Positions 1 through 64,000 of a stretch of DNA of 64,000 bases are shown one piece after another. Below the pieces are notes generated by a model. That model ran no database searches, was not told where the DNA came from, and saw nothing but the letters and a program-made list of their open reading frames with translations. A program made the translations under genes and the position numbers. The stretch lies in the NCBI GenBank assembly GCA_964646445.1, contig CAZYDW010000005.1, forward strand, positions 1,150 through 65,149, written 5' to 3'. Source of the DNA: an uncultured Bacteroides sp. (GTDB lineage Bacteria > Bacillota > Clostridia > Oscillospirales > Acutalibacteraceae). Within the stretch, counting starts at the first letter, position 1, and every line of letters begins with the position of its first letter.

Positions 1-532
1 TTATACCTTCAGCAAATTTCATCGGGTTAAACTGTGCCTGATTTTTAAAGCAGACAGCTCCTGCTGTTTTTATTGGAATATTTGGAGTTCGGCAAAAATC
101 GGCAGTATATCCTATTTTACTTAATGCGTCAATTTCTTTTTCAAGCTTTGCCCGGTTATTTATTGAGTAAACATAATTATCCTTTACTTCATAATCACAG
201 TCAATATTTTTACAGATTCTTTTATATTCATCAAAAGCTTTTTTGTTTGCATTAAAATACATTTGCGCCTTTTGAATGCCATAGTTTTTGATTATTCTGT
301 CATATATAAGCCCTGTCTGATAGGTTATTTTTGCTGTTGTGTGTGAGCTCGTTTTACCGAAAACTCTGTCCCTTTCGGCGATAACACAGTCAATATTTTT
401 CTGCTTTAACATATATGCGCTTAATATCCCTGTGAGTCCCGCACCGATTATCAGTACATCGGTTTTTATATTATTACCCTCTAATTTTTCAAAGCTTTTA
501 AGCTTTGTATCGTTTTGCCAAACTGATTCCAT
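1..532 (-). CDS. FAD-dependent oxidoreductase (PuuB/YhfW-like), runs off the window edge
   Basis: Not in the ORF track. ATG at 532 with GAGGTG SD; reads MESVWQNDTKLKSFEKLEGNNIKTDVLIIGAGLTGIL (Rossmann GxGxxG). Confidence 0.8.
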   Translation of the reverse strand, partial: MESVWQNDTKLKSFEKLEGNNIKTDVLIIGAGLTGILSAYMLKQKNIDCVIAERDRVFGKTSSHTTAKITYQTGLIYDRIIKNYGIQKAQMYFNANKKAFDEYKRICKNIDCDYEVKDNYVYSINNRAKLEKEIDALSKIGYTADFCRTPNIPIKTAGAVCFKNQAQFNPMKFAEGI

Positions 533-592
533 ATATCGCACCTCGTCAATAGTATTTGCCGTAAGCAATTTAATATAACCTTCTTTGCTCAC

Positions 593-621
593 TTGTATTA
601 AAAAAAGATTTAATGTATAAT
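593..621 (+). promoter_or_regulatory. sigma-A-type promoter of the larE operon
   Basis: TTGTAT-17 nt-TATAAT upstream of ATG 649. Confidence 0.5.
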
Positions 622-648
622 TTAATTAATTAATTTTAGGGTGCAGTT

Positions 649-1392
649 ATGAACATAAATGATTTTTTTAATAAGCACAAAAAAGTTGCGGTTGCCGTTT
701 CAGGAGGCGTTGATTCGGCTGTACTTCTTCATATTGCTTTAAAGTATTGTGATGATGTTAAGCCTGTATTTGTGAAAACACCGTTTCAGCCTGAATTTGA
801 GCTTAATGATGCTGAAAAGCTTTGCGGCAATTTTGCAATTAAACTTACAGTTTTATATTCTGATGTTTTAAATGACGATAATATTACCTCCAATATGAGC
901 GACAGATGCTATTACTGCAAGAAAAACATATTTAACGAAATTATATCATACGCGTCAAGGCTTGACGGCTGCGATATTATCGAGGGTACAAATATAACAG
1001 ATGATATTTCTGACCGTCCCGGATACAGGGCACTTCAGGAGCTTGGCGTTCTATCTCCGTTTCGTATTTGTAAAATTTCAAAAAGTGAAATAAGAAGCTA
1101 CGCAAAGGATAATAATATTTTTTTATTTGATAAGCCTTCATATTCCTGCCTTGCAACAAGAATTTCACCGGGTACGGCAATAACCCGTGAACTGCTTGAT
1201 ATTACCGAAAAATCCGAAAAAGCGCTTTATGAGCTCGGATTTAAGGATTTCAGAATAAGATATATTAATTCAAATGCAAAGATTGAAATTAACGAATCCG
1301 ATTTTAACAATTTTATTAATATGCGCAAAAAGATTATTGAAAGGCTTCAGCCTTATTATAATGAGATTTATCTTGATTTAAAAGGAAGGTAA
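649..1392 (+). CDS. larE: ATP-dependent sulfur transferase LarE (nickel-pincer cofactor biosynthesis)
   Basis: PP-loop SGGVDS, RCYYCK, SYSCLATR; clustered with larB and larC. Confidence 0.9.
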   Translation: MNINDFFNKHKKVAVAVSGGVDSAVLLHIALKYCDDVKPVFVKTPFQPEFELNDAEKLCGNFAIKLTVLYSDVLNDDNITSNMSDRCYYCKKNIFNEIISYASRLDGCDIIEGTNITDDISDRPGYRALQELGVLSPFRICKISKSEIRSYAKDNNIFLFDKPSYSCLATRISPGTAITRELLDITEKSEKALYELGFKDFRIRYINSNAKIEINESDFNNFINMRKKIIERLQPYYNEIYLDLKGR

Positions 1393-1396
1393 ATAT
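1381..1396 (+). repeat. 16-bp direct repeat, left copy (AAAGGAAGGTAAATAT)
   Basis: Identical to 2629-2644; contains the larE stop codon and an SD-like AAGGAAGG. Confidence 0.9.
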
Positions 1397-1397
1397 A

Positions 1398-2090
1398 ATG
1401 AAAAAGGTTGTAAAAATAATAGCAATTATACTTGCATTATCCTGCTTATGCTGTTGCTCGGCTACGGGCTTAAATAGTGCGTCAGTTAAAAAGCAAGCGT
1501 TAAATTATTTGTGTGAAAAGTATGATGCTGAAGAAGACGAATTTGAGCTTGTAGATTATAACAGACCTCATATATATTGGAAAGAACATTATATATTTTT
1601 TCAAAAACCGGTTTGGATTAATCCTTCATTTGAGTTTCGATATAACGGACGATTGTTTATTGTCAGTAAGATGAACAATGAATTTTATGATGATTATCAA
1701 TTAGAAGATGTTGAAACATGGTGCACGGAATGGTGTCAAATTAATGTAGATGAAAGAATTATCGGTATCGATTTATCTACTAATGACATATTAAATTATC
1801 AACTTACACAAAATGATAAATATTTTTATATTATTTCCAAAAGTGATTCAAAAAAATTGTTAATTAATTATATGGATAAAACGACTTTTCCGGTATTTTG
1901 TTACAAAGATACGCAGGATTCCAATAGTCATTCTATCAATGAAGAATTAAGCAAGTCAATAAAAGAAACCTTGAATTCCCAATCGGATTGTTCTTCTGTT
2001 CAAATAGATGTTCCATTAGTAATAGAAACAGAGAAACTTGCTGAAGACAGTTGGTATAGACATACCGAATCAGAAAATAAAACAAATTAA
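1398..2090 (+). CDS. hypothetical lipoprotein/exported protein, AT-rich
   Basis: Basic N-terminus, hydrophobic stretch and Cys cluster (LSCLCCCS); visibly AT-richer than the lar genes. Confidence 0.65.
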   Translation: MKKVVKIIAIILALSCLCCCSATGLNSASVKKQALNYLCEKYDAEEDEFELVDYNRPHIYWKEHYIFFQKPVWINPSFEFRYNGRLFIVSKMNNEFYDDYQLEDVETWCTEWCQINVDERIIGIDLSTNDILNYQLTQNDKYFYIISKSDSKKLLINYMDKTTFPVFCYKDTQDSNSHSINEELSKSIKETLNSQSDCSSVQIDVPLVIETEKLAEDSWYRHTESENKTN

Positions 2091-2128
2091 CTTTTAGTAA
2101 AATACTATGCTTTAAGGAGAAGTATCTA

Positions 2129-2650
2129 ATGAAAAATAAAATATTCTCATCATTCATAATAGTATTAACTATTTCTTTATTGTTTTCATTTCCTCTAGAA
2201 TCAGAGGCAAATAATGCTATTTATTCCTCTGAATATATTGGAACATATGATGCAGATACACCCATGGAATTTTATATTTACACCATAAACACTGTCGATA
2301 ACACATTCACAGAGCATGTAAATATCAATCATCAGCTTGTAACAATAAGCAAAGATATTTCTGGAACACTGTCTTTATACGATAACTATTATACTTGTAG
2401 TTTTGGTTTCACATATTACTGGTGGATTACAAATTATGACGCGATTTTTGACATTAGTGTTGATCCATTCACCGGAATAGCCACAGGCTATGGCGGAGGT
2501 GGAATTCTTATAAGTAGTGATGATATATTTCTAACTGGCACAACAAATAGGCTTTACAACAAAGAGCTATCATATAGTGAAAACGATATGAAGATGTGTA
2601 TGTCACTATCAAAAGCAATGTATTCTGCAAAGGAAGGTAAATATGACTAA
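2129..2650 (+). pseudogene. exported protein, probably C-terminally truncated at the direct repeat
   Basis: AAGGAG SD and signal-peptide-like N-terminus; the last codons (KEGKYD*) come from the repeat and the larB start. Confidence 0.5.
2629..2644 (+). repeat. 16-bp direct repeat, right copy
   Basis: Identical to 1381-1396; supplies the SD and the AT of the larB start codon. Confidence 0.9.
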
Positions 2651-3392
2651 AGATGAAATTAAAGCAATGCTGACAGATGTTGCCGACAGAAAGCTGTCTG
2701 TTGAAGATGCTTTGAATAAGCTTAAAATTCAGCCGTATGAGGATTTGGGCTTTGCCAAGATAGATTATCACAGAGGCATAAGACAAGGCGCGTCAGAGGT
2801 TATATTCGGCGAAGGCAAAACAAAGCAGCAGATACTAAAAATAATTCAGGCAATGCTTCAAAGCGGTGAGAAGAATGTCCTTATAACAAGAATGTGTAAG
2901 GAAACATATGACTATGTCAGTTCTGTCGTTTCACTATTTTATGATGAGCTTTCACATATTGCAGTTGCAGGCGATTTTAATAAGAATGAAAACGGCGTTG
3001 GAAAAATTGTAATCGCAACCGGCGGAACAAGTGATATACCAATTGCCGAGGAGGCTGCGTTAACTGCTGAATTTTACGGCAGTAATGTAGTCAGGCTTTA
3101 TGATGTCGGCGTTGCAGGCGTTCACAGGCTGCTTGATAATGCGGATATACTTACAAGCGCACGGGTTGTTATCGCGGCAGCCGGTATGGAGGGCGCGCTT
3201 GCAAGCGTTATCGGCGGATTGGTTGACTGCCCTGTAATAGCATTGCCCACAAGTATCGGATACGGTGCAAGCTTCGGCGGGCTGTCGGCGCTTTTATCAA
3301 TGCTTAATTCCTGTGCAAGCGGCGTAAGCGTCGTTAATATTGATAACGGTTTTGGAGCAGGTTATCTCGCTGATATGATTAATAAAATGTAG
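2643..3392 (+). CDS. larB: nickel-pincer cofactor biosynthesis protein LarB (AIR carboxylase-like)
   Basis: GTSDIPIAEEA, DVGVAGVHRL, AGMEGALASV, PTSIGYG, VNIDNGFGA motifs. Confidence 0.93.
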   Translation: MTKDEIKAMLTDVADRKLSVEDALNKLKIQPYEDLGFAKIDYHRGIRQGASEVIFGEGKTKQQILKIIQAMLQSGEKNVLITRMCKETYDYVSSVVSLFYDELSHIAVAGDFNKNENGVGKIVIATGGTSDIPIAEEAALTAEFYGSNVVRLYDVGVAGVHRLLDNADILTSARVVIAAAGMEGALASVIGGLVDCPVIALPTSIGYGASFGGLSALLSMLNSCASGVSVVNIDNGFGAGYLADMINKM

Positions 3393-3399
3393 GTGCTTT

Positions 3400-4566
3400 A
3401 TGAATATACTTTATCTTGAATGTAATATGGGTGCAGCAGGAGATATGCTTACCGCTGCGCTGTGGGAGCTTGTTGATAACAAAAAGCAGGCGCTTGAGGA
3501 TATTAATAAAATAGGTATTCCTCATACGAAAATATCTTTTGAAGAAAAAATCAGCTGTGGCGTCAGGGGGACGCATACAAGCGTTATTATTGACGAACTG
3601 CAAGAGGGGAGTGTTCACGCTCACGATTTTCACAGAAGGGTCGATGACATATTTACAATAATAAACAGCCTTAATTTGCCTGATGATATCAAATCAGAAG
3701 CGCTTGATGTTTATAAAATAATTGCAGATGCCGAAAGCTTGGCACACAATACGAGCGTCAATATGGTGCATTTTCACGAGGTGGGTATGCTTGATGCTGT
3801 AAGCGATATTGTTATTGCAGCCTATCTGATAAGGCAGCTTAATATTGACAAAATTATATGCTCCGCAATAAATACAGGTAACGGTAATGTCAAATGCAGT
3901 CACGGCATATTGCCTGTTCCGACACCTGCAACGGCACATATTTTAAAAAATATACCCTACTATAAAAGCGATTATAACTGCGAGCTTTGCACGCCCACGG
4001 GTGCTGCACTGATAAAAAAGTTTGTTGATTATTTCGGCAGGATGCCTTTAATGGAGGTTGAAAAAATCGGCTGCGGTATCGGCACAAGAGAGCTTGGCGC
4101 CGCAAATTGTGTGAGAGCCTTTTTAGGCAGGGAGATTATTGATAATACTGTCAGCGAGCTTTTATGTAATATTGACGATATGACAGCGGAGCAGCTAAGC
4201 TTTGCAGCAGAAAAAATTAAAGAGCAGGGTGCGCTTGATGTTTCGCTTGAAGCTATCGCAATGAAAAAGAACAGGTCAGGCTATCTTTTGCGTGTGTTAT
4301 GCGGTAAAAATGAAAGCGAAAAATTTATTAAGCTTATTTTCAAATATACATCTTCAATAGGTATCAGGGAATGTATATGCTCAAGATATGTTCTTGACAG
4401 GCAAATTAAATCCGTCCATACACCTTATGGCAATATTAATGTAAAATATGCATCGGGATACGGTGTAACCAAATGTAAAATTGAGTATGATGATATAAAA
4501 AGAACAGCAGATGATAATGAAATGACCTTCTGTGAAGCTGAAAAAATTTTAAAAAAATATATCTAA
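3400..4566 (+). CDS. larC: nickel insertion protein LarC (C1 and C2 in one ORF)
   Basis: GAAGDM, HFHEVG, HGILPVPTPAT, ELCTPTGAA, NIDDM, KIEYDD motifs. Confidence 0.92.
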   Translation: MNILYLECNMGAAGDMLTAALWELVDNKKQALEDINKIGIPHTKISFEEKISCGVRGTHTSVIIDELQEGSVHAHDFHRRVDDIFTIINSLNLPDDIKSEALDVYKIIADAESLAHNTSVNMVHFHEVGMLDAVSDIVIAAYLIRQLNIDKIICSAINTGNGNVKCSHGILPVPTPATAHILKNIPYYKSDYNCELCTPTGAALIKKFVDYFGRMPLMEVEKIGCGIGTRELGAANCVRAFLGREIIDNTVSELLCNIDDMTAEQLSFAAEKIKEQGALDVSLEAIAMKKNRSGYLLRVLCGKNESEKFIKLIFKYTSSIGIRECICSRYVLDRQIKSVHTPYGNINVKYASGYGVTKCKIEYDDIKRTADDNEMTFCEAEKILKKYI

Positions 4567-4656
4567 TTATGTTATTATCGGTGTAAAAATGTGCTTATAT
4601 TGTTGCAATGTTTACAAATTGTTCACAAAATACCTTGATTTATGGAAATTTTATTA

Positions 4657-4685
4657 TTGAAATTTGCTAATCTAAATGTTATACT
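4657..4685 (+). promoter_or_regulatory. sigma-A promoter with extended -10
   Basis: TTGAAA-17 nt-TATACT, with TG one base before the -10. Confidence 0.65.
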
Positions 4686-4714
4686 ACTATTAGACTTATA
4701 AGGGGGTTAATGCC

Positions 4715-5584
4715 TTGAGTACTAAAGAGGAAAAGAAAGAAAAAAAGCTTGCAAAAAAAGAAGCAAAGCTTGAAAAGAAAAACGCTAAAGCTGAAGCAAG
4801 AGCCGCAAAATATCAGGCAAAGGCTGAAAAAAGGCATGCTAAAGATTATCAGAAATTTGTAAAAGACACAGAAAAGAAAAACAAAAAGCTTCAGGCTAAA
4901 GCCGCAAAGGACGGTAAGGAGTTTACTCCTATTGCTGTTCCCGCAATTTCGGATTTCCGGTCAAAAAAAGAGATTAAGGCTGAAAAGGCTTGTCAAAAGG
5001 CTTATGCAAAATATGTTAAAAAGCTTGAAAAGAAAAACGCAAAAACCGAAAAGAAATGTGCAAAAAAAGGTAAGCCGTTTGTACCTGCTGCCATTCCTTC
5101 ATATGAAGAATTTGCAAACAGTGCTGCTGCTGAAAACAAGGCAGGTAAAATCGTTTTAACAGTTATACTTATTCTTTTGATTTGGTTACTTGTTTACTTC
5201 TTGATTATGTATATTAATTATGAGTACATACCGGCGCACGAGGAAACTACTGTATCTGAAGGAGCGGCCGGCGAATATGAATCATATTCAAATCCGCATG
5301 AAATAACAACCACCCCTGATTACAGTATCGCTGATGCAAAGCTTTATCTAAAGCAGGTTCTTGCCGATAATTGGAAGAACCTCGGTTACAGCAGTGACCC
5401 GTCAGGCAGCGCGATTTCATATAATAATCGTATTGAAACCATTAACGGTGCCGATTGCTATATGTTCACCTGCGGCGGCAAAACCTATGCTGTTGCCGTT
5501 AAGCTTTCCGCTTGCTACTACAGCAGCAACGGCGAATACAAGCCGCTCACCTTCAATAATACAAACTATTTATTTGGTGACTGA
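4715..5584 (+). CDS. single-pass membrane protein with Lys/Ala-rich repeated N-terminus
   Basis: TTG start after GGGGG SD; two ~46-aa repeats, one TM helix (IVLTVILILLIWLLVYFLIMYI), C-terminal domain. Confidence 0.75.
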   Translation: MSTKEEKKEKKLAKKEAKLEKKNAKAEARAAKYQAKAEKRHAKDYQKFVKDTEKKNKKLQAKAAKDGKEFTPIAVPAISDFRSKKEIKAEKACQKAYAKYVKKLEKKNAKTEKKCAKKGKPFVPAAIPSYEEFANSAAAENKAGKIVLTVILILLIWLLVYFLIMYINYEYIPAHEETTVSEGAAGEYESYSNPHEITTTPDYSIADAKLYLKQVLADNWKNLGYSSDPSGSAISYNNRIETINGADCYMFTCGGKTYAVAVKLSACYYSSNGEYKPLTFNNTNYLFGD

Positions 5585-5624
5585 AAATTCATTTTAAAGA
5601 TACATCAAAAACAAACCTGATAAA

Positions 5625-5670
5625 AAGACTGCAATCCTTCCCATACGGGTTGGTTGCAGTCTTAATTTTT
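5625..5670 (+). terminator. intrinsic terminator
   Basis: AAGACTGCAA/TTGCAGTCTT stem followed by AATTTTT. Confidence 0.6.
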
Positions 5671-5699
5671 AGTTCTGATTAAAGCTTTGAATTGAGATG

Positions 5700-5741
5700 A
5701 AAAGAAGTCCCTCTACAGAGCAAAAAGGCTGTAAAGAGACT
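5700..5741 (-). terminator. intrinsic terminator of the ACT/DUF711 operon
   Basis: Imperfect AAGTC..CTACAG / CTGTAA..GACTT stem, followed on the minus strand by CTTTT. Confidence 0.45.
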
Positions 5742-5823
5742 TGACTTGTTTAACGCAGGAGCATCGCTATGATTTAAAAATTAAATTTATACCCCTAATC
5801 TTTTTTTACAGATGTAAGCAGGT

Positions 5824-7179
5824 TCAGTTTTTTAGGCTGTGCAGCGGTGCGGGAATTTTACCGCCGCGGTTGATAAACCGTGATGGTGATTTGGTGTTTA
5901 CCGGCATAACAGGTCCGCTGCCGAGTAAGCCGCCGAATTCAAGCTCATCGCCTATTTTTTTGTTAATTGCAGGTATAACCCTGACTGCTGTAGTTTTTCC
6001 GTTTACCATACCTATTGCCGCTTCGTCGGCAATAATACCGCTTATAACTTCCGGTGTTGTATCGCCGGGTATTACAATCATATCCAAACCGACAGAACAA
6101 ACCGCTGTCATTGCTTCAAGCTTTTCAATGGTAAGCGCTCCGCTTCTTGCCGCATCAATCATACCAGCGTCCTCAGAAACCGGGATGAATGCACCTGAAA
6201 GACCGCCGACACTTGACGATGCCATTACGCCGCCCTTTTTAACTGCGTCATTAAGCATTGCAAGGCAGGCTGTTGTGCCGGCACCTCCGCATTGCTCCAA
6301 GCCGATTTCCTCCAATATATGAGCAACCGAATCACCGACTGCAGGTGTTGGCGCGAGCGAAAGGTCAACAATACCGAACGGTACATTGAGCCTTTTTGAT
6401 GCTTCAACACCTACCAGTTGCCCCATTCTCGTTACCTTGAATGCGGTTTTTTTGATTAGCTCTGCAATTTCGTTAATTGAATATTCGGGATGCTTTGATA
6501 CGGCGCTTCTTACAACTCCGGGTCCGGAAACTCCGACATTTATAACGCAGTCCGGCTCTGAAATACCGTGAAATGCGCCTGCCATAAACGGATTATCTTC
6601 AGGGGCGTTGCAAAAAACGACAAGCTTTCCCGCTGCTATACAGTTTTTGTCCTTTGTAAGAACGGCAGCTTCCTTAACCTTTTGCCCCATAATTTTAACG
6701 GCGTCAAGGTTAATGCCTGCTTTTGTTGAACCGATATTTACCGATGAGCAAACGAAATCTGTATTTGCAAGAGCCTGCGGTATTGAATTTATAAGCTGCA
6801 AATCTCCTGCGGCAAAGCCCTTTTGAACGAGTGCGCTGTAGCCGCCGATGAAATTAACTCCTATTGTTTTTGCGGCCTTGTCAAGCGTAAGCGCATATTT
6901 AAGAATATCTCCGCCGCTTATGCCTGCGAGTAGTGCAATAGGGGTAACGCTTACACGCTTATTTATTATCGGTATTCCGTATTCACGCTCAATCTGTTCG
7001 CCGGTTTCAACAAGCTTTTCAGCCTTTGTGCAAATCTTGTCATATATTTTTTGACAAGCATTATCTATGCTTGAATCGGCGCAGTCAAGAAGCGAGATAC
7101 CCATTGTTGTAGTTCTTATGTCAAGACATTCGTCCTGAATCATTCTGATTGTCTCAAGAATATCATTTGTATTAATCAA
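5824..7179 (-). CDS. DUF711 / PFL-family protein (UPF0210)
   Basis: [44 protein letters not shown]; adjacent ACT partner. Confidence 0.92.
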
Positions 7180-7190
7180 GAGTTGCCCTC

Positions 7191-7460
7191 CTATATTCTG
7201 TGCATTGAATTAAAAATTTCCTCATGCATTGCATGAATTGAAAGAGCGTTTTCTTCTCCGTATTTATTAAGCTCATCTGCAAATTTTGTAAATTCCACAG
7301 TGCTTTTTGAAATGTCAGCCATCATAATCATACAAAAGATATCTTCCATGACAGACTGTGAAACCTCTGTAATGTTGATTTCGTATTTTGCACATATGCC
7401 CGAAACCTTTGAAAGAATACCTACTGTATCTTTACCGACTACTGTAATTACAGCTCTCAT
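7191..7460 (-). CDS. ACT-domain protein (UPF0237)
   Basis: Start moved to ATG 7460 (GGAGG SD); [15 protein letters not shown]...IFNSMHRI. Confidence 0.9.
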
Positions 7461-7590
7461 TAAATTACCTCCACATAAAACTGTAAAAATTATAGCAGAG
7501 TGAAAAAGTTTTTTCAATAATGTACAGAAATATATTTAATTTTTTTTCAATATGTGCTAAAATAATTAAAAATGTTTCAGAGGTATTATT

Positions 7591-8400
7591 TTGAAATATA
7601 AAAATGTTTATGATATGCATACTCACAGTGTATTAAGCTTTGACGGCAATGACACCTGCTTTGAGCTTTGCGAAGCTGCGCTTTCAAACGGTGCTGCGGG
7701 TATTGCTGTAACCGACCACTGCGATATTGACGGTGTATCTTTTAATGCGCTTGTTTTTTGTAAAAGGCAGTTTGATGAGGTAAAAAAAGCGAAGGAAAAA
7801 TATTTCGGCAAACTTCAGGTCTTTCAGGGGCTTGAAATAGGGCAGGGCATATACAGAAAAGAGCTTACGCAGAAGGTACTTGACACCTTTGAATATGATT
7901 TTGTTTTAGGCTCACTGCATAATCTTGAGAATATGGAAGATTTTTATTTTCTAAACTATAATGATTATGATATTAACAGCCTGTTGATGAAATATTTTGA
8001 AGGGCTTTATGAGCTTTGCCAATGGGGTGCATTTGACAGCCTCGCGCATTTAACATATCCTTTAAGGTATATTCCCGCCGCAAAGGGCACTAAGTTCAAT
8101 TCGTCGCCCTTTTCCGAAATAACCGACGCAATATTTGAAAAACTTGTAAACGACGGCAAAGCGCTTGAGATTAATACATCCGGTCTTTTTATGGATATGA
8201 GGGACACATTACCGTCAAAGGATTATATAAAAAGATTTAAACAGGCAGGCGGCAAATTTATTACAATCGGTTCAGACTCGCACTATGCTTCAAAAATATG
8301 TCAGGGTATTGAAGCCGGAATGAAGCTTGCATATGAATGCGGTTTCAGGGAATTTACCGTTTTTAAAGGGCGTCAGCCTGAATTAATAACTATTGAGTGA
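7591..8400 (+). CDS. PHP-family histidinol-phosphatase-like protein (HisJ/HisK type)
   Basis: DMHTHS, TDHCD, GSLH, LAHL, LEINTS, GSDSH. Confidence 0.85.
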   Translation: MKYKNVYDMHTHSVLSFDGNDTCFELCEAALSNGAAGIAVTDHCDIDGVSFNALVFCKRQFDEVKKAKEKYFGKLQVFQGLEIGQGIYRKELTQKVLDTFEYDFVLGSLHNLENMEDFYFLNYNDYDINSLLMKYFEGLYELCQWGAFDSLAHLTYPLRYIPAAKGTKFNSSPFSEITDAIFEKLVNDGKALEINTSGLFMDMRDTLPSKDYIKRFKQAGGKFITIGSDSHYASKICQGIEAGMKLAYECGFREFTVFKGRQPELITIE

Positions 8401-8411
8401 GGTAAGTAATT

Positions 8412-8891
8412 ATGGATAAATTATTGGCATTAATTGAGGGAAATCCGCGCTTAACCAACAAGGATATGGCAATTATGCTCGGTATAAGCGAAAGCGAGGT
8501 TGAAGAGCGTATAAGGCTTTATGAAAGCACGGGCGTTATCAGGGGGTACCGTGCAATTATTGATAAGGATAAGGCACAGGCGGAAACTGTTACGGCGCTT
8601 ATTGAAATAAAGGTGCATCCTAAATTTGAACACGGTTTTAATGAGGTTGCAAAGCAGATAGCAATGCTTGAGGAGGTTGACAATGTTTACCTTATGAGCG
8701 GTGCTTATGATCTTTGCTGCTTTGTAAGCGATAAGTCGTTTCAGGAGGTTGCAATGTTTGTTGCAAACCGTTTATCTCCGCTTGACGGCGTTGTTTCAAC
8801 CGCAACTCATTTTATTTTGAAAAGGTTTAAGGAACAGGGAGTATTGCTTGCCGAAAGTCCTAAAGACGATAGGGGGAACATTTCCTTTTGA
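8412..8891 (+). CDS. Lrp/AsnC-family transcriptional regulator
   Basis: N-terminal HTH; YLMSGAYDL and STATHFIL; typical pairing with an aminotransferase. Confidence 0.9.
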   Translation: MDKLLALIEGNPRLTNKDMAIMLGISESEVEERIRLYESTGVIRGYRAIIDKDKAQAETVTALIEIKVHPKFEHGFNEVAKQIAMLEEVDNVYLMSGAYDLCCFVSDKSFQEVAMFVANRLSPLDGVVSTATHFILKRFKEQGVLLAESPKDDRGNISF

Positions 8892-10081
8892 TTAACTATA
8901 ATAATTTTATTAATGAGCGCATAATTAATATAAAACCAAGCGGTATAAGAAAATTCTTTTCAATAGCTGAGGAAATGGATAATGTCATTTCACTCGGTGT
9001 GGGCGAGCCTGATTTTCTTACTCCCTGGCATATAAGGCAAACAGGTATTGCCGCTCTTGAAAAGGGTACAACCCGTTACACAGCCAACGCAGGCTTAATT
9101 ACACTGCGTCGGGAAATCGCAGGATTTTACAGTAACAAATATAATGTAAGCTATAATCCGGATGACGAGGTAATGGTAACAGTCGGCGGTTCTGAGGGTA
9201 TAGATATGTGTATCCGTACTCTTGTTTCACAGGGTGATGAGGTACTTGTTGTTGAGCCGTCATTTGTCTGTTACAAGCCTATTGTTGAAATGTGCGGCGG
9301 CTCAGTCAAAATTATTGAAACAAAAAATGAAAATAATTTCCGTCTTACGGCAGAAGAGATTGAAAATGCCGTAACTGACAAAACAAAGCTTCTTATTTTA
9401 CCCTATCCGAATAATCCTACCGGTGCAGTTATGCGTAAGGATGATTTGGCATCAATCGCAAAGGTAATTAAGGACAAAAATCTTTTTGTGTTGTCAGACG
9501 AAATATACAGTGAGCTTACATACGGAGATGAGCACCATATTTCCATAGCGTCTATCAGCGGTATGAGGGAAAGATGCGTTGTGATTAACGGCTTTTCAAA
9601 AACTTATTCGATGACCGGCTGGCGCCTGGGTTATGCTTTAGGGCCTGCTCCTGTTATAAAGCAGATGGTAAAGCTTCATCAGTTTGCTATTATGTCTGCG
9701 CCTACAAATTCGCAGTATGCCGCAATCGAGGCGCTTAGAAACGGCGACAGGGATATTAAAAAAATGCTTGATGATTATGATATGAGGCGCAGATATACAG
9801 TCAATGCATTTCGTGAAATCGGACTTGACTGCTTTGAGCCGGAGGGTGCGTTTTATTTGTTCCCCTGCATTAAATCAACAGGGCTTTCATCTGAAGAATT
9901 TTGTGAAAAGCTTATTATGTCAAAGCGTGTTGCAGTTGTGCCGGGTAATGCATTCGGTGACTGCGGCGAGGGCTTTATAAGAGTATCGTATTGCTATTCT
10001 ATTGATAATATTAAAAAAGCAGTCAAACGAATAGGAGAATTTGTAAAAGAGCTTGGAGAACAGAATGGAAATAAAGGTTAA
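8888..10081 (+). CDS. class I/II PLP aminotransferase
   Basis: GEPDF, PNNPTG, SDEIY, FSKTYSMTGWRLG. Confidence 0.92.
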   Translation: MINYNNFINERIINIKPSGIRKFFSIAEEMDNVISLGVGEPDFLTPWHIRQTGIAALEKGTTRYTANAGLITLRREIAGFYSNKYNVSYNPDDEVMVTVGGSEGIDMCIRTLVSQGDEVLVVEPSFVCYKPIVEMCGGSVKIIETKNENNFRLTAEEIENAVTDKTKLLILPYPNNPTGAVMRKDDLASIAKVIKDKNLFVLSDEIYSELTYGDEHHISIASISGMRERCVVINGFSKTYSMTGWRLGYALGPAPVIKQMVKLHQFAIMSAPTNSQYAAIEALRNGDRDIKKMLDDYDMRRRYTVNAFREIGLDCFEPEGAFYLFPCIKSTGLSSEEFCEKLIMSKRVAVVPGNAFGDCGEGFIRVSYCYSIDNIKKAVKRIGEFVKELGEQNGNKG

Positions 10082-10937
10082 AGCCTACGCAAAAATTAAT
10101 TTGATGCTTGATATTGTTGCGGCAAGAACCGACGGTTATCATGACCTGTTTATGATAATGCAGAGCATCGGTCTTTATGACATCGTAACAGTTACCGAAA
10201 ACAAATCAAAGAAAATATCAATTACCTGTAATATTGATGATATTCCGCTTAACGAAAGTAATATTGCCTACAAGGCAGCCACTGCGTTTTTTAAAGCGCA
10301 AGGGCTTAAAAATAAAGGTATAAATATTGATATTGTTAAAAGAATACCTCACGCGGCAGGGCTTGCGGGCGGCAGCGCCGACGGCGCAGGAGTTCTTGTT
10401 GCTTTAAATGAGCTTTTCGGAAAAGGACTTACAGATGATGAGCTTTGCGAAATCGGAGTAAAAATAGGCGCAGATGTACCGTTTTGCATTAAAGGGGGAA
10501 CACTTCTTGCACAGGGAATCGGTGATGTTCTTAATAGAGTTAAGCCGCTTCGTAAATGCTTTATACTTATTGCAAAGCCCGACTGTGCAGTCAATACTGC
10601 TGCCGCATATAAGCAATTTGATATGTGCGGCAAAACGCATACGCCGGATAAGCTTGGTATGCTGTATGCAATGCAAAGCAGGGATTTAAAGCAAATATCA
10701 GTAAAAATGGAAAATGTTTTTGAGCAGTTTATTGATGTTCCGAATAAGGTCGATATAAAAGCCGTTATGCGTGAAAACGGTGCTGTCGGTGTCTGTATGA
10801 GCGGCAGCGGGCCTACCGTATTCGGTATTTTTGAAGACAGGCAGTCGGCAAAGAACGCTGCTGACGGGCTTAAATCATTAGCTAAAGATATATTTATTAC
10901 TTCCCCTGTTTCAATGGGCTGTAAGGTTGTGAAATAA
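10065..10937 (+). CDS. ispE: 4-(cytidine 5'-diphospho)-2-C-methyl-D-erythritol kinase
   Basis: AYAKINL, IPHAAGLAGGSADGA, GADVPFC, MSGSGPTVF; start set at ATG 10065 (GGAG SD). Confidence 0.93.
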   Translation: MEIKVKAYAKINLMLDIVAARTDGYHDLFMIMQSIGLYDIVTVTENKSKKISITCNIDDIPLNESNIAYKAATAFFKAQGLKNKGINIDIVKRIPHAAGLAGGSADGAGVLVALNELFGKGLTDDELCEIGVKIGADVPFCIKGGTLLAQGIGDVLNRVKPLRKCFILIAKPDCAVNTAAAYKQFDMCGKTHTPDKLGMLYAMQSRDLKQISVKMENVFEQFIDVPNKVDIKAVMRENGAVGVCMSGSGPTVFGIFEDRQSAKNAADGLKSLAKDIFITSPVSMGCKVVK

Positions 10938-10938
10938 A

Positions 10939-11982
10939 ATGGATTATAATAATATTAAATTTATTAATCAATTTAAAAAAACGATTTTAAACATTAACCC
11001 TCATAAGGTGCTTTTTGTGTGCAGCAATACATATGACCGATACGGCTACAGACATGCGCTTGACGAGATTAATATTAACAGCGTTTCATTCAGCGATTTT
11101 GAGCCGTGCCCTGAAATCTCGTCGGTTGATAAGGGAGTTGAAGCTTTTAAAAATGAAGCCTGTGATTTTATTATTGCAGTCGGCGGCGGCAGCGCAATTG
11201 ATGTTGCAAAGGCAATTAAGTTTTTTGCGAAAGATAATGTTAAAATACTTGCTGTTGCTACAACGGCAGGTACGGGCGCCGAGGTAACTCGATTTTCGGT
11301 TTTATATAAAAACGGCGACAAATCCTCAGTAAGCAATCCGGATATTATACCTGATTTTCAGATTTTCGATTATAACACTCTTAAATCGCTGCCTTATATT
11401 CAAAAGGCGGTAACAGGGCTTGACGCTTTTTCACACGCCGTTGAAGCGTATTGGTCCGCTGAAGCGACAGATGAAAGCTGTGAATATTCAAAAAAGGCGA
11501 TGCAGCTTTTTAAAAAATATTATAATCCTTTTATTGAAAATGATGAAAGCTCATATGAACCTATGATGAAATGCAGTGAGCTTGCAGGCAGGGCAATTAA
11601 TATTGCCCGTACGACTGCCTGTCATGCCTTCAGCTACAAGCTGCATAAGCTTAAGGGCTTTTATCACGGCCAGGCCGTTGCAATATGCCTTGTATATATT
11701 TGGCGCTATATGCTTGAAAAAACAAACGACAAAGCCTTGCTTGAAAAAATCAGCAGTATAACCCAAATATCAGGCTATACATCGGAAAGCCTTGAAGCTC
11801 TTTTGAAAAAGCTAAATTTATTTGATGAAATAATAATGACACAAGATGAGTTTAACGAAACCGTTGCAGGCGTTGACATTAAACGCCTTTCAAATCATCC
11901 TATGTCATTTAGCCGTGAAGACATAAAGAATATATACGGTTCTTTTATTAAAGTAACAGAAATTCCGACTAAGCAAAAGTGA
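10939..11982 (+). CDS. iron-containing alcohol dehydrogenase, phosphonoacetaldehyde-reductase-like
   Basis: GGGSAIDVAK, TTAGTGAEVT, DAFSHAVEAYWS, AGRAINIARTTACHA, HGQAVA. Confidence 0.75.
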   Translation: MDYNNIKFINQFKKTILNINPHKVLFVCSNTYDRYGYRHALDEININSVSFSDFEPCPEISSVDKGVEAFKNEACDFIIAVGGGSAIDVAKAIKFFAKDNVKILAVATTAGTGAEVTRFSVLYKNGDKSSVSNPDIIPDFQIFDYNTLKSLPYIQKAVTGLDAFSHAVEAYWSAEATDESCEYSKKAMQLFKKYYNPFIENDESSYEPMMKCSELAGRAINIARTTACHAFSYKLHKLKGFYHGQAVAICLVYIWRYMLEKTNDKALLEKISSITQISGYTSESLEALLKKLNLFDEIIMTQDEFNETVAGVDIKRLSNHPMSFSREDIKNIYGSFIKVTEIPTKQK

Positions 11983-12032
11983 CAGGCAGCTGTTATATAT
12001 AAAATGTAATAATATATAATATAATATATTAC

Positions 12033-12058
12033 GGGGCGGATGTTATCTGCTCCTTTTT
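12033..12058 (+). terminator. intrinsic terminator
   Basis: GGGGCGGAT/ATCTGCTCC stem followed by TTTTT. Confidence 0.7.
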
Positions 12059-12153
12059 ATTGAAATATCTGTGTTGAATTTTATTTCGTAGCTAAATAAT
12101 ATATAAAGAGATACTGAGATTAATTATTATTCTCTGTATTTTTTTTAAAAAAA

Positions 12154-12217
12154 CCTATTGACAAAGTAGGCAATATGGTGTATATTATATAAAAAAGAAA
12201 CCTACTAAACAAGTAGG
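12154..12217 (+). promoter_or_regulatory. metY-cysK sigma-A promoter with two palindromic operators
   Basis: TTGACA (12158)-17 nt-TATATT (12181); CCTATTGACAAAGTAGG at 12154-12170 and CCTACTAAACAAGTAGG at 12201-12217. Confidence 0.8.
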
Positions 12218-12232
12218 TAATGGGGGTTAAGT

Positions 12233-12295
12233 ATGATTTATACAGTTATCATCAGGCAAAAAGATGACCGAATGTACTTTCGATGTTGCATATAG
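12233..12295 (+). CDS. putative 20-aa leader peptide MIYTVIIRQKDDRMYFRCCI
   Basis: GGGGG SD 6 nt before the ATG; tandem TGT TGC codons; TAG TAA double stop; lies in the metY 5' leader. Confidence 0.55.
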   Translation: MIYTVIIRQKDDRMYFRCCI

Positions 12296-12410
12296 TAAAA
12301 ATTTTGAACGCTGTCGGTTCTTTTTGCTCCCATTAACTCGCACCGCGAGCAGCTGCAAACGAACCCCTCAAAATTTGCTGCGGCATAATTTTGAGATGTC
12401 TTAATTTACA

Positions 12411-12494
12411 TTATACGCCTTGTCCGGCTGCAGCAAGTCGTATAATAATTTTAATAAACTATTTGCAGTCGGAAAGGCTATGGAAATTATTATG
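12411..12494 (+). repeat. ~85-nt structured leader element, copy 1 (before metY)
   Basis: Near-identical to 13811-13896; a 13-position hairpin whose loop is complementary to the segment at the SD. Confidence 0.85.
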
Positions 12495-13781
12495 TCAGAT
12501 TATAAATATCATTTTGAAACACTTCAGCTCCATGTAGGTCAGGAAGAGGCGGACCCTGTAACAGATTCAAGAGCTGTACCGATTTATCAAACTACATCAT
12601 ATGTTTTTCACGATTCCGCACATGCCGCTGCACGCTTTGGTCTTACTGACGCCGGCAATATTTACGGCAGACTTACAAACTCAACTCAGGATGTTCTTGA
12701 AAAAAGAGTTGCTGCTTTGGAGGGCGGCGTTGCGGCGCTGGCACTTGCGTCAGGCGCTGCTGCTATAACCTACACAATTCAGGCATTGGCGCAGAAGGGC
12801 GATCATATTGTCGCGCAGAAAACAATTTACGGCGGCAGCTACAACCTGCTTGCACATACGCTTCCTAATTACGGTGTGGATACAACCTTTGTGGATATAC
12901 ATAATCTTGATGAGGTGACCGCGGCAATCCAACCGAATACAAAAGCAATTTTCATTGAGACCCTCGGTAATCCCAACAGTGACATTCCGGATATTGATGC
13001 TATTGCACAGATTGCTCATAAGCATAACATTCCGGTTGTTATTGATAACACCTTCGCAACACCGTATTTAATTCGTCCTATTGAACATGGTGCTGACATT
13101 GTGGTTCATTCCGCTACTAAGTTTCTCGGCGGACATGGCACGACACTTGGAGGCATAATTGTAGATTCCGGTAAATTTGACTGGAAAGCAAATGCCGACA
13201 GATACGCTCCGATTGCCAAAGCAAATCCAAGTTATCACGGCGTTTCTTTTGCAGATGCGGCAGGTCCTGCGGCATTTGTGACATATATTCGTGCTATCCT
13301 GCTTCGTGATACAGGTGCGACGATTTCTCCGTTCAACGCATTTCTTCTTTTGCAGGGCGTGGAAACATTATCACTGCGTCTTGATCGGCATGTGGAAAAT
13401 ACAAAGAAGGTCGTTGAATATTTGGCAAAGCATCCGAAGGTTGAAAAAGTCAATCACCCATCACTGCCGGAGCATCCGCAGAATGCTTTATATAACAGGT
13501 ATTTTCCAAACGGAGGGGCTTCTATCTTTACATTTGACATCAAAGGCTCTCAGGAAGAAGCATGGAAATTTATTGACGCGCTGGAAATATTTTCGCTGCT
13601 TGCAAATGTTGCCGATGTAAAAAGCCTTGTAATCCATCCGGCAACTACAACTCACAGTCAGCTATCTGCGGATGAGCTTAACGACCAGGATATTCATCAA
13701 AATACAATTAGGCTGTCCATCGGAACAGAGCACATTGATGATATAATCGCTGACCTTGAGCGTGCATTTTCACAAATATAA
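12492..13781 (+). CDS. metY: O-acetylhomoserine/O-acetylserine sulfhydrylase
   Basis: FETLQLHVGQ, IYQTTSYVF, YGRLTN, HSATKFLGGHG, ANVADVKSL; alternative start at 12480. Confidence 0.93.
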   Translation: MSDYKYHFETLQLHVGQEEADPVTDSRAVPIYQTTSYVFHDSAHAAARFGLTDAGNIYGRLTNSTQDVLEKRVAALEGGVAALALASGAAAITYTIQALAQKGDHIVAQKTIYGGSYNLLAHTLPNYGVDTTFVDIHNLDEVTAAIQPNTKAIFIETLGNPNSDIPDIDAIAQIAHKHNIPVVIDNTFATPYLIRPIEHGADIVVHSATKFLGGHGTTLGGIIVDSGKFDWKANADRYAPIAKANPSYHGVSFADAAGPAAFVTYIRAILLRDTGATISPFNAFLLLQGVETLSLRLDRHVENTKKVVEYLAKHPKVEKVNHPSLPEHPQNALYNRYFPNGGASIFTFDIKGSQEEAWKFIDALEIFSLLANVADVKSLVIHPATTTHSQLSADELNDQDIHQNTIRLSIGTEHIDDIIADLERAFSQI

Positions 13782-13810
13782 TTATTTAGTAAAATAGTGT
13801 GAAAATTCCG

Positions 13811-13896
13811 TTATACGCCTTGCCCGGCTGCAGCAAGTCGTATGGATAATTTTTAATAAACTATTTGCGGCCGGAAAGGTTATGGAAATTATTATG
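13811..13896 (+). repeat. ~85-nt structured leader element, copy 2 (before cysK)
   Basis: Differs from copy 1 by a few substitutions and small indels. Confidence 0.85.
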
Positions 13897-14823
13897 GCAT
13901 TATTTAAATCAGCACTCGACCTTGTCGGTAATACACCGCTCGTTGAGGTATCAAATTTTTCAAAGGAAAACAATCTTCAGGCTAATGTGTTTGCAAAGCT
14001 TGAATACTTAAATCCGGCAGGCTCGGTTAAAGACCGAATTGCTAAGGCAATTATTGAGGATGCAGAGAATAAGGGCTTACTTAAACCCGATTCTGTTATA
14101 ATTGAGCCGACAAGCGGAAATACAGGCATCGGTCTTTCGTTTGTTGCAGCTATCAAGGGATACAGAATAATTATTACAATGCCTGAAACCATGAGCGTTG
14201 AAAGACGCAATCTTATGAAGGCATATGGCGCCGAGCTTGTTTTGACCGAGGGTTCAAAGGGAATGAAGGGTGCCATTGAAAGGGCAGAGGAGCTTTCAAA
14301 GGAAATTCCCAATTCCATTATCGCAGGTCAGTTTGTTAATCCTGTAAATCCTCAAACACATAAAGAAACAACCGGTCCCGAAATCTGGAATGATACACAG
14401 GGTAATGTTGATATTTTTGTTGCCGGTGTAGGTACAGGCGGAACAGTCAGCGGAGTGGGTGAATATCTTAAATCTCAAAATCCCGATATAAAAGTTGTTG
14501 CTGTTGAGCCGGCAGCGTCACCTGTGCTTTCTAAGGGCGTAAGCGGTGCGCACAAAATTCAGGGTATCGGTGCAGGCTTTGTTCCCGATACACTTAATAC
14601 AAAAATATATGATGAAGTAATTGCGGTTGAAAATGACGACGCATTTAAATATGCAAAGGCTTTTGCAAGTCAGGAGGGTGTGCTTGTCGGCATTTCAAGC
14701 GGTGCAGCACTCTATGCTGCTAAGGTGCTTGCAGACAGACCTGAAAATGCAAATAAAAATATTGTTGTTGTTTTGCCGGATACAGGTGACAGATATCTTT
14801 CAACACCTCTTTTCAGCGATTGA
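13894..14823 (+). CDS. cysK: cysteine synthase A
   Basis: NPAGSVKDR, EPTSGNTGIG, GVGTGGT, HKIQGIGAG; alternative start at 13882. Confidence 0.96.
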   Translation: MALFKSALDLVGNTPLVEVSNFSKENNLQANVFAKLEYLNPAGSVKDRIAKAIIEDAENKGLLKPDSVIIEPTSGNTGIGLSFVAAIKGYRIIITMPETMSVERRNLMKAYGAELVLTEGSKGMKGAIERAEELSKEIPNSIIAGQFVNPVNPQTHKETTGPEIWNDTQGNVDIFVAGVGTGGTVSGVGEYLKSQNPDIKVVAVEPAASPVLSKGVSGAHKIQGIGAGFVPDTLNTKIYDEVIAVENDDAFKYAKAFASQEGVLVGISSGAALYAAKVLADRPENANKNIVVVLPDTGDRYLSTPLFSD

Positions 14824-14844
14824 TGCACTGAATATTATCATTAT

Positions 14845-14873
14845 GCCCCTGATGACTATATGCCGTCAGGGGC
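14845..14873 (+). other. GC-rich stem-loop after cysK, no U-tract
   Basis: GCCCCTGATG/CGTCAGGGGC 10-bp stem; followed by TTCAGTC rather than poly-T. Confidence 0.5.
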
Positions 14874-14998
14874 TTCAGTCTGCTAATAAGGCGCTCACAT
14901 AACTGCATTTAACGGTAATAAATGTAAAGAATGCAAAGGTAATAATAAATCATAAAAAAGCCAATATTTAAATGTATAATCAGCATAAATTTATTAAA

Positions 14999-15050
14999 CC
15001 TATTGACAAGGTAGGAAATAAGTGATAGTATATCCTATTAGAAAGGTAGG
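14999..15050 (+). promoter_or_regulatory. nifS operon sigma-A promoter with two palindromic operators
   Basis: TTGACA (15003)-17 nt-TAGTAT with extended TG; CCTATTGACAAGGTAGG at 14999-15015 and CCTATTAGAAAGGTAGG at 15034-15050. Confidence 0.8.
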
Positions 15051-15058
15051 TAATTAAA

Positions 15059-16234
15059 GTGACAATATATGCTGACAATGCAGCTACAACAAAATTAAGT
15101 GACAATGCGCTCAAATCAATGCTTCCTCTGTTGTCCGACGATTACGCTAATGCGTCATCGCTTCATTCGCTTGGTCAGCGTGCGAAGGAATATATTGAAA
15201 AGGCAAGGCAGGACATTGCGTTTGCAATCGGCGCTTTGCCAAGGGAAATATATTTTACATCAGGCGGCAGTGAGGCTGATAATCAGGCAATACGCTCACT
15301 TGCATATAAAGGTGCGAAAAAGGGTAAAAGGCATATTATTTCATCAAAATTTGAGCATCATGCAGTGCTTCATACTTTAAACGCACTGGAAAAGGAAGGC
15401 TTTGAGGTAACTCTTATTGATGTAAACAGTGACGGTGTAATTAAGCCTGACGATGTTGAAAAGGCAATTAATGAAAGCACCTGTCTTGTAACAATAATGA
15501 CTGCAAATAATGAAATAGGAACAATACAGCCGATTGCCGAAATAGGTGAAATTTGCAAAAAAATGAATGTTGCGTTTCATACAGATGCCGTTCAGGCAGT
15601 CGGGCACATACCGGTTAATGTTAAGGATTTAAAGGTTGATATGCTTTCTGCATCGGCTCATAAATTTCACGGTCCCAAAGGAATTGGCTTTTTGTATGTC
15701 AGGTCGGGCGTGCCTGTTCAAAGTCTTATTGAGGGCGGAGCGCAGGAAAGGGGAAAGCGTGCGGGAACCGAAAATACCGCGGCTATCGTTGGCATGGCAG
15801 CTGCACTTAATGACGCTGTAAATAAGCTTGATGAGAATAATAAATATGTTACGGCTTTAAGAGATAGGCTTATCGGCGGCTTGAAGGATATTGAAAAGTC
15901 CAGAATTAACGGCAGCCTTGAGTTCCATTTACCCGGTACTCTCAATATGTGCTTTGAGGGGATTGAGGGGGAGAGCCTGTTACTGCTTCTTGACACATAC
16001 GGCATTTGTGCATCAAGCGGCTCTGCCTGCACAAGCGGAAGTCTTGAGCCGTCTCATGTGCTTTTGTCAATAGGTGTGCCGGTTGAAATTGCGCACGGCT
16101 CGCTTCGTTTATCATTAAGTGAATATAATACCGAGCAGGAGATTGATTATATAGTTGAAAAGGTAATCAGTGTTGTTGATTATCTTCGCTCAATCTCTCC
16201 TGTATGGGAAAAAATCAAGTCGGAGGAAAAATAA
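15059..16234 (+). CDS. nifS: cysteine desulfurase NifS/IscS
   Basis: YADNAATT, FTSGGSEADN, HTDAVQ, SAHKFHGPKG, SSGSACTS. Confidence 0.95.
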   Translation: MTIYADNAATTKLSDNALKSMLPLLSDDYANASSLHSLGQRAKEYIEKARQDIAFAIGALPREIYFTSGGSEADNQAIRSLAYKGAKKGKRHIISSKFEHHAVLHTLNALEKEGFEVTLIDVNSDGVIKPDDVEKAINESTCLVTIMTANNEIGTIQPIAEIGEICKKMNVAFHTDAVQAVGHIPVNVKDLKVDMLSASAHKFHGPKGIGFLYVRSGVPVQSLIEGGAQERGKRAGTENTAAIVGMAAALNDAVNKLDENNKYVTALRDRLIGGLKDIEKSRINGSLEFHLPGTLNMCFEGIEGESLLLLLDTYGICASSGSACTSGSLEPSHVLLSIGVPVEIAHGSLRLSLSEYNTEQEIDYIVEKVISVVDYLRSISPVWEKIKSEEK

Positions 16235-16236
16235 TT

Positions 16237-16671
16237 ATGGCTTTATATTCAGAAAAAGTTATGGACCACTTTACAAATCCGAGAAATGTTGGTAAAATTG
16301 ATAATGCAGACGGAATCGGTGAGGTCGGCAATGCCAGATGCGGTGATATTATGAAAATGTATATCAAAGTGTCAGATGATGGTATTATTGAAGATGTCAA
16401 GTTTAATACATTCGGCTGTGCATCTGCCATAGCATCAAGCTCAATGGCTACTGAAATGATTAAAGGTCAGCCTATTGAAAAGGCGCTTGAGCTTACAAAC
16501 AAGGCAGTTGTAGAGGCGCTTGACGGTTTGCCGCCTATAAAAATTCACTGTTCCGTTCTTGCAGAAGAAGCTGTCAAAATGGCAGTTAAGGATTATTACG
16601 ATAAAAACGGCATAGCCTATAACCCTGATGATTTTTGTGAGGGTAACTGCGAATGCTGTGGGGAGCACTAA
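16237..16671 (+). CDS. nifU: Fe-S scaffold NifU/IscU
   Basis: YSEKVMDHFTNPRN, CGD, FGCASAIASSS, KIHCSVLA; start set at ATG 16237 (GGAGG SD). Confidence 0.95.
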   Translation: MALYSEKVMDHFTNPRNVGKIDNADGIGEVGNARCGDIMKMYIKVSDDGIIEDVKFNTFGCASAIASSSMATEMIKGQPIEKALELTNKAVVEALDGLPPIKIHCSVLAEEAVKMAVKDYYDKNGIAYNPDDFCEGNCECCGEH

Positions 16672-17583
16672 ATGATTAATGACATCCAGCAGGAAATTAT
16701 AAGATTAAAAAAAGAAAATGACATTTGCATACTTGCGCATTGTTACCAGACGCCTGAAATTTTAGAGGTTGCGGATTTTGTCGGCGACAGCTTTGCTCTT
16801 TCGGTTGAGGCATCAAAGCTCGGCAATAAAACCGTAATTATGTGTGGCGTACGCTTTATGGCTGAAACGGTTAAAATTCTTTCGCCTGATAAAAAGGTTA
16901 TTCTTTCAAATCCTGCTGCAGGATGTCCCATGGCTGAAATGTTTGACAAGCAGCTTGTTTTACAGCTTAAACAAAAATATCCGGATTATGCGGTTGTTGC
17001 ATATATTAATACAACAAGCGAGCTTAAAACTGTTTGCGATGTCTGTGTTACATCATCATCCGCACTTAAAATCTGCGCCAAGCTTGACAATGACAATATT
17101 ATTTTTATTCCCGACTGTAACCTCGGCAGTTGGATTGCCAAGCAGCTTCCCGATAAAAATTTTAAGCTTTTTAACGGAGGCTGCCCTACGCATGTCAAGC
17201 TTAATAAAAATGATGTTATTAAAGCTAAAAAATTACACCCTGATGCATTATTACTGGTTCATCCCGAATGCAGAAGCGAGGTTTTTGAACTTGCTGATTA
17301 TGTCGGTTCAACAACGGGTATTATGAACTTTGCGAGAAAGAGTGATGCAAAGGAGTTTATCATAGGCACTGAAAACAGCATTGTCACACATTTGCAGCTT
17401 GAATGCAGCGACAAAATGTTTTATCCGCTTTCAAAGGACTGCATATGTCACAATATGAAAGCTACCACGCTTGTTGATGTTCTTAACTGCTGCAAGGGTA
17501 AATTCGGCGAAGAAATTACGCTTGATAATGATGTATATGTTGGTGCAAAAAAATGCATCGACGAAATGATTAGGTTAGGTTAA
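16672..17583 (+). CDS. nadA: quinolinate synthase A
   Basis: ILAHCYQ, CGVRFMAE, GCPMA, YINT, GCPTH, HPEC. Confidence 0.93.
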   Translation: MINDIQQEIIRLKKENDICILAHCYQTPEILEVADFVGDSFALSVEASKLGNKTVIMCGVRFMAETVKILSPDKKVILSNPAAGCPMAEMFDKQLVLQLKQKYPDYAVVAYINTTSELKTVCDVCVTSSSALKICAKLDNDNIIFIPDCNLGSWIAKQLPDKNFKLFNGGCPTHVKLNKNDVIKAKKLHPDALLLVHPECRSEVFELADYVGSTTGIMNFARKSDAKEFIIGTENSIVTHLQLECSDKMFYPLSKDCICHNMKATTLVDVLNCCKGKFGEEITLDNDVYVGAKKCIDEMIRLG

Positions 17584-17586
17584 TAT

Positions 17587-18651
17587 ATGAGCAAAAAAGC
17601 TATTGTCGCAATGAGCGGCGGTGTTGATTCGAGCGTTGCCGCTTTCCTTATGAAAAAAAACGGTTTTGACTGCATAGGCGCAACAATGAAGCTTTATGAT
17701 AACAGTGATGTTAATATAAGCAGGGAAAAAACCTGTTGCTCGCTTAATGACATTGAGGATGCGCGTGCTGTTGCATTTCGCCTTGATATACCTTATTATG
17801 TCTTTAATTTTAAGGATGAATTTAAGCACAAGGTTATTGACAAGTTTATCCGTACCTATGAAAACGGCGGTACGCCCAACCCATGCATTGACTGTAACCG
17901 ATATCTTAAATTTGAAAAGCTGTTTCAGCGTATGCGGGAGCTGAAATTTGATTATATTGTGACAGGTCATTATGCAAGGGTTGAGGAAAGGGACGGCTGG
18001 TTCTATTTAAAAAAAGGAATTGATGACGGCAAGGACCAAAGCTATGTTCTTTATTCACTTACACAGGAGCAGCTTGCGCACATAATTTTCCCTCTTGGCA
18101 ATTATTCAAAACAGCAAATCAGGGGAATTGCCGAAAAGCAGGGCTTTATGAACGCACGAAAAAAAGACAGTCAGGATATCTGTTTTGTACCGGACGGCGA
18201 TTATTCAGGCTTTATTGAAAAATACCTCGGCAAAACTTATCCGAAAGGAAATTTTATTGATTTAAACTCAAATGTGCTTGGTGAGCATCAGGGAATTATC
18301 AAATATACAATCGGTCAGCGCAAAGGGCTTGGTGTTGCTTTCGGAAAGCCTATGTATGTCTGCGCAAAAAATCCAAGTGAAAATACGGTAACTCTTTGCA
18401 CAAATGACGAGCTTTATTCAAATGAGCTTACCGCCTTTGATTTTAACTGGCTTATACCAAATCCTGAAAAAGAATTTTCCTGCAAGGCAAGGATAAGATA
18501 TAATATGAAAGAGCAAAATGCGCTCGTATCAATTCTTGATGATAAAAGGGTAAATGTTTTATTTGATGAGCCGCAAAGGGCAATAACCAAGGGGCAGGCA
18601 GTTGTGCTTTATAATGATGATACCGTTCTTGGCGGCGGTACAATTCTCTGA
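17587..18651 (+). CDS. mnmA: tRNA 2-thiouridylase
   Basis: AMSGGVDSS, TPNPCIDCN, TGHYA, KDQSY, DSQDICF, YTIGQRKGLG. Confidence 0.96.
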   Translation: MSKKAIVAMSGGVDSSVAAFLMKKNGFDCIGATMKLYDNSDVNISREKTCCSLNDIEDARAVAFRLDIPYYVFNFKDEFKHKVIDKFIRTYENGGTPNPCIDCNRYLKFEKLFQRMRELKFDYIVTGHYARVEERDGWFYLKKGIDDGKDQSYVLYSLTQEQLAHIIFPLGNYSKQQIRGIAEKQGFMNARKKDSQDICFVPDGDYSGFIEKYLGKTYPKGNFIDLNSNVLGEHQGIIKYTIGQRKGLGVAFGKPMYVCAKNPSENTVTLCTNDELYSNELTAFDFNWLIPNPEKEFSCKARIRYNMKEQNALVSILDDKRVNVLFDEPQRAITKGQAVVLYNDDTVLGGGTIL

Positions 18652-18675
18652 CAGCCTAACGGATTTTTAAATAAT

Positions 18676-18705
18676 TAACACGGCATGGAATTTCATGCCG
18701 TGTTA
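18676..18705. terminator. bidirectional terminator-like hairpin
   Basis: Perfect 12-bp stem TAACACGGCATG/CATGCCGTGTTA between convergent genes. Confidence 0.75.
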
Positions 18706-18716
18706 TTGTTTATATA

Positions 18717-20027
18717 TTACAATTTAACCTCAATAGGCTTTCCGCCGTTTTCCCTTGACTCATCAGCAAGATAAACGCTGAGATGACCTGCAACACTGTC
18801 AAAAATTGATGTGCATGCAAGACTCGGCTTTTCGCCTCTTATAAATTTAACAAAATCCTCTGCAAGCCTTTCATCACCGCCGCCGTGACCGCCGTAAGCG
18901 CCGACCATATCTCCGCTGACATTTAGGTCAACCTCCTCAACATCACATTCTCCGTTATGTGCATCGGGCGACGGATTGATTTTAAGAACTTTAAATTTTG
19001 ACTCTTCAAAGTTGCCGAATATTTCACCTTTAGTTCCGATGATATGAATACTCCGTCTTGGTTCTGCGCTGCCGCCGACCATATTGTGCGTGCCTGTTGC
19101 ACCGCTTGCAAAGTTTACAAGAACCGACTGATGATCAACAACATTATTGTCGCATTTATACATACATCTTGCATACGGACTGTCGCTTTTCATAAGAGCT
19201 ATTTTATCCTCAATTGTAGGATTTTGTATCCCTTCAAGTGCGTCCCATACATAAAATGCCCATCTGTCAGGGTGGTCAATATAAAGCCTTTTGGTTGAAA
19301 AATTGCAGGTGTCAACATAAGGGCAGTCAAGCATACAGATATTTCCAGCGCCTTCAGGAGCGTTTTCAGGCTTAAACTGATATTTGCTTCCGTATGATGA
19401 AATTGATACGGGCTTTGTTTCACTCATAAACCACATCATTAAATCCATATCATGGCAGCACTTGGCAAGAAGCATTGTAGTATGGCATTTATCTGAATTT
19501 GCCCACTTGCCCCTAACATATGAGGTAGAAAGATGATGATATGAAACATGCTCGGTAGTTTGAATATTAATGATATTTCCGATTTCGCCGTTTACAATTC
19601 TTTGTTTAATACCATAGTAAAACGGAGTGTACCGCAATACATGACAAATCATAACCTTTGAGTTGTTTTTTCTTGCACATTCAACAAGCTCTCTCATTTC
19701 CTTTTCGTTTACGGCAAAAGGCTTTTCAAGCAGCATATCATAGCCGGCGTTTAAAAGGGGAACGGCAGTTTCTATATGCTGTTCATCCATAGTACCGTTT
19801 ATTATGGTATCGGCAAGTCTTCCTTTTTTCGCAAGCTCATCTGCGTTATTAAAGCACATATCATCGCTGAATCCGAAATATTCCATACAGTGCTTTCTTC
19901 TTACAGGATTTGGGTCGGCAACTCCAACGATTTTCAAAAGCTCAGGTTTTGTTTTTGCAAGCTCACTGTAAACAAAAGCTCTGTGGCCTGCCCCCACAAT
20001 TATTGCAGTAATCGGTTTTTGTTCCAT
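18717..20027 (-). CDS. Gfo/Idh/MocA-family oxidoreductase
   Basis: VGAGHRA, LEKPFA, KCCHDMD, GHGGGD; start set at ATG 20027 (GAGGT SD). Confidence 0.9.
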   Translation of the reverse strand: MEQKPITAIIVGAGHRAFVYSELAKTKPELLKIVGVADPNPVRRKHCMEYFGFSDDMCFNNADELAKKGRLADTIINGTMDEQHIETAVPLLNAGYDMLLEKPFAVNEKEMRELVECARKNNSKVMICHVLRYTPFYYGIKQRIVNGEIGNIINIQTTEHVSYHHLSTSYVRGKWANSDKCHTTMLLAKCCHDMDLMMWFMSETKPVSISSYGSKYQFKPENAPEGAGNICMLDCPYVDTCNFSTKRLYIDHPDRWAFYVWDALEGIQNPTIEDKIALMKSDSPYARCMYKCDNNVVDHQSVLVNFASGATGTHNMVGGSAEPRRSIHIIGTKGEIFGNFEESKFKVLKINPSPDAHNGECDVEEVDLNVSGDMVGAYGGHGGGDERLAEDFVKFIRGEKPSLACTSIFDSVAGHLSVYLADESRENGGKPIEVKL

Positions 20028-20123
20028 ATTTATGACCTCAATTAATATGTAATATAAATTATTTTTATTATATACCAACAGGCTGTAAATTTAAAGAGGT
20101 ATTTTTAATTTTCATTGATAATG

Positions 20124-20152
20124 TTGACAGTTTTTGCTAATAATTCTATAAT
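20124..20152 (+). promoter_or_regulatory. consensus sigma-A promoter of the ABC pair
   Basis: TTGACA-17 nt-TATAAT. Confidence 0.8.
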
Positions 20153-20181
20153 AGTAAAAAAGTTATAACGGAGTAGTTATT

Positions 20182-21894
20182 TTGAAAAAATTATTGATTT
20201 ATCTCAAAGGTGATATTTTTGTGTCAATACTTGCGCCGCTTTTTAAATTGCTTGAGGCATCGTTTGAATTGATAGTTCCTCTTGTAATTGCCGCAATTAT
20301 TGATAAAGGTATTTATAATAATGACATCAAATATATTATAAGCCGCTGCGGTATACTTATCTGTCTTGCTCTTATCGGTATGATTGCCGCAATATCCGCG
20401 CAATTCTTTGCGGCAAAGGCTGCAACGGGCTTTGGCAGAAGGTTAAGGCATTCATTGTTTGAAAAAATACAATCGCTCTCTTTCAGTGAGCTTGACAAGC
20501 TCGGCACATCATCTCTGATTACACGAATGACCAATGATGTCAACCAAGTGCAAAATGGTGTTAATCTTGTTTTAAGGCTTTTATTGAGATCACCGTTTAT
20601 CGTTGTAGGCGCAATGCTTATGGCATTTTTAATTGATGTTAAATGTGCGCTTATATTTCTTGCATCAATTATACTTCTGTCGCTTGTTATATTTGGCATT
20701 ATGGCGTATACAATACCGAGATATAAAAATATTCAGTCAAAGCTTGATGATGTTACGCTTATCAGCCGTGAAAATCTAACCGGAGCAAGAGTAATCAGGG
20801 CATTTACCCGCGAGGCTGATGAAATATCTGAATTTAAACGCAGAAATATACTTTTGTCATCGCTTCAAAAATCAGTGGGCAGAATATCTGCACTGCTTAA
20901 TCCCGTTACTTATGTGATTATAAATACAGCAATTGTTATACTTGTTTACAGCGGCGCTCTTCGTGTAAACAGTGATGTTCTCACACAAGGACAGGTTGTT
21001 GCGCTTTATAATTATATGAGCCAGATTTTGGTTGAGCTTATTAAGCTTGCAAATCTTATTATAACTGTAACAAAAGCATTTGCGTCCGCCGAAAGAATTA
21101 ATAATGTATTTGAAAATCAAAGCTCGCTTGAGCTTACCGGAAGCGGCAAAAAATCCGACTCTTATATTTCGTTTGACAATGTTTCACTAACCTATAAAAA
21201 TTCGTCGGAGCAGACCTTAAGCTCAATCAGCTTCAATGTAAAAAAAGGCGAAACAATAGGAATAATAGGAGGTACGGGTTCAGGAAAATCAAGTCTTGTA
21301 TCACTGCTTGCTCATTTTTATGATGCAACACGGGGAACTGTTTTTGTTGATTATACCGATGTTAAAGATATTGACCCGGTGCTTTTGCGTAAGCATATAG
21401 GTTATGTTCAGCAAAAAGCCGTGCTGTTTAAGGGAACTGTCCGTGATAATATGAAATGGGGGAAAAAGGACGCTTCAGACAGCGAAATCAATTTGGCGCT
21501 TGAACGGGCGCAGATACTTGATATTATCAATGAAAAGGGCGGTCTTGATTTTGAAATAGAGCAGGGCGGCTCAAACCTTTCAGGCGGTCAAAGGCAAAGG
21601 CTTTCCATTGCAAGGGCGCTCGTGAGAGAGCCTGATGTTCTTGTTTTAGATGATTCATTTTCAGCACTTGACTTTGCGACTGAGGCAAAGCTTCGCACCG
21701 AGATATATAATCTTAAGTATAATCCGACGGTCTTTATAGTTTCACAGCGAGCATCCTCGGTAATGAGTGCGGACAAAATTATTGTGCTTGAGGACGGCGT
21801 ATGTGCCGGAATTGCTCCTCACAGTGAATTGCTTGAAAGCTGCGAGGTATACAGAGAAATTTATAACTCTCAGTTTTCCGCGGAGGCTGTATAA
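20182..21894 (+). CDS. heterodimeric ABC exporter, subunit 1 (TMD + degenerate NBD)
   Basis: GGTGSGKS, LSGGQRQRL, Walker B LVLDDSFS (non-canonical). Confidence 0.93.
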   Translation: MKKLLIYLKGDIFVSILAPLFKLLEASFELIVPLVIAAIIDKGIYNNDIKYIISRCGILICLALIGMIAAISAQFFAAKAATGFGRRLRHSLFEKIQSLSFSELDKLGTSSLITRMTNDVNQVQNGVNLVLRLLLRSPFIVVGAMLMAFLIDVKCALIFLASIILLSLVIFGIMAYTIPRYKNIQSKLDDVTLISRENLTGARVIRAFTREADEISEFKRRNILLSSLQKSVGRISALLNPVTYVIINTAIVILVYSGALRVNSDVLTQGQVVALYNYMSQILVELIKLANLIITVTKAFASAERINNVFENQSSLELTGSGKKSDSYISFDNVSLTYKNSSEQTLSSISFNVKKGETIGIIGGTGSGKSSLVSLLAHFYDATRGTVFVDYTDVKDIDPVLLRKHIGYVQQKAVLFKGTVRDNMKWGKKDASDSEINLALERAQILDIINEKGGLDFEIEQGGSNLSGGQRQRLSIARALVREPDVLVLDDSFSALDFATEAKLRTEIYNLKYNPTVFIVSQRASSVMSADKIIVLEDGVCAGIAPHSELLESCEVYREIYNSQFSAEAV

Positions 21895-23634
21895 ATGAAA
21901 AATAAAGGCACATTAAAAAAAGTTTTAATATATATTGGCAAATACAAATATTATTTGTTTACATCAATGCTTTTTGCACTTTTCAGTGTTGCGCTTGTTT
22001 TATACGCGCCGATACTTGTAGGCAGGGCAATTGACTGTATTATAGGTCCCGGAAATGTCGATTTTGAAAAAATAGGTCAGATACTTATAATGCTTATTGC
22101 CGTTATTCTGGTAACTGCCGTTTTGCAGTGGCTTATGAATGTGTGCAACAATAAAATTGCATATAATGTATCAAGAGATTTGAGGCAAAAGGTATTTGAA
22201 AAAATCGAAATTCTGCCTTGCTCTTATCTTGACAGTCATTCAAGCGGCGATATTGTGAGCCGTGTAATTAATGATGTTGATCAGCTTTCGGACGGTCTGC
22301 TGATGGGCTTTACTCAATTTTTCACAGGCGTTGTTACCATAATAGGAACAATCGGCTTTATGCTGTCAATTAATCTATGGATAACTCTTGTGGTTGTGCT
22401 TGTAACTCCGTTATCCTTTTTTATCGCCCGCTTTATTGCTGTAAAGACATACAGTATGTTTTCACTTCAATCAAGCACGAGAGGTGAGCAGACAGCATTC
22501 ATTGATGAAATGGTTTCAAATCAGAAGGTTTGTGACGCCTATAATATGGACAGTGAAAACCTTGAAAAATTTGATAATATTAACGACAGGCTTGCATTAT
22601 ATTCGTTAAAAGCAACATTCTTTTCGTCAATTACAAATCCCGCAACAAGGTTTGTCAACAGCATTGTTTATGCCGCAGTTGCTCTTTTTGGCGCAATCCT
22701 TGCTGTGAACGGTGGTATAACGGTTGGAATTTTATCCTGCTTTTTGTCATATGCAAATCAATATACAAAGCCGTTCAACGAAATAAGCTCAGTTGTTACA
22801 GAGCTTCAAAATGCGCTTGCCTGTGCGCAGAGGGTTTTTGATTTGGTTGAAGAAAAATCAGTTGAGCCTGATAAAAGCACGGCTATAACTATATCTAATC
22901 CTTATGGCAACATTGAAATCAGTGATATGAGCTTTTCATATACTCCAAAAAAGCCTTTGATTAAAAATCTTAATCTGACTGTAAAGCAGGGAATGACAGT
23001 TGCAATCGTCGGACCGACCGGCTGCGGTAAAACAACTCTTATTAATTTATTAATGCGCTTTTACGACAGCGTAAGCGGTACAATTAAGCTTGATGGAATT
23101 GATATAAAAGATATAACAATGTCGTCGCTGAGGAGCAATATTGCAATGGTGCTTCAGGATACCTGGCTTAAAAGCGCAACAATAGCAGATAATATTCGTC
23201 TTGCAAAGCCGGATGCATCCGATGATGAGGTTATTGCCGCTGCAAAGGCAGCACATTCACATTCATTTATCAAGCGTCTGCCAAATGGCTATAATACATT
23301 TATAGGCGAGGACGGCGGCTCGCTTTCACAAGGGCAGAAACAGCTTTTGTGCATTACAAGGATTATGCTCTCTCCGCCGCCGATATTAATTCTTGACGAG
23401 GCTACATCCTCAATTGACACAAGAACGGAAATTAAAATACAGAAAGCTTTTAATACCTTGATGAAGGGCAGAACAACCTTTATTGTTGCTCACAGGCTGT
23501 CAACAATACAGAATGCCGATTTAATTCTTGTTATGAATGACGGCGATATCATCGAGCAGGGGACACACAGTGAATTATTCGCTGCCAAAGGATTTTATTA
23601 TGATTTGTATAATTCACAGTTTCCGAAAGAATAA
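21895..23634 (+). CDS. heterodimeric ABC exporter, subunit 2 (TMD + NBD)
   Basis: GPTGCGKT, LSQGQKQLL, ILDEATSS, AHRLST. Confidence 0.93.
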   Translation: MKNKGTLKKVLIYIGKYKYYLFTSMLFALFSVALVLYAPILVGRAIDCIIGPGNVDFEKIGQILIMLIAVILVTAVLQWLMNVCNNKIAYNVSRDLRQKVFEKIEILPCSYLDSHSSGDIVSRVINDVDQLSDGLLMGFTQFFTGVVTIIGTIGFMLSINLWITLVVVLVTPLSFFIARFIAVKTYSMFSLQSSTRGEQTAFIDEMVSNQKVCDAYNMDSENLEKFDNINDRLALYSLKATFFSSITNPATRFVNSIVYAAVALFGAILAVNGGITVGILSCFLSYANQYTKPFNEISSVVTELQNALACAQRVFDLVEEKSVEPDKSTAITISNPYGNIEISDMSFSYTPKKPLIKNLNLTVKQGMTVAIVGPTGCGKTTLINLLMRFYDSVSGTIKLDGIDIKDITMSSLRSNIAMVLQDTWLKSATIADNIRLAKPDASDDEVIAAAKAAHSHSFIKRLPNGYNTFIGEDGGSLSQGQKQLLCITRIMLSPPPILILDEATSSIDTRTEIKIQKAFNTLMKGRTTFIVAHRLSTIQNADLILVMNDGDIIEQGTHSELFAAKGFYYDLYNSQFPKE

Positions 23635-23637
23635 TTA

Positions 23638-23676
23638 AAAATCATAACCACCCGTTTGAAGGGTGGTTATGATTTT
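23638..23676. terminator. perfect 16-bp hairpin between convergent genes
   Basis: AAAATCATAACCACCC-GTTTGAA-GGGTGGTTATGATTTT. Confidence 0.75.
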
Positions 23677-23714
23677 CTCGTATAAAAGGGACAGGTCGTC
23701 GGCAAAGGATTTTA

Positions 23715-25742
23715 TCAGAAAATTATTATACCGCCGCCATTATTAATAAGCATAAATGCACTTGAGAAAACAAGCGAAACTATGGTCATAAGCTTTATTA
23801 AGATATTTATTGACGGTCCCGAAGTGTCCTTAAAAGGGTCACCGACAGTATCACCGACAACAGCGGCCTTATGTGCTTCTGAGCCCTTTCCGCCGTCTGT
23901 TAAGCCTTCAATATATTTTTTTGCATTATCCCATGCACCGCCTGAATTAGCCATAAATATTGCCATCATAACACCGCTGACAAGCGCGCCGGCAAGCAGT
24001 CCTCCAAGGCTTTCAACGCCGAGTAAAAAGCCGACAACAATCGGCACAACGACTGCCATAATTCCCGGAAGAATCATTTCGTGCAGTGCAGCATTTGTTG
24101 AAATTGAAACGCATCTCTTGTAGTCTGGCTTTGCTTTACCCTCAAGTATTTCGGGATTGGTTTTAAACTGGCGCCTTACCTCATCAATCATTTTATTTGC
24201 AGCCTTACCTACACTGCTCATAGTAAAAGCGGAGAAAAGGTAGGGGAGCATAGCTCCGATAAAAAGACCTACAACAACCTTTGCATCAAGTATGCTCATA
24301 GCACCGTTTGTTATGCCCGTTGTTTCTGCATATGACGCAAAAAGAGCAAGAGCAGTTAATGCTGCCGAACCGATTGCAAAGCCCTTTCCGATAGCGGCAG
24401 TTGTATTTCCAACTGAATCAAGCTTGTCTGTTATATCACGAACACTGCTGTCAAGTCCGCTCATTTCTGCAATTCCGCCTGCATTATCTGCAATAGGACC
24501 GTAAGCGTCAACAGCAACTGTGATACCCGTTGTTGATAACATTCCAACTGCGGCTATTGCAATGCCGTAAAGACCGAGTGATTTATATGAAACGAGTATT
24601 CCGGCGCAAATAAATAAAATAGGTATTGCCGTCGATTTAAGCCCTACACTCATGCCGGTTATAATATTGGTTGCCGCACCTGTTTTTGATGCGTCGGCAA
24701 TATCCCTGACCGGTTTATAATCGCCTGAAGTAAATATTTCCGTAAGCTTTCCGACTGACGTACCGACAATTAAGCCTGCAAGAATACACCAAAAGGCATT
24801 AAAGCTGCCGAGAATGGTTTTTGAAAATATTGCGCCGAATAAAATTACAATTACAGTTGAAATATATTCGCCTGCATTTAAGGCTTTCTGAGGATTTTTG
24901 CCGCCGAAATTATTAACAAATACAGCCGAAATAATTGAGCCTAAAATACCTATACCGCAAATAATAAGCGGAAAATATGCTTTTTCTCCGTTGTCGGTAT
25001 TTGCCAGCATTGCAAGTGTTACCGCAGAAATAACAGAGCCTACATATGATTCAAACAAATCGGCTCCCATGCCGGCAACATCACCTACATTATCGCCTAC
25101 ATTATCAGCGATTGTGGCGGGATTCCTCGGGTCATCCTCGGGTATTCCTGCTTCAACCTTACCTACAAGGTCAGCACCCACATCAGCAGCCTTTGTGTAT
25201 ATTCCGCCGCCGACTCTTGCAAAAAGCGCAATCGAGGAGGCGCCGAGTGAAAAGCCCGTGAGAATATTAGTCCTATCAGGATTGTTATTTACAAATAAAA
25301 GCATTATCAGGCTTATTCCTATAATTCCGAGACCGACAACCGAAAGCCCCATAACAGCGCCGCCGCTGAAAGCGATTTTCAGTGCGCCCTTAATTCCGCT
25401 TTTACCTGCCATATTTGCAGTTCTTACATTTGCCTTTGTTGCAACGGTCATACCGAAATATCCGGCAAGCGTTGAGAACACTGCACCTATAAGGAAACAT
25501 ATGGCAGTGAGCCAGCCGTTTGGCAAAAGAAAGCCTATCAGCAAAAATAACGCGGCAACAAAAAATACAAGAACCTTATATTCACTGTATAGAAATGCTT
25601 TTGCGCCGCTTTCAACAGCATGCGCAATTTCCTTCATCTTATCACTTCCGGCATCTTTTTTGCTTATACTTATTGCTGTAATCAAAGCAAAAATCAATGC
25701 AATTACACCTGCAATCGGCGCAATATAAATAAGTGTATTCAT
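23715..25742 (-). CDS. hppA: membrane-integral pyrophosphatase, K+-dependent type (probably Na+-pumping)
   Basis: [41 protein letters not shown] (Ala rather than Lys), [10 protein letters not shown]. Confidence 0.93.
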
Positions 25743-25897
25743 AAAATCACTCCCAGAATAATTTGCATATATTTTACATCATTATTTTATTATTTGCAAT
25801 ACAATATTAAAAATAACTGTCGTTTTAAAACAGTAATCACCGATAATGTAAAGCTGTTTTAAATAGGCCTTTAAAACCGATACAAGTAATATTGACA

Positions 25898-25931
25898 AAT
25901 AAAAGAAGCGGTACAGTTACCTATACCGCTT
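25898..25931 (-). terminator. intrinsic terminator of the GPH transporter
   Basis: AAGCGGTA/TACCGCTT stem, followed on the minus strand by CTTTTATT. Confidence 0.6.
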
Positions 25932-25958
25932 TTACATATACAAATTATTTGATTTAAA

Positions 25959-27491
25959 TCAGGCATTGTCGCTTGCAGCTGCATCCTTGGCGCTTTGCTC
26001 TGCAAGTCTGTCAGCCCTTTTTTCAGCAAGCTCAACAATCATCTGCTGCTGAAGCTTGCCATGGATTGGATAAAGGATAAATGAAACGCCGTACAGACCT
26101 CTTGCAAGGGCAGGGAGGATACAGAAAACTGCCCAAATGCCGTTTAACATTGTCGGGTCGGTTTGAGGAATAGCGTTACCGACAGAGTCGGTAAGAGGAA
26201 TATAGTTAATCCATGTAAGAACCATACCCGAAAGCCATCCTGTAACAGATGTTGCAAGCTTACCGAAATAACCCTGAACGGTAGTAACAAGGGCTTCGTT
26301 TCTCAGGCCGTGCTTCCATTCCATATAGTCAAGTGCCTCAGCAGTAACAATCTGACCGCTTACATTGAGAATTTTGTTAGGAAGACCGCATATCATCAAA
26401 CCGAAGATAACCCAAATCAGATTGAATATTTTGTGATCGGAGAAGGTCTGACCGAATGGATGATAACCGATTATGAACAATGTCATATAGGCAAAGAAAC
26501 CGAATAATCCCGCAACAATTGATGTTGTGCGGGCACCCCATTTTTTAACCATTTTAGCAGCAAGGGGAACCATTATGTAATTCGGAATACCTGTGAACAG
26601 TCCGCAGATAGTTTGGTGCATAAGAGAACCGGTGTTGTTAAGCCAGAAATATGATTCGGATGAACCGCCGACGGATTTAAATGAGTTAAAGAAATTAGCA
26701 AGTATAACAGCTATAAGAGGTCTGTTTGTAATAATATTTTTTAATGATTCAAATATTGAGGTTTCCTTCATTTCCTCACGGCTCATAAGAGGCACACGCT
26801 CTCTCATATTGAGGCAGCCGAAGATTGCAAAGAAAGCAGCGAGTATAAGCATAAATTTCGCAAATCCGCTGTAAATGCCCCTCATTGAAATATTGCTGTT
26901 GATTTTTGGAAGAACGGTTACAAGAACAGGCACCAGTGACGGCAGCCAAGTACCGAAAAGCTCAAAGAATTTTGTAATGGTAATAAGGTCATTTCGCTCG
27001 TCTGTATTTGGGGTAATATTATAAATCATAAGACCCCATGCGCCGAAATAACTCATACCAAGTCCGTAAATGACAATTGCAACCGCTGCCCATATAACTT
27101 TTTGCCCTGAAGATATGTCAGGCGCGGAGAACATCATAAATCCGCCGATAAACCAAAGCGGCAGGGGTATAATAAAGAACGGTCTGATTCGGCCCCATCT
27201 TGTACGGGTTCGGTCAATTATAAGACCTGAAATAGTATCATCGACCGCATCATAAATGGATGCAAACAGGTTTATGTTTGCATAAGCGGTTGTGTTGAGC
27301 TTAAGAAACTGAATCATAAAAAACTCTTTAAAAGCATCAACAAACTGGGTTAAGTTTTTCTGACCGAAATTAACCAAAACATAAGCCGCAATTTCCTTTG
27401 GGGTAAGATAGCGCTTATGAGTGTATGCGAGCTTGTCAAGCTCATCCATTTCAGATTGGGTCAACTCATCGGTAATAATTTCTTCTGCCAA
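25959..27491 (-). CDS. MFS glycoside-pentoside-hexuronide (MelB-like) cation symporter
   Basis: YDAVDDTISGLIIDRTRTRWGRIRPF; DYMEWKHGLRNEAL; many TM segments. Confidence 0.87.
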   Translation of the reverse strand: MAEEIITDELTQSEMDELDKLAYTHKRYLTPKEIAAYVLVNFGQKNLTQFVDAFKEFFMIQFLKLNTTAYANINLFASIYDAVDDTISGLIIDRTRTRWGRIRPFFIIPLPLWFIGGFMMFSAPDISSGQKVIWAAVAIVIYGLGMSYFGAWGLMIYNITPNTDERNDLITITKFFELFGTWLPSLVPVLVTVLPKINSNISMRGIYSGFAKFMLILAAFFAIFGCLNMRERVPLMSREEMKETSIFESLKNIITNRPLIAVILANFFNSFKSVGGSSESYFWLNNTGSLMHQTICGLFTGIPNYIMVPLAAKMVKKWGARTTSIVAGLFGFFAYMTLFIIGYHPFGQTFSDHKIFNLIWVIFGLMICGLPNKILNVSGQIVTAEALDYMEWKHGLRNEALVTTVQGYFGKLATSVTGWLSGMVLTWINYIPLTDSVGNAIPQTDPTMLNGIWAVFCILPALARGLYGVSFILYPIHGKLQQQMIVELAEKRADRLAEQSAKDAAASDNA

Positions 27492-27669
27492 AATATTCCC
27501 TCATTTCTATTAGGAATTGAAACTGTAGGTAAAATTTATAATACAGTTAAACAGCCTAATATAGAATTGTAATATATTTTTATATTATCATATCATCATT
27601 AGGAAATCAATACTTTTTTAAATGTTGGAAATTTTTATGGCTTTATGTATAAAAGATTGTCGATTTGTA

Positions 27670-27698
27670 TTGACAACTGAATGAAATAATTATAAAAT
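27670..27698 (+). promoter_or_regulatory. sigma-A promoter
   Basis: TTGACA-17 nt-TAAAAT. Confidence 0.7.
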
Positions 27699-27734
27699 AT
27701 ATCAGTAGAACTGAATTTTGAAAGGGGCTTCATT

Positions 27735-28646
27735 ATGGCAAGTACCTGTCCTAATTGCGGCAAAAAGCTGCATATTTGGAATATTAAGGCGGAATGTTCG
27801 CAATGCGGCGTTTCAATTCCGAATTACAACTGGCAAGAAAGACTTGAAGAAGATAACAAACGCGCTGAAAAGCAGTTTTCTGTTTTCTATAAGTCAATAA
27901 ACCGAATTGCATATTCAATATGGGGAACCAAGCTTCGTATAGCAAGACTTGTTCTTACATTTTTGCCTGCAATCGGCTTTATTCTGCCATGGGCTTCACT
28001 TGTAAGCGATGGTGAAAGCTTTGATTTGAGCATTATTTCTTTTTCAGGCAGTAAATCGCTTATTGATTTCTTTTCAAGCTTTTTCGGCAATATAGGATTA
28101 TATACCGAAAATATGGGATTTGAAAGCTATGGCGGTGCATTGACTCTTGCGGTTGCCGGATATCTGCTTTTCGTTTTAAGCGCTGCTTTTATCGTAATCG
28201 CCTTTTTCCTTAATATAATTATGTGTAAGTATCCGAAAACAAAATCAACAGTGGTTTTTGATATCCTTTCGATAGCCGCGTCTGTTGCATCGGTTGTTTG
28301 CTTTGTTACATCCGGTACATACGCTTCAAAGGTGACAGCCTTTAATTTCGGCGATTTTCCCGTAATTAACGGCAGCGCTTCAATTTCCTGGGGTTATTTT
28401 GCCGCAGTTGTTCTGCTGCTTGTTGCAACGGGGATTAATATTGCGGTTGTAAAAGCACCTGCCAAAAGCGACGAAACTCTTGAGAAGGAGCGTCTTGAGC
28501 GCAAAGCTGTTAAAGAAGAGGCGGAGCGCAAAAAGCAAATTGAACGCGAAAAGGCCCGTGCGGAAGCTGACAGGAAGGCTGCTGAGGAGCAGGCAAGAAT
28601 TGTTGAAGAGGCAAAGGCAAAGCTTGCCAAAAAGAATAAAAAATAA
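27735..28646 (+). CDS. hypothetical membrane protein with N-terminal Zn-ribbon and charged C-terminal tail
   Basis: CPNCG...CSQCG, about four TM segments, EK-rich helical tail. Confidence 0.75.
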   Translation: MASTCPNCGKKLHIWNIKAECSQCGVSIPNYNWQERLEEDNKRAEKQFSVFYKSINRIAYSIWGTKLRIARLVLTFLPAIGFILPWASLVSDGESFDLSIISFSGSKSLIDFFSSFFGNIGLYTENMGFESYGGALTLAVAGYLLFVLSAAFIVIAFFLNIIMCKYPKTKSTVVFDILSIAASVASVVCFVTSGTYASKVTAFNFGDFPVINGSASISWGYFAAVVLLLVATGINIAVVKAPAKSDETLEKERLERKAVKEEAERKKQIEREKARAEADRKAAEEQARIVEEAKAKLAKKNKK

Positions 28647-28665
28647 ATATATCCATATTATCAAT

Positions 28666-28695
28666 AAGCCTGCACCTCGGTGCAGGTTTAATTTT
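28666..28695 (+). terminator. intrinsic terminator
   Basis: AAGCCTGCACC/GGTGCAGGTTT stem followed by AATTTT. Confidence 0.6.
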
Positions 28696-28704
28696 ATATA
28701 TTGC

Positions 28705-28733
28705 TTGACCTTAAAACAGTCGTTTGATATAAT
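28705..28733 (+). promoter_or_regulatory. sigma-A promoter with extended -10
   Basis: TTGACC-17 nt-TATAAT, with TG. Confidence 0.75.
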
Positions 28734-28751
28734 GAAAAACGGAGTGATGAT

Positions 28752-29249
28752 ATGAAGCAGAAAAATAAAAAATCAAAAAAAGGTATTATTATTGCTGCGG
28801 CAGTTGCAGTTATTTTAATTATTGCGGCAACCGCAGCAGCCGTTAATTATGAAAGTATTGCCGTCAAGGTTACATATGCTTTAATGCCGAGTTCTCTTGA
28901 AACTGAGGTAAATGACAAAACAATCACTTTCTATAAAGAATTTAATAAAGATTATGATTTTGATAAAAACAGCGACCAGCCGCTGACAGCATTTAATTTT
29001 TATTATTATGACGAAAACGGCGAAAAGGTTACTCTTGACGGAATGGATAATTATGTTGACGGAGATGAAACCGTTATGCCTTCGCTTGGTTTTATCCTTA
29101 AAGCAAAAGAAAACTCAAATATTATTAAGAATGTAATATCAAAAATTATGATTGTCGCAGTTATTGTGATTATTGTGCTTTTAATATATCTTTGGTATCG
29201 CTCGTGGTCAAAGCGTGAGGACGCCAAAAAGGCAAAATATTATAAGTAA
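28752..29249 (+). CDS. hypothetical two-TM membrane protein
   Basis: GGAGTG SD; N- and C-terminal TM helices flanking an acidic loop. Confidence 0.7.
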   Translation: MKQKNKKSKKGIIIAAAVAVILIIAATAAAVNYESIAVKVTYALMPSSLETEVNDKTITFYKEFNKDYDFDKNSDQPLTAFNFYYYDENGEKVTLDGMDNYVDGDETVMPSLGFILKAKENSNIIKNVISKIMIVAVIVIIVLLIYLWYRSWSKREDAKKAKYYK

Positions 29250-29255
29250 ACAAAT

Positions 29256-29304
29256 GATGTCCCCCGACGCCTAAGAGGCGGGGGACATCGGCGAATAGGT
29301 TATA
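29256..29304. repeat. REP-like palindromic element, copy A
   Basis: GATGTCCCC-CGA-CGCC-TAAGA-GGCG-GGGGACATC hairpin plus tail; inverted near-copy at 49011-49059. Confidence 0.75.
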
Positions 29305-29316
29305 TTGTGAGGTACT

Positions 29317-31389
29317 ATGGAATATAATATGCTTTTCAGTCCTATGAAAATCGGTAATGTTCAGATTAAAAACCGGGTTGTTATGTCGCCGATGTGCTTT
29401 GGATTTGGCCGGTATAACGGTTGTGCAACTGATAAAATGATGAATTATTATGAAGAAAGAGCGAAGGGCGGCGTGGGCCTTATTATTACAGAGATAACCC
29501 GGATTAATGATATAACGGGTGCTTCGTCGTACGGTCAGCTCGGCATAAGTCATGATTATCAGATTGAATCTTTAAGCGAATTAGCCGCAAGGGTGCATAA
29601 GCACGATTGTAAAATTATGGTGCAGCTTCACCACCCGGGCAGGCAGAATCTCGGTCTTATGATAGGTACTGTTCCGCTTTGTATTGCAGGCGATAAGCTT
29701 ATGGGCAGTCTTTATACAAAGATACTCACTAAGGCAGTTATACCGCCGGGTAAAAAGCTTCAGGATAAGGATATCGTGCCGCGTGTTGCCGCACCGAGCA
29801 AATGTGAAAAAAGCAAGCTTAGTGAAAGTGCAAACAAGGAGCTTTCAAAAAAAGCGATAAAAAAACTTATCAGCCAGTTTGTTGACGGTGCAGTAAGAGT
29901 TAAAAAAGCTGGCTGTGACGGCGTTGAATTACATGCTGCACACGGTTATTTGATTCAGCAGTTTCTCTCCCCGAACACAAATAAACGAAATGATGAATAC
30001 GGCGGTTCGCTTGAATGCAGAATGAGATTTCTGCTCGAAATTATTGACGGTATACGCGAAAGCTGCGGAAGTGATTTTCCTATTGTAGTAAGGCTTACGG
30101 TTGATGAAATGTATGAAAAAACAGGACAGCCCGGCAAAGGCTACAATCTTCGAGAAGGTGTTGAGATGGCTAAAATACTCAGCGATAAGGGTATAGATGC
30201 CATTGATGTATCATCAGCTTCATATGATACCTTTAATTATTGGCTCGAGCCTACAACCTTTGAATGCGGCTGGAGGAAAAATCTTGCTGAGGAGGTTAAG
30301 AAGGCTGTTGACATTCCCGTTATCGCAGCCAATCTGATTCGTTCTCCCAAACAGGCAGAACAGCAGCTTGAGGATGGAATTCAGGATTTCATTTCTCTCG
30401 GCAGACCGCTTGTTGCCGATCCCGGCTGGGTTAATAAGGTCAGGGAAGGCAAAGAAGTGCTTATAAAACGCTGTATGTGTTGCTTGTACTGCTTTGAAAG
30501 TATGATGAATAACGCATATAAATATTCCCACGGAAAGTGTTCTGTCAACCCTTTCCTCGGCAGAGAGGGTCAATCGCTTAACAAAAACGGCGGCGGCAGA
30601 AAGGTGGTTATTGCAGGCGCCGGGTGCGCCGGCTTAACAGCTGCGGAGCTTCTGAAGAAACGCGGCTTTGATGTTACGGTATATGAAAAAGAAAGCAGTG
30701 CAGGCGGTCAGCTTAATCTTGCTGATAAGCCCCCTCATAAGGATAAAATGAGCTGGGTGTGCGCCGACCTATATGAAAATGTTAAATATCTCGGTGTTGA
30801 TGTAAAATTTGATACAAGGGTTACAAAAGAACTTTTGAATAATATTAAACCTGATATCGTTATAAACGCAACAGGCGCCGATGCTGTTTTTCCGCAGGCG
30901 TTTAAAAATAAAAATGTATGCACTGTCACTGATATACTTGACGGCAGCGTTGTACTTGAAAATAAAAATGTTGCCGTAATCGGTTCGGGAATGACGGGGC
31001 TTGAAACAAGCGAGCTTCTTGTTGAAAACAACAATAAGGTTACTGTTATTGAAATGGCAGATGAAATTGCTCCCGGAACTTGGTTTCAGCATACCGACGA
31101 TGCATTGCCGAGGCTCAAAAAACACAGTGTGAAATTTCTTACATCTCATAAGCTTGTCAGCACAAACGGCGACAGCGTTACACTGCTTAATTTAAGCGAA
31201 AATAAAGAATATAAGCTAAGCTGTGATTATGTTGTTTTATCACTCGGAGCTAAGCCTGACAAATCTCTTTATAACGAAATTAAAGCTTCAACAAGCTATA
31301 AAGTATATAATATTGGCGACAGTAATCAAATCGGCAGAATTGCAAACGCTACCGAGTCAGCTTATCTTCTTGCCGAAAATCTACAGTGA
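29317..31389 (+). CDS. NADH:flavin oxidoreductase (OYE TIM barrel + Fe-S + FAD/NAD domains)
   Basis: IKNRVVMSPM, QLHHPGRQ, ELHAAHGYLIQQFLSP, CMCCLYC...CSVNP, GAGCAGL, GSGMTGLE. Confidence 0.9.
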   Translation: MEYNMLFSPMKIGNVQIKNRVVMSPMCFGFGRYNGCATDKMMNYYEERAKGGVGLIITEITRINDITGASSYGQLGISHDYQIESLSELAARVHKHDCKIMVQLHHPGRQNLGLMIGTVPLCIAGDKLMGSLYTKILTKAVIPPGKKLQDKDIVPRVAAPSKCEKSKLSESANKELSKKAIKKLISQFVDGAVRVKKAGCDGVELHAAHGYLIQQFLSPNTNKRNDEYGGSLECRMRFLLEIIDGIRESCGSDFPIVVRLTVDEMYEKTGQPGKGYNLREGVEMAKILSDKGIDAIDVSSASYDTFNYWLEPTTFECGWRKNLAEEVKKAVDIPVIAANLIRSPKQAEQQLEDGIQDFISLGRPLVADPGWVNKVREGKEVLIKRCMCCLYCFESMMNNAYKYSHGKCSVNPFLGREGQSLNKNGGGRKVVIAGAGCAGLTAAELLKKRGFDVTVYEKESSAGGQLNLADKPPHKDKMSWVCADLYENVKYLGVDVKFDTRVTKELLNNIKPDIVINATGADAVFPQAFKNKNVCTVTDILDGSVVLENKNVAVIGSGMTGLETSELLVENNNKVTVIEMADEIAPGTWFQHTDDALPRLKKHSVKFLTSHKLVSTNGDSVTLLNLSENKEYKLSCDYVVLSLGAKPDKSLYNEIKASTSYKVYNIGDSNQIGRIANATESAYLLAENLQ

Positions 31390-31397
31390 GGTAACAT

Positions 31398-32381
31398 ATG
31401 TTTTCCGCAAAGGAGCATTTTAGACAAAAATTAATTCAAATTAATAATAAAATCAGCAATGAGCTTGACTTTGATTTCAGTGCGGTCAGTCATTATATAG
31501 ATACATACAGTGATTTTGAAAATTTGATTTTAAACCCTTCAATAAGCGAAAAGCAGCTGTTTTACAGAGGCGAAAGAATCAACGACCCTCAAAGAAGATT
31601 GCTGCCTACAATGCTCAGAAATCCAAAAAATTCAGCTGATAAAGCCGATATGGGTATTGTACATATCACAGGTGAATATATACTTGATTACTATAAGTCC
31701 CTCGGCAGTTTTGTAGATGTTTTCAGCAAAACCATGGGCAGGGCGGATATTGACAATCTGTATGAAATATGTGCGTTTGCACAGCATTATTATGATTTTT
31801 CACCTCTGATTGATTTTTCAAAAAGCATTTATCCTGCACTTTCATTTGCCATTAAAGACAGGGATATTTTTAATGATGATATAATTTTATTTGTTCTTGA
31901 ACTGAAAAATAAAAATGATTATACAAATGATATTAAAACTGCCGATAAATGGATTAAAGAGCTTGATATTTATGCCGGCTGCTTTGACGAAAATGCTGTT
32001 AAAGCAGCTGTCAGAGATGTTCTGTCAAACAAGCACAGCTTTAATATAACCGAGGATTTTGTTTGGCATCTTAACAGGCTTAATTCAACGCCAAATCCTA
32101 AGGCAAAGCTTATTGATGTTCCTACAAACACAAGAATGAAATTTCAGCAGGGGGTATTTTTACTGCTTACCGATTTTCATTTATTCAACGTAAAATATTT
32201 CACAAAGAGTATCCGTGATGATTTTATAATAACAAAATACATTATTAACAAGGATATTTGCCCGCAGATTAAAGCATTGCTTAATTCGCAAACGCCGTGG
32301 TATTCATACAGATATCTGACTGATATTGAAGGTGCATTCAAGGCTGCAATAAATAATCAAAAAAATGCAGATAACATTTAG
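31398..32381 (+). CDS. FRG-domain protein
   Basis: LFYRGE...LLPTMLR and AQHYYDFSPLIDFS...ALSFA resemble the FRG consensus. Confidence 0.7.
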   Translation: MFSAKEHFRQKLIQINNKISNELDFDFSAVSHYIDTYSDFENLILNPSISEKQLFYRGERINDPQRRLLPTMLRNPKNSADKADMGIVHITGEYILDYYKSLGSFVDVFSKTMGRADIDNLYEICAFAQHYYDFSPLIDFSKSIYPALSFAIKDRDIFNDDIILFVLELKNKNDYTNDIKTADKWIKELDIYAGCFDENAVKAAVRDVLSNKHSFNITEDFVWHLNRLNSTPNPKAKLIDVPTNTRMKFQQGVFLLLTDFHLFNVKYFTKSIRDDFIITKYIINKDICPQIKALLNSQTPWYSYRYLTDIEGAFKAAINNQKNADNI

Positions 32382-32396
32382 ATATCTGCATTTTTT
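32360..32396. terminator. bidirectional terminator
   Basis: Perfect 14-bp stem AAAAAATGCAGATA/TATCTGCATTTTTT between convergent genes. Confidence 0.75.
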
Positions 32397-32406
32397 ATTT
32401 GCGCTG

Positions 32407-34518
32407 TTATTTGAATTTTCTTAATCTCAACGCATTCATAACAACCGTTACCGAGCTTAAACTCATACAAGCCGCTGCAATCATAGGGTTAAGCGTCCAT
32501 CCGAGCAGACCGTAAAAGCAGCCTGCCGCAAGCGGTATTCCGAGGCAGTTATAAAAGAATGCCCAAAACAGATTTTCCCTGATGTTTTTAAGCGTTTTTC
32601 GTGACAGTCTTATTGCCTTGGAAACATCGCTCAACCTGTCGGAAACCAGCACAACATCCGCACTTTCTATGGCGATATCTGAGCCTGCTCCGATTGCAAT
32701 TCCGACATCTGCTCTTGTAAGGGCAGGGGAATCGTTTATTCCGTCGCCTATCATTGCAACGGTTTTTCCGCTGTCAATAAGCTCCCTGATTTTTCTCTCC
32801 TTATCATCCGGCAAAGCTGAAGCAATAAATTTTTTTATCCCAAGCTGTTGAGTTATTGCATAGGCAGTCAGCTCATTGTCACCCGTAATCATTATTGTAT
32901 CTGCGTTAATGCTTTCTATTGCTTCCTTTGCATCGTCCTTAATTACATCGGCTACTGCAACCGTACAGATATATTCGTCATCACATGTGAAAATTATCGG
33001 CGTTTTGCCGCTGAAGGAATATTCATTATCTGCAATACCGGTCAGCTTCTCGTTGCCCGCTTTATAGATTTTTCCGTTAATTTTTGCAGTAATTCCCTTG
33101 CCTATGATGTATTCAATTTCTTCAGTATCAATAAGCTTTGCACCGCTATTTCGGCAGTAATCACATATCGCTTTTGAAATGGGATGCTCGCTTATGTTTT
33201 CAAGTGAATAAATTATATTGATATATTCGGGATTTGTAATATCTGTTACAAACATATCGCCCTTGGTTACCGTGCCTGTTTTATCAAAGACGATTGTGTT
33301 GCATTTGCCGAGATTTTCAAGTGCAGTTGCGTCTTTAAAAAGTATTCCGTTTTCTGCACCCTTTCCCGTGCTTATCATTATTGCACAGGGCGTAGCAAGA
33401 CCAAGTGCACAGGGACAGCTGATTACGAGCACTGAAATGCCGATTGAAAATGCAAACTCAAAGCCTTTGCCGATAATCATCCATACCGTAAAAGCGATTA
33501 TTGCAATTATAATTACAACAGGTACGAAAATTGAGGCAATTTTATCGGCAAGTCGCTGTGCCGGAGCCTTTGAGGATGAGGCGTCCTCAACGAGTGATAT
33601 AATTCTTGCCATCGTTGAATCCTCGCCGACCTGAGTAGCTCTGAAAATAAAATTACCGTTTTTGTTTACTGTTGCGCTTATTACCTTATCGCCCTTGCCT
33701 AAATCAACAGGCACGCTTTCGCCCGTGACGGCGCTTTGGTCAATGGAACCGCTGCCTTCGGTAATTATTCCGTCAACTGCAATTCGCATTCCGGGCTTAA
33801 TAACAACAAGGTCATTTTTTTCGATAAGTGAACTCTCAATTTCGGTTTCAATACCATCTTTAAGAATAATGCTTTTTTCAGGCACTAAATCTATAAGAGA
33901 GTTTACGGCGTCTTTGGTTTTGCCCTTGCTCAATGTTTCCAAAAATTTACCGAGCGTTATCAGTGCAAGTATCATACCGGCGGATTCAAAATAAAGATGA
34001 GCACTTTTGAAAAATATCAATGAAATCATACTGTATATAAAAGATGCACCCGAGCCTACCGCAACAAGGCTGTCCATATTCGGGTTAAGCTTTATCAGTG
34101 CATTAAAGCCGCTTGTAAAAAATTTACGATTAATAATGATAATCGGAATTGTAAATATCATCTGACAAATACCGTTTGGTATGTGCTCACCGAGTATCCA
34201 AGGCAGGCTGTAGCCGAGCATGTGTGACATTGAAAAATACATAAGCGGTATAAGAAGAATTAAAGAAGAAATCATCCTTTTTTTCATTGAGCTGATTTCC
34301 TTTGAATCTTTTTCCTTCTTTCTGACAAAAAGCTCACAGCCGTAGCCTGCGCTTTTTACCGCGTTAATAATCTCCTGCACAGAGCAGTCAAAATCAGCAG
34401 TCATTGTTCCTGCAAGCAGATTGACACTTACTTCTTTTGAAAGCGGTGCGACAGCCTTTTCAACTCTTGCAGAGCATGCGGCACAGCTCATACCTGTTAC
34501 TAAAAATTTTTGTTGCAT
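32407..34518 (-). CDS. copA: Cu(I)-translocating P1B-1 ATPase
   Basis: GMSCAAC HMA domain, TGES, CPC, DKTGT, HP, GDGIND, FFYN, MSLSS. Confidence 0.92.
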   Translation of the reverse strand: MQQKFLVTGMSCAACSARVEKAVAPLSKEVSVNLLAGTMTADFDCSVQEIINAVKSAGYGCELFVRKKEKDSKEISSMKKRMISSLILLIPLMYFSMSHMLGYSLPWILGEHIPNGICQMIFTIPIIIINRKFFTSGFNALIKLNPNMDSLVAVGSGASFIYSMISLIFFKSAHLYFESAGMILALITLGKFLETLSKGKTKDAVNSLIDLVPEKSIILKDGIETEIESSLIEKNDLVVIKPGMRIAVDGIITEGSGSIDQSAVTGESVPVDLGKGDKVISATVNKNGNFIFRATQVGEDSTMARIISLVEDASSSKAPAQRLADKIASIFVPVVIIIAIIAFTVWMIIGKGFEFAFSIGISVLVISCPCALGLATPCAIMISTGKGAENGILFKDATALENLGKCNTIVFDKTGTVTKGDMFVTDITNPEYINIIYSLENISEHPISKAICDYCRNSGAKLIDTEEIEYIIGKGITAKINGKIYKAGNEKLTGIADNEYSFSGKTPIIFTCDDEYICTVAVADVIKDDAKEAIESINADTIMITGDNELTAYAITQQLGIKKFIASALPDDKERKIRELIDSGKTVAMIGDGINDSPALTRADVGIAIGAGSDIAIESADVVLVSDRLSDVSKAIRLSRKTLKNIRENLFWAFFYNCLGIPLAAGCFYGLLGWTLNPMIAAACMSLSSVTVVMNALRLRKFK

Positions 34519-34531
34519 TGCATCCTCCGTG

Positions 34532-35602
34532 TTACAGTATAATAAGTTTTTTTGTTATATTAGATAAATTTTCCCTGCCGTGATGGGATAAGTAAAGTAA
34601 ATCTTCAATTCTTATTCCGAATTTATCGGGTATATAAATTCCGGGTTCGATTGATGTTACATTGCCGTATTCATAAACATCCTTGCTGTTAGGTGATGCA
34701 TTATATCCCTCGTGTATTTCAAGCCCTACTCCGTGGCCGAGGCTGTGCTTAAAATATTTTGCCATATTCTTTTTATCAAGAACATCTTTTGCAGCCTTAT
34801 AAACATCGGCGCACCTGACGCCTTCATTAAATGCGCTTATACCTGCAAGCTGTGCGTCAAGAACCAATTTATACATTTGCTGCATTTCGTCCGTCGCATA
34901 TCCCACAGCTGCTGTTCTTGTCATATCGGAATGGTAACCGTGCTTTGTTGCACCGAAGTCAAATAAAACAAAATCTCCTTCCTTGATTTTTATGTCATCA
35001 GGTGTACCGTGTGGCATTGAGGTGTGAGTGCCGGTCAATAAAATTGTATCAAAGCTTACGCCGTCAGAGCCGTTTTTTGCCATTAAATAATCAAAATGAG
35101 CAGCAAGCTCCTTTTCGGTTTTCCCGACTTTTACATAATTAAGCAGCTCGATAAACGATTTTTCCGCAATCCGGTTTGCTTCTTTTATAAGCTTAATTTC
35201 ATTTAAGTCCTTAATGTTTCTTATCAGCATAAGCTTATTATCAAGTCTTATAAATTCTATATCGCAAAGCTCTTTTTTATATTTCTCATATTTAGAAAAT
35301 GATATTGTTTCGTTTTCAAATAAAATGCTTTTAATATTATGAATTTTGCACAGCTCTTTAATTTCTGAACAAAAGTCTTTTCTTATTTCAATTACTTTTA
35401 AGCCTGTATGGCGGGAATGATTGATTGCCGTTTCTGTATATCGGCTGTCAACAATATGATAACCTATATGATTGCTTGTCATAAAAACAGCACCCTCGCT
35501 CGGCGAAAAACCGCATACATAATGCATATTGCTTTCGTTAAATAATAGCAATGCATCTGCATTATTTTCCTTAATCATATTATATACATTTTCAGCGTGC
35601 AT
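34532..35602 (-). CDS. Xaa-Pro aminopeptidase (M24B)
   Basis: HGTP, DFGA, SDMTRT, HSLGHGVG, SIEPGIY, GIRIED; start is 35602 or 35626. Confidence 0.9.
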   Translation of the reverse strand: MHAENVYNMIKENNADALLLFNESNMHYVCGFSPSEGAVFMTSNHIGYHIVDSRYTETAINHSRHTGLKVIEIRKDFCSEIKELCKIHNIKSILFENETISFSKYEKYKKELCDIEFIRLDNKLMLIRNIKDLNEIKLIKEANRIAEKSFIELLNYVKVGKTEKELAAHFDYLMAKNGSDGVSFDTILLTGTHTSMPHGTPDDIKIKEGDFVLFDFGATKHGYHSDMTRTAAVGYATDEMQQMYKLVLDAQLAGISAFNEGVRCADVYKAAKDVLDKKNMAKYFKHSLGHGVGLEIHEGYNASPNSKDVYEYGNVTSIEPGIYIPDKFGIRIEDLLYLSHHGRENLSNITKKLIIL

Positions 35603-35851
35603 ATCTTTGTACCTAATTCCTATCAAAATTATAGGAATATTATATCAATGTTATAAATAAATGTCAACACTATTATAAGTAGTTTATTGACTTTTATTTT
35701 GTCTTGTGTTAATGTAAACTTAATGATTTTGTTTGCTGTGCGCAAACACGGGCATATTGCTTTATGCCGGGTATTTTCAAGTATTTTAACGAAGGAAGCA
35801 GGCAAATATTACACTGAAGTCTTTTTTCGGATTATTTGCCGGTGTTTGATT

Positions 35852-37336
35852 ATGGAAAAGTATCTTATCAACCCCAATCAAAAAATCAGCAAAATAAACA
35901 AGGATATTTACGGCCATTTTGCCGAGCACTTAGGCAGATGTATATACGAGGGGATTTTTGTCGGAAAAGATTCAAAAATACCTAATATTAACGGTATGAG
36001 ATGCGATGTTGTAAACGCGCTTAAAGAAATAAAAGTACCCGTATTAAGGTGGCCCGGCGGCTGTTTTGCAGATGAATATAACTGGAAAGACGGTATAGGT
36101 CCTCTCAAGGACAGGAAAAAAATGATTAACACTCATTGGGGCGGTGTTGTTGAAGATAACTCATTCGCAACGCACGAGTATTTTGAGCTTTGCAGGCAGC
36201 TCGGCTGTGACACATATATAAACGGTAATGTCGGCTCGGGTACTGTTTCTCAAATGAATGAATGGGTTGAATATATGACCTTCGGCGGCGTTTCGCCAAT
36301 GGCTGAGCTGCGCCGTAAAAACGGTCAGGATAAGCCGTGGAAAATTAAATATTTCGGTGTAGGCAATGAATCATGGGGCTGCGGCGGAAATATGGACCCC
36401 GAATATTACGGCTGCCTTTACAAAAGATATAATACATATGTCAGAAACTATGACTCAAATAATAAAATTACAAGAATTGCATGCGGACCGAATGCCGATG
36501 ACTATCGCTGGACCCGTGAGGTTATGGATAAGGTTAAGCATCAGGCACAGGGAATATCGCTTCACTACTATACCTTGCCAAACGACAGTTGGGAAAACAA
36601 AGGCTCTGCAACGGATTTTTCGGTTAAGGATTACTACAGAACAATTATAAAAGCCTATAAGATTGATGAACTGATTAATAATCACCTTGCCGTTATGGAT
36701 TGCGTTAATCCTCAAAAAAGCGTTAAGCTTGTTATTGATGAATGGGGTACTTGGTATGATGTTGAGCCCGGCACAAACCCCGGATTTTTATATCAGCAAA
36801 ACACAATGCGTGACGCTGTTGTTGCCGCACTTACACTCAACATTTTCAATAAGCACAGCGACAGAATAATGATGGCAAATATTGCGCAAACAGTAAATGT
36901 GCTTCAGGCAATGGTTTTAACCGATGCCGAAAAAATGGTGCTCACACCTACATATTATGTTTTTAAAATGTTTAAGGAGCATCAGAATAATACACTGCTC
37001 GGTTCATTTATAACAACCGATACCGTTGAAGACAGCGATATTAAACGCACCTGCCCTCAGCTTATCGAATCTGCGTCTGTTGATGAGAACGGAGTTATTT
37101 ATTCCACGATTGTAAATGTTTCGGCAAAAAAGGCAAAAAAGGTTAAATGCCAAATTGCCGACACTAAGGTTAAAGAAATTAAAGCACAAATACTTAACGG
37201 TGAAATACACGATAAAAATGATTTTGACTGCGACGATAAAGTGAAAATTCGCGAGTTTGCCAATTTCAAAAAGCACAGTGACGGTTTTACGGCTGATATC
37301 CCACCGTGCAGTGTTGTAAAATTTGTAATAGAATAA
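35852..37336 (+). CDS. abfA: alpha-L-arabinofuranosidase (GH51)
   Basis: [55 protein letters not shown]; start set at ATG 35852. Confidence 0.93.
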
Positions 37337-37590
37337 TGAATCATATGTGCAGAAAATGCCTTTTGCTTGAGGCGGGAGAAAGAAAATCTTATAATACAAT
37401 ATCGGATTTTCTTGAAACTGTTGATGATAAATTAAAGGTATGCGATAAAATATTTTTCCAACGAATTGAAAAGTGCAGAGAATGTGATAATCTTATTTCC
37501 GGTATGTGCCTGAAATGCGGATGCTATGTTGAATTGAGGGCACGCCTTAAAAATAAAAGCTGTGCCGATTATGACAATATAAAATGGTAA
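37336..37590 (+). CDS. small Cys-rich protein (DUF6171-like)
   Basis: TAATG overlap with the abfA stop; CRKC, CREC, CLKCGC, C motifs. Confidence 0.7.
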   Translation: MNHMCRKCLLLEAGERKSYNTISDFLETVDDKLKVCDKIFFQRIEKCRECDNLISGMCLKCGCYVELRARLKNKSCADYDNIKW

Positions 37591-37602
37591 GGATGTGAAA
37601 TC

Positions 37603-38292
37603 TTGAAGCAATTAAGCCGTGAGGGTCACCGTGAAAGAATGAGAAAAATTTATATTGAAAATCAGATGGAAAATATGTCTGACCACAACCTGCTTGAATT
37701 ATTTGTCAGCTGTGTCATTCCGAGAAAAGATGTCAAGCAGATTTCATATGATCTTATAAATCAATATGATAATCTTGAGAATGTTGTCAATGCTCCCGTA
37801 TCGGAGCTTATGAAAATAAACGGTATCGGCGAGGTTGCCGCTGTTGAGCTTAGCCTCATCGGTACAATTAATAAGCGTATTCAGATAAATAAAAACAAAA
37901 ATGTAAGATATATCAAAACAATCGAAGACGCACTCGTCTTTTGCAAAAACAGATTATCACTTGAAAAAGTTGAAAAGATAATGCTTATAACACTTGATAA
38001 TAACGGCAAGCTTTTAGGCGACTATATTATCAGTCAGGGAACGGTAAACGAAAGCGTTGTCAGCAAAAGAGATGCGCTCGCAGCTGCTTTGAAGGATAAT
38101 GCAAGCAATGTAATTTTATCTCATAATCATCCTAACAGCGTATCAACACCGTCTGCTGCCGATATTAATATGACAATCAATCTCAAAAAAACTTTCAGGG
38201 AAGTGGGTATTACGCTTCTTGACCATATAATTGTCGGCACTGACGGCGCAAATCCTATTATGAACATGAAAATTTTCAACGATAAAAACTGA
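37603..38292 (+). CDS. radC: RadC-family JAB/MPN protein
   Basis: GHRERMR, PRKDVK, HhH region INGIGE, HNHP..S.PS.AD, LLDHIIVG. Confidence 0.9.
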   Translation: MKQLSREGHRERMRKIYIENQMENMSDHNLLELFVSCVIPRKDVKQISYDLINQYDNLENVVNAPVSELMKINGIGEVAAVELSLIGTINKRIQINKNKNVRYIKTIEDALVFCKNRLSLEKVEKIMLITLDNNGKLLGDYIISQGTVNESVVSKRDALAAALKDNASNVILSHNHPNSVSTPSAADINMTINLKKTFREVGITLLDHIIVGTDGANPIMNMKIFNDKN

Positions 38293-38333
38293 TTTTTTGT
38301 ATTTATACAATAATTTCTGCGCATAATTATTGT

Positions 38334-39596
38334 ATGAAAATATATGAAAAATTTAACAAAATTGAAACAGCATTATTAATACCTTTTATTTTTGGAGGTA
38401 TTCTTCTCGCTGCCGGAGAGCTGCTTTTGCTTGTTAGTGATAAATCAGCCGGCAGTGCAAGCTTAATTATTTATAAATTCAGTGAGCTTATGTTCACTCT
38501 TATACCGTTTGTTTTTTGCTATTATTTTTCAGCAAAGATAAACAGAGGTAAAAGGTGGATGAACGGCTCATGGGCGGTTTTCTGCCTTGCACTTTTTATT
38601 ACTGCTGTTTGTTCTGTTTATGAAACCGGCATTGCATATTTTGCCGGTATTTTTGTGTCGATGTATTTATACTGCGCACTGAAATATATTGACAATAAGC
38701 CGCTTGCAATGGCTGTTGCGGCAGTTTTTTCAGTGCTTACGGGTTTGCTTATCGGATATTTGCTTGATTATCTTGATAACCTTTATATGCATATAGCGCA
38801 GCTTGTATCGGGTAAGGGCGTTATATCGTCAGCTTTGTTTGCGGTTATTAATTGCTTTTTTTCCGTATTTGGCTTTTCCGGCTTTTCCGATGCGTTTTTT
38901 TATAAAAGCTACGGAGGCTCAATGCTTATTAACAATGAAATAATAACGGGCATTAAGGATTTGTTTTCAGCGGGATTTGACGGAAAGCTTGTTTCTGCAT
39001 ATCTTTCGGGTCATTATTATTTTATTTTTGCACTTGTCGGTATATCCGCTGCTTTATTAAGCGATATAAAGGGCTCGCATAAAACAACACTCATTGTCCT
39101 GATTATCACAACTGTTATATCGGGCAATTATTCACTTATACTGCTGTTTTTGCTGCTGCAGTGTCCTATGCTTGTTTTTTCGGCTTTTTTGATTTGCGCC
39201 CTTGCATATTCAAGCGCATATATAATTGATTTGGGCGCCGGCTATATCAATAACGGCGGTATTGCCGAAATGATTATTTATTGCGGCAAGCCTGTCTACC
39301 TTGCTGCGGGAGGAGTGGTGTTTATTGCAATAGGTTATTTCGTTTATAAATACTGCTATGAAAAATACGGCGTCAGCGACTGCTTTAATATATATATTCC
39401 CACAAGGCTTAACGGCATTGTTTCGGCTCTTGGCGGAGTCGGAAATATAATAAGATTTAAAAATAATTTTGTTGAGGTCAGAAATCCAAAGCTCGTCAAT
39501 CAGATAAGCCTTAAATGTGAAATTGATGAAAATATTGTTAAAAGCAGTGATATGAGGATAATTGAACTTAAGGAGTATTACAATGACAATTCGTGA
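38334..39596 (+). CDS. divergent PTS EIICB-like membrane protein (glucose/GlcNAc class) lacking catalytic motifs
   Basis: Motif order matches EIIC, then LGGVGNI as in EIIB; GITEP is replaced by GNYSL and there is no CxTRL. Confidence 0.6.
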   Translation: MKIYEKFNKIETALLIPFIFGGILLAAGELLLLVSDKSAGSASLIIYKFSELMFTLIPFVFCYYFSAKINRGKRWMNGSWAVFCLALFITAVCSVYETGIAYFAGIFVSMYLYCALKYIDNKPLAMAVAAVFSVLTGLLIGYLLDYLDNLYMHIAQLVSGKGVISSALFAVINCFFSVFGFSGFSDAFFYKSYGGSMLINNEIITGIKDLFSAGFDGKLVSAYLSGHYYFIFALVGISAALLSDIKGSHKTTLIVLIITTVISGNYSLILLFLLLQCPMLVFSAFLICALAYSSAYIIDLGAGYINNGGIAEMIIYCGKPVYLAAGGVVFIAIGYFVYKYCYEKYGVSDCFNIYIPTRLNGIVSALGGVGNIIRFKNNFVEVRNPKLVNQISLKCEIDENIVKSSDMRIIELKEYYNDNS

Positions 39597-40254
39597 TGAG
39601 CTTTTTAATAACCGCGATTTGGAATATCAGGAGTTTCACAGCAGTCTTATACCTAATGTTGACAAGGATAAAATAATCGGCGTCAGAATACCCGTTATCA
39701 GAAAAATTGCAAAAAAGGCTGCCAAGGACAAAACCGATATCGACCCGTATTATTATGAGGAGCTTATGATTAAGGGTATGATTATAGGCTACAGCAAGCT
39801 TTCAATAAACGAATATATCAATATGCTTGATGATTTTGTACCGTTAATTGATAACTGGGCTGTGTGTGACTGCTGTGTGTCAACATATAAATTCACTGTA
39901 AAATACAAAAAACAAATGTTTGAGTATATTAAAAAATATCTGTCAAAAGGCGAATATGAGGTTCGCTTTGCGATTGTAATGATTTTAGATTATTTTATTG
40001 ATGACGATTATATTGATGAAGCACTCAACATTTTAAAAAGCATAAAAAGCGACTTGTATTATGTAAATACGGCAGTTGCCTGGGCACTTTGCGTTGCTGC
40101 GGTAAAGTATTATGATAAGATTGAAAGCATAATTAAAAGCAATGTGTTAAGTGTGTGGGTACATAATAAAACAATACAGAAGTGCTGTGAATCATACAGA
40201 ATCAGCAACGATACAAAAAAATATCTGAAGTCCCTTAAAAGACAGCATTATTAG
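39583..40254 (+). CDS. DNA alkylation repair protein (AlkD-like HEAT repeat)
   Basis: IIGVRIPVIRKIAK, DNWAVCD, YYVNTAVAW, VHNKTIQK; start set at ATG 39583. Confidence 0.85.
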   Translation: MTIRDELFNNRDLEYQEFHSSLIPNVDKDKIIGVRIPVIRKIAKKAAKDKTDIDPYYYEELMIKGMIIGYSKLSINEYINMLDDFVPLIDNWAVCDCCVSTYKFTVKYKKQMFEYIKKYLSKGEYEVRFAIVMILDYFIDDDYIDEALNILKSIKSDLYYVNTAVAWALCVAAVKYYDKIESIIKSNVLSVWVHNKTIQKCCESYRISNDTKKYLKSLKRQHY

Positions 40255-40279
40255 TTTTTACTTATACGCTGTCTTTTTT
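40237..40279 (+). terminator. terminator-like hairpin
   Basis: AAAAGACAGC/GCTGTCTTTT with a large loop, then TT. Confidence 0.5.
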
Positions 40280-40383
40280 AATTGTAAAAAAAATATTAAT
40301 ATTGTAAACAAAATATTAACAAAATATTGACCTTATATATTTATGCAGTTATAATAAATCTATATCTGAAAGGAGGAACAGTT

Positions 40384-41262
40384 ATGGTTAAGTCGATGAC
40401 GGGATTTGGCAGGTCTGTTAAAGAGATTGACGGTTATGTCATAACAGTCGAGCTTAAATCAGTCAATCACAGATATTTTGATTTCAGCTTACACTGTCCG
40501 AGACAGTACGGATTTATTGATGAAAAAATAAAGTCATATGTCAACTCAAAGGTCGCAAGGGGTAAGGTTGAATGTTACATAGGCATTGAAGCTCTTAATT
40601 CGGAAGCTTGCGATGTTGCCGTTAATAATTCGCTTGCAAGCGCATATGTTAATGCGATTAACGAAATTGCGAATAATTATTCGTTAAACAGTGATTTAAG
40701 CGCTTCTGTTTTAAGCCGCTTTACCGATGTGCTTGTTGTTAAAAAAGCAGATGAGGATGAGGAAAAAATCTGGAATATGGTTAAATCCGTTGCAGATGAA
40801 GCGCTTAAAAAATTTACCGATATGCGTCTTTGCGAAGGCAGAAAAATGTATGATGATGTTTATTCAAGGACTGATTTGATTCTTGACTGCGTTGCTTTTA
40901 TTGAGGAGCGTTCTCCGCACACTGTTAAGGAATATAATGATAAGTTAATTGAAAGAGTTCACGAGATTATAGGCGATGTTTCGCTTGACGAGGGCAGGAT
41001 AATTCAGGAGGTTGCAATCTATGCGGACAAGGTTGCCGTAGCCGAGGAAACTGTGCGCCTTCGTTCGCATATTGAACAGCTTCGTACATTTCTTGACTGT
41101 GAAACGGAAATCGGCAGGAAGATGGATTTTCTTGTACAGGAAATAAATCGTGAAACCAATACAATCGGTTCAAAGTGCAGTGATGTTGAGATTGCACGCA
41201 AGGTTGTTGATATGAAAGCCGAAACAGAAAAAATCAGAGAACAAATACAGAATATTGAGTAG
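40384..41262 (+). CDS. yloC: YicC/YloC-family endoribonuclease
   Basis: MVKSMTGFGR, SVNHRY, EETVRLRSH, GRKMDFLVQEINRETNTIGSK, REQIQNIE. Confidence 0.93.
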   Translation: MVKSMTGFGRSVKEIDGYVITVELKSVNHRYFDFSLHCPRQYGFIDEKIKSYVNSKVARGKVECYIGIEALNSEACDVAVNNSLASAYVNAINEIANNYSLNSDLSASVLSRFTDVLVVKKADEDEEKIWNMVKSVADEALKKFTDMRLCEGRKMYDDVYSRTDLILDCVAFIEERSPHTVKEYNDKLIERVHEIIGDVSLDEGRIIQEVAIYADKVAVAEETVRLRSHIEQLRTFLDCETEIGRKMDFLVQEINRETNTIGSKCSDVEIARKVVDMKAETEKIREQIQNIE

Positions 41263-41266
41263 CATT

Positions 41267-41518
41267 ATGGAATTAGTTAATATTGGATTTGGCAATCTTG
41301 TTAATGCCGACAGAGTTATTTCAATTGTGTCGCCCGAATCGGCGCCGATAAAAAAAATCGTTCGTGAAAGCAAAAAAAGCGGTACTCTTATTGATGCTAC
41401 CCACGGCAGGAAAACAATGAGCGTAATTATTACCGACAGTGATAATATCATCTTATCTTATCTCGAATTAAAACGAATTGCCCAAAAATTCGGCACGGAG
41501 GTGGATGATGATGAATAA
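41267..41518 (+). CDS. remA: RemA/DUF370-family regulator
   Basis: LVNIGFGN, SPESAPIK, LIDATHGRKT. Confidence 0.9.
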   Translation: MELVNIGFGNLVNADRVISIVSPESAPIKKIVRESKKSGTLIDATHGRKTMSVIITDSDNIILSYLELKRIAQKFGTEVDDDE

Positions 41519-42086
41519 TAAAGGCTTGCTTGTTATTCTTTCGGCACCGAGCGGCTGCGGCAAGGATACTGTTTTTAAAGAGCTGTGCAAAATAAGAGAT
41601 GATGTTGTTGAATCCGTGTCGGCAACGACAAGAAAAGCCCGTGAGGGCGAGATTGACGGCGTTAATTATCATTTTATTTCCACTGCCCAGTTTGAAAAGC
41701 TTATCAGTGAAAACGGTTTACTTGAATATGCAACCTACGGCGGCAACTATTACGGTACGCCTGTCAACAGTGTTGAAAAAGCAATAAATGACGGTAAGGT
41801 GTGTTTTCTGATTATTGAGGTTCAGGGTGCGCAAAAGATTATGAGTCTTTATCCCGACTGCGTTTCGATTTTCCTTCTTCCGCCCGATATAAAGGTGCTT
41901 GAAAAGCGCTTGAGGGGCAGAGAGTCAGATAATGAGGATATTATCCGTCAAAGGCTTGACATTGCAAAGGTCGAATTGTCATATAAGGATAAATATACAT
42001 ATCAGGTTATTAATGATGACCTTGATGAATGTGTCAACAAAATAAATAAAATTATTTGCAGCGAGCTTAAAAGCCGCAATGCATAA
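41511..42086 (+). CDS. gmk: guanylate kinase
   Basis: SAPSGCGKDT, SATTRKAREGEIDGVNYHF, YYGT; start is 41505, 41508 or 41511. Confidence 0.95.
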   Translation: MNNKGLLVILSAPSGCGKDTVFKELCKIRDDVVESVSATTRKAREGEIDGVNYHFISTAQFEKLISENGLLEYATYGGNYYGTPVNSVEKAINDGKVCFLIIEVQGAQKIMSLYPDCVSIFLLPPDIKVLEKRLRGRESDNEDIIRQRLDIAKVELSYKDKYTYQVINDDLDECVNKINKIICSELKSRNA

Positions 42087-42111
42087 TCATAATTAAGATA
42101 GGAGAAAAATT

Positions 42112-42321
42112 ATGTTTAATCCCGATTTAAAAGAATTATTAAAGAATTGCAACAGCCGGTACAGCCTTGTTGTCGCAACTGCAAAAAGAGCAAGGGAAAT
42201 CAGAGATGAAGCAATCGAACGCGAGGAGCACATTGATGTAAAAACCGTTTCAACTGCAATTAATGAAATAGTTGACGGAAAGTATGTTGTTGAAGAACCT
42301 GATAAGCTTAAATCAAAATAA
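42112..42321 (+). CDS. rpoZ: RNA polymerase omega subunit
   Basis: SRYSLVVATAKRAREI; conserved position after gmk. Confidence 0.92.
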   Translation: MFNPDLKELLKNCNSRYSLVVATAKRAREIRDEAIEREEHIDVKTVSTAINEIVDGKYVVEEPDKLKSK

Positions 42322-44540
42322 TGAACAGATTAATTGCAACAGTTGCCGTCGAAAAAACATTTTTCAGTTATGACAGCGATTATGATTATTATGTTCCGCC
42401 GGAGCTTGAAAAGAAAATCAAACTCGGTATGCTTGTCAGGGTTCCGTTCGGCAATGGCAATAAAATTCGTGAGGGCATTGTTGTAAAGCTTTATTACGCA
42501 ATTAATTCACGGCTAAAGGATATTTCAGGCATTATTGAAAAAACACCTGTTTTAAGTGAAGAAATGGTTATGCTTGCACTGTGGCTTAAAAAACGCTGCT
42601 TTTGCACAACCTATGACTGTTTAAGGCAAATGCTGCCGCGCGGACTCGGCAAAGTCGGCGACGCAACATCAAATGTTGCAAGTCTTGTTATTGACCGCGA
42701 GGAAGATTTGCCTAAGCTGACAGCTAAACAAAAAAGCGTTGTTAATCTGCTGTTTGATATCGGAAGTGCGCGTGTTGATGAAATATGCGAGTTTTGTTCA
42801 GTCGGCAGTGCTGTTTTAAAAAATCTTGAAAAGTACGGCGTTATTTCAATTAACAAGGTTCAGAAATATCGTATGCCTTACAGGCAGCCTGCACAGCCGG
42901 ACACAAAGAAAATAATTCTCACACCGCAGCAGCAAAAAGCATATGAAAAATACGAAAAAATGCTTGAGTCAGGCGGCGGAGGCGGTCTGCTTTTCGGTGT
43001 AACGGGCAGCGGCAAAACAAGTGTTTATATGAAGCTCATTGATAAAACGCTCCAAATGGGCAGGGATGTTATTGTTATGATACCGGAGATTGGTTTGACA
43101 TCACAGGCATTGTCGCTTTTTTACAGCCGTTACGGCAGCAAGGTGGCGGTATTTCACAGCGGTTTGTCACTTGGCGAGCGCAATGATGAGTATAAGCGCG
43201 CCGACAGAGGGGAGGCAAAAATCGCTGTCGGTACAAGAAGCGCGGTTTTTGCGCCACTTCATAATCTCGGCCTTGTTATTATGGATGAGGAACAGGAAAA
43301 TACTTTTAAAAGTGAAAGAACACCTCGGTACGATGCGCACGACGCAGCATATTTCAGATGCAAATATAATAAAGCGTTATTTCTTATGACATCTGCTACT
43401 CCGAGTATTGAACGCTATTCGGCAGCAGTCAGCGGCAAATATGAGCTTTGTGAAATCAGTGAGCGCTTCGGCGATGCGGTTTTACCTGAGGTAATAACCG
43501 TTGATATGAGGAATGAGCTGAAGGCGGGGAATAAAACACCCATATCACGCAGGCTCAGAGCGCTGATTGAACAGACACTTGAAAACGATAAACAGGTAAT
43601 ACTCCTTATTAACAGGCGCGGCTACAATACATTTATTGCCTGCTGTGACTGCGGTAATGTAATTACCTGCCCAAACTGTTCAATTTCATTAACTTACCAC
43701 AGCCGCAATAACAAGCTGATATGTCATTACTGCGGTTATACCAAAGGTCTTGAGGTTGTGTGCAGTGAGTGCGGCAGCGATAATATTAAATATTCGGGCT
43801 TCGGTACTCAAAGAATTGAGGATGAGCTTAATGCTCTTTTCCCGAATGCAAGAGTTCTTCGTATGGATGCCGATACAACTACGGCAAAATTCAGCCACGA
43901 CAAAATGTTTTCCGCATTTAATAATCATAAATATGATATTTTAATCGGTACACAAATGATTGCAAAAGGTCTTGATTTTCCTGATGTTACGCTTGTCGGT
44001 GTTGTTAATGCCGATAATTCGCTTTATGATGAAAATTATAACAGCGCCGAGCGTGCCTTTGATTTAATTATGCAGGTTATCGGCAGAAGCGGCAGGCGCG
44101 ATAATACCGGCAAAGCTGTTATTCAAACAATCAATCCATATAATTCAACTGTTGAATATGCTGCCAATCAGGATTATAAAGCATTTTTCAATACTGAAAT
44201 AGAGCTTAGAAAGGCTTTGATTTATCCGCCGTATTGCGATATAATTTCCGTATCGTTTTGCAGTAAAAACGAAAATAAGGCGGCTCTTTGTTCCGAAGAA
44301 TTTTTATCGCTGCTTAAATTACTTAACGCCGATAACGAGCATAAGCTCATAGTTCTCGGCCCGAGTCCTGCCAAAATATCAAAAATAAACAGTGAATACA
44401 GATACAGATTATCGGTTAAATGCAGGTTCTCAAAAAAAATTTATTTATTATTTACGCAAATATTGAAAAGAATAAGCAAAAACAGAGATTATAAGGATGT
44501 TACGGTCAGCGCTGATCTTAATCCGTATAATCTGAATTAG
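42321..44540 (+). CDS. priA: primosomal protein N'
   Basis: GVTGSGKT, DEEQE, four CxxC pairs, GTQMIAKGLDFP, QVIGRSGR. Confidence 0.95.
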   Translation: MNRLIATVAVEKTFFSYDSDYDYYVPPELEKKIKLGMLVRVPFGNGNKIREGIVVKLYYAINSRLKDISGIIEKTPVLSEEMVMLALWLKKRCFCTTYDCLRQMLPRGLGKVGDATSNVASLVIDREEDLPKLTAKQKSVVNLLFDIGSARVDEICEFCSVGSAVLKNLEKYGVISINKVQKYRMPYRQPAQPDTKKIILTPQQQKAYEKYEKMLESGGGGGLLFGVTGSGKTSVYMKLIDKTLQMGRDVIVMIPEIGLTSQALSLFYSRYGSKVAVFHSGLSLGERNDEYKRADRGEAKIAVGTRSAVFAPLHNLGLVIMDEEQENTFKSERTPRYDAHDAAYFRCKYNKALFLMTSATPSIERYSAAVSGKYELCEISERFGDAVLPEVITVDMRNELKAGNKTPISRRLRALIEQTLENDKQVILLINRRGYNTFIACCDCGNVITCPNCSISLTYHSRNNKLICHYCGYTKGLEVVCSECGSDNIKYSGFGTQRIEDELNALFPNARVLRMDADTTTAKFSHDKMFSAFNNHKYDILIGTQMIAKGLDFPDVTLVGVVNADNSLYDENYNSAERAFDLIMQVIGRSGRRDNTGKAVIQTINPYNSTVEYAANQDYKAFFNTEIELRKALIYPPYCDIISVSFCSKNENKAALCSEEFLSLLKLLNADNEHKLIVLGPSPAKISKINSEYRYRLSVKCRFSKKIYLLFTQILKRISKNRDYKDVTVSADLNPYNLN

Positions 44541-44550
44541 GAGAATATAA

Positions 44551-45009
44551 ATGGCTTTAAGAAATGTTGTTAAGCTCGGTGATCCGATACTTAACAAAAC
44601 AAGCCGTGTTGTTGAAAAGTTTGATGACCGGCTTTCGACTTTAATTGACGATATGAAAGAAACCATGTACCACGCTGACGGTGTGGGACTTGCCGCAGTT
44701 CAGGTCGGAATACTGAAAAGAGTTGTTGTTATTGATATAGGCGATGGGTTTATTGAGCTTGTAAACCCGGAAATAACCTTGCAGGACGGCGAACAAAGAG
44801 AGCAGGAGGGCTGTTTATCTCTGCCCGGCAAGAACGGTGTTACACTTCGTCCTATGAAGGTTCAGGTTAAAGCTCAGGACCGAACAGGCAAATGGCACTG
44901 CTATACGGGCGAGGGACTTAAAGCAAGAGCTTTTTGCCACGAAATAGACCATCTTGACGGTATTTTATTTACATCAAGAATTGTAAGCACTCCTGTAATT
45001 TCAGATTAA
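44551..45009 (+). CDS. def: peptide deformylase
   Basis: [23 protein letters not shown]. Confidence 0.96.
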
Positions 45010-45019
45010 CGGTGATAAA

Positions 45020-45949
45020 ATGAAAATTATTTTTATGGGAACACCCGACTTTGCTGTTGCGAGTCTTCAGGCACTTATAGACAGCGATAATGATGTTTTT
45101 GCTGTTTTTACACAGCCCGATAAGCCACTCGGCAGAAAGCAGATTATCACGCCTTCACCCGTTAAAATTTGTGCCGAAAAAAATAATATAACCGTTTATC
45201 AGCCGGACAGCTTGAAGGGAGCTTTCGCTAAAGAAAAAATCCGCTTGATTAATCCCGACCTGATAGTTGTAGCTGCTTACGGCAAAATATTACCGGTTGA
45301 AATTCTTAAAATGCCAAGATACGGCTGTATTAATGTTCATGCGTCTCTTTTGCCGAAATACCGCGGTGCTGCGCCTATTCAGCGGGCAATACTAAACGGT
45401 GACAGTCAGACAGGCGTTACCATTATGCAAATGGATGAGGGGCTTGATACAGGCGCAATGCTTCTTGCGAAAAAAACCGATATTGATATTAACGAAACCG
45501 CCCGGGACCTGTTTGACAGGCTTTCACATATCGGAGCAAGCGCTTTGCTTGATGCCGTAAACAGAATATCAAATAATTCTGCCAAACCCGTTGAGCAGGA
45601 CGAAAGCAAGGCAAGCTACGCTTCAAAAATCACTAAAGCGCTTTGCCCGATTGACTGGTCAAGGAGCGCACTTGAAATTCATAATCAGGTAAGGGGATTA
45701 CAGAGCTGGCCCTGCGCCTCGACTGTAATTAACGGTAAAAATGTTAAAATTCATAAAACAGAGCTTACTGATTTAACCTCTGATAAGGCAGGTATGGTAA
45801 CGCAAAGCAAAGAGGTTTTGACTGTATGCTGCGGTGACGGAAAATGTATAAATATTTTAGAGCTTCAGGCAGAAGGTAAAAAAAGGATGACTGCAAAGGC
45901 GTTCTTGCAGGGCAATACTATTAGTAAATATACCGTACTGGGGGAATAA
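45020..45949 (+). CDS. fmt: methionyl-tRNA formyltransferase
   Basis: FMGTPDFA, NVHASLLPKYRGAAPIQ, GLDTG. Confidence 0.96.
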   Translation: MKIIFMGTPDFAVASLQALIDSDNDVFAVFTQPDKPLGRKQIITPSPVKICAEKNNITVYQPDSLKGAFAKEKIRLINPDLIVVAAYGKILPVEILKMPRYGCINVHASLLPKYRGAAPIQRAILNGDSQTGVTIMQMDEGLDTGAMLLAKKTDIDINETARDLFDRLSHIGASALLDAVNRISNNSAKPVEQDESKASYASKITKALCPIDWSRSALEIHNQVRGLQSWPCASTVINGKNVKIHKTELTDLTSDKAGMVTQSKEVLTVCCGDGKCINILELQAEGKKRMTAKAFLQGNTISKYTVLGE

Positions 45950-45951
45950 AA

Positions 45952-46653
45952 ATGGGCGCTTATTTTTCATATTACCTTACAGGTATAATTATGATACCGA
46001 TATTTTTGTTTGCACTTTTTTGTCAGGCAAAGGTAAAAAACGCTTTCAACAGATATTCAAAAATAAAAAACCGAAGGGGTATGACCGGTGCTGACGCTGC
46101 ATATAAGCTTTTGCTGATTAACGGAATTACCGATGTTAAAATCAAAAAAGTCTCGGGAACACTCACGGATTATTATGACCCTAAGAGAAAAGAAATCTGC
46201 CTTTCTCAGTCGGTTTACGCGTCAGCAAGCGTTGCTGCAATCGGCGTTGCCTGTCACGAGGCGGGTCACGCCTGTCAGCATGCGTTCGGCTATTCGCCGC
46301 TTAAAATAAGAAATGCCATTATTCCGGTAACGCAGATTGGCTCTTATCTCGGAATACCGCTTGCACTTATAGGTATGCTTATTTACAGTGAGCCTCTTAT
46401 TTATGCGGGTATCATACTCTACAGTGCCGTTGCGCTTTTTCAGCTTATTACATTGCCTGTTGAATTTAACGCATCTAAGCGTGCTCTTGAAACTATTGAG
46501 AGTAACGGCTTTCTTGACGGCGATGAATACACAGGTGCAAAAAAGGTGCTTAATGCCGCAGCACTGACTTATGTTGCCGCACTTGCGTCAGCAGTCGCAA
46601 CAATTTTTCGCCTGCTCTTGACATTTTCCTTGAGAAATAACAGAAGAAATTAG
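45952..46653 (+). CDS. zinc metallopeptidase (YugP/Zn_peptidase_2)
   Basis: LTDYYDP, HEAGHACQH, TLPVEFNAS, AAALTYVAA. Confidence 0.9.
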   Translation: MGAYFSYYLTGIIMIPIFLFALFCQAKVKNAFNRYSKIKNRRGMTGADAAYKLLLINGITDVKIKKVSGTLTDYYDPKRKEICLSQSVYASASVAAIGVACHEAGHACQHAFGYSPLKIRNAIIPVTQIGSYLGIPLALIGMLIYSEPLIYAGIILYSAVALFQLITLPVEFNASKRALETIESNGFLDGDEYTGAKKVLNAAALTYVAALASAVATIFRLLLTFSLRNNRRN

Positions 46654-46700
46654 TGCGAAAATCACACTAATCTGCCGCAACGGCTATGGAAATTATTATG
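46651..46700 (+). repeat. partial relative of the metY/cysK leader element
   Basis: GGCTATGGAAATTATTATG (46682-46700) is identical to 12476-12494; TAGTGCGAAAAT (46651-46662) matches 13795-13806 at 11/12. Confidence 0.65.
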
Positions 46701-46723
46701 TTTATTCAGGATTAAAGTTGTTT

Positions 46724-47965
46724 ATGAAAGTTAAAAATCCGAGGCTTATTGCCTTTGAAATTTTGCATAAAATATTTACCGAAAAAGCTTATTCAAATAT
46801 TACGCTTGAATATGCTTTAAGGGATATTAACAATGATAAAGCGTTTATCTCTGCTCTTGTTTACGGTACGGTTGAAAGAAAAATCACACTTGAATATTAT
46901 ATTGACAAATATGTTGATAAAAAGCCGAAAGCAAAGGTGCTGACGCTCCTTTATCTCGGCGCATACCAGATTAAATTTATGGATAAGGTACCGTCAAGCG
47001 CTGCGATTAATGAAACCGTTAAGCTTTCGAAGGAGCTTAAGCTTGATTATTATTCTGCGTTGATTAACGCAGTGTTACATAAAATTGACAGCGACAAAAC
47101 AGAAAGTAATGACATTTATATTAAATATTCCGTACCTGAAAATCTTCTTAATATGTGGATTAAACAGTACGGCAGGAATCAGGTGCTTTCTTTTTTGCCG
47201 TATATAAACGGCAGACCTCCCGTTTATGCAGTTGCAAACAGAATTTATCTTGACGCCAATGAGCTTCAGTATGAGCTTTCAAACGAGAATATAGACTGCG
47301 AGGCTGTTGATGATGTTGTTAAAATAAATTCATCGTTTTCGCTTAACAGCTTGAAAGCTTTTAAAAACGGCTTGTTCCATATTGAGGATTTGTCAAGCTA
47401 TAAATGTGCGCTGTCACTTTCCCCGTCCAATGAAGAAACGGTTTTTGATATGTGTTCTGCACCCGGCGGAAAGGCATTTACTATTGCTGAAAAAATGAAC
47501 AATACAGGCAGAGTTTTTGCTTTTGACCTTTATGAGCACAGAGTTAAAAAAATAAATGAAGGCGCAGCCAGACTTGGTCTTGACAATATTATCGGCGCCG
47601 TTAATGACGCAACCGTATTTAACAGTAAATTACCGCCGGCAGATAAGGTGTTGTGCGATGTGCCGTGTTCAGGCTTCGGCATTATAAGGCGCAAGCCGGA
47701 AATAAGATATAAAGAGCTTGACAGTATAAATGGGCTGCCGGCAATTCAGCTTAAAATACTTGAAATATCGTCAATGTATCTGAAAAAAGGCGGCAGGCTT
47801 GTTTATTCAACCTGCACGCTTAATAAAAAGGAAAATGAGCAGGTTGTTGAAAAATTTATTTTCACTCACAGAAATTTCAAACTGATTGAACAGGAAACTG
47901 AATTTCCCGACATAAACGGCGGAGACGGCTTTTTCAAAGCCGTAATGGTTAAAAATGAAAACTGA
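46724..47965 (+). CDS. rsmB: 16S rRNA m5C967 methyltransferase
   Basis: NusB-like N-terminus, DMCSAPGGK, DVPCSG, YSTCT. Confidence 0.92.
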   Translation: MKVKNPRLIAFEILHKIFTEKAYSNITLEYALRDINNDKAFISALVYGTVERKITLEYYIDKYVDKKPKAKVLTLLYLGAYQIKFMDKVPSSAAINETVKLSKELKLDYYSALINAVLHKIDSDKTESNDIYIKYSVPENLLNMWIKQYGRNQVLSFLPYINGRPPVYAVANRIYLDANELQYELSNENIDCEAVDDVVKINSSFSLNSLKAFKNGLFHIEDLSSYKCALSLSPSNEETVFDMCSAPGGKAFTIAEKMNNTGRVFAFDLYEHRVKKINEGAARLGLDNIIGAVNDATVFNSKLPPADKVLCDVPCSGFGIIRRKPEIRYKELDSINGLPAIQLKILEISSMYLKKGGRLVYSTCTLNKKENEQVVEKFIFTHRNFKLIEQETEFPDINGGDGFFKAVMVKNEN

Positions 47966-48995
47966 TATTAAAACATTAACATATGATGAGCTTGAAAAGG
48001 TTATTTCAGATCTTGCTTTGCCTAAATTCAGAGCAAAGCAAATTTACACCTGGCTTCATATGCAGGGTGTAAAATCCTTTGATGAAATGACTGATATTAG
48101 CAAAGCTTTAAGAAATGACCTTGAAAAAAGGTTTTATATATCCTTTTGTGAAATTGAAGAAAAATATGTCTCAAGGCTTGATAATACTGTTAAATATCTT
48201 TTCAGGCTTTATGACGGCGAATATATTGAAAGCGTTGTTATGAAATACAGATACGGTTATACTATTTGCGTATCGTCACAGGTCGGCTGTAAGATGGGGT
48301 GTACTTTTTGTGCCTCAACGCTTGCGGGCTTTAAAAGAAATCTTACCGCCGGAGAGATTGAAAGTCAGCTTCACAGCGCACAAAGTGACCTTGGCATAAG
48401 AATATCACATATTGTTATGATGGGCATAGGTGAGCCGCTTGATAATTTTGATAATATAACGGCATTTATCAAAAATGTCAATTCTCCCGAAGGTCTTAAT
48501 ATATCAATGAGAAATATCACTGTTTCAACCTGCGGCCTTGTTGACAGAATTTATCAGCTAATGGATTTGGACTTGCAGCTGACTCTTACTGTTTCGCTTC
48601 ATGCGCCTAATGACGAAATCCGCTTAAAGACAATGCCTATCGGCAAAAAATATTCAATTGATGAAATTTTGCAGGCTTGTCGTACATATTCGCTTAAAAC
48701 CGGCAGGCGCGTGAGCTTTGAATATACACTGATTAAAGGCGTGAATGACAGGGAGTGTGACGCAGAAGAGCTTTGTGAAAGACTTAAAGGTATGCTTTGT
48801 CATATTAATCTTATTCCGGTTAATGATGTTGCAGAGCGTAACAATATCAAGGTAAGCAGGCAAAGCGTTGAAAAATTCCGTAACATATTGAAAAACAAGG
48901 GAATTAATGCTACAATAAGAAGAACGCTCGGTGCAGACATAAATGCATCCTGCGGACAGCTTCGGTATAACCGCAGCCTATCTGACAGCCGTTGA
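47955..48995 (+). CDS. rlmN: dual-specificity RNA methyltransferase
   Basis: CVSSQVGCKMGCTFC, MGIGEP, SLHA, ASCGQL. Confidence 0.95.
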   Translation: MKTDIKTLTYDELEKVISDLALPKFRAKQIYTWLHMQGVKSFDEMTDISKALRNDLEKRFYISFCEIEEKYVSRLDNTVKYLFRLYDGEYIESVVMKYRYGYTICVSSQVGCKMGCTFCASTLAGFKRNLTAGEIESQLHSAQSDLGIRISHIVMMGIGEPLDNFDNITAFIKNVNSPEGLNISMRNITVSTCGLVDRIYQLMDLDLQLTLTVSLHAPNDEIRLKTMPIGKKYSIDEILQACRTYSLKTGRRVSFEYTLIKGVNDRECDAEELCERLKGMLCHINLIPVNDVAERNNIKVSRQSVEKFRNILKNKGINATIRRTLGADINASCGQLRYNRSLSDSR

Positions 48996-49010
48996 CGCAA
49001 AGCTATATAT

Positions 49011-49255
49011 TATAACCTATTCGCCGATGTCCCTCCGCATCTTAGGCGGCGGGGTCCATTTCAGAATTTCAGCGGGTGTGATAATCTCCCATTAAAATTC
49101 TGAGGAGCTAACGCTCCCTGCGCACTTTGCAATCGTTTGCAAGCCCCATTTCAAGCGAGCTTTATGGAGCGCTCTACGATTTAAATAATTTTTAGGCTCA
49201 GAATAATCCGCGCTGAAAGAAAGTAAAACACGCCGTTATAAGGCGGTGGCAGTTT
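49011..49255. mobile_element. structured non-coding insert, possibly a non-autonomous element (contains REP-like copy B at 49011-49059)
   Basis: About 290-bp gap in a normally compact operon; several hairpins; shares a repeat with 29256-29304. No transposase seen. Confidence 0.35.
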
Positions 49256-49285
49256 TTCAAATATTTATAAAACGAGGTGATGTTA

Positions 49286-50014
49286 ATGAAAATTGTTGCT
49301 AAAACGGATAAAGGAATAATTCGTGATAATAATCAAGACGCATATGCCGTAGGCGAATTTTCAGATGAGGTTGTATGGTCTGTTGTATGCGACGGAATGG
49401 GCGGTGCAGCCGGCGGGAATATTGCATCGGCGCTTGCCGTTAAAGCAATAAGTGACAAAATCAATGCATCATATCGTGAAAAAATGCGTGATATGTCAAT
49501 TCGCAATATGCTTGATTCTGCATTGACTGCTGCTAATATTGAGGTATATGATTTTGCAGAGGCAAGACCGGAGCTTCACGGTATGGGTACAACAGTTGTC
49601 TGTGCCATTGTCAGGGATAATCAGGCGTATATTGCACATGCGGGTGACAGCCGTGCATATGTTATAAACAACGGCAGCATCAGGCAGATAACCACCGATC
49701 ACAGTATGGTACAGGATTTGCTTTCAAAGGGCAAAATCACAAGCGAGCAGGCAGAGCATCATCCCAACAAAAATATTATTACCCGTGCTGTCGGTGTTGA
49801 TAAAAGCATTGACATTGACTTTGAGCAGATTGATTTGAATGATGACGATGTGCTCCTTCTTTGCACAGACGGTCTTTCAAACTATGTCACCAATGATGAA
49901 ATACTTGAGATTATGAGCGACGGAAAGCAGTATGCTTTTGCAGACCGTCTTGTTACTAAAGCTAATGATAACGGCGGCGGAGATAACATAACCGTTGTAA
50001 TTATATCAAAATAG
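49286..50014 (+). CDS. stp: PP2C-family Ser/Thr phosphatase (PrpC/Stp)
   Basis: NQDA, CDGMGG, GMGTT, GDSRAY, LCTDGL, GGDNITV. Confidence 0.95.
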   Translation: MKIVAKTDKGIIRDNNQDAYAVGEFSDEVVWSVVCDGMGGAAGGNIASALAVKAISDKINASYREKMRDMSIRNMLDSALTAANIEVYDFAEARPELHGMGTTVVCAIVRDNQAYIAHAGDSRAYVINNGSIRQITTDHSMVQDLLSKGKITSEQAEHHPNKNIITRAVGVDKSIDIDFEQIDLNDDDVLLLCTDGLSNYVTNDEILEIMSDGKQYAFADRLVTKANDNGGGDNITVVIISK

Positions 50015-50028
50015 GTTGGAGATAATAT

Positions 50029-52038
50029 ATGGATAATTATGTTGGCAAGCGTCTTGACGGCAGATATGAAATTCAGGAGATTATCGGCGTTGGCGGAATG
50101 TCTGTGGTTTATAAGGCATATGACAATGTTGATGACAGAATAGTTGCCGTTAAAATTCTGAAAGATGAATTTCTCACTAATGATGAGTTTGTAAGGCGAT
50201 TTAAAAATGAGAGCAAGGCAATCGCTCTTTTATCGCATCCCAATATAGTAAAGGTTTATGATGTCAGCTTCGGCGAAAAGCTTCAGTATATCGTTATGGA
50301 ATATGTTGACGGCATAACACTTAAAGAATATATACAAAAGCAAAACGCAATTACCTGGAATGATGCTCTCTTTTTTACCACACAGATACTTAAAGCATTG
50401 CAGCATGCACATGATAAGGGAATAGTTCACAGGGACATTAAGCCGCAGAACATTATTCTCCTTTCAAACGGAAACATTAAAGTTGCGGATTTCGGTATTG
50501 CAAGATTTTCAAGAAGTGATACAAGAACACTTACGGACACCGCCATAGGTTCAGTTCATTATATCAGCCCGGAGCAGGCTAAGGGAGAGCTGACTGATGA
50601 GCGCGCCGACATATATTCTGTCGGTGTTGTTCTTTATGAAATGCTTGCGGGTAAGGTTCCGTTTGATGCTGACAGTGCCGTTTCGGTTGCACTTATGCAG
50701 CTTCAGCAGGATGCTGAAAGATTGACTGAAATCAATCCCGATATACCGCTCGGTCTTGAACAAATATGTGTTCACGCTATGCAGAAAAATCCTGATGACA
50801 GGTATCAGACCGCTACGGAAATGCTCCTTGATGTTGAGGAAATTATCAGAAATCCAAATACAACATTTGATTATTCATATTTCGTTGACAGCCAGCCTAC
50901 AAGGTATGCTATCAACACTGTTGATAAAACTGCCGCCGCTAATGACGAAGCCGCAGAATATGATGATGAAGAAGAATATTATGATCCGGGGCATAAAAAA
51001 AAGGTGGTAACCGCTGTTATAATCGGAGTGCTCGTATTAATTGCAGCAATCGTTCTTTTGGTTATGAGCATTACCGGCACATCATTTAAAAGCACTCACA
51101 GTCTTGAAAGCTTTATCGGAATGTCATATGATGAGCTTCAAAGCTCAAACGAATATGATTATGAATTTATAATGCAGCAGGAAAAAACCAATGATGATGC
51201 TTCGGGTACGGTAATCAACCAGTCACCCGAACCGGGCACAAAGGTGCTTGACGGCAGTCAGGTAACGCTTGTTGTTGCAATATCAGCCGATGATATAACT
51301 GTGCCTAATGTTTATAATCTTGATGTTGAAAAGGCAAAAAAAGCTCTTTCCAATGAAGGACTGAATAATTATACCGTTACCTCGGTAGGCAGTGATACAG
51401 TTGAAGAGGGAATGGTTGTTTATACAAATCCGAAAGCGGGAAATGTTGTTTCTTCGGATGCACAGATAATAATTTATGTAAGTTCAGGTCCCACAACAAC
51501 TGCCGTACAGGAGATAGTTGTCCCTGATGTTGTAGGATTATCACAGGAGGGTGCCCGCGCATTTTTGGAAAAACTCGGCTTTACGAACATTAATTTTGTT
51601 ACACAGGACAGCTCCGTTAAAAAAGGCATAGTTCTCGGTCAGTCGCCTGCATCAGGCTCCAAGCTTCTTGCAGACGGAAAAATCAAAATTACCATATCAT
51701 CAGGTGTTACAACCACAACAACCAAGGCACAGGTTGTCGTTGATGTATCGGTTACGCTGCCGCAGTGCATTGACGAAAACGGTAAAATCATTTACGATAC
51801 CCTTGTCGTTGAGCTTGACGGTGAAAAGTATATGAGCAAAAAAATTGCGCTTGACGGTAAGGTTCAGAACTTAAGCATCACCCTTAAAGATGCACAAAGT
51901 GTTAATGTTAAAATTTCACTTTCGGAAACGAATGCCGTTGATACCAAAACAATAAACGCAAGCAAAAATCAAAAGGTTACAATAGATTTTTCTGATTTTG
52001 ACAGTGACGCGTCTGTAACAGAGGAGATTCAGGAATAG
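50029..52038 (+). CDS. pknB: PASTA-domain Ser/Thr kinase (PrkC/PknB)
   Basis: GVGGMSVV, VAVK, HRDIKPQN, DFG, HYISPE, TM helix, three PASTA repeats. Confidence 0.95.
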   Translation: MDNYVGKRLDGRYEIQEIIGVGGMSVVYKAYDNVDDRIVAVKILKDEFLTNDEFVRRFKNESKAIALLSHPNIVKVYDVSFGEKLQYIVMEYVDGITLKEYIQKQNAITWNDALFFTTQILKALQHAHDKGIVHRDIKPQNIILLSNGNIKVADFGIARFSRSDTRTLTDTAIGSVHYISPEQAKGELTDERADIYSVGVVLYEMLAGKVPFDADSAVSVALMQLQQDAERLTEINPDIPLGLEQICVHAMQKNPDDRYQTATEMLLDVEEIIRNPNTTFDYSYFVDSQPTRYAINTVDKTAAANDEAAEYDDEEEYYDPGHKKKVVTAVIIGVLVLIAAIVLLVMSITGTSFKSTHSLESFIGMSYDELQSSNEYDYEFIMQQEKTNDDASGTVINQSPEPGTKVLDGSQVTLVVAISADDITVPNVYNLDVEKAKKALSNEGLNNYTVTSVGSDTVEEGMVVYTNPKAGNVVSSDAQIIIYVSSGPTTTAVQEIVVPDVVGLSQEGARAFLEKLGFTNINFVTQDSSVKKGIVLGQSPASGSKLLADGKIKITISSGVTTTTTKAQVVVDVSVTLPQCIDENGKIIYDTLVVELDGEKYMSKKIALDGKVQNLSITLKDAQSVNVKISLSETNAVDTKTINASKNQKVTIDFSDFDSDASVTEEIQE

Positions 52039-52047
52039 AGGTAGTTT

Positions 52048-52929
52048 ATGCTTGAAGGAAGGCTGATTAAAGGAATAGGCGGTTTCTACTATGTAGAAGC
52101 CGCTGATACTATATATGAATGCAAGGCAAGGGGTATATTCAGAAAAAAAGGTATTGTACCCCTCGTAGGCGACTTTGTAAGCATAACAGTTAATGAAAAT
52201 TCGGAAAATACCATTGATGAAATAAAGAATAGAAATAATTCTCTAATCAGACCTCCTCTTGCAAATATTGATTTGCTTTTTATCGTATCGTCTGTTGTTG
52301 ACCCGGCAGTTAATACCTGTGTGCTTGACAGACTGATTGCCGTTTCCGAATATAAAGGCATTGAACCGATAATTGTATTTACTAAGGCGGATTTGTCCGA
52401 TGCTTATAAAGAATATTCCGCTGTTTACAAAAATGCGGGCTTTGATGTTGTTATTTGTGATAATAAGGGCAGGGGAATTGATGAAATTAAATCAATGCTC
52501 AGCGGTAAAACATGCGCTTTTACCGGAAATTCAGGTGTAGGCAAATCGACACTGCTGAATAATATTTCGCTTTGTCTTTCGCTTCCTGTCGGTCAGACAA
52601 GCAAAAAGCTCGGCAGGGGCAGGCACACGACACGCCACTGTGAGCTTTTTAAAGTGTGTGATGGATATGTTGCTGATACTCCCGGCTTTTCTGCGGTCGA
52701 TTTTGAAAGGTGCGAAAAAATATATAAAGAAGATTTACCGCATTGCTTCAGAGAATTTGAGCCGTATTTGGAAAAATGCAGATTTCTTACTAATTGTTCG
52801 CACACCTGTGATAAAGGCTGTGCTGTTTTAGAGGCCGTAAAAGACGGTAAAATCTCAAAGGAAAGGCATAACAGCTATATTCAGCTTTATAACGAGGTTA
52901 AGGATATAAAGGAATGGGAAAAGAAATAA
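52048..52929 (+). CDS. rsgA: small ribosomal subunit biogenesis GTPase
   Basis: TKAD, GNSGVGKS, GRHTT, DTPG, C-terminal CRF..CSH...GC. Confidence 0.95.
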   Translation: MLEGRLIKGIGGFYYVEAADTIYECKARGIFRKKGIVPLVGDFVSITVNENSENTIDEIKNRNNSLIRPPLANIDLLFIVSSVVDPAVNTCVLDRLIAVSEYKGIEPIIVFTKADLSDAYKEYSAVYKNAGFDVVICDNKGRGIDEIKSMLSGKTCAFTGNSGVGKSTLLNNISLCLSLPVGQTSKKLGRGRHTTRHCELFKVCDGYVADTPGFSAVDFERCEKIYKEDLPHCFREFEPYLEKCRFLTNCSHTCDKGCAVLEAVKDGKISKERHNSYIQLYNEVKDIKEWEKK

Positions 52930-53546
52930 AACGCTGTGTTATTATATCGGGAGCGCCGGAAAGCGATACTGCATATTATGATGACTATTTAAATGATAGC
53001 TTCATAATATGTGCCGACAGCGGATATTTAAAATGTCTTGCCGCAAATAAAATACCTGATATTATTGCAGGTGATTTTGACTCATCCGAAATACCCGATA
53101 TTAACTGTGAGATAATAAAGCTTAATGTAAGAAAGGATGACAGCGATACCTTTTATTGCGTCAAGCTTGCCTGCACCAGGGGCTTTGATGATATAACAAT
53201 TCTCGGCGGTACCGGCACACGCATTGACCATACTTATTCAAATATTCTTTCACTTAATTATTGCCGTGAGCATGGAGTTACCGCAAAACTTGTCAGCAAC
53301 AGCAGCAAGGTGTTTATTGCAGACAAGCCCTTTTCACTGACCGATGAAAACAAATACAGCTTTTTTTCACTGTTTGCTCTTTTTACAGATGTTGAAAATC
53401 TTACAATAAGCGGCGCGCAGTTTACCCTTGACAATTATACGCTTAAGCCGTCTGAACAAATAACGCAAAGCAATGCTTTCGGTGATGACAAGGTTAGTAT
53501 TTCATTTGACTGCGGAAAATTAATTGTAATTATGTGTAACGATTAA
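52914..53546 (+). CDS. thiN: thiamine pyrophosphokinase
   Basis: CADSG, GDFDS, KDDSDT, GGTGTRIDHT. Confidence 0.9.
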   Translation: MGKEIKRCVIISGAPESDTAYYDDYLNDSFIICADSGYLKCLAANKIPDIIAGDFDSSEIPDINCEIIKLNVRKDDSDTFYCVKLACTRGFDDITILGGTGTRIDHTYSNILSLNYCREHGVTAKLVSNSSKVFIADKPFSLTDENKYSFFSLFALFTDVENLTISGAQFTLDNYTLKPSEQITQSNAFGDDKVSISFDCGKLIVIMCND

Positions 53547-53595
53547 TTTACTTTTTCATAGTATGTAGTAAATACGGCAAGTGAGGTGTTACACT

Positions 53596-53739
53596 ATGAA
53601 AAAGATGTGCAGGCGGGATTATCTTTGGATTGCCTTTGGTATCGGCTGTGTGGTGGCGTGCTGCTGCCCTACGGTATGGATAACAAGAATTCTTGCGATA
53701 GTGGTAATTATACTCGGTATTATTTGCTGTAAAAAATAA
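53596..53739 (+). CDS. 47-aa Cys-rich two-TM micro-protein (below the ORF track cut-off)
   Basis: GAGGTG SD; MKKMCRRDYLWIAFGIGCVVACCCPTVWITRILAIVVIILGIICCKK. Confidence 0.65.
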   Translation: MKKMCRRDYLWIAFGIGCVVACCCPTVWITRILAIVVIILGIICCKK

Positions 53740-53751
53740 GAGGGGATTCAT

Positions 53752-53841
53752 TTGAAAGTTGTATTGATTAAAAGTCCAAAATTTCTTGCTCCTGTTTTAA
53801 GAACACTGTTTAAAATACAAAAGGTTAAAAATGAAACATAA
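53752..53841 (+). CDS. spoVM: stage V sporulation protein M (29 aa)
   Basis: AGAGGGG SD, TTG start; MKVVLIKSPKFLAPVLRTLFKIQKVKNET has the IKxPKFL core; lies after thiN as in B. subtilis. Confidence 0.8.
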   Translation: MKVVLIKSPKFLAPVLRTLFKIQKVKNET

Positions 53842-53843
53842 GT

Positions 53844-53880
53844 AAAATGCTCCGATAATCGTCGGGGCATTTTCTTTTTC
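53844..53880 (+). terminator. intrinsic terminator after spoVM
   Basis: AAAATGCTCCGA/TCGGGGCATTTT followed by TCTTTTC. Confidence 0.7.
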
Positions 53881-53939
53881 TGTAATATTGTGGTTTATAC
53901 AAGCATAGTTATTTGTAGAAACAGAAAAGGAGCTTAACT

Positions 53940-55433
53940 ATGGATTTGTGTAAAGAATTTAAAACTATGGGCATAAACGAGAGCTGTGAAAAAATATGTG
54001 AGGGAGTTGACCTTGATTTTCAGGAAAATCTGCCGCAGTATCTTGACGATATTGAAAAAATAATAAGATGTACGGCAAAGGCTGTAATAACCGATTATCA
54101 GCTTGATGCAGGCAAAATAACAATACATGGCAGGGTCCTGATTTCAATTACATATTTAAGCAGCTGTAATGCGGTTTTATCTAATGTTTTTGAAGAGGAC
54201 TTTACAAAGCAGATTAACACAAGTCCTCAATCTCAATTTACAAGTGCAAGTATCTGCATTAATAATAAATACTGTAATTTCAGATTGATTAATCAAAGAA
54301 GAATAGATATTCATTCTGCCTTTAATACGGAAATACGGGCCTATATAAAAAATGGCGGTTCATATATCAGTGAATGTGAAAATGTTTTTATGAAAAGATA
54401 TAATTCGTCGATTTTAAACTGTAAATGCTGCGGAGTGTCAAGTGCCGATTTTGATGAAAGCTTTCCGATTGCAAGCACTGCTTCACAGATTAAAAATATA
54501 ATTAATTCATTTGTATCGTGTTATGTTGACGATAAAAAAATTATTAAGGATAAAATGCTTGTAAAGCTTAAAATAGAGTTTTCCGTACTTTTCACCAATG
54601 ACAGTGACAATATTGAAAAATGCGAATATTCGTTTTCATTAAGCAAAATAATCGAAACGCCGGAATGTGACGAAATGTGCACCTCATTTGTAAATGCAGA
54701 TGTTTCAGGTATTTATGTAAAATCAAAGGCAAATTCATCAGATATTCTTTGCGAAATAGAGGCAGCAGGTAATGTTACGATTGATTACAGGATTTTTGAA
54801 TGCAGTGAAATTTCACTTGTAACAGACGGCTATATGTCAAAATTTACAACTGATATGCAAAAAAGCAGAATGCTTCTCAAAAGCAATCCGGTATATTATT
54901 ATGATGACAGGTCGGATGAAGTAATTTTTGATTGTGATAAGAACATCATTGAAATTATTGATTTGAATGTTGAGCTTGCGGCAGCACGAATTACAGAAGC
55001 CTCGCTTAATATTGATGTTAAGCTGTCCTTTATTTACTATGACGATTCAAATGAAATGCACTATTACGAAATGGTAAAAACAGTAAAATATAAGCTTTGC
55101 GACGCATCACTTGACGGAGAGGGAACAGCAAATTTACTGACATATGATTATGTAATTAAAGGTACTGATAAAATTTCGGTAAGAATAAGCTATATATACA
55201 GCGCATATCTTTATAAGCAGGAATATGTTGATTTTATAACCGATATTGACGCAAGCGATGAAAAGAATAATCTCAATATGCCGCAGCTTACGCTTTATTT
55301 TGCAGATGTTAATGAAAATATATGGGATATTGCAAAAAAATTTTCAACGGATATGAGGTTGATTATGCAGGAAAATAATTTAACTTCACAGGTTATTCAA
55401 AATAAAACGGTACTTCTTGTACCCGGAATGTGA
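53940..55433 (+). CDS. SPOCS (DUF3794) + C-terminal LysM spore-coat protein, SipL-like
   Basis: LPQYLDDIEKII N-terminus; LysM-like end YFADVNENIWDIAKKF...ENNL; next to spoIVA. Confidence 0.75.
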   Translation: MDLCKEFKTMGINESCEKICEGVDLDFQENLPQYLDDIEKIIRCTAKAVITDYQLDAGKITIHGRVLISITYLSSCNAVLSNVFEEDFTKQINTSPQSQFTSASICINNKYCNFRLINQRRIDIHSAFNTEIRAYIKNGGSYISECENVFMKRYNSSILNCKCCGVSSADFDESFPIASTASQIKNIINSFVSCYVDDKKIIKDKMLVKLKIEFSVLFTNDSDNIEKCEYSFSLSKIIETPECDEMCTSFVNADVSGIYVKSKANSSDILCEIEAAGNVTIDYRIFECSEISLVTDGYMSKFTTDMQKSRMLLKSNPVYYYDDRSDEVIFDCDKNIIEIIDLNVELAAARITEASLNIDVKLSFIYYDDSNEMHYYEMVKTVKYKLCDASLDGEGTANLLTYDYVIKGTDKISVRISYIYSAYLYKQEYVDFITDIDASDEKNNLNMPQLTLYFADVNENIWDIAKKFSTDMRLIMQENNLTSQVIQNKTVLLVPGM

Positions 55434-55441
55434 GGCATATT

Positions 55442-56917
55442 ATGAATAATAATATATACAATGATATTTCAAAGCGAACTAACGGTGATATTTATATCGG
55501 CGTTGTAGGACCTGTCAGGTCAGGTAAATCAACCTTTATTAAAAGATTTATGGATTCGCTTGTAATCCCTAATATATCTGATGAATATGTAAGAGAGCGC
55601 GCTCTTGATGAATTGCCGCAGTCTGCGGCAGGCAGAACAATAATGACAACAGAGCCTAAATTTATACCGGAGGATGCTGTTGAACTGAATATGGCTGAAG
55701 GGCTTTCAATGAAGGTAAGGCTCATTGACTGTGTAGGCTATATTGTGCCAAGCTCGGTCGGATACATTGAGGAAAATCAGCCGCGAATGGTTATGACCCC
55801 ATGGTTTGACGAGGAAATACCGTTTAATATGGCTGCTGAAATAGGCACAAAAAAGGTAATTACCGAACATTCGACAATCGGTCTTGTTGTAACAACCGAC
55901 GGCTCAATAGGCACAATTCCAAGGGAGGAGTTCAAGGAAGCGGAGGAAAGGGTGATTGACGAGCTTAAAGCGCTTGATAAACCTTTTGTTGTTATAATGA
56001 ACTGTGTTGAACCGACCGCTCAGGCAGTGATGAAAATGTGCAGCGATTTATCAAAGGAATACGGTGTGCCGGTAATACCGGTAAATTGTCTTGAGCTGAC
56101 AGAAAAAGAAATCAACGATATATTATCGGATATTTTATATGAATTTCCCGTAAGCAATATTGCCGTCAACTATCCCTCATGGCTAAACGGTCTTGAAAGT
56201 GACAATTATTTAAGAGCATCAATCTATGAAAGCATAAAAGCAAATGTTTCAATGATAAGTACAATACGAAGCATAGGTGCATTTGCAGACAGTATTAAAG
56301 AAAATGAGTATATTGAAAATGTGAGCATAAGCTCGCTTGACTTATCAAGCGGCAAAGTTTCAATGAAATTTTATGTTGATAACAGTTATTTTTATCAAAT
56401 TTTATCAGAGCGCTGTTCAATCAGCATCAGTGACGAAAAAGAATTAATGGATAATTTTATAAGTCTTATTTCAATGAAAAAGGAATATGAACGCTTTGCA
56501 AAAGCGCTTGATGATGTTGAGCAAACAGGTTATGGAATCGTTATGCCGGACATCAGCGAGCTTTCACTCGGCGATCCGGAAATTATGAAGCAGGGCGGAA
56601 GATACGGCGTAAGGCTTAAAGCGCAGGCACCGTCAATTCATATGATTAAATGCAATACATATACCGAAGTTGCGCCCATTGTCGGCAGTGAAAGTCAAAG
56701 CCGGGAGCTTGTTATGTATCTGTTAAAAGAGTTTGAAGAAAACCCGGCAGATATATGGAACACAAATCTGTTTGGAAAATCACTTCACGAAATTGTCAAC
56801 GAGGGGCTTAACAATAAGCTTTACAGAATGCCTGTCGATGCACGCAATAAATTCAGAGAAACCATTGAGCGTGTTATTAACGAGGGCTGCAACGGCTTAA
56901 TATGTATTATACTTTAA
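55442..56917 (+). CDS. spoIVA: stage IV sporulation protein A
   Basis: IYIGVVGPVRSGKSTFIKRF, TTEPKFIP, DCVGY, TTDGS, YGVRLKAQAPSIH. Confidence 0.97.
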   Translation: MNNNIYNDISKRTNGDIYIGVVGPVRSGKSTFIKRFMDSLVIPNISDEYVRERALDELPQSAAGRTIMTTEPKFIPEDAVELNMAEGLSMKVRLIDCVGYIVPSSVGYIEENQPRMVMTPWFDEEIPFNMAAEIGTKKVITEHSTIGLVVTTDGSIGTIPREEFKEAEERVIDELKALDKPFVVIMNCVEPTAQAVMKMCSDLSKEYGVPVIPVNCLELTEKEINDILSDILYEFPVSNIAVNYPSWLNGLESDNYLRASIYESIKANVSMISTIRSIGAFADSIKENEYIENVSISSLDLSSGKVSMKFYVDNSYFYQILSERCSISISDEKELMDNFISLISMKKEYERFAKALDDVEQTGYGIVMPDISELSLGDPEIMKQGGRYGVRLKAQAPSIHMIKCNTYTEVAPIVGSESQSRELVMYLLKEFEENPADIWNTNLFGKSLHEIVNEGLNNKLYRMPVDARNKFRETIERVINEGCNGLICIIL

Positions 56918-56919
56918 AA

Positions 56920-56958
56920 ATAAGACCGCATTGAGAATTGCTCAAGCTGCGGTCTTAT
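56920..56958. terminator. bidirectional hairpin
   Basis: ATAAGACCGCA/TGCGGTCTTAT plus inner TTGAG/CTCAA. Confidence 0.65.
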
Positions 56959-57226
56959 AAATTATGAATATTAACAATACTGTGTGTATAAATATAATTA
57001 TCGGCAATCCAACCGTAAATTTGATATGTTTTGTTTTGTGACGAATAATTTTCATCGTGAGGTATTCACATACTGCCCCGCCGATAAAGGCAATAAAAAT
57101 CAAGCTGTTTTCGGAAACGCGCCACTTGTTTTTAACTGCCTTTCGTTTATCCGAAACGGTAAGGATAACTGCAATAATATTAACAATTATCAGATAAGTA
57201 AAAGCGTATATTACGAAGCTGTTCAA
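56942..57226 (-). CDS. DUF1294-family membrane protein
   Basis: DKRKAVKNKWRVSE, FIGGAV, RHKTKH.KF. Confidence 0.88.
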   Translation of the reverse strand: MNSFVIYAFTYLIIVNIIAVILTVSDKRKAVKNKWRVSENSLIFIAFIGGAVCEYLTMKIIRHKTKHIKFTVGLPIIIFIHTVLLIFIIYKTAA

Positions 57227-57513
57227 GCCTTGTATTCCTCTAACGGCTTTAATAAATCAGGGCTAAGTACAGCTTTATCATTCTTTCTGAATTTATCGCC
57301 TATTTCCCGGTCAACTGTGTAAATTGCAGAACACTGCGGGCAAATAAGAAAATATACCGTATTACAGTCAACAAGCGGCATTTTTGCGATAAGCCTTCTT
57401 TCATAATTTGAAAAAACGCCGAAATTTGTTTTTTTATTGCAGTGGGGGCAGACTAATTCAAAGGACTCGCCCCTTGATTTAATTATTTTTGAGTTACCAA
57501 GCTTATATTCCAT
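57223..57513 (-). CDS. hypothetical Zn-ribbon protein
   Basis: CPHC...CPQC; start set at ATG 57513. Confidence 0.65.
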   Translation of the reverse strand: MEYKLGNSKIIKSRGESFELVCPHCNKKTNFGVFSNYERRLIAKMPLVDCNTVYFLICPQCSAIYTVDREIGDKFRKNDKAVLSPDLLKPLEEYKA

Positions 57514-57558
57514 TTTAATCACCGATTTTATTTTACTATAAAATAAGGATGTGTTCAA

Positions 57559-58734
57559 GTGTATAAAAAAATTATTTTGTCGTTTTTGCTGATATTATCT
57601 GTATTGGTTACTTTTTTCGGATGCAGTATCCTAAATTATGATGATAAAAGCAATGAAGAGGAATATGTAAAAGCAGTATGGATAACATATTACGAGCTGT
57701 CTGAATTTACGATGGACAGCGATGAAAGCACATTTAAAAAAGCAATAAGCCAAGCCTTTAAAGAGCTTGAAATCAATGGCTTTAACAGGGTAACGGTTCA
57801 GATAAGACCTTATGCCGATGCATTTTACAGGTCATCATATTTCCCGACAAGCGCATATTGCTTCGGTGAACAGGGGAGCGAATTAATTTATGATCCGCTT
57901 GAAATTATGATAAGTGCTGCTCATAAATATAATCTATTTTTTGAAGCCTGGATTAACCCTTACAGAATAAGCACAACAAATGATTTTACAAATCTGTCAA
58001 ACAGCAGCAAGGCTCTTGAATGGAAGGATACGGATAATCTTATTGTCTGCGACAGCGGAATATATTTTAATCCCGCAAGCGCCGAGGCTGAAGAGCTTAT
58101 AATAAACGGGGTCAAGGAAATTGCCGAAAATTATCAGGTTGACGGAATTTGCTTTGATGATTATTTTTATCCGTCTTCAGATAATAACATTGACAAATCA
58201 AGCTATGATGCATATGTAAAAAATAACGGTGAGCTTTCACTTGATGATTTCAGGCGTGATAATGTAAGTCGATTGATAAAGTCGGTTTATTCCGCCGTTA
58301 AGTCTATAAATGAAAACATCACTTTCGGCGTGAGCCCTGCTTCGGATATTGAAAATGACTATTCTGCGCTTTATGCAGATGTCGAGCTTTGGGCAACGAA
58401 TGAAGGCTATGTTGATTATCTTTGCCCACAAATATATTTCGGCTTTTTGAATGAAAATCAGCCGTTTATGAAAACCGCAAAGCTGTGGGAATCAACGGCT
58501 GATTGCAAGCTCTATATAGGTCTGCCACTTTACAAATCGGGTCAGCAGGATGAATTTGCGGGTGACAGCGGGACTAATGAATTTGTCGAAAATAATAATA
58601 TAATCGCAAGACAAATTACATATATTTCAAAGCTTGAAAAAATCGGTGGATTTTATTTGTTTTCATACAGCTCTCTTAAGGATAATGACGAATGCAATAA
58701 TCTTTATTCCGCTATGCAGACATCATTGTCATAA
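57559..58734 (+). CDS. GHL10-like (DUF187/YngK) glycoside hydrolase lipoprotein
   Basis: Lipobox FFGC; KAVWI, DAFYRS, EAWINPYR, FDDYFYP, VDYLCPQIY. Confidence 0.8.
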   Translation: MYKKIILSFLLILSVLVTFFGCSILNYDDKSNEEEYVKAVWITYYELSEFTMDSDESTFKKAISQAFKELEINGFNRVTVQIRPYADAFYRSSYFPTSAYCFGEQGSELIYDPLEIMISAAHKYNLFFEAWINPYRISTTNDFTNLSNSSKALEWKDTDNLIVCDSGIYFNPASAEAEELIINGVKEIAENYQVDGICFDDYFYPSSDNNIDKSSYDAYVKNNGELSLDDFRRDNVSRLIKSVYSAVKSINENITFGVSPASDIENDYSALYADVELWATNEGYVDYLCPQIYFGFLNENQPFMKTAKLWESTADCKLYIGLPLYKSGQQDEFAGDSGTNEFVENNNIIARQITYISKLEKIGGFYLFSYSSLKDNDECNNLYSAMQTSLS

Positions 58735-59987
58735 GAAATAATTCTTACAGTTAAAATTTTGCCGATTAGGTTTTCACGGCTTTTATATCTGACAGGAATA
58801 TAACTCTTAGTATAACCCTGATAGGTGTCATCACCGGTTTTACTTTCAAACAAAACCTCTGCACAGGTACCGATAAGCGCTTCAATTTTATTCTTCCTGA
58901 TTTTTTCACATTCTTCAATCATTAATCTGCTTCTGCGTTCTTTTTCTTTCTTAGGTACATTGTCGCCTTTTTCAGACGCGGCAGTTCCTTCCCTTTCACT
59001 GTAGGGGAAAATATGTACCTTTTCAAACGCAATATCCTTTACAAATTCAAGACTTTCGTTAAAATCCTCAGTGCTTTCATCATTGAAGCCTACCATAACA
59101 TCCGTTGTGAGTGATGAGCCTTCGAATCCGGCGCGAAGCTTATTGCAAAGAGTTTTATATTCGTCAGCGGTATAATGACGATTCATTGATTTTAATGTTT
59201 TAGTACATCCGCTTTGAAGTGATATGTGAAACTGCGGACAGAATTTATCATATTCGGAAAGTCCGTAAATTATTTCATCAGTAATATGGTCCGGCTCAAG
59301 AGAACCGAGTCTTACGCGTTCAATGCCTTTTTGCTCACAGCAAACTTTTACGGCGTCAACGATATTGTAATCTTGGTTTTTTCCGTATGCGGAAAGATTA
59401 ATTCCGACAAGTACAATTTCCTTAATTCCGTTTTCGGCAAGGCATTTAACCTCGCTTTTAAGCTCTTGAATCGGTTTTGAGCGTACCCTGCCCCTTGATT
59501 TGGGAATAATGCAGTATGAGCAGAAACGGTCGCAGCCATCCTCGATTTTAACGAAAGCCCTTATTCTTTTACTGAAATCCGTTATTGAACAAGGCGAAAA
59601 TTCATCGCCGTTTTTATGCTCCTCAATGCAGATAACACGGCTTTTTTGTGAATTGAATTTATTTATGAGCGACAATATATCACCGTCGTTTTTATTTGAA
59701 AAAATTATATCTGCTTCAGTCAGCATAGCTGCCTCATCGGGGAAAGCCTGCGGCATACATCCCGTAAGAATAACCGTTGAATCAGGGTGCTTTCTTTTGA
59801 ATTTCCTGACATTCTGTCTCGTTTTTTGATCAGCAGTCGCGGTTACGGTGCAGGAGTTTATGATATAGTAATCAGCGTTTTCCTGCGGCGATACTATTTC
59901 AAACCCGGCATTTTTCATAAGCTCGCTCATATATTCTGTTTCATATTGATTAACCTTGCACCCGAGAGTATAAAATGCAGCTTTCAT
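58704..59987 (-). CDS. mtaB: tRNA t6A37 methylthiotransferase
   Basis: TLGCKVNQYE, INSCTVT, EDGCDRFCSYC, HISLQSG; start set at ATG 59987 (GGAGGTG SD). Confidence 0.93.
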   Translation of the reverse strand: MKAAFYTLGCKVNQYETEYMSELMKNAGFEIVSPQENADYYIINSCTVTATADQKTRQNVRKFKRKHPDSTVILTGCMPQAFPDEAAMLTEADIIFSNKNDGDILSLINKFNSQKSRVICIEEHKNGDEFSPCSITDFSKRIRAFVKIEDGCDRFCSYCIIPKSRGRVRSKPIQELKSEVKCLAENGIKEIVLVGINLSAYGKNQDYNIVDAVKVCCEQKGIERVRLGSLEPDHITDEIIYGLSEYDKFCPQFHISLQSGCTKTLKSMNRHYTADEYKTLCNKLRAGFEGSSLTTDVMVGFNDESTEDFNESLEFVKDIAFEKVHIFPYSEREGTAASEKGDNVPKKEKERRSRLMIEECEKIRKNKIEALIGTCAEVLFESKTGDDTYQGYTKSYIPVRYKSRENLIGKILTVRIISYDNDVCIAE

Positions 59988-60072
59988 ATTGCACCTCCGA
60001 TTATTATATGAATTATAACAAATTTTTGTTATTTGGGCAATATGGAAATAATAATATTTAGTGGTGATATTT

Positions 60073-61200
60073 ATGAAAAAGGCAATTATATTTGTTTTAT
60101 CCTTTGCGGTATTTATGCTGACACCCGTCACGGCATTTGCTCAGGATGATGAAATAAGTGTAAAATCAAGTATTTTAATGTGTATTGATACGGGTCAGGT
60201 CCTGCTTGAAGAAAATGCTTATGAGCATTTATCGCCTGCTTCTGTAACAAAAATTATGAGTATTCTGCTTTTTCTTGAAGCATTGGACTGCGGTCAGATT
60301 GCGCTTGATGATATGGTTACGGCAAGTGAAAATGCTGTGTCAAAGGGAGGGTCGCAGATTTGGCTTGAGGTTGGTGAGCAGATGAGCGTAAACGATTTGT
60401 TAAAAGCGGTTATTATATCTTCAGCTAATGATGCCTGTACACTTCTCGGCGAATATGTTGCGGGAAGCTCGTCGGGTTTTGTGGATATGATGAATGAAAG
60501 AGCTTCGCAGCTCGGTCTTAAAGACAGTCATTTTGAAAACTGTACCGGCCTTGATGATGAAACGACAAATCACTACTCCTGCGCCTATGATTTGGCGGTT
60601 ATTGCAAAGGAGGTTATGAAATACGATATCGTTACCGAATACTCGACAGTATGGCTTGACAGCTTGAGAAACGGCGAAACAGAGCTTAATAACACCAATA
60701 AGCTTGTTAATACTTACAACGGCATTACAGGGCTTAAAACCGGCACAACCTCCAATGCCGGCTTTTGCCTTTGCGCAACGGCAACCAGAGATAATATGAG
60801 TCTTGTTTCGGTTGTACTCGGCGCCTCAACAAGCGATGACAGATTTCAAAAGTCAACAGAGCTTCTTGACTACGGCTTCGCAAATTACAGACTTGAGAAA
60901 ATTAAAATTGATGAAAGCCGGCTGACGGATGTTAAGGTAAAGCTCGGTACTGAAAAAAGAATAACGCCTTATTTCAGCGGCGAGCAGTCAGTGCTTATAG
61001 GCAAAAATGTCACTGATTTAACATATGAATATAAAATTAAGGATGAGGTACAGGCGCCTGTTAAAAAAGGAGATGCTCTTGCAAATGTAATAATTTGCAG
61101 TGACGGTGAGCAAATAGCGTCAATAACTCTGACGGCAGAAAGGGATATTGATAAAATAAGTTTGGGATATGTATTTAACAAATTGGTAAAATTTTTATAA
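60073..61200 (+). CDS. D-alanyl-D-alanine carboxypeptidase (peptidase S11, DacF-like)
   Basis: SVTK, SAND, GLKTGTT, signal peptide. Confidence 0.9.
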   Translation: MKKAIIFVLSFAVFMLTPVTAFAQDDEISVKSSILMCIDTGQVLLEENAYEHLSPASVTKIMSILLFLEALDCGQIALDDMVTASENAVSKGGSQIWLEVGEQMSVNDLLKAVIISSANDACTLLGEYVAGSSSGFVDMMNERASQLGLKDSHFENCTGLDDETTNHYSCAYDLAVIAKEVMKYDIVTEYSTVWLDSLRNGETELNNTNKLVNTYNGITGLKTGTTSNAGFCLCATATRDNMSLVSVVLGASTSDDRFQKSTELLDYGFANYRLEKIKIDESRLTDVKVKLGTEKRITPYFSGEQSVLIGKNVTDLTYEYKIKDEVQAPVKKGDALANVIICSDGEQIASITLTAERDIDKISLGYVFNKLVKFL

Positions 61201-61308
61201 AAGTATTGAATATTTTGTCAAAATAGTGTACTATAATTCACTAATGAATAATATTTTATTATCAGTCAGTTAATAATATTAAAATGAATTAAAAACGAGG
61301 CGATTATT

Positions 61309-62655
61309 TTGGCAATAAAATTTATTTCAAATCACTGTGAAGGCTTTGTCAGCGCAGACGATATTAAAGCTCTTGAAGGCAAGGCTGTGTCGGCAATGGA
61401 TATGCTGCAAAACGCAACCGGCGAGGGTAATGATTTTCTCGGCTGGCTTACTCTGCCGACCGATTACGATAAGGGCGAATTTAATCGTATAAAAAAAGCA
61501 AGCGAATATATCAGGGAAAATGCCGATGTGTTAATCGTTATCGGTATCGGCGGCTCATATCTTGGCGCAAGGGCTGTTATCGAGGCGCTTACATCTCCAA
61601 ACTATAATTCAATAAAAAAGGATACTCCCGATATATATTTTATCGGCAATTCCATAAGCCCTTCAATGCTTAACGAACTTGTTTCAATTTGTGAGGGCAA
61701 GGATATTTGCGTTAATGTAATCAGCAAAAGCGGAACCACCACGGAGCCTGCAATTGCTTTCAGAGTATTTCGTGAGCTTATTTATAATAAGTACAGCCCT
61801 GACGAAGCTTCCAAAAGAATTTTTGCCACCACCGACAAGGCAAAGGGTACGCTTAAAGAGCTTGCCGATTCAAAAGGCTACGAAACATTTGTTGTGCCTG
61901 ATGATGTCGGCGGCAGATTTTCGGTTCTTACAGCTGTCGGCCTTTTGCCGATTGCAGTTGCAGGTATTGATATTGATGAACTTATGGCAGGTGCAAGGGA
62001 AGCACAAAATTCACTTAACGGTAAAACCGTTGACGAAAATGATGCTCTTAAATATGCCGCTGTAAGAAACGCATTTTACAATAAAGGAAAAAAGCTTGAA
62101 TGCTTTGTTTCATATGAGCCGTGTATGGCGATGTTTAATGAATGGCTTAAGCAGCTCTTTGCCGAGAGCGAAGGCAAAAACGGCAAAGGACTTTTCCCTG
62201 TATCCTGTATTTTTTCAACAGATCTTCATTCGGTCGGCCAGTTTATCCAGGAAAGCGGCGCAAAGCTTATGTTTGAAACCGTTGTAAAGTTTAATAATCC
62301 GAAAGATGATTTTATTATTACAGAACAGGACGGCAACATTGACGGCCTTAATTTCCTTGCGGGCAAATCAATGAGCTATGTCAATGAAAAGGCACGACAG
62401 GGTACTCTGCTTGCACATACGGACGGCGGGGTCGGCAATCTTGTTATTGAATGTGACAGGCTGTCCGCGAAGGAAATAGGTTATCTTATATATTTCTTTG
62501 AAAAATCTTGTGCGATTTCGGGCTATATACTCGGCGTTAATCCGTTTAATCAGCCGGGTGTTGAAAGCTATAAGAAAAATATGTTTGCGCTTCTTGGCAA
62601 GCCCGGCTATGAAAACGAAAAAAATAGTCTTGAAAAACGCCTTGGCATATGTTAA
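61309..62655 (+). CDS. pgi: glucose-6-phosphate isomerase
   Basis: [45 protein letters not shown]. Confidence 0.97.
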
Positions 62656-62692
62656 TATGTAAGTGAACTAAATACCTTGGAGGATTTAAAAT

Positions 62693-63109
62693 ATGATTAA
62701 ACTTATCATTGGCAATAAAGGTTCGGGCAAAACAAAAAAATTAATTGAGCTTGTTGATTCCTGCATTGAAGCGTCTGACGGAAATGTTGTATGCATTGAA
62801 AAGGAGCCGAAGCTTACATATGATGTATCATCCAAAGCAAGACTTCTTGAGACGGAAACATATCTCATTAACGGTCATAAGGCTTTTTACGGCTTTCTTG
62901 CAGGTATATGCGCAGGCAACTATGATGTTACAGATATTCTTGTTGACGCAACATTTAAAATCGTCGGCAGGGAATATGCAAAGCTGCCTCAGTTTTTTGA
63001 AATGCTTTCGCAGCTTTCCGAAGCATCTGATGTGAATTTCTATTTCACAATCAGTTGTGATAAAGAAGATTTGCCCGTTGAAATCTTTGATTACTGTGAA
63101 GAAATTTAA
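62693..63109 (+). CDS. small conserved P-loop protein
   Basis: GNKGSGKT Walker A; GGAGG SD. Confidence 0.8.
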   Translation: MIKLIIGNKGSGKTKKLIELVDSCIEASDGNVVCIEKEPKLTYDVSSKARLLETETYLINGHKAFYGFLAGICAGNYDVTDILVDATFKIVGREYAKLPQFFEMLSQLSEASDVNFYFTISCDKEDLPVEIFDYCEEI

Positions 63110-63124
63110 CTTTTTTTAAATTTT

Positions 63125-63150
63125 AAATGCCTCCGTAATGGGGGCATTTT
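63125..63150 (+). terminator. intrinsic terminator
   Basis: AAATGCCTCC/GGGGGCATTT stem. Confidence 0.6.
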
Positions 63151-63186
63151 CCATTATTAAATTGAACTGTTTTTTAAAATTTTCTA

Positions 63187-63215
63187 TTGACAAAGGGCAA
63201 CCTAATATATATAAT
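63187..63215 (+). promoter_or_regulatory. consensus sigma-A promoter of yceD-rpmF
   Basis: TTGACA-17 nt-TATAAT. Confidence 0.85.
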
Positions 63216-63255
63216 ACTATAAGTGCCGATGCAGTTGGCGCAATGAGGTGCTATT

Positions 63256-63753
63256 ATGAATATTGACCTTAACAGCTTATTTAATAATTCTGACAGCGAA
63301 ATCAAAATAAATCACTGCTTTGATTTCAGTGACTTTGTTTACAGTGTATATAATCCCATTAAAGACGGTGTGGCTGTTAAGGGCAGAATTTATTCAAAGG
63401 CTGATGTTATATACCTTGATATTAATTTGACCTTCGTTTTTTACGGCCTTTGTGACAGATGTGCCGAGGAAGTTAAAAAAACATTTTCTTTTGATGTAAA
63501 AAAAATTATTGTCGATGAGCTTCAAAATGAAAATGACGATGATAATTACATTATAGTAACTAACAGGATACTTGATTTGGGTGCTCTTGTCAGTGAAGAG
63601 GTTTCACTTTCAATCCCCTCAAAAATACTTTGCAAGGACGACTGCAAGGGCTTGTGCCATAAATGCGGCACAAATCTTAATGTCAATAAATGCAACTGCA
63701 AAAAGGATGTTGATTCCCGTATGGAAGCCTTATTGCAGCTGCTTGATGAATAA
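63256..63753 (+). CDS. yceD: YceD/DUF177-family protein
   Basis: CDRC, LCKDDCKGLCHKCGTNLN, directly upstream of rpmF. Confidence 0.9.
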   Translation: MNIDLNSLFNNSDSEIKINHCFDFSDFVYSVYNPIKDGVAVKGRIYSKADVIYLDINLTFVFYGLCDRCAEEVKKTFSFDVKKIIVDELQNENDDDNYIIVTNRILDLGALVSEEVSLSIPSKILCKDDCKGLCHKCGTNLNVNKCNCKKDVDSRMEALLQLLDE

Positions 63754-63786
63754 ATACAATGCTTTTAATATAAGGAGGCTATTAAA

Positions 63787-63969
63787 ATGGCAGTACCAGC
63801 AAGAAAAACATCAAAGGCAAGAAAGAATAAGAGGCGTTCAAGTGTTTGGAAGATGGATGCTCCAACACTTGTAAAATGCTCTAATTGCGGCGGCTATACA
63901 GTTTCACATAAGGTTTGTAAAAACTGTGGTTACTATAACGGTAAAGAAGTTATCGCAAAAGAAGCTTAA
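63787..63969 (+). CDS. rpmF: 50S ribosomal protein L32 (Zn-binding form)
   Basis: [32 protein letters not shown]. Confidence 0.97.
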
Positions 63970-64000
63970 TTTTACATTTATGAGGACGGACAAGCTTTGT

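What the first reader, a model, noticed from the sequence alone, without database searches (positions are those of the whole stretch)
1381..2644. 1.25-kb AT-rich two-gene cassette inside the lar operon, bounded by an exact 16-bp direct repeat that duplicates the larE stop / larB start junction
Seen: AAAGGAAGGTAAATAT occurs at 1381-1396 and 2629-2644. Removing one repeat plus the insert restores ...GGAAGG TAA AT ATG (larE stop joined to larB start). The first inserted gene uses the left copy as its SD and larB uses the right copy, so the operon stays translatable. No integrase or transposase lies inside. Inference: microhomology or site-specific capture of foreign secreted-protein genes at a translational junction, potentially reversible.
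Basis: partly seen in the sequence, partly recalled or inferred. Interest (0 to 1): 0.65.

Follow-up and report, generated by a model that had tools for sequence, protein, structure and literature searches.

The report
Foreign gene fragment inserted between larE and larB
A 1.2-kb piece of a variable surface-protein locus from a related gut bacterium was spliced exactly between two nickel-cofactor genes, copying 16 bases of the landing site so that every gene still has a ribosome-binding site; this is a clean but fairly ordinary scar of sloppy recombination, not a new kind of mobile element.

Summary
AAAGGAAGGTAAATAT occurs exactly twice in the 1.68-Mb genome, at 1381-1396 and 2629-2644. It brackets a 1,232-bp low-GC insert between larE and larB. 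In at least seven same-genus relatives larE abuts or overlaps larB, and the junction rebuilt by removing the insert aligns with theirs.

The insert is not a tidy two-gene cassette. ORF1 is a complete member of an uncharacterised membrane-anchored family. ORF2 is only the N-terminal domain of a secreted Lipase_3/LRR protein that runs to about 1,030-1,330 aa in relatives. Its last six codons and its stop come from the duplicated 16-mer and the first bases of larB. The rest of that large gene is absent from this genome, so the fragment was imported. I found no transposase, integrase, terminal inverted repeats, attC-like hairpin, or second use of the 16-mer.

Best reading: a single illegitimate "insertion with target duplication", probably guided by microhomology, that survived because the duplicated ribosome-binding site keeps the lar genes translatable.

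Not testable here: an empty allele within the species and an excised circle.

In related genomes the native loci are arrays of ORF1 genes plus variably truncated N-domain stubs, which is a side observation worth recording.

The parts
649..1392 (+). larE (247 aa), intact. Its last four codons plus the stop (AAA GGA AGG TAA) lie in the left repeat.
   Evidence: NCBIfam TIGR00268 LarE scores 214.6 bits against a cut-off of 150. It aligns over residues 1-247 to the LarE of relatives.
1381..1396 (+). Left copy of the 16-bp direct repeat. It holds the larE 3' end and stop, and now serves as the Shine-Dalgarno site and spacer for ORF1.
1397..2628 (+). 1,232-bp inserted fragment. The phase is arbitrary within the repeat. 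It has low GC, no internal terminator and no terminal inverted repeats.
   Evidence: It is absent between larE and larB in L009-L014 and L017. No terminator was found. No terminal inverted repeats were found: best 19 of 50 matches. There is no match in phage, plasmid or viral collections.
1398..2090 (+). ORF1 (230 aa). A complete member of an uncharacterised family with an N-terminal hydrophobic helix or lipoprotein-like signal and an alpha/beta domain. The family motif is FYDDYQLEDxExWCTEW.
   Evidence: 35 homologues were found, the best at 51% identity. It aligns full-length and keeps all invariant residues. The AlphaFold2 model has pLDDT 88.6, and no PDB fold match reaches E<=0.001.
1495..1765 (+). 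Segment of ORF1 that is 91% identical at the nucleotide level to a gene in another species of the genus (L035). The flanking core genes of that species are only 69-76% identical.
2129..2650 (+). ORF2' (173 aa): a signal peptide plus the N-terminal domain of a large secreted Lipase_3/LRR(/dockerin) protein, truncated. Homology runs to ...SKAMYSAK. The last residues, EGKYD, and the stop are read from the right repeat and from larB bases 1-8.
   Evidence: It matches only residues 1-170 of open frames of 1,184-1,328 aa in relatives. The large proteins carry Lipase_3, LRR and Dockerin domains. No remainder of the large gene is in the own genome.
2629..2644 (+). Right copy of the 16-bp direct repeat. 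It holds the Shine-Dalgarno site, the spacer and the first two bases of the larB ATG.
2643..3392 (+). larB (249 aa), intact. Its start overlaps the end of ORF2' by 8 nt (ATGACTAA).
   Evidence: NCBIfam NF033503 LarB scores 281 bits against a cut-off of 175. It aligns from residue 1 to relatives at 55-72% identity.
3400..4566 (+). larC (388 aa), the last gene of the larE-larB-larC operon.
   Evidence: Pfam Ni_insertion at 1.4e-125. NCBIfam LarC1 and LarC2 both match.

Best explanation
This is a single illegitimate recombination event of the kind called 'insertion with target duplication'. It placed an imported 1,232-bp fragment into the 2-nt gap between the larE stop and the larB start.

The fragment came from a variable accessory locus found across this genus. 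In that locus a small membrane-anchored protein gene (ORF1) sits directly upstream of a gene of about 1,250 codons for a secreted Lipase_3/LRR protein. The fragment begins 1 nt before the ORF1 start codon and ends at about codon 167 of the large gene.

Sixteen bases of the target were copied to both sides: the larE tail, its stop, the larB Shine-Dalgarno site, the spacer and the AT of the ATG. As a result larE keeps its stop. ORF1 acquires the larB ribosome-binding site. The truncated large gene (ORF2') reads through the right copy and stops 5 nt into larB. larB keeps its own ribosome-binding site and is now coupled to ORF2' rather than to larE. There is no terminator in the insert, so all five genes are probably co-transcribed.

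The most likely route (inferred, not shown) is Ku-independent joining at purine-rich microhomologies. This could be two template switches or annealing of incoming single-stranded DNA. The return join would fall in AAAGGAAG, which also fits codons Ala-Lys-Glu of the large gene. The 16 nt would then be re-copied because the exit and re-entry points on the target were 16 nt apart. A two-step variant, in which a larger insertion was later trimmed by an AAAGGAAG-mediated deletion, gives the same product.

The event persisted because this geometry is one of the few that leaves the lar operon expressible.
For: Shown:
- The 16-mer is exact and unique to these two positions.
- The empty larE/larB junction is present in at least seven same-genus relatives and is collinear with the reconstructed junction.
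- ORF1 followed by the large gene is a conserved adjacent pair elsewhere, in G001, G017, G136 and others.
- ORF2 matches only the first ~170 residues of proteins of 1,030-1,330 aa, and homology runs right up to the repeat.
- The own genome lacks the rest of the large gene and any second ORF2.
- A 271-nt stretch of ORF1 is 91% identical to another species whose core genes are 69-76% identical, which indicates recent exchange.
- There is no recombinase domain, terminal inverted repeat, hairpin or terminator in the insert.
- The genome has no Ku gene but does have ComEC.
- Both junctions are confirmed in an independent assembly.

Literature:
- Insertions with target duplication and without mobility genes are described, and their repeats often span translation start or stop sites so that the target genes stay intact (PMC2853133).
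- Annealing of ectopic single strands at microhomologies is an established route of integration (10.1101/2023.11.22.568220).
Against: The donor sequence is unknown. The closest whole-fragment DNA match in 145 genus genomes is 73%, so microhomology at either junction cannot be verified. The nearest homologue has GCAAAAGATGAAGAA where the window has GCAAAGGAAGG, which is suggestive only.

The left boundary falls neatly 1 nt before the ORF1 start codon. That is unlikely for a random break and needs either Shine-Dalgarno-region microhomology or strong survivorship selection.

Units of similar size (about 1.2 kb, ORF1 plus a truncated N-domain) recur in other genomes, which could hint at a defined module.

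No conspecific genome with the empty site was available. The closest LarE anywhere is 57% identical, so the empty state is inferred from other species only.
Confidence: 0.7

Rival explanations
1. Two-step origin. A larger fragment (ORF1 plus most or all of the large gene) was first inserted with the 16-bp duplication. A later deletion between an internal AAAGGAAG and the start of the right repeat then removed the 3' part of the large gene and brought larB back next to a translated ORF.
For: The right junction lies in an 8-nt string that fits both the codons of the large gene and the repeat. Truncated N-domain stubs of this gene are common in related genomes, so secondary truncation is frequent in this family.
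Against: It needs two rare events where one is enough. There is no remnant of lipase or LRR sequence anywhere in the genome. It still requires the same unexplained 16-bp duplication.
Confidence: 0.15
2. The ORF1 plus N-domain unit is a discrete non-autonomous mobile cassette. It would be moved in trans by an unidentified recombinase or transposase that either makes 16-bp target duplications or uses the 16-mer as an att core, and that prefers ribosome-binding-site/start-codon junctions.
For: The direct repeat is exact, and the left end sits exactly at a start codon. Units of about 1.2 kb with ORF1 plus a truncated ORF2 recur: there is a 1,223-bp unit in G089, and others in L119 and L120.
Against: The 16-mer occurs nowhere else in the genome. 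There are no terminal inverted repeats and no hairpin or attC-like fold. No recombinase is in or next to the insert. The truncation points of ORF2' differ between genomes, at aa 61, 76, 80, 125, 142, 162, 167 and 182. The units in native arrays are bounded by 26-85-nt homologous intergenic repeats, not by target duplications. The start-codon repeat at 12411 and 13810 shares no sequence with the insert.
Confidence: 0.08
3. The arrangement is ancestral, or it is an assembly artefact. Either the relatives lost the two genes by deletion between the repeats, or the MAG contig is chimeric.
For: Deletion between 16-bp repeats would produce exactly the junction seen in relatives. The genome is a 72-contig MAG.
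Against: The junctions in relatives differ in sequence (an ATGA overlap and a LarE tail of LDLKERPD) and show no trace of the insert in at least six species. The gene pair lives at other loci in relatives. ORF2' is a truncated fragment. Independent Logan contigs span each junction at 100% identity.
Confidence: 0.03

Closest known systems
'Insertion with long target duplication' (Nobusato et al. 2000; Furuta, Abe & Kobayashi 2010, PMC2853133)
   Same: Genes are inserted with no transposase, integrase or inverted repeats. The insert is flanked by a direct duplication of a sequence that is single-copy at the empty site in a relative. The repeats often span a translation start or stop, so the target genes stay intact. 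Insertion into operon-like structures has been noted.
   Different: That class was defined on restriction-modification genes, with duplications of more than 30 bp and intraspecific empty sites. Here the cargo is a surface-protein gene fragment, the duplication is 16 bp, and the empty site is seen only in other species. The authors' proposed driver, double-strand breaks made by the restriction enzyme, has no counterpart here.
Microhomology-mediated illegitimate recombination or template switching: double illegitimate recombination and homology-facilitated illegitimate recombination in natural transformation, SPDIR (10.1101/2023.11.22.568220), and FoSTeS/MMBIR-type events
   Same: Foreign DNA without homology is joined at short purine-rich matches. 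The breakpoints are arbitrary, with one inside a gene. A short flanking duplication of the target is expected when the exit and re-entry points differ.
   Different: Laboratory SPDIR patches are much shorter. Microhomology could not be verified here because the donor is unknown.
Target-site duplications of IS elements, transposons and MITEs
   Same: An exact direct repeat flanks an insert.
   Different: There is no transposase, no terminal inverted repeats and only a single copy in the genome. Sixteen bp is longer than the usual <10 bp (PMC2853133, Figure 1 legend). One end of the insert lies inside a truncated gene.
Integron gene cassettes
   Same: Promoterless ORFs sit in an expressed array and are read from an upstream promoter.
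   Different: There is no attC hairpin, no GTTRRRY core at the boundaries and no integron integrase nearby. The second 'cassette gene' is a fragment.
Insertion of ORFan genes into existing operons (Price, Arkin & Alm 2006, PMC1480536)
   Same: New narrow-range genes gain expression by landing next to native genes in an operon.
   Different: That study found insertions inside pre-existing operons to be much rarer than additions at operon ends. The present case is an internal insertion with the junction scar still legible.
Orphan-module arrays of polymorphic toxin loci (Rhs/CDI)
   Same: In relatives the native ORF1/large-gene loci are arrays of small partner genes plus truncated fragments of the large gene. 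These look like leftovers of serial replacement.
   Different: Here the N-terminal part, not the C-terminal part, is the one retained and varied. No toxin or immunity function has been shown. This resemblance rests on my own knowledge.

Membership tests
lar (nickel-pincer nucleotide cofactor) biosynthesis operon | LarE, LarB and LarC equivalogs encoded together | tested here: met
   TIGR00268 scores 214.6 bits (cut-off 150). NF033503 scores 281.4 bits (cut-off 175). TIGR00299 and NF052512 both score above their cut-offs. The same larE-larB-larC order is seen in L009-L014 and L017.
Insertion with (long) target duplication (Nobusato/Furuta) | The insert is flanked by direct repeats that are single-copy at the empty site of a related genome | tested here: met
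   Relatives have one junction, and it is collinear with the reconstructed empty site. The relatives are other species, not conspecific strains.
Insertion with (long) target duplication (Nobusato/Furuta) | No mobility genes or inverted repeats in or next to the insert | tested here: met
   No recombinase domains were found. No terminal inverted repeats were found.
Insertion with (long) target duplication (Nobusato/Furuta) | Duplication longer than 30 bp (the authors' operational cut-off) and restriction-modification cargo | tested here: not met
   The duplication is 16 bp, and the cargo is ORF1 plus a fragment of a lipase/LRR gene.
IS element, transposon or MITE | Transposase or terminal inverted repeats, and multiple genomic copies | tested here: not met
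   No transposase domain was found. The insert ends match at best 19 of 50 positions. The insert is single-copy in the genome.
Integron cassette | attC imperfect palindrome at the 3' end of the cassette, and an adjacent integron integrase | tested here: not met
   ssDNA folds of both junctions are no better than shuffled sequence, with z-scores of -0.9 to +1.7. The flanking ORFs are larE, larB, larC and an FAD oxidoreductase.
Integrase-mediated island at a gene's 3' end | A tyrosine or serine recombinase gene within the element, and an att core repeat | tested here: not met
   A repeat is present, but there is no recombinase. The element is 1.2 kb and one end lies inside a truncated gene.
Microhomology-mediated illegitimate recombination | Short sequence identity between donor and target at each breakpoint | tested here: inconclusive
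   The donor was not found; the best DNA match is 73%. The nearest homologue reads GCAAAAGATGAAGAA at the right breakpoint, where the window reads GCAAAGGAAGG.
ORF1 family (uncharacterised, FYDDYQLEDxExWCTEW motif) | Full-length alignment with the invariant residues kept | tested here: met
   Alignment A1 of 24 sequences has 14 invariant and 22 near-invariant columns, and ORF1 keeps all of them.
Large secreted Lipase_3/LRR proteins (ORF2 family) | N-domain followed by a Lipase_3 domain with GHSRGAA, then LRRs | tested here: not met
   ORF2 has only the N-domain (173 aa). Lipase and LRR parts are absent from the window and from the genome.

The most novel reading that the evidence does not exclude
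The unit of ORF1 plus the N-terminal domain may be a genuine exchangeable module of a recombinase-free variation system for giant surface lipase/LRR proteins in this genus. Arrays of ORF1 genes with N-domain stubs would be spare or spent modules. The lar insertion would then be an off-target product of the same copying process. That process would start at a start codon, capture the host ribosome-binding site and make target duplications of about 16 bp. It might be related to the other 'junction-duplicating' insertions noted elsewhere in this scan.
Probability: 0.08. Interest if true: 0.7.

Novelty: new member of a known kind. Interest (0 to 1): 0.33.

Why it matters
This is an unusually legible natural example of how foreign DNA with no homology and no mobility genes can enter the middle of a working operon without breaking it. 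The landing-site duplication supplies a ribosome-binding site to the newcomer and returns one to the downstream native gene. Insertions inside existing operons are reported to be rare (PMC1480536), and the 'insertion with target duplication' route is known mainly from restriction-modification genes (PMC2853133). A case with a non-restriction-modification cargo, a truncated passenger gene and a translational-coupling junction widens that picture.

It also draws attention to an uncharacterised, fast-changing gene pair in a genus of gut Clostridia: a membrane-anchored protein plus the N-terminal domain of a giant lipase/LRR/dockerin protein. This pair is exchanged between species and leaves arrays of stubs. 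It does not establish a new mechanism.

Tried and rejected
- **Reads and excised circle.** I tried to look for reads spanning the empty junction or an excised circle. Both look-up of sequencing runs and read laying were closed, so this was not tested.
- **Conspecific empty allele.** Exact-protein look-ups of LarE and LarB return only the filled allele, from one sample, SRR10165008. The closest LarE among 5.8 billion proteins is 57% identical. The JGI metagenome scan gave at most 47%. No conspecific genome exists in these collections.
- **Donor search.** DNA searches of 145 genus genomes and 401 family genomes gave at best 73% identity. Nothing was found in viral contigs, phages or plasmids.
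- **The 16-mer flanking other cassettes.** There are no other exact copies in the genome.
- **Transposon or integron reading.** Rejected: no terminal inverted repeats, no hairpins and no recombinase.
- **NHEJ capture.** Disfavoured: there is no Ku gene in a genome that is 99% complete.
- **Link to the start-codon repeat.** The roughly 50-copy repeat reported earlier for this genome shares no sequence with the insert.
- **Composition as proof of recent import.** Rejected as weak, because the family is 25-33% GC in every host.
- **Function from structure.** The ORF1 model is confident but has no PDB match. The ORF2 model is too poor to search (pLDDT 57.8).
Full report
**1. Observation**

The sequence AAAGGAAGGTAAATAT is present, exact, at 1381-1396 and 2629-2644. 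The bases on either side differ, so the repeat is exactly 16 nt.

In the whole 1.68-Mb assembly these are the only exact copies. The nearest other matches have 1-2 mismatches and lie on other contigs.

Length alone would not prove anything. With this base composition about 1-2 exact 16-nt direct repeats spaced 0.3-3 kb are expected per genome, and 23 exist, mostly in repeat arrays. The two copies lie exactly where homology to relatives says LarE ends and LarB begins.

**2. Gene content**

- larE: 649-1392
- ORF1: 1398-2090
- ORF2: 2129-2650
- larB: 2643-3392
- larC: 3400-4566

LarE, LarB and LarC all exceed the NCBIfam equivalog cut-offs (Pfam). ORF1 and ORF2 hit nothing in Pfam, NCBIfam, PHROGs or PADLOC.

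There is no terminator-like site between larE and larC. ORF2 ends at a TAA 5 nt inside larB, giving an ATGACTAA overlap.

**3. Empty site**

A search of 40 relatives found LarB in 30. In seven of them (L009-L014 and L017, all in the same genus) LarE ends within a few bases of the LarB start, usually as an ATGA overlap, and nothing lies between them.

The LarE tail in those genomes is ...CTTGATTTAAAGGAGCGACC... (LDLKER..). In the window it is ...CTTGATTTAAAAGGAAGGTAA (LDLKGR*). Removing 1397-2644 gives a junction collinear with theirs on both sides. For example, L012 reads TATCTTGATTTAAAGGAGCGACCGGACGATGACTAAGGAAG. So the empty state is ancestral for the genus and the window carries an insertion.

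No conspecific genome could be found:
- The exact LarE and LarB proteins occur only in one sample, SRR10165008, in the filled form.
- The next-best LarE among 5.8 billion proteins is 57% identical.
- The JGI metagenome scan gave at most 47%.

The Logan contigs of SRR10165008 cover window 1-1752 and 1740-7392 at 100% identity. Both junctions are therefore confirmed by a second assembler.

**4. What the insert is**

ORF1 is a full-length member of a family of about 230-aa proteins, with 35 hits and a best identity of 51%. It keeps all 14 invariant and 22 near-invariant positions of the family alignment. AlphaFold2 gives a confident model (pLDDT 88.6): a long N-terminal helix plus an alpha/beta domain. 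No PDB fold match reaches E<=0.001.

ORF2 looked like an orphan in the word-indexed search, but six-frame searches of the genus showed otherwise. It matches only the first ~170 residues of open frames of 1,184-1,328 aa in G001, G017, G130, G049, G110, G150 and G086. The exhaustive HMMER search gave 28 representatives. Every match lies at the N-terminus of the protein, and eight of the proteins are 1,030-1,298 aa long.

The full-length proteins carry Lipase_3 (GHSRGAA), LRR and InlB-type repeats, and in G017 a dockerin. Each lies directly downstream of an ORF1-like gene.

At the amino-acid level the window's ORF2 follows G001's protein through ...SYSE(N/D)DMKMCM(S/E)LSKAMYSAK. G001 then continues DEETIQEELG..., whereas the window reads EGKYD* from the right repeat and the first bases of larB. 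So the right end of the insert cuts a large gene at about codon 167.

tblastn of two full-length proteins against the whole genome finds only this N-terminal piece. The donor locus is therefore not in this genome.

**5. Evidence for import and for a mobile gene pool**

Window 1495-1765 is 91% identical to a gene on contig L035 (ERR13991646). The ABC-transporter, GH2 and PPIase genes on that contig are only 69-76% identical to their orthologues here. Similarity collapses on both sides of that segment, so the gene is a mosaic.

At the corresponding place in this genome (C3) there is no ORF1-like gene.

The family is low in GC (25-33%, GC3 16-25%) in every host examined, while neighbouring genes have 37-45% GC. 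The low GC of the insert (the 1st-3rd percentile of this genome's ORFs) therefore marks it as part of this accessory pool but does not date the event.

No close donor exists among 145 genomes of the genus or 401 of the family; the best match is 73%. The fragment is unrelated to anything in the viral, phage or plasmid collections.

**6. Mechanism**

Features expected of an element moved by its own or a trans-acting enzyme are absent:
- no recombinase or transposase domain
- no terminal inverted repeats
- no hairpin at either junction
- no other copy of the insert or of the 16-mer

One end of the insert is an arbitrary point inside a gene. This is the signature of illegitimate recombination.

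The class closest in the literature is 'insertion with long target duplication'. In that class, genes enter without any mobility function and are flanked by a duplication of the target. [quoted passage not shown]

The genome has no Ku gene, which argues against classical end-joining. ComEC is present, which is weak support for DNA uptake.

The right junction lies in AAAGGAAG. That string fits both the target and the Ala-Lys-Glu codons expected in the large gene; G001 has GCAAAAGATGAAGAA there. The left junction lies in a Shine-Dalgarno-plus-AT-spacer context that resembles the native ORF1 leaders, for example L003 GATTAAAAAGGAGATTCATATG and L001 AAGGAGAAATTATATG.

I therefore favour microhomology-guided joining, by template switching or by annealing of incoming single strands, as in SPDIR (10.1101/2023.11.22.568220). 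The 16 nt would be copied twice because the exit and re-entry points on the target were 16 nt apart. This step is inference: the donor is unknown.

A two-step route, a larger insertion later trimmed by deletion at AAAGGAAG, cannot be excluded.

Survivorship probably explains the neat geometry. Most other insertions here would have cut larB off from translation.

**7. The native loci of the gene pair (side finding)**

In several relatives the locus is an array: ORF1, then a truncated N-domain, then another ORF1, and so on. The N-domain stubs are cut at aa 61, 76, 80, 125, 142, 162, 167 and 182. The units are bounded by conserved intergenic repeats:
- 85 nt at about 90% identity, 1,223 bp apart, in G089
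- 38 nt at 97% identity in L120
- 26-39 nt in L089 and L094

Two stubs are complete genes within their contigs (L119 and L120). In L119 homology to the long form continues past an in-frame stop.

The variable cut points argue against a fixed cassette boundary. They fit serial, homology-anchored replacement of the ORF1 plus N-domain part of the locus. This is the basis of the low-probability 'module' reading.

**8. Verdict**

It was not a two-gene cassette and not site-specific capture.

The case is a new member of a known kind. Price et al. report that insertions inside existing operons are uncommon compared with additions at operon ends (PMC1480536), which gives the example some illustrative value.

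Earlier notes of this scan list similar junction-duplicating insertions in other genomes. I treated these as leads only. Two of them pointed me to the papers cited above, which I read myself.

Noticed in passing
L001 5932-7239 (G089); L120; L119; L085, L089, L090, L093, L094: In related genomes the native loci of the ORF1/large-gene pair are arrays. ORF1 paralogues alternate with N-terminal stubs of the lipase/LRR gene cut at different codons (61 to 182). The units are separated by conserved 26-85-nt intergenic repeats. They look like scars of serial replacement of the N-terminal module.
   Followed up: partly
window 1495-1765 vs L035 6448-6716: There is 91% nucleotide identity to an ORF1-like gene of another species whose core genes are only 69-76% identical. 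Similarity collapses on both sides, so this is a mosaic or gene-conversion tract. The Logan assembly of SRR10165008 breaks at window 1740-1752, inside this tract, possibly because a second similar copy exists in that metagenome.
   Followed up: partly
window 649-1392 (larE): This LarE carries CYYCKK and SYSCLATR cysteines and is named 'sacrificial' by NCBIfam. The cysteine pattern may instead fit the [4Fe-4S]-dependent LarE type described for Thermotoga (PMC9283937, abstract seen). I did not check this by alignment.
   Followed up: no
window 4715-5584: A 289-aa ORF lies downstream of larC. It has a lysine/alanine-rich N-terminal half built from imperfect 21-nt repeats, one predicted membrane segment, and only a weak Sigma_reg_N hit.
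   Followed up: no
G000 contig C5 74947-75526 (outside the window): A 23-nt exact string, GAAATTAATAAGGATTATTAAAT, recurs at a spacing of about 65 nt. It looks like a CRISPR array.
   Followed up: no
G000 contig C6 57100-58650: A dense array of 15-29-nt exact direct repeats has periods of about 69 nt and multiples of that. It is probably a repetitive (LRR-like or cell-surface) coding region. It is also the region hit weakly by the LRR part of the G017 large protein.
   Followed up: no
L027 (G018:C3 78599-79332): larB of relative G018 appears split into two pieces, residues 3-88 and 102-248, in separate open frames. It may be a pseudogene or a frameshift.
   Followed up: no
L016 2242-2642 (G003): This relative has a gap of about 400 nt with no ORF between larB and larC, and ilvC rather than larE lies upstream of larB. 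The layout of the lar cluster varies within the genus.
   Followed up: no

Follow-up and report, generated by a model that had tools for sequence, protein, structure and literature searches.

Does the 20-codon open reading frame (ORF) that lies between a sigma-70-type promoter with two operator palindromes and the metY-cysK genes encode a leader peptide through which the ribosome senses sulfur amino acids? Control of amino acid biosynthesis in Firmicutes is generally ascribed to T-boxes, riboswitches and protein regulators and not to leader peptides, and a clostridial family of metY leader peptides is notable against this view. An earlier note on this DNA proposed ribosome-mediated cysteine sensing by the ORF, and conceded that its two Cys codons could have arisen by chance.

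The sequence agrees with the ORF as it was drawn in that note (Table 1). A GGGGG Shine-Dalgarno sequence (SD) lies 6 nt 5′ of the ATG, codons 18 and 19 are Cys (TGT, 12284-12286; TGC, 12287-12289) with CGA (12281-12283) on the 5′ side and ATA on the 3′ side, and the TAG stop (12293-12295) is followed without a gap by TAA (12296-12298). The internal Met codon (12272-12274) is preceded by another CGA (12269-12271), and the content of the ORF is thus one Met and two Cys. The transcript is not leaderless, as a 5′ UTR of about 40 nt with operator 2 and the SD precedes the ATG. The position of the ORF before metY-cysK also agrees with the assignments of both genes. By itself, such an ORF is weak evidence, because nine ORFs of at least 20 amino acids overlap the 520-nt AT-rich stretch and because, by our estimate, roughly a few percent of frames of 20 codons would contain two adjacent Cys codons by chance. 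The reported absence of a T-box or S-box was borne out, in that Rfam gave no family for the leader, either across the whole window (the 64,000-nucleotide stretch analyzed) at the gathering score or for positions 12000-12520 at E<=10. Elsewhere in the genome, one SAM-I riboswitch and five T-boxes score above the cut-off and two more T-boxes just below it, and no S-box was found in 40 diverse metY loci.

Table 1. Positions of features at the metY-cysK locus, numbered from the first letter of the window.
Feature	Position	Strand	Basis
Operator palindrome 1, CCTATTGACAAAGTAGG, containing the -35 box	12154..12170	.	sequence and genome scan
Sigma-70-type promoter, TTGACA (at 12158)-17 nt-TATATT (at 12186)	12158..12186	+	11/12 matches; kept in relatives
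Operator palindrome 2, CCTACTAAACAAGTAGG, just 3′ of the predicted transcription start	12201..12217	.	sequence and genome scan
Shine-Dalgarno sequence of leader ORF, GGGGG	12222..12226	+	read from sequence
Leader ORF, MIYTVIIRQKDDRMYFRCCI plus TAG	12233..12295	+	read from sequence; homologues in the genus and in diverse taxa
Conserved core, CGA ATG TAC TTT CGA TGT TGC (R-M-Y-F-R-C-C)	12269..12289	+	sequence comparison
5′-truncated copy of dispersed repeat	12298..12494	+	repeat comparison within the genome
Hairpin of the repeat, CCGGCTGCA (12424-12432) with TGCAGTCGG (12464-12472), plus GCCUU/AAGGC	12424..12477	+	folding
metY (O-acetylhomoserine sulfhydrylase)	12492..13781	+	TIGR01326, 621 bits, above cut-off
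Shorter second repeat copy, in the metY-cysK gap	13803..13896	+	repeat comparison within the genome
cysK (cysteine synthase A)	13894..14823	+	TIGR01139, 450 bits

Conservation across relatives makes the leader ORF more than a chance occurrence. A homologous short ORF is present in 80 of 97 metY loci from the same genus; among the 17 loci that lack it, eight have metY straight after nifU, eight have a promoter without the ORF and one is at a contig end. When only promoter-proximal loci of the genus are counted, the ORF is present in 80 of 88, and many other Clostridia and Treponema carry it as well, an outcome opposite to the lack of conservation that the earlier note named as refuting its proposal. 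The SD of the orthologous ORFs is mostly GGAGG or AGGAG at an unchanged position, and SD and start codon are properly spaced in about 80 species. The gaps between the two conserved blocks of the ORF are multiples of three throughout (for example, CGAATG and CGATGT are separated by 9, 12, 15, 18 or 24 nt in a subset of genus loci and the window), and the codons of the NFRxG motif vary synonymously, with six different codons for the first Arg, four for Gly and variation among the Phe codons. For both reasons, the leader ORF is, on comparative grounds, evolving as coding sequence.

Retention of Cys codons, the second check proposed in the earlier note, was likewise observed: at least one is found near the stop in 71 of 80 orthologues and at least two in 62. 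Between R-M and the stop, Cys codons are absent from nine orthologues, whereas nine have one, 26 have two, 32 have three, three have four and one has five. The last eight or so codons of the 62 orthologues thus hold two to five Cys in addition to the invariant Met, compared with about 1.8% Cys in the proteome. The nine genus orthologues without Cys codons stop right after the Met. Consecutive Cys residues range in relatives from none to CCCC, the focal ORF having CC, and the C-terminal tail of the peptide varies from 0 to about 30 residues. The Arg codon before the Met is CGA in 51 of 51 cases, even though this codon is rarely used (1.8 per 1000), and the Met occurs in 53 of 53. The focal core CGAATGTACTTTCGATGTTGC is identical to L022 at 20 of 21 positions, and the focal copy keeps R-M...R-C-C.

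The distribution of this leader is wider than a nucleotide search implied. A strict pattern for the focal clade, CGAATGTNNTTTCGATG, had suggested that the leader is specific to the genus, with only five matches among 401 genomes of the order (its own genome, one genus member and three outside the genus, all three of which we judged chance-like), but a peptide-level search then revealed a wider family. Its consensus is MxxxFxxLxRxNFRxGRMCxRCC, encoded at the end by a Met-Cys-rich tail in which CGA-AUG-UGY is followed by further Cys codons, and members occur in Faecalibacterium, Roseburia, Lachnospiraceae, Mogibacterium and Treponema. Among 80 diverse metY loci, about 34 have an upstream ORF (uORF) of this kind. 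In a scan that started from the motif, 16 of 251 Clostridia genomes matched, versus one hit for a reversed-pattern control, and 11 of the 12 loci inspected lie before metY, the other lying before a gene for a MetN-like transporter. Scans of eight leader peptides against Pfam and NCBIfam found no family, a search of a large protein database with a 50-amino-acid family member returned 21 unnamed proteins, and the searchable literature held nothing on the leader family when queried by motif strings or by combinations of metY, uORF and leader peptide. This leader-peptide family apparently has not been described so far.

How might such a peptide act on metY? In 76 leaders of relatives, the mean probability that the metY SD is unpaired is predicted to be 0.31; masking of the ORF tail raises this to 0.60 and an N-terminal mask of equal length to 0.42, although these sequences are phylogenetically related and Wilcoxon P values therefore overstate their independence. 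On average, 61% of the SD pairing in these leaders is made with the ORF tail. The anti-SD sequence of the ORF shifts with the type of SD, clade by clade, and CTTTCGATGTT in the closest leader clade exactly complements the ribosome binding site (RBS) of metY, AACATCGAAAG. Because the pairing register differs between clades, column covariation was replaced by a comparison of duplex energies, in which cognate ORF-RBS pairs average -13.2 kcal/mol, non-cognate pairs -10.0 and shuffled sequences -7.1. The region corresponding to the focal core is predicted to be part of the anti-SD strand in relatives. These models predict that the genus leader acts by translational attenuation, with the 3′ part of the ORF pairing with the metY SD. 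Transcription termination was considered for the genus and discarded, as a terminator-like site is present in none of 79 leaders. A terminator 3′ of the uORF is found in Faecalibacterium prausnitzii (L169) and at locus L132. Metatranscriptome contigs that match the F. prausnitzii leader are only mixed-strain fragments and give no usable 3′-end signal, and among public sequencing runs none was found that contains the window.

Sequence comparison and predicted folding make it probable, in our view, that this ORF belongs to a widespread and so far uncatalogued family of leader peptides that subject metY to ribosome-mediated attenuation. The ORF has its own initiation signals, is rich in codons for end-product amino acids, has been maintained as coding sequence and precedes genes of the sulfur amino acid pathway (metY and cysK, or a MetN-like gene in one family member), all of which are expected of an attenuator. 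The metY and cysK genes are adjacent in 35 of 36 genus loci. In the genus, the last ten or so codons (the anti-SD stretch plus CGAAUGUG) would pair with a CACAUU...SD sequence ahead of metY. A shortage of charged tRNA-Cys or tRNA-Met would make the ribosome pause on AUG-UGY and cover the anti-SD strand, such that the metY SD is freed and metY translation increases. With ample supply, the ribosome would terminate and the helix that hides the SD would re-form. In higher-GC relatives such as F. prausnitzii, where the ORF is followed by an intrinsic terminator, the same peptide would operate in classical transcription attenuation.

The leader family most likely senses the supply of Met/Cys through the ribosome. 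The proposal of ribosome-mediated cysteine sensing stands in part: the ORF and its Cys codons are kept, and pairing between tail and SD, or else a terminator, is predicted in relatives, but specificity for Cys is only a possibility, and the invariant pair of codons is CGA-AUG (Arg-Met). The sensed amino acid may be Met, or Met plus Cys, because CGA-AUG does not vary, only 30 of 53 distinct versions have Cys as the codon that follows (nine have a stop), and the family once precedes a MetN-like gene for a methionine importer.

The focal locus differs from this general scheme in the RNA that follows the ORF. Nearly all of the leader 3′ of the ORF (12298-12494) consists of a dispersed repeat, which the earlier note overlooked. 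About 50 copies (47-56) are present in the genome in front of unrelated genes, each ending at a start codon, and this distribution led us to reject a dedicated role of the RNA 3′ of the ORF as sulfur leader or attenuator. In the focal copy, some 85 nt at the left end are missing, among them the GTGTGAAAAATCACAC hairpin; this copy is about 10% diverged from the closest copies, and stands in place of the native spacer between leader and metY and of the native RBS. Apparently, the repeat entered the locus at the start of metY, and a later deletion apparently joined the stop codon of the leader to the interior of the repeat. The SD available to metY is that of the repeat, GGAAAGG (12471-12477), which is contained in the repeat's own hairpin (-26.6 kcal/mol); folding predicts 97% pairing of this SD inside the repeat and 0% to the ORF tail. 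The whole focal leader folds well (z = -5.0), and the repeat gives most of that fold. Coupling between leader and metY is uncertain in this genome because the repeat supplies the SD within its own hairpin. The leader is intact and its core looks constrained, however, and for these reasons expression is probably still under its influence by way of newly formed pairings, namely of 12256-12271 with 12314-12327 and of the ORF tail with 12460-12477. This is the least certain step of the proposed mechanism. The alternative pairing between ORF and repeat is predicted at -26.2 kcal/mol, which is only marginally better than codon-shuffled versions (-18.2 +/- 3.5 kcal/mol; about 3% of shuffles). The focal locus serves as an example of a dispersed repeat that has overwritten half of an attenuator.

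It is possible, albeit unlikely, that the family is a real attenuator of which the focal ORF is an uncoupled relic, with metY controlled only by the operator repressor and the SD hairpin of the repeat. The native CACAUU...SD partner strand is indeed absent from this genome, the SD is held in the repeat hairpin without predicted contact to the ORF tail, and the leader is evidently dispensable, as eight genus species have lost it while keeping operator and promoter. Nevertheless, the ORF, its SD and the core have remained intact next to a repeat copy that has diverged by about 10%, and several features appear to favor new contacts with the repeat. Specifically, the focal ATA and TAG, which replace AAA and TAA of relatives, add pairing with AACTAT of the repeat; the duplex of ORF tail and repeat RBS is predicted at -18.1 kcal/mol; and a C-to-T change at 12314 strengthens the ORF-repeat pairing (-26.2 kcal/mol, versus -20.7 with other copies). 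Alternatively, the nascent chain itself could arrest translation, with N-F-R-x-G-R(CGA)-M causing a stall at the junction of Met and Cys or at the stop codon without simple codon starvation. We regard this as rather doubtful, as we do its corollary that peptide and rare CGA codon heighten sensitivity to Cys-tRNA or Met-tRNA or else answer to methionine, homocysteine or SAM. A simple starvation sensor has no need of amino acid conservation in NFRxG or of an invariant rare CGA, which hints at more than codon starvation. As would be expected of an arrest sensor, N, F, R and G are kept as amino acids through synonymous codons near the putative stall site in the wider family, the Met is as invariant as the CGA, and versions ending in ...GRM-stop without Cys persist in at least eight genus species and in other families. 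However, the nucleotide conservation of CGAAUGUG could also be due to its part in the helix predicted with CACAUU, and the focal clade, including the focal copy, lacks NFRxG (having IIRQKDD or KNxKNQ instead) yet keeps the Cys-rich tail. Nascent-peptide arrest is exemplified by TnaC, SpeFL, ErmCL and plant CGS1. In the MTO1 region of CGS1, an enzyme of the Cys/Met PLP family that functions in methionine synthesis, the nascent peptide brings about SAM-induced arrest. That system bears only on the arrest reading; it is eukaryotic, lies within a coding region, responds to SAM and has no known sequence relation to the leader described here. If arrest did occur, the family would be a prokaryotic counterpart of CGS1 MTO1 that has spread with metY in gut Clostridia and Treponema.

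The remaining explanations dispense with attenuation by translation of the ORF. A free-standing Cys-rich peptide with a function in trans, such as metal binding, redox chemistry or use as the precursor of a modified peptide, would account for a conserved motif with several Cys residues, but is very improbable: the ORF always lies between a promoter and metY (once a MetN-like gene), it overlaps the SD-sequestering helix or sits 5′ of a terminator, its C-terminal tail is not constant in length, and there are no maturase or transporter genes nearby and no Pfam or NCBIfam matches. Equally remote is the idea of an element that acts as RNA alone, for instance a riboswitch or protein-binding leader, with an open frame that is incidental. 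Conservation of CGAATGTG and CGATGTTG as nucleotides and the good fold of the whole leader are compatible with such an element, whereas length differences between blocks in multiples of three, proper spacing of SD and start codon, and the six-fold synonymous variation at Arg speak against it. In addition, no common fold is shared across clades apart from the RBS pairing, and the stability of the focal fold comes mostly from the dispersed repeat. Finally, that the ORF arose by chance and that its two Cys codons did so too, the latter being the doubt raised in the earlier note, is conceivable for a stretch overlapped by nine ORFs of this size, but is effectively refuted by conservation in about 80 genus species and in other families, and by a motif-first search that led to metY in 11 of 12 loci. 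We thus continue to favor ribosome-mediated attenuation.

Comparable arrangements have been reported in other phyla. In the mycobacterial "Cys ribulon", stalling in the Cys tract of polycysteine leaderless small ORFs (sORFs) blocks an mRNA duplex that sequesters the downstream RBS (Canestrari et al. 2020, bioRxiv 10.1101/834739). Short upstream ORFs with Cys codons near the end precede genes of Cys metabolism in both systems, and this RBS-freeing mechanism is the one predicted here for the genus. Unlike the mycobacterial sORFs, the leader described here has an SD, is found in Clostridia and Treponema, and precedes metY; its hallmark is CGA-AUG-UGY with an upstream NFRxG, it usually has two or three Cys and sometimes none, and some versions are followed by a terminator. 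Two tandem Cys codons are also present in uORFC-8-2 upstream of cysS in Rhodobacterales, which has been read as ribosome-mediated attenuation (Brewer et al. 2021, PMC8632094). However, that motif concerns cysteinyl-tRNA synthetase in alpha-proteobacteria and a terminator stem, and it is distinct in peptide, in gene and in phylum. In Actinobacteria, Cys leader peptides have been predicted in front of the cys operon of Mycobacterium and P. acnes and of cbs in B. longum (Seliverstov et al. 2005, PMC1262725). They are similar in that short ORFs with Cys runs near the stop lie upstream of Cys genes without obvious terminators, but again phylum, genes and peptide are different. The mechanism proposed here also resembles the translational attenuation leaders of ermC and cat, in which stalling of a ribosome on the leader ORF leads to refolding of the helix that conceals the downstream SD. 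The stall in those leaders is drug-induced and depends on the nascent peptide, whereas the presumed signal here is the supply of Met/Cys.

The hosts of the family include prominent gut anaerobes, such as F. prausnitzii, Roseburia and many Oscillospirales and Lachnospiraceae, together with Treponema. Roseburia lenta NSJ-9 and F. prausnitzii are examples of relatives in which the arrangement is intact. Recognition of these leaders would make for better annotation of the control of sulfur metabolism in genomes of the gut microbiome. Moreover, the occurrence of the same peptide in translational (SD-sequestering) and transcriptional (terminator) versions offers a testable case of Met/Cys sensing by the ribosome.

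Several details of the flanking regions may be added. The metY start at 12492 corresponds to the MSDYKY of relatives, and another in-frame ATG at 12480 lies within the repeat; cysK has an alternative start at 13882. Operator palindrome 1 is kept upstream of metY throughout the genus. In a scan of the genome that allowed zero or one mismatch and required both TAGG/CCTA arms to be intact, the operator palindrome was found only at this locus and before nifS. A repressor, probably of the Rrf2 type, that binds CCTAyT-N5-rGTAGG operators would provide an additional layer of transcriptional control common to metY and nifS-nifU.

Comparative sequence evidence indicates that the 20-codon ORF upstream of metY encodes a real regulatory leader peptide of sulfur amino-acid genes, conserved across many taxa. 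Reading the sequence confirmed the ORF as the earlier note had described it, with its Shine-Dalgarno (SD) sequence, tandem Cys codons between CGA and ATA, internal Met and TAG TAA stop (see table). By itself the ORF is weak evidence, because nine ORFs of at least 20 amino acids overlap the same 520-nt stretch. Downstream lie metY (O-acetylhomoserine sulfhydrylase, TIGR01326) and cysK (TIGR01139), and farther on nifS-nifU-nadA, behind a second promoter that also bears operators. The absence of a T-box or S-box at the metY leader, also proposed in that note, was borne out by an Rfam search, which matched no family there; at other places in the source genome, one SAM-I riboswitch and five T-boxes score above the cut-off and a further two T-boxes fall just short of it.

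Features of the metY region in the window
Feature	Position	Strand	Detail
Palindrome CCTAyT-N5-rGTAGG, metY promoter	12154-12170		over -35 box
Sigma-70-type promoter, TTGACA-17 nt-TATATT	TTGACA 12158, TATATT 12186	+	score 11/12
Palindrome CCTAyT-N5-rGTAGG, metY promoter	12201-12217		after predicted transcription start
Leader ORF SD, GGGGG	12222-12226	+	sequence reading
Leader ORF, 20 codons, encodes MIYTVIIRQKDDRMYFRCCI	12233-12295	+	TAG stop, TAA directly after
Internal Met codon of leader ORF	12272-12274	+	CGA immediately before
Tandem Cys codons, TGT TGC	12284-12289	+	CGA before, ATA after
Dispersed repeat, metY copy	12298-12494		leader ORF stop to metY start codon; search of relatives, BLAST
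Dispersed repeat, shorter copy between metY and cysK	13803-13896		
Palindrome CCTAyT-N5-rGTAGG (17 bp), nifS promoter, two copies	about 14999 and about 15034		

Of 121 genomes from the genus, 102 have metY, and 80 of the 97 upstream regions collected contain the conserved short ORF that the earlier note had proposed looking for, with an SD (mostly GGAGG or AGGAG) and an end 15-100 nt upstream of metY. Eight of the others retain promoter and operator and have no ORF, one runs into a contig end, and in eight metY directly follows nifU. In these last species (L039, L042, L046, L047, L059, L079, L103 and L105) only an SD separates the two genes, the leader is absent and metY is fused to the operon for Fe-S assembly. 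The peptide is variable towards its N terminus and conserved in its tail, as in ...KNQRMCFRCCK, ...SSYxRMCRC, ...FEMRMC(x)RCC, or ...LLRQNFRFGRM, which either stops at once or runs on into CCCC, CFCC, C or WRCC. In the window and the subset of loci read, the conserved blocks CGAATG and CGATGT are spaced by 9, 12, 15, 18 or 24 nt, in every case divisible by three, which fits a frame that is translated. Retention of Cys codons held for most species: between R-M and the stop, 71 of 80 have at least one (one in 9 species, two in 26, three in 32, four in 3 and five in 1; Cys makes up about 1.8% of the proteome), but nine species have none.

The family extends well beyond the genus. About 34 of 80 diverse metY loci from named public genomes have the same upstream ORF (uORF), including Roseburia lenta NSJ-9 (MNYFDELVHFRMCSWRCCRKAEMR), Faecalibacterium prausnitzii (MEMKLIWNELLHSNFRCGRMCREGAEHLAVTCEMPSCARMCTGM), Treponema (MKFYFEKLVRENFRNGRMRACCLFC and MSHIQYFEKLVRENFRNGVMCLCCCR), various Oscillospiraceae and Lachnospiraceae, and an uncultured Clostridia MAG (MERNFFEKLVRENFRFGRMCRDRKSA...VRMCCRLSAGI) with a uORF much like that of a Mogibacterium MAG (L194). 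The leader peptide alignment gives the consensus MxxxFxxLxRxNFRxGRMCxRCC, by which the source-genome peptide, IIRQKDD-RM-YFRCC, is recognizable as a diverged member. A metY-independent scan of 251 genomes sampled across the class with a DNA pattern for N-F-R-x-G-CGA-ATG found matches in 16 genomes (15 of 157 genera), versus one match for a reversed-pattern control. In 11 of the 12 scan loci fetched, metY starts 25-75 nt downstream of the uORF; in the twelfth an ABC ATPase follows, with MetN its best family at 361 bits, below the model cut-off and far above other families. At this MetN-like locus (L213, 1468-1572 and 1675-2664; from one Clostridia genome of the same family), leader peptide MKNYFEQLVRSNFRCGRMFCSGAVCVRVNSPCLV stands ahead of the ATPase gene and its permease rather than metY, which hints at a small regulon, and at methionine. 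Faecalibacterium uORFs (L169, L148, L162, L163 and L175) are longer, about 44-50 codons, with two R-M-C sites of which the second adjoins the stop, and represent a predicted two-site variant of the attenuator. In an uncultured Pseudobutyrivibrio (L134), a TwoAYGGAY RNA (RF01731, 89.9 bits, 122-286) lies about 400 nt 5' of the metY uORF.

Codon usage in the motif N[FY]RxGxMx, compared over its 53 distinct versions, locates the constraint. The first Arg of N[FY]RxG uses six codons (AGA 16, CGC 17, CGT 13, AGG 3, CGA 3, CGG 1), Gly four, and Phe and Asn two each, a synonymous variety that implies selection at the amino-acid level. Before Met, Arg is CGA in 51 of 51, although CGA is a rare codon in the source genome, at 1.8 per 1000 and about 5% of those for Arg. 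Since this CGA and the Met are invariant and the codon following Met is often not Cys (Cys 30, stop 9, other 14), the universal feature is CGA-AUG, with Cys codons as its usual, not obligatory, companions.

The most economical reading of sequence and folding predictions is that the leader ORF controls metY by ribosome-mediated attenuation. Minimum-energy folds in the genus form one long helix, in which an anti-SD stretch and CGAAUGUG, within the last ~10 leader codons, pair with CACAUU...SD before metY. The anti-SD changes from clade to clade along with the metY SD: UAAAGGAG is matched by CCUCUUUUA (codons S-S-F), AAGGAG by CUCUUUGAAAUG (F-E-M), and CGAAAGGAAA by UUUCCGUUUCG (N-F-R-F-G) or by CUUUCGAUGUU (C-F-R-C), the last an exact complement of AACAUCGAAAG. 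Over 76 unique leaders, 61% of metY SD pairing is made with the ORF tail, and mean P(unpaired) of the SD rises from 0.31 to 0.60 when the tail is masked to mimic a paused ribosome, versus 0.42 for an equal-length N-terminal mask; duplexes formed by the ORF 3' part with the metY ribosome-binding region (RBS) average -13.2 kcal/mol for cognate and -10.0 for non-cognate pairs and -7.1 +/- 2.5 for shuffled ORF parts, all statistics that overstate independence, the species being phylogenetically related. In all 79 genus leaders the stretch from uORF to metY lacks a terminator; two relatives of higher GC content, F. prausnitzii L169 and L132, have the classical terminator form, a GC-rich hairpin plus U-run behind the uORF. 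Under attenuation, scarcity of charged tRNA would make the ribosome pause on AUG-UGY and the Cys codons beyond, so that the anti-SD (or anti-antiterminator) strand stays masked and metY is turned on. The ribosome-mediated Cys sensing originally proposed is partly supported: the ORF is conserved and its tail is predicted to pair with the SD in relatives, but the universal element is CGA-AUG, Cys codons are not obligatory, and the leader may sense Cys, Met or both. As a less likely reading, the NFRxG-CGA-AUG module may act as a nascent-chain arrest sensor.

In the source genome this arrangement has been disrupted by a dispersed repeat, detected by searching relatives with 12140-12500 and absent from this site in all of the relatives. 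The repeat has 56 BLAST matches in the 1.68-Mb genome and 47 recognizable 3' ends, 35 of which lead in frame into 60 or more open codons; the copies listed finish ...tttgcagccggaaaggctATGgaaattattATG and continue into gene coding sequence or, in tandem arrays, the next copy. Full copies are ~280 nt, with a left-end hairpin, GTGTGAAAAATCACAC, that reads GTG-TGA (start then stop) directly behind the host gene's own SD. The metY copy lacks ~85 nt of the left end and abuts the leader stop codons, and its hairpin CCGGCUGCA/UGCAGUCGG plus GCCUU/AAGGC (-26.6 kcal/mol by folding) holds the SD now used by metY. The strong leader fold (z = -5) therefore belongs mostly to an element found genome-wide, and a sulfur-specific RNA as its source was rejected. 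The repeat is modular (about 85-280 nt), multicopy throughout the genus and without an Rfam entry; copies precede unrelated genes in gene orientation, some in tandem, and the right end, ...gcagccggaaaggctATGgaaattattATG, gives the host gene a start codon and a new SD inside a hairpin. Candidate readings are a mobile 5'-UTR cassette, a REP/MITE-like element or a regulatory RNA. In other species of the genus (L054, L068, L081 and L097), different GC-rich structured insertions occupy the spacer between leader ORF and metY, and small repeats appear to have landed in this spacer repeatedly.

The leader's native partner strand and RBS are absent from the source genome, where the repeat SD is held in the repeat hairpin; in the partition function the metY SD is 97% paired, none of it with the ORF tail. 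The simplest history would be that the repeat inserted where metY starts and a later deletion joined the leader stop codon to the repeat interior. That the leader is not merely a relic is suggested by three features: the core CGAATGTACTTTCGATGTTGC shares 20 of 21 positions with that of a relative (L022), beside a repeat copy ~10% diverged from its nearest copies; the last codon and stop are ATA TAG versus AAA TAA in relatives, increasing complementarity to repeat AACTAT; and ORF and repeat are predicted to pair. The ORF-tail duplex with the RBS region reaches -18.1 kcal/mol, and GCAAAAAGA-ug-ACCGA (12256-12271) would pair with UCGGUUCUUUUUGC (12314-12327). The whole ORF with the repeat module gives -26.2 kcal/mol, matched by about 3% of codon-shuffled ORFs (which average -18.2 +/- 3.5), and the same module from other copies gives -20.7. 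On balance, these predictions tip slightly towards a leader that still functions here.

The proposed mechanism resembles that of mycobacterial polycysteine sORFs, for which attenuation by ribosome pausing has been demonstrated (10.1101/834739), and the family would work like these, the uORFC-8-2 motif upstream of cysS in Rhodobacterales (PMC8632094) and the predicted actinobacterial Cys leader peptides (PMC1262725). It falls outside these three systems because of the SD, other phyla, another regulated gene and a different, longer conserved peptide. The family belongs to a known kind, leader-peptide attenuators, and is itself apparently undescribed: it left no trace in Rfam, Pfam, NCBIfam or the names in a large protein collection, and no report in the searchable literature (subscription journals lie outside this coverage).

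A second layer of control is indicated by the promoter palindromes, which with both arms intact occur in a source-genome scan only at the metY and nifS promoters. Presumably a putative repressor links metY-cysK to Fe-S cluster assembly. Similar palindromes are found ahead of metY throughout the genus and at 53 of the 80 diverse loci. At the F. prausnitzii locus, a loose end of an aligned metatranscriptome contig reads AAACCTATTGACAA.
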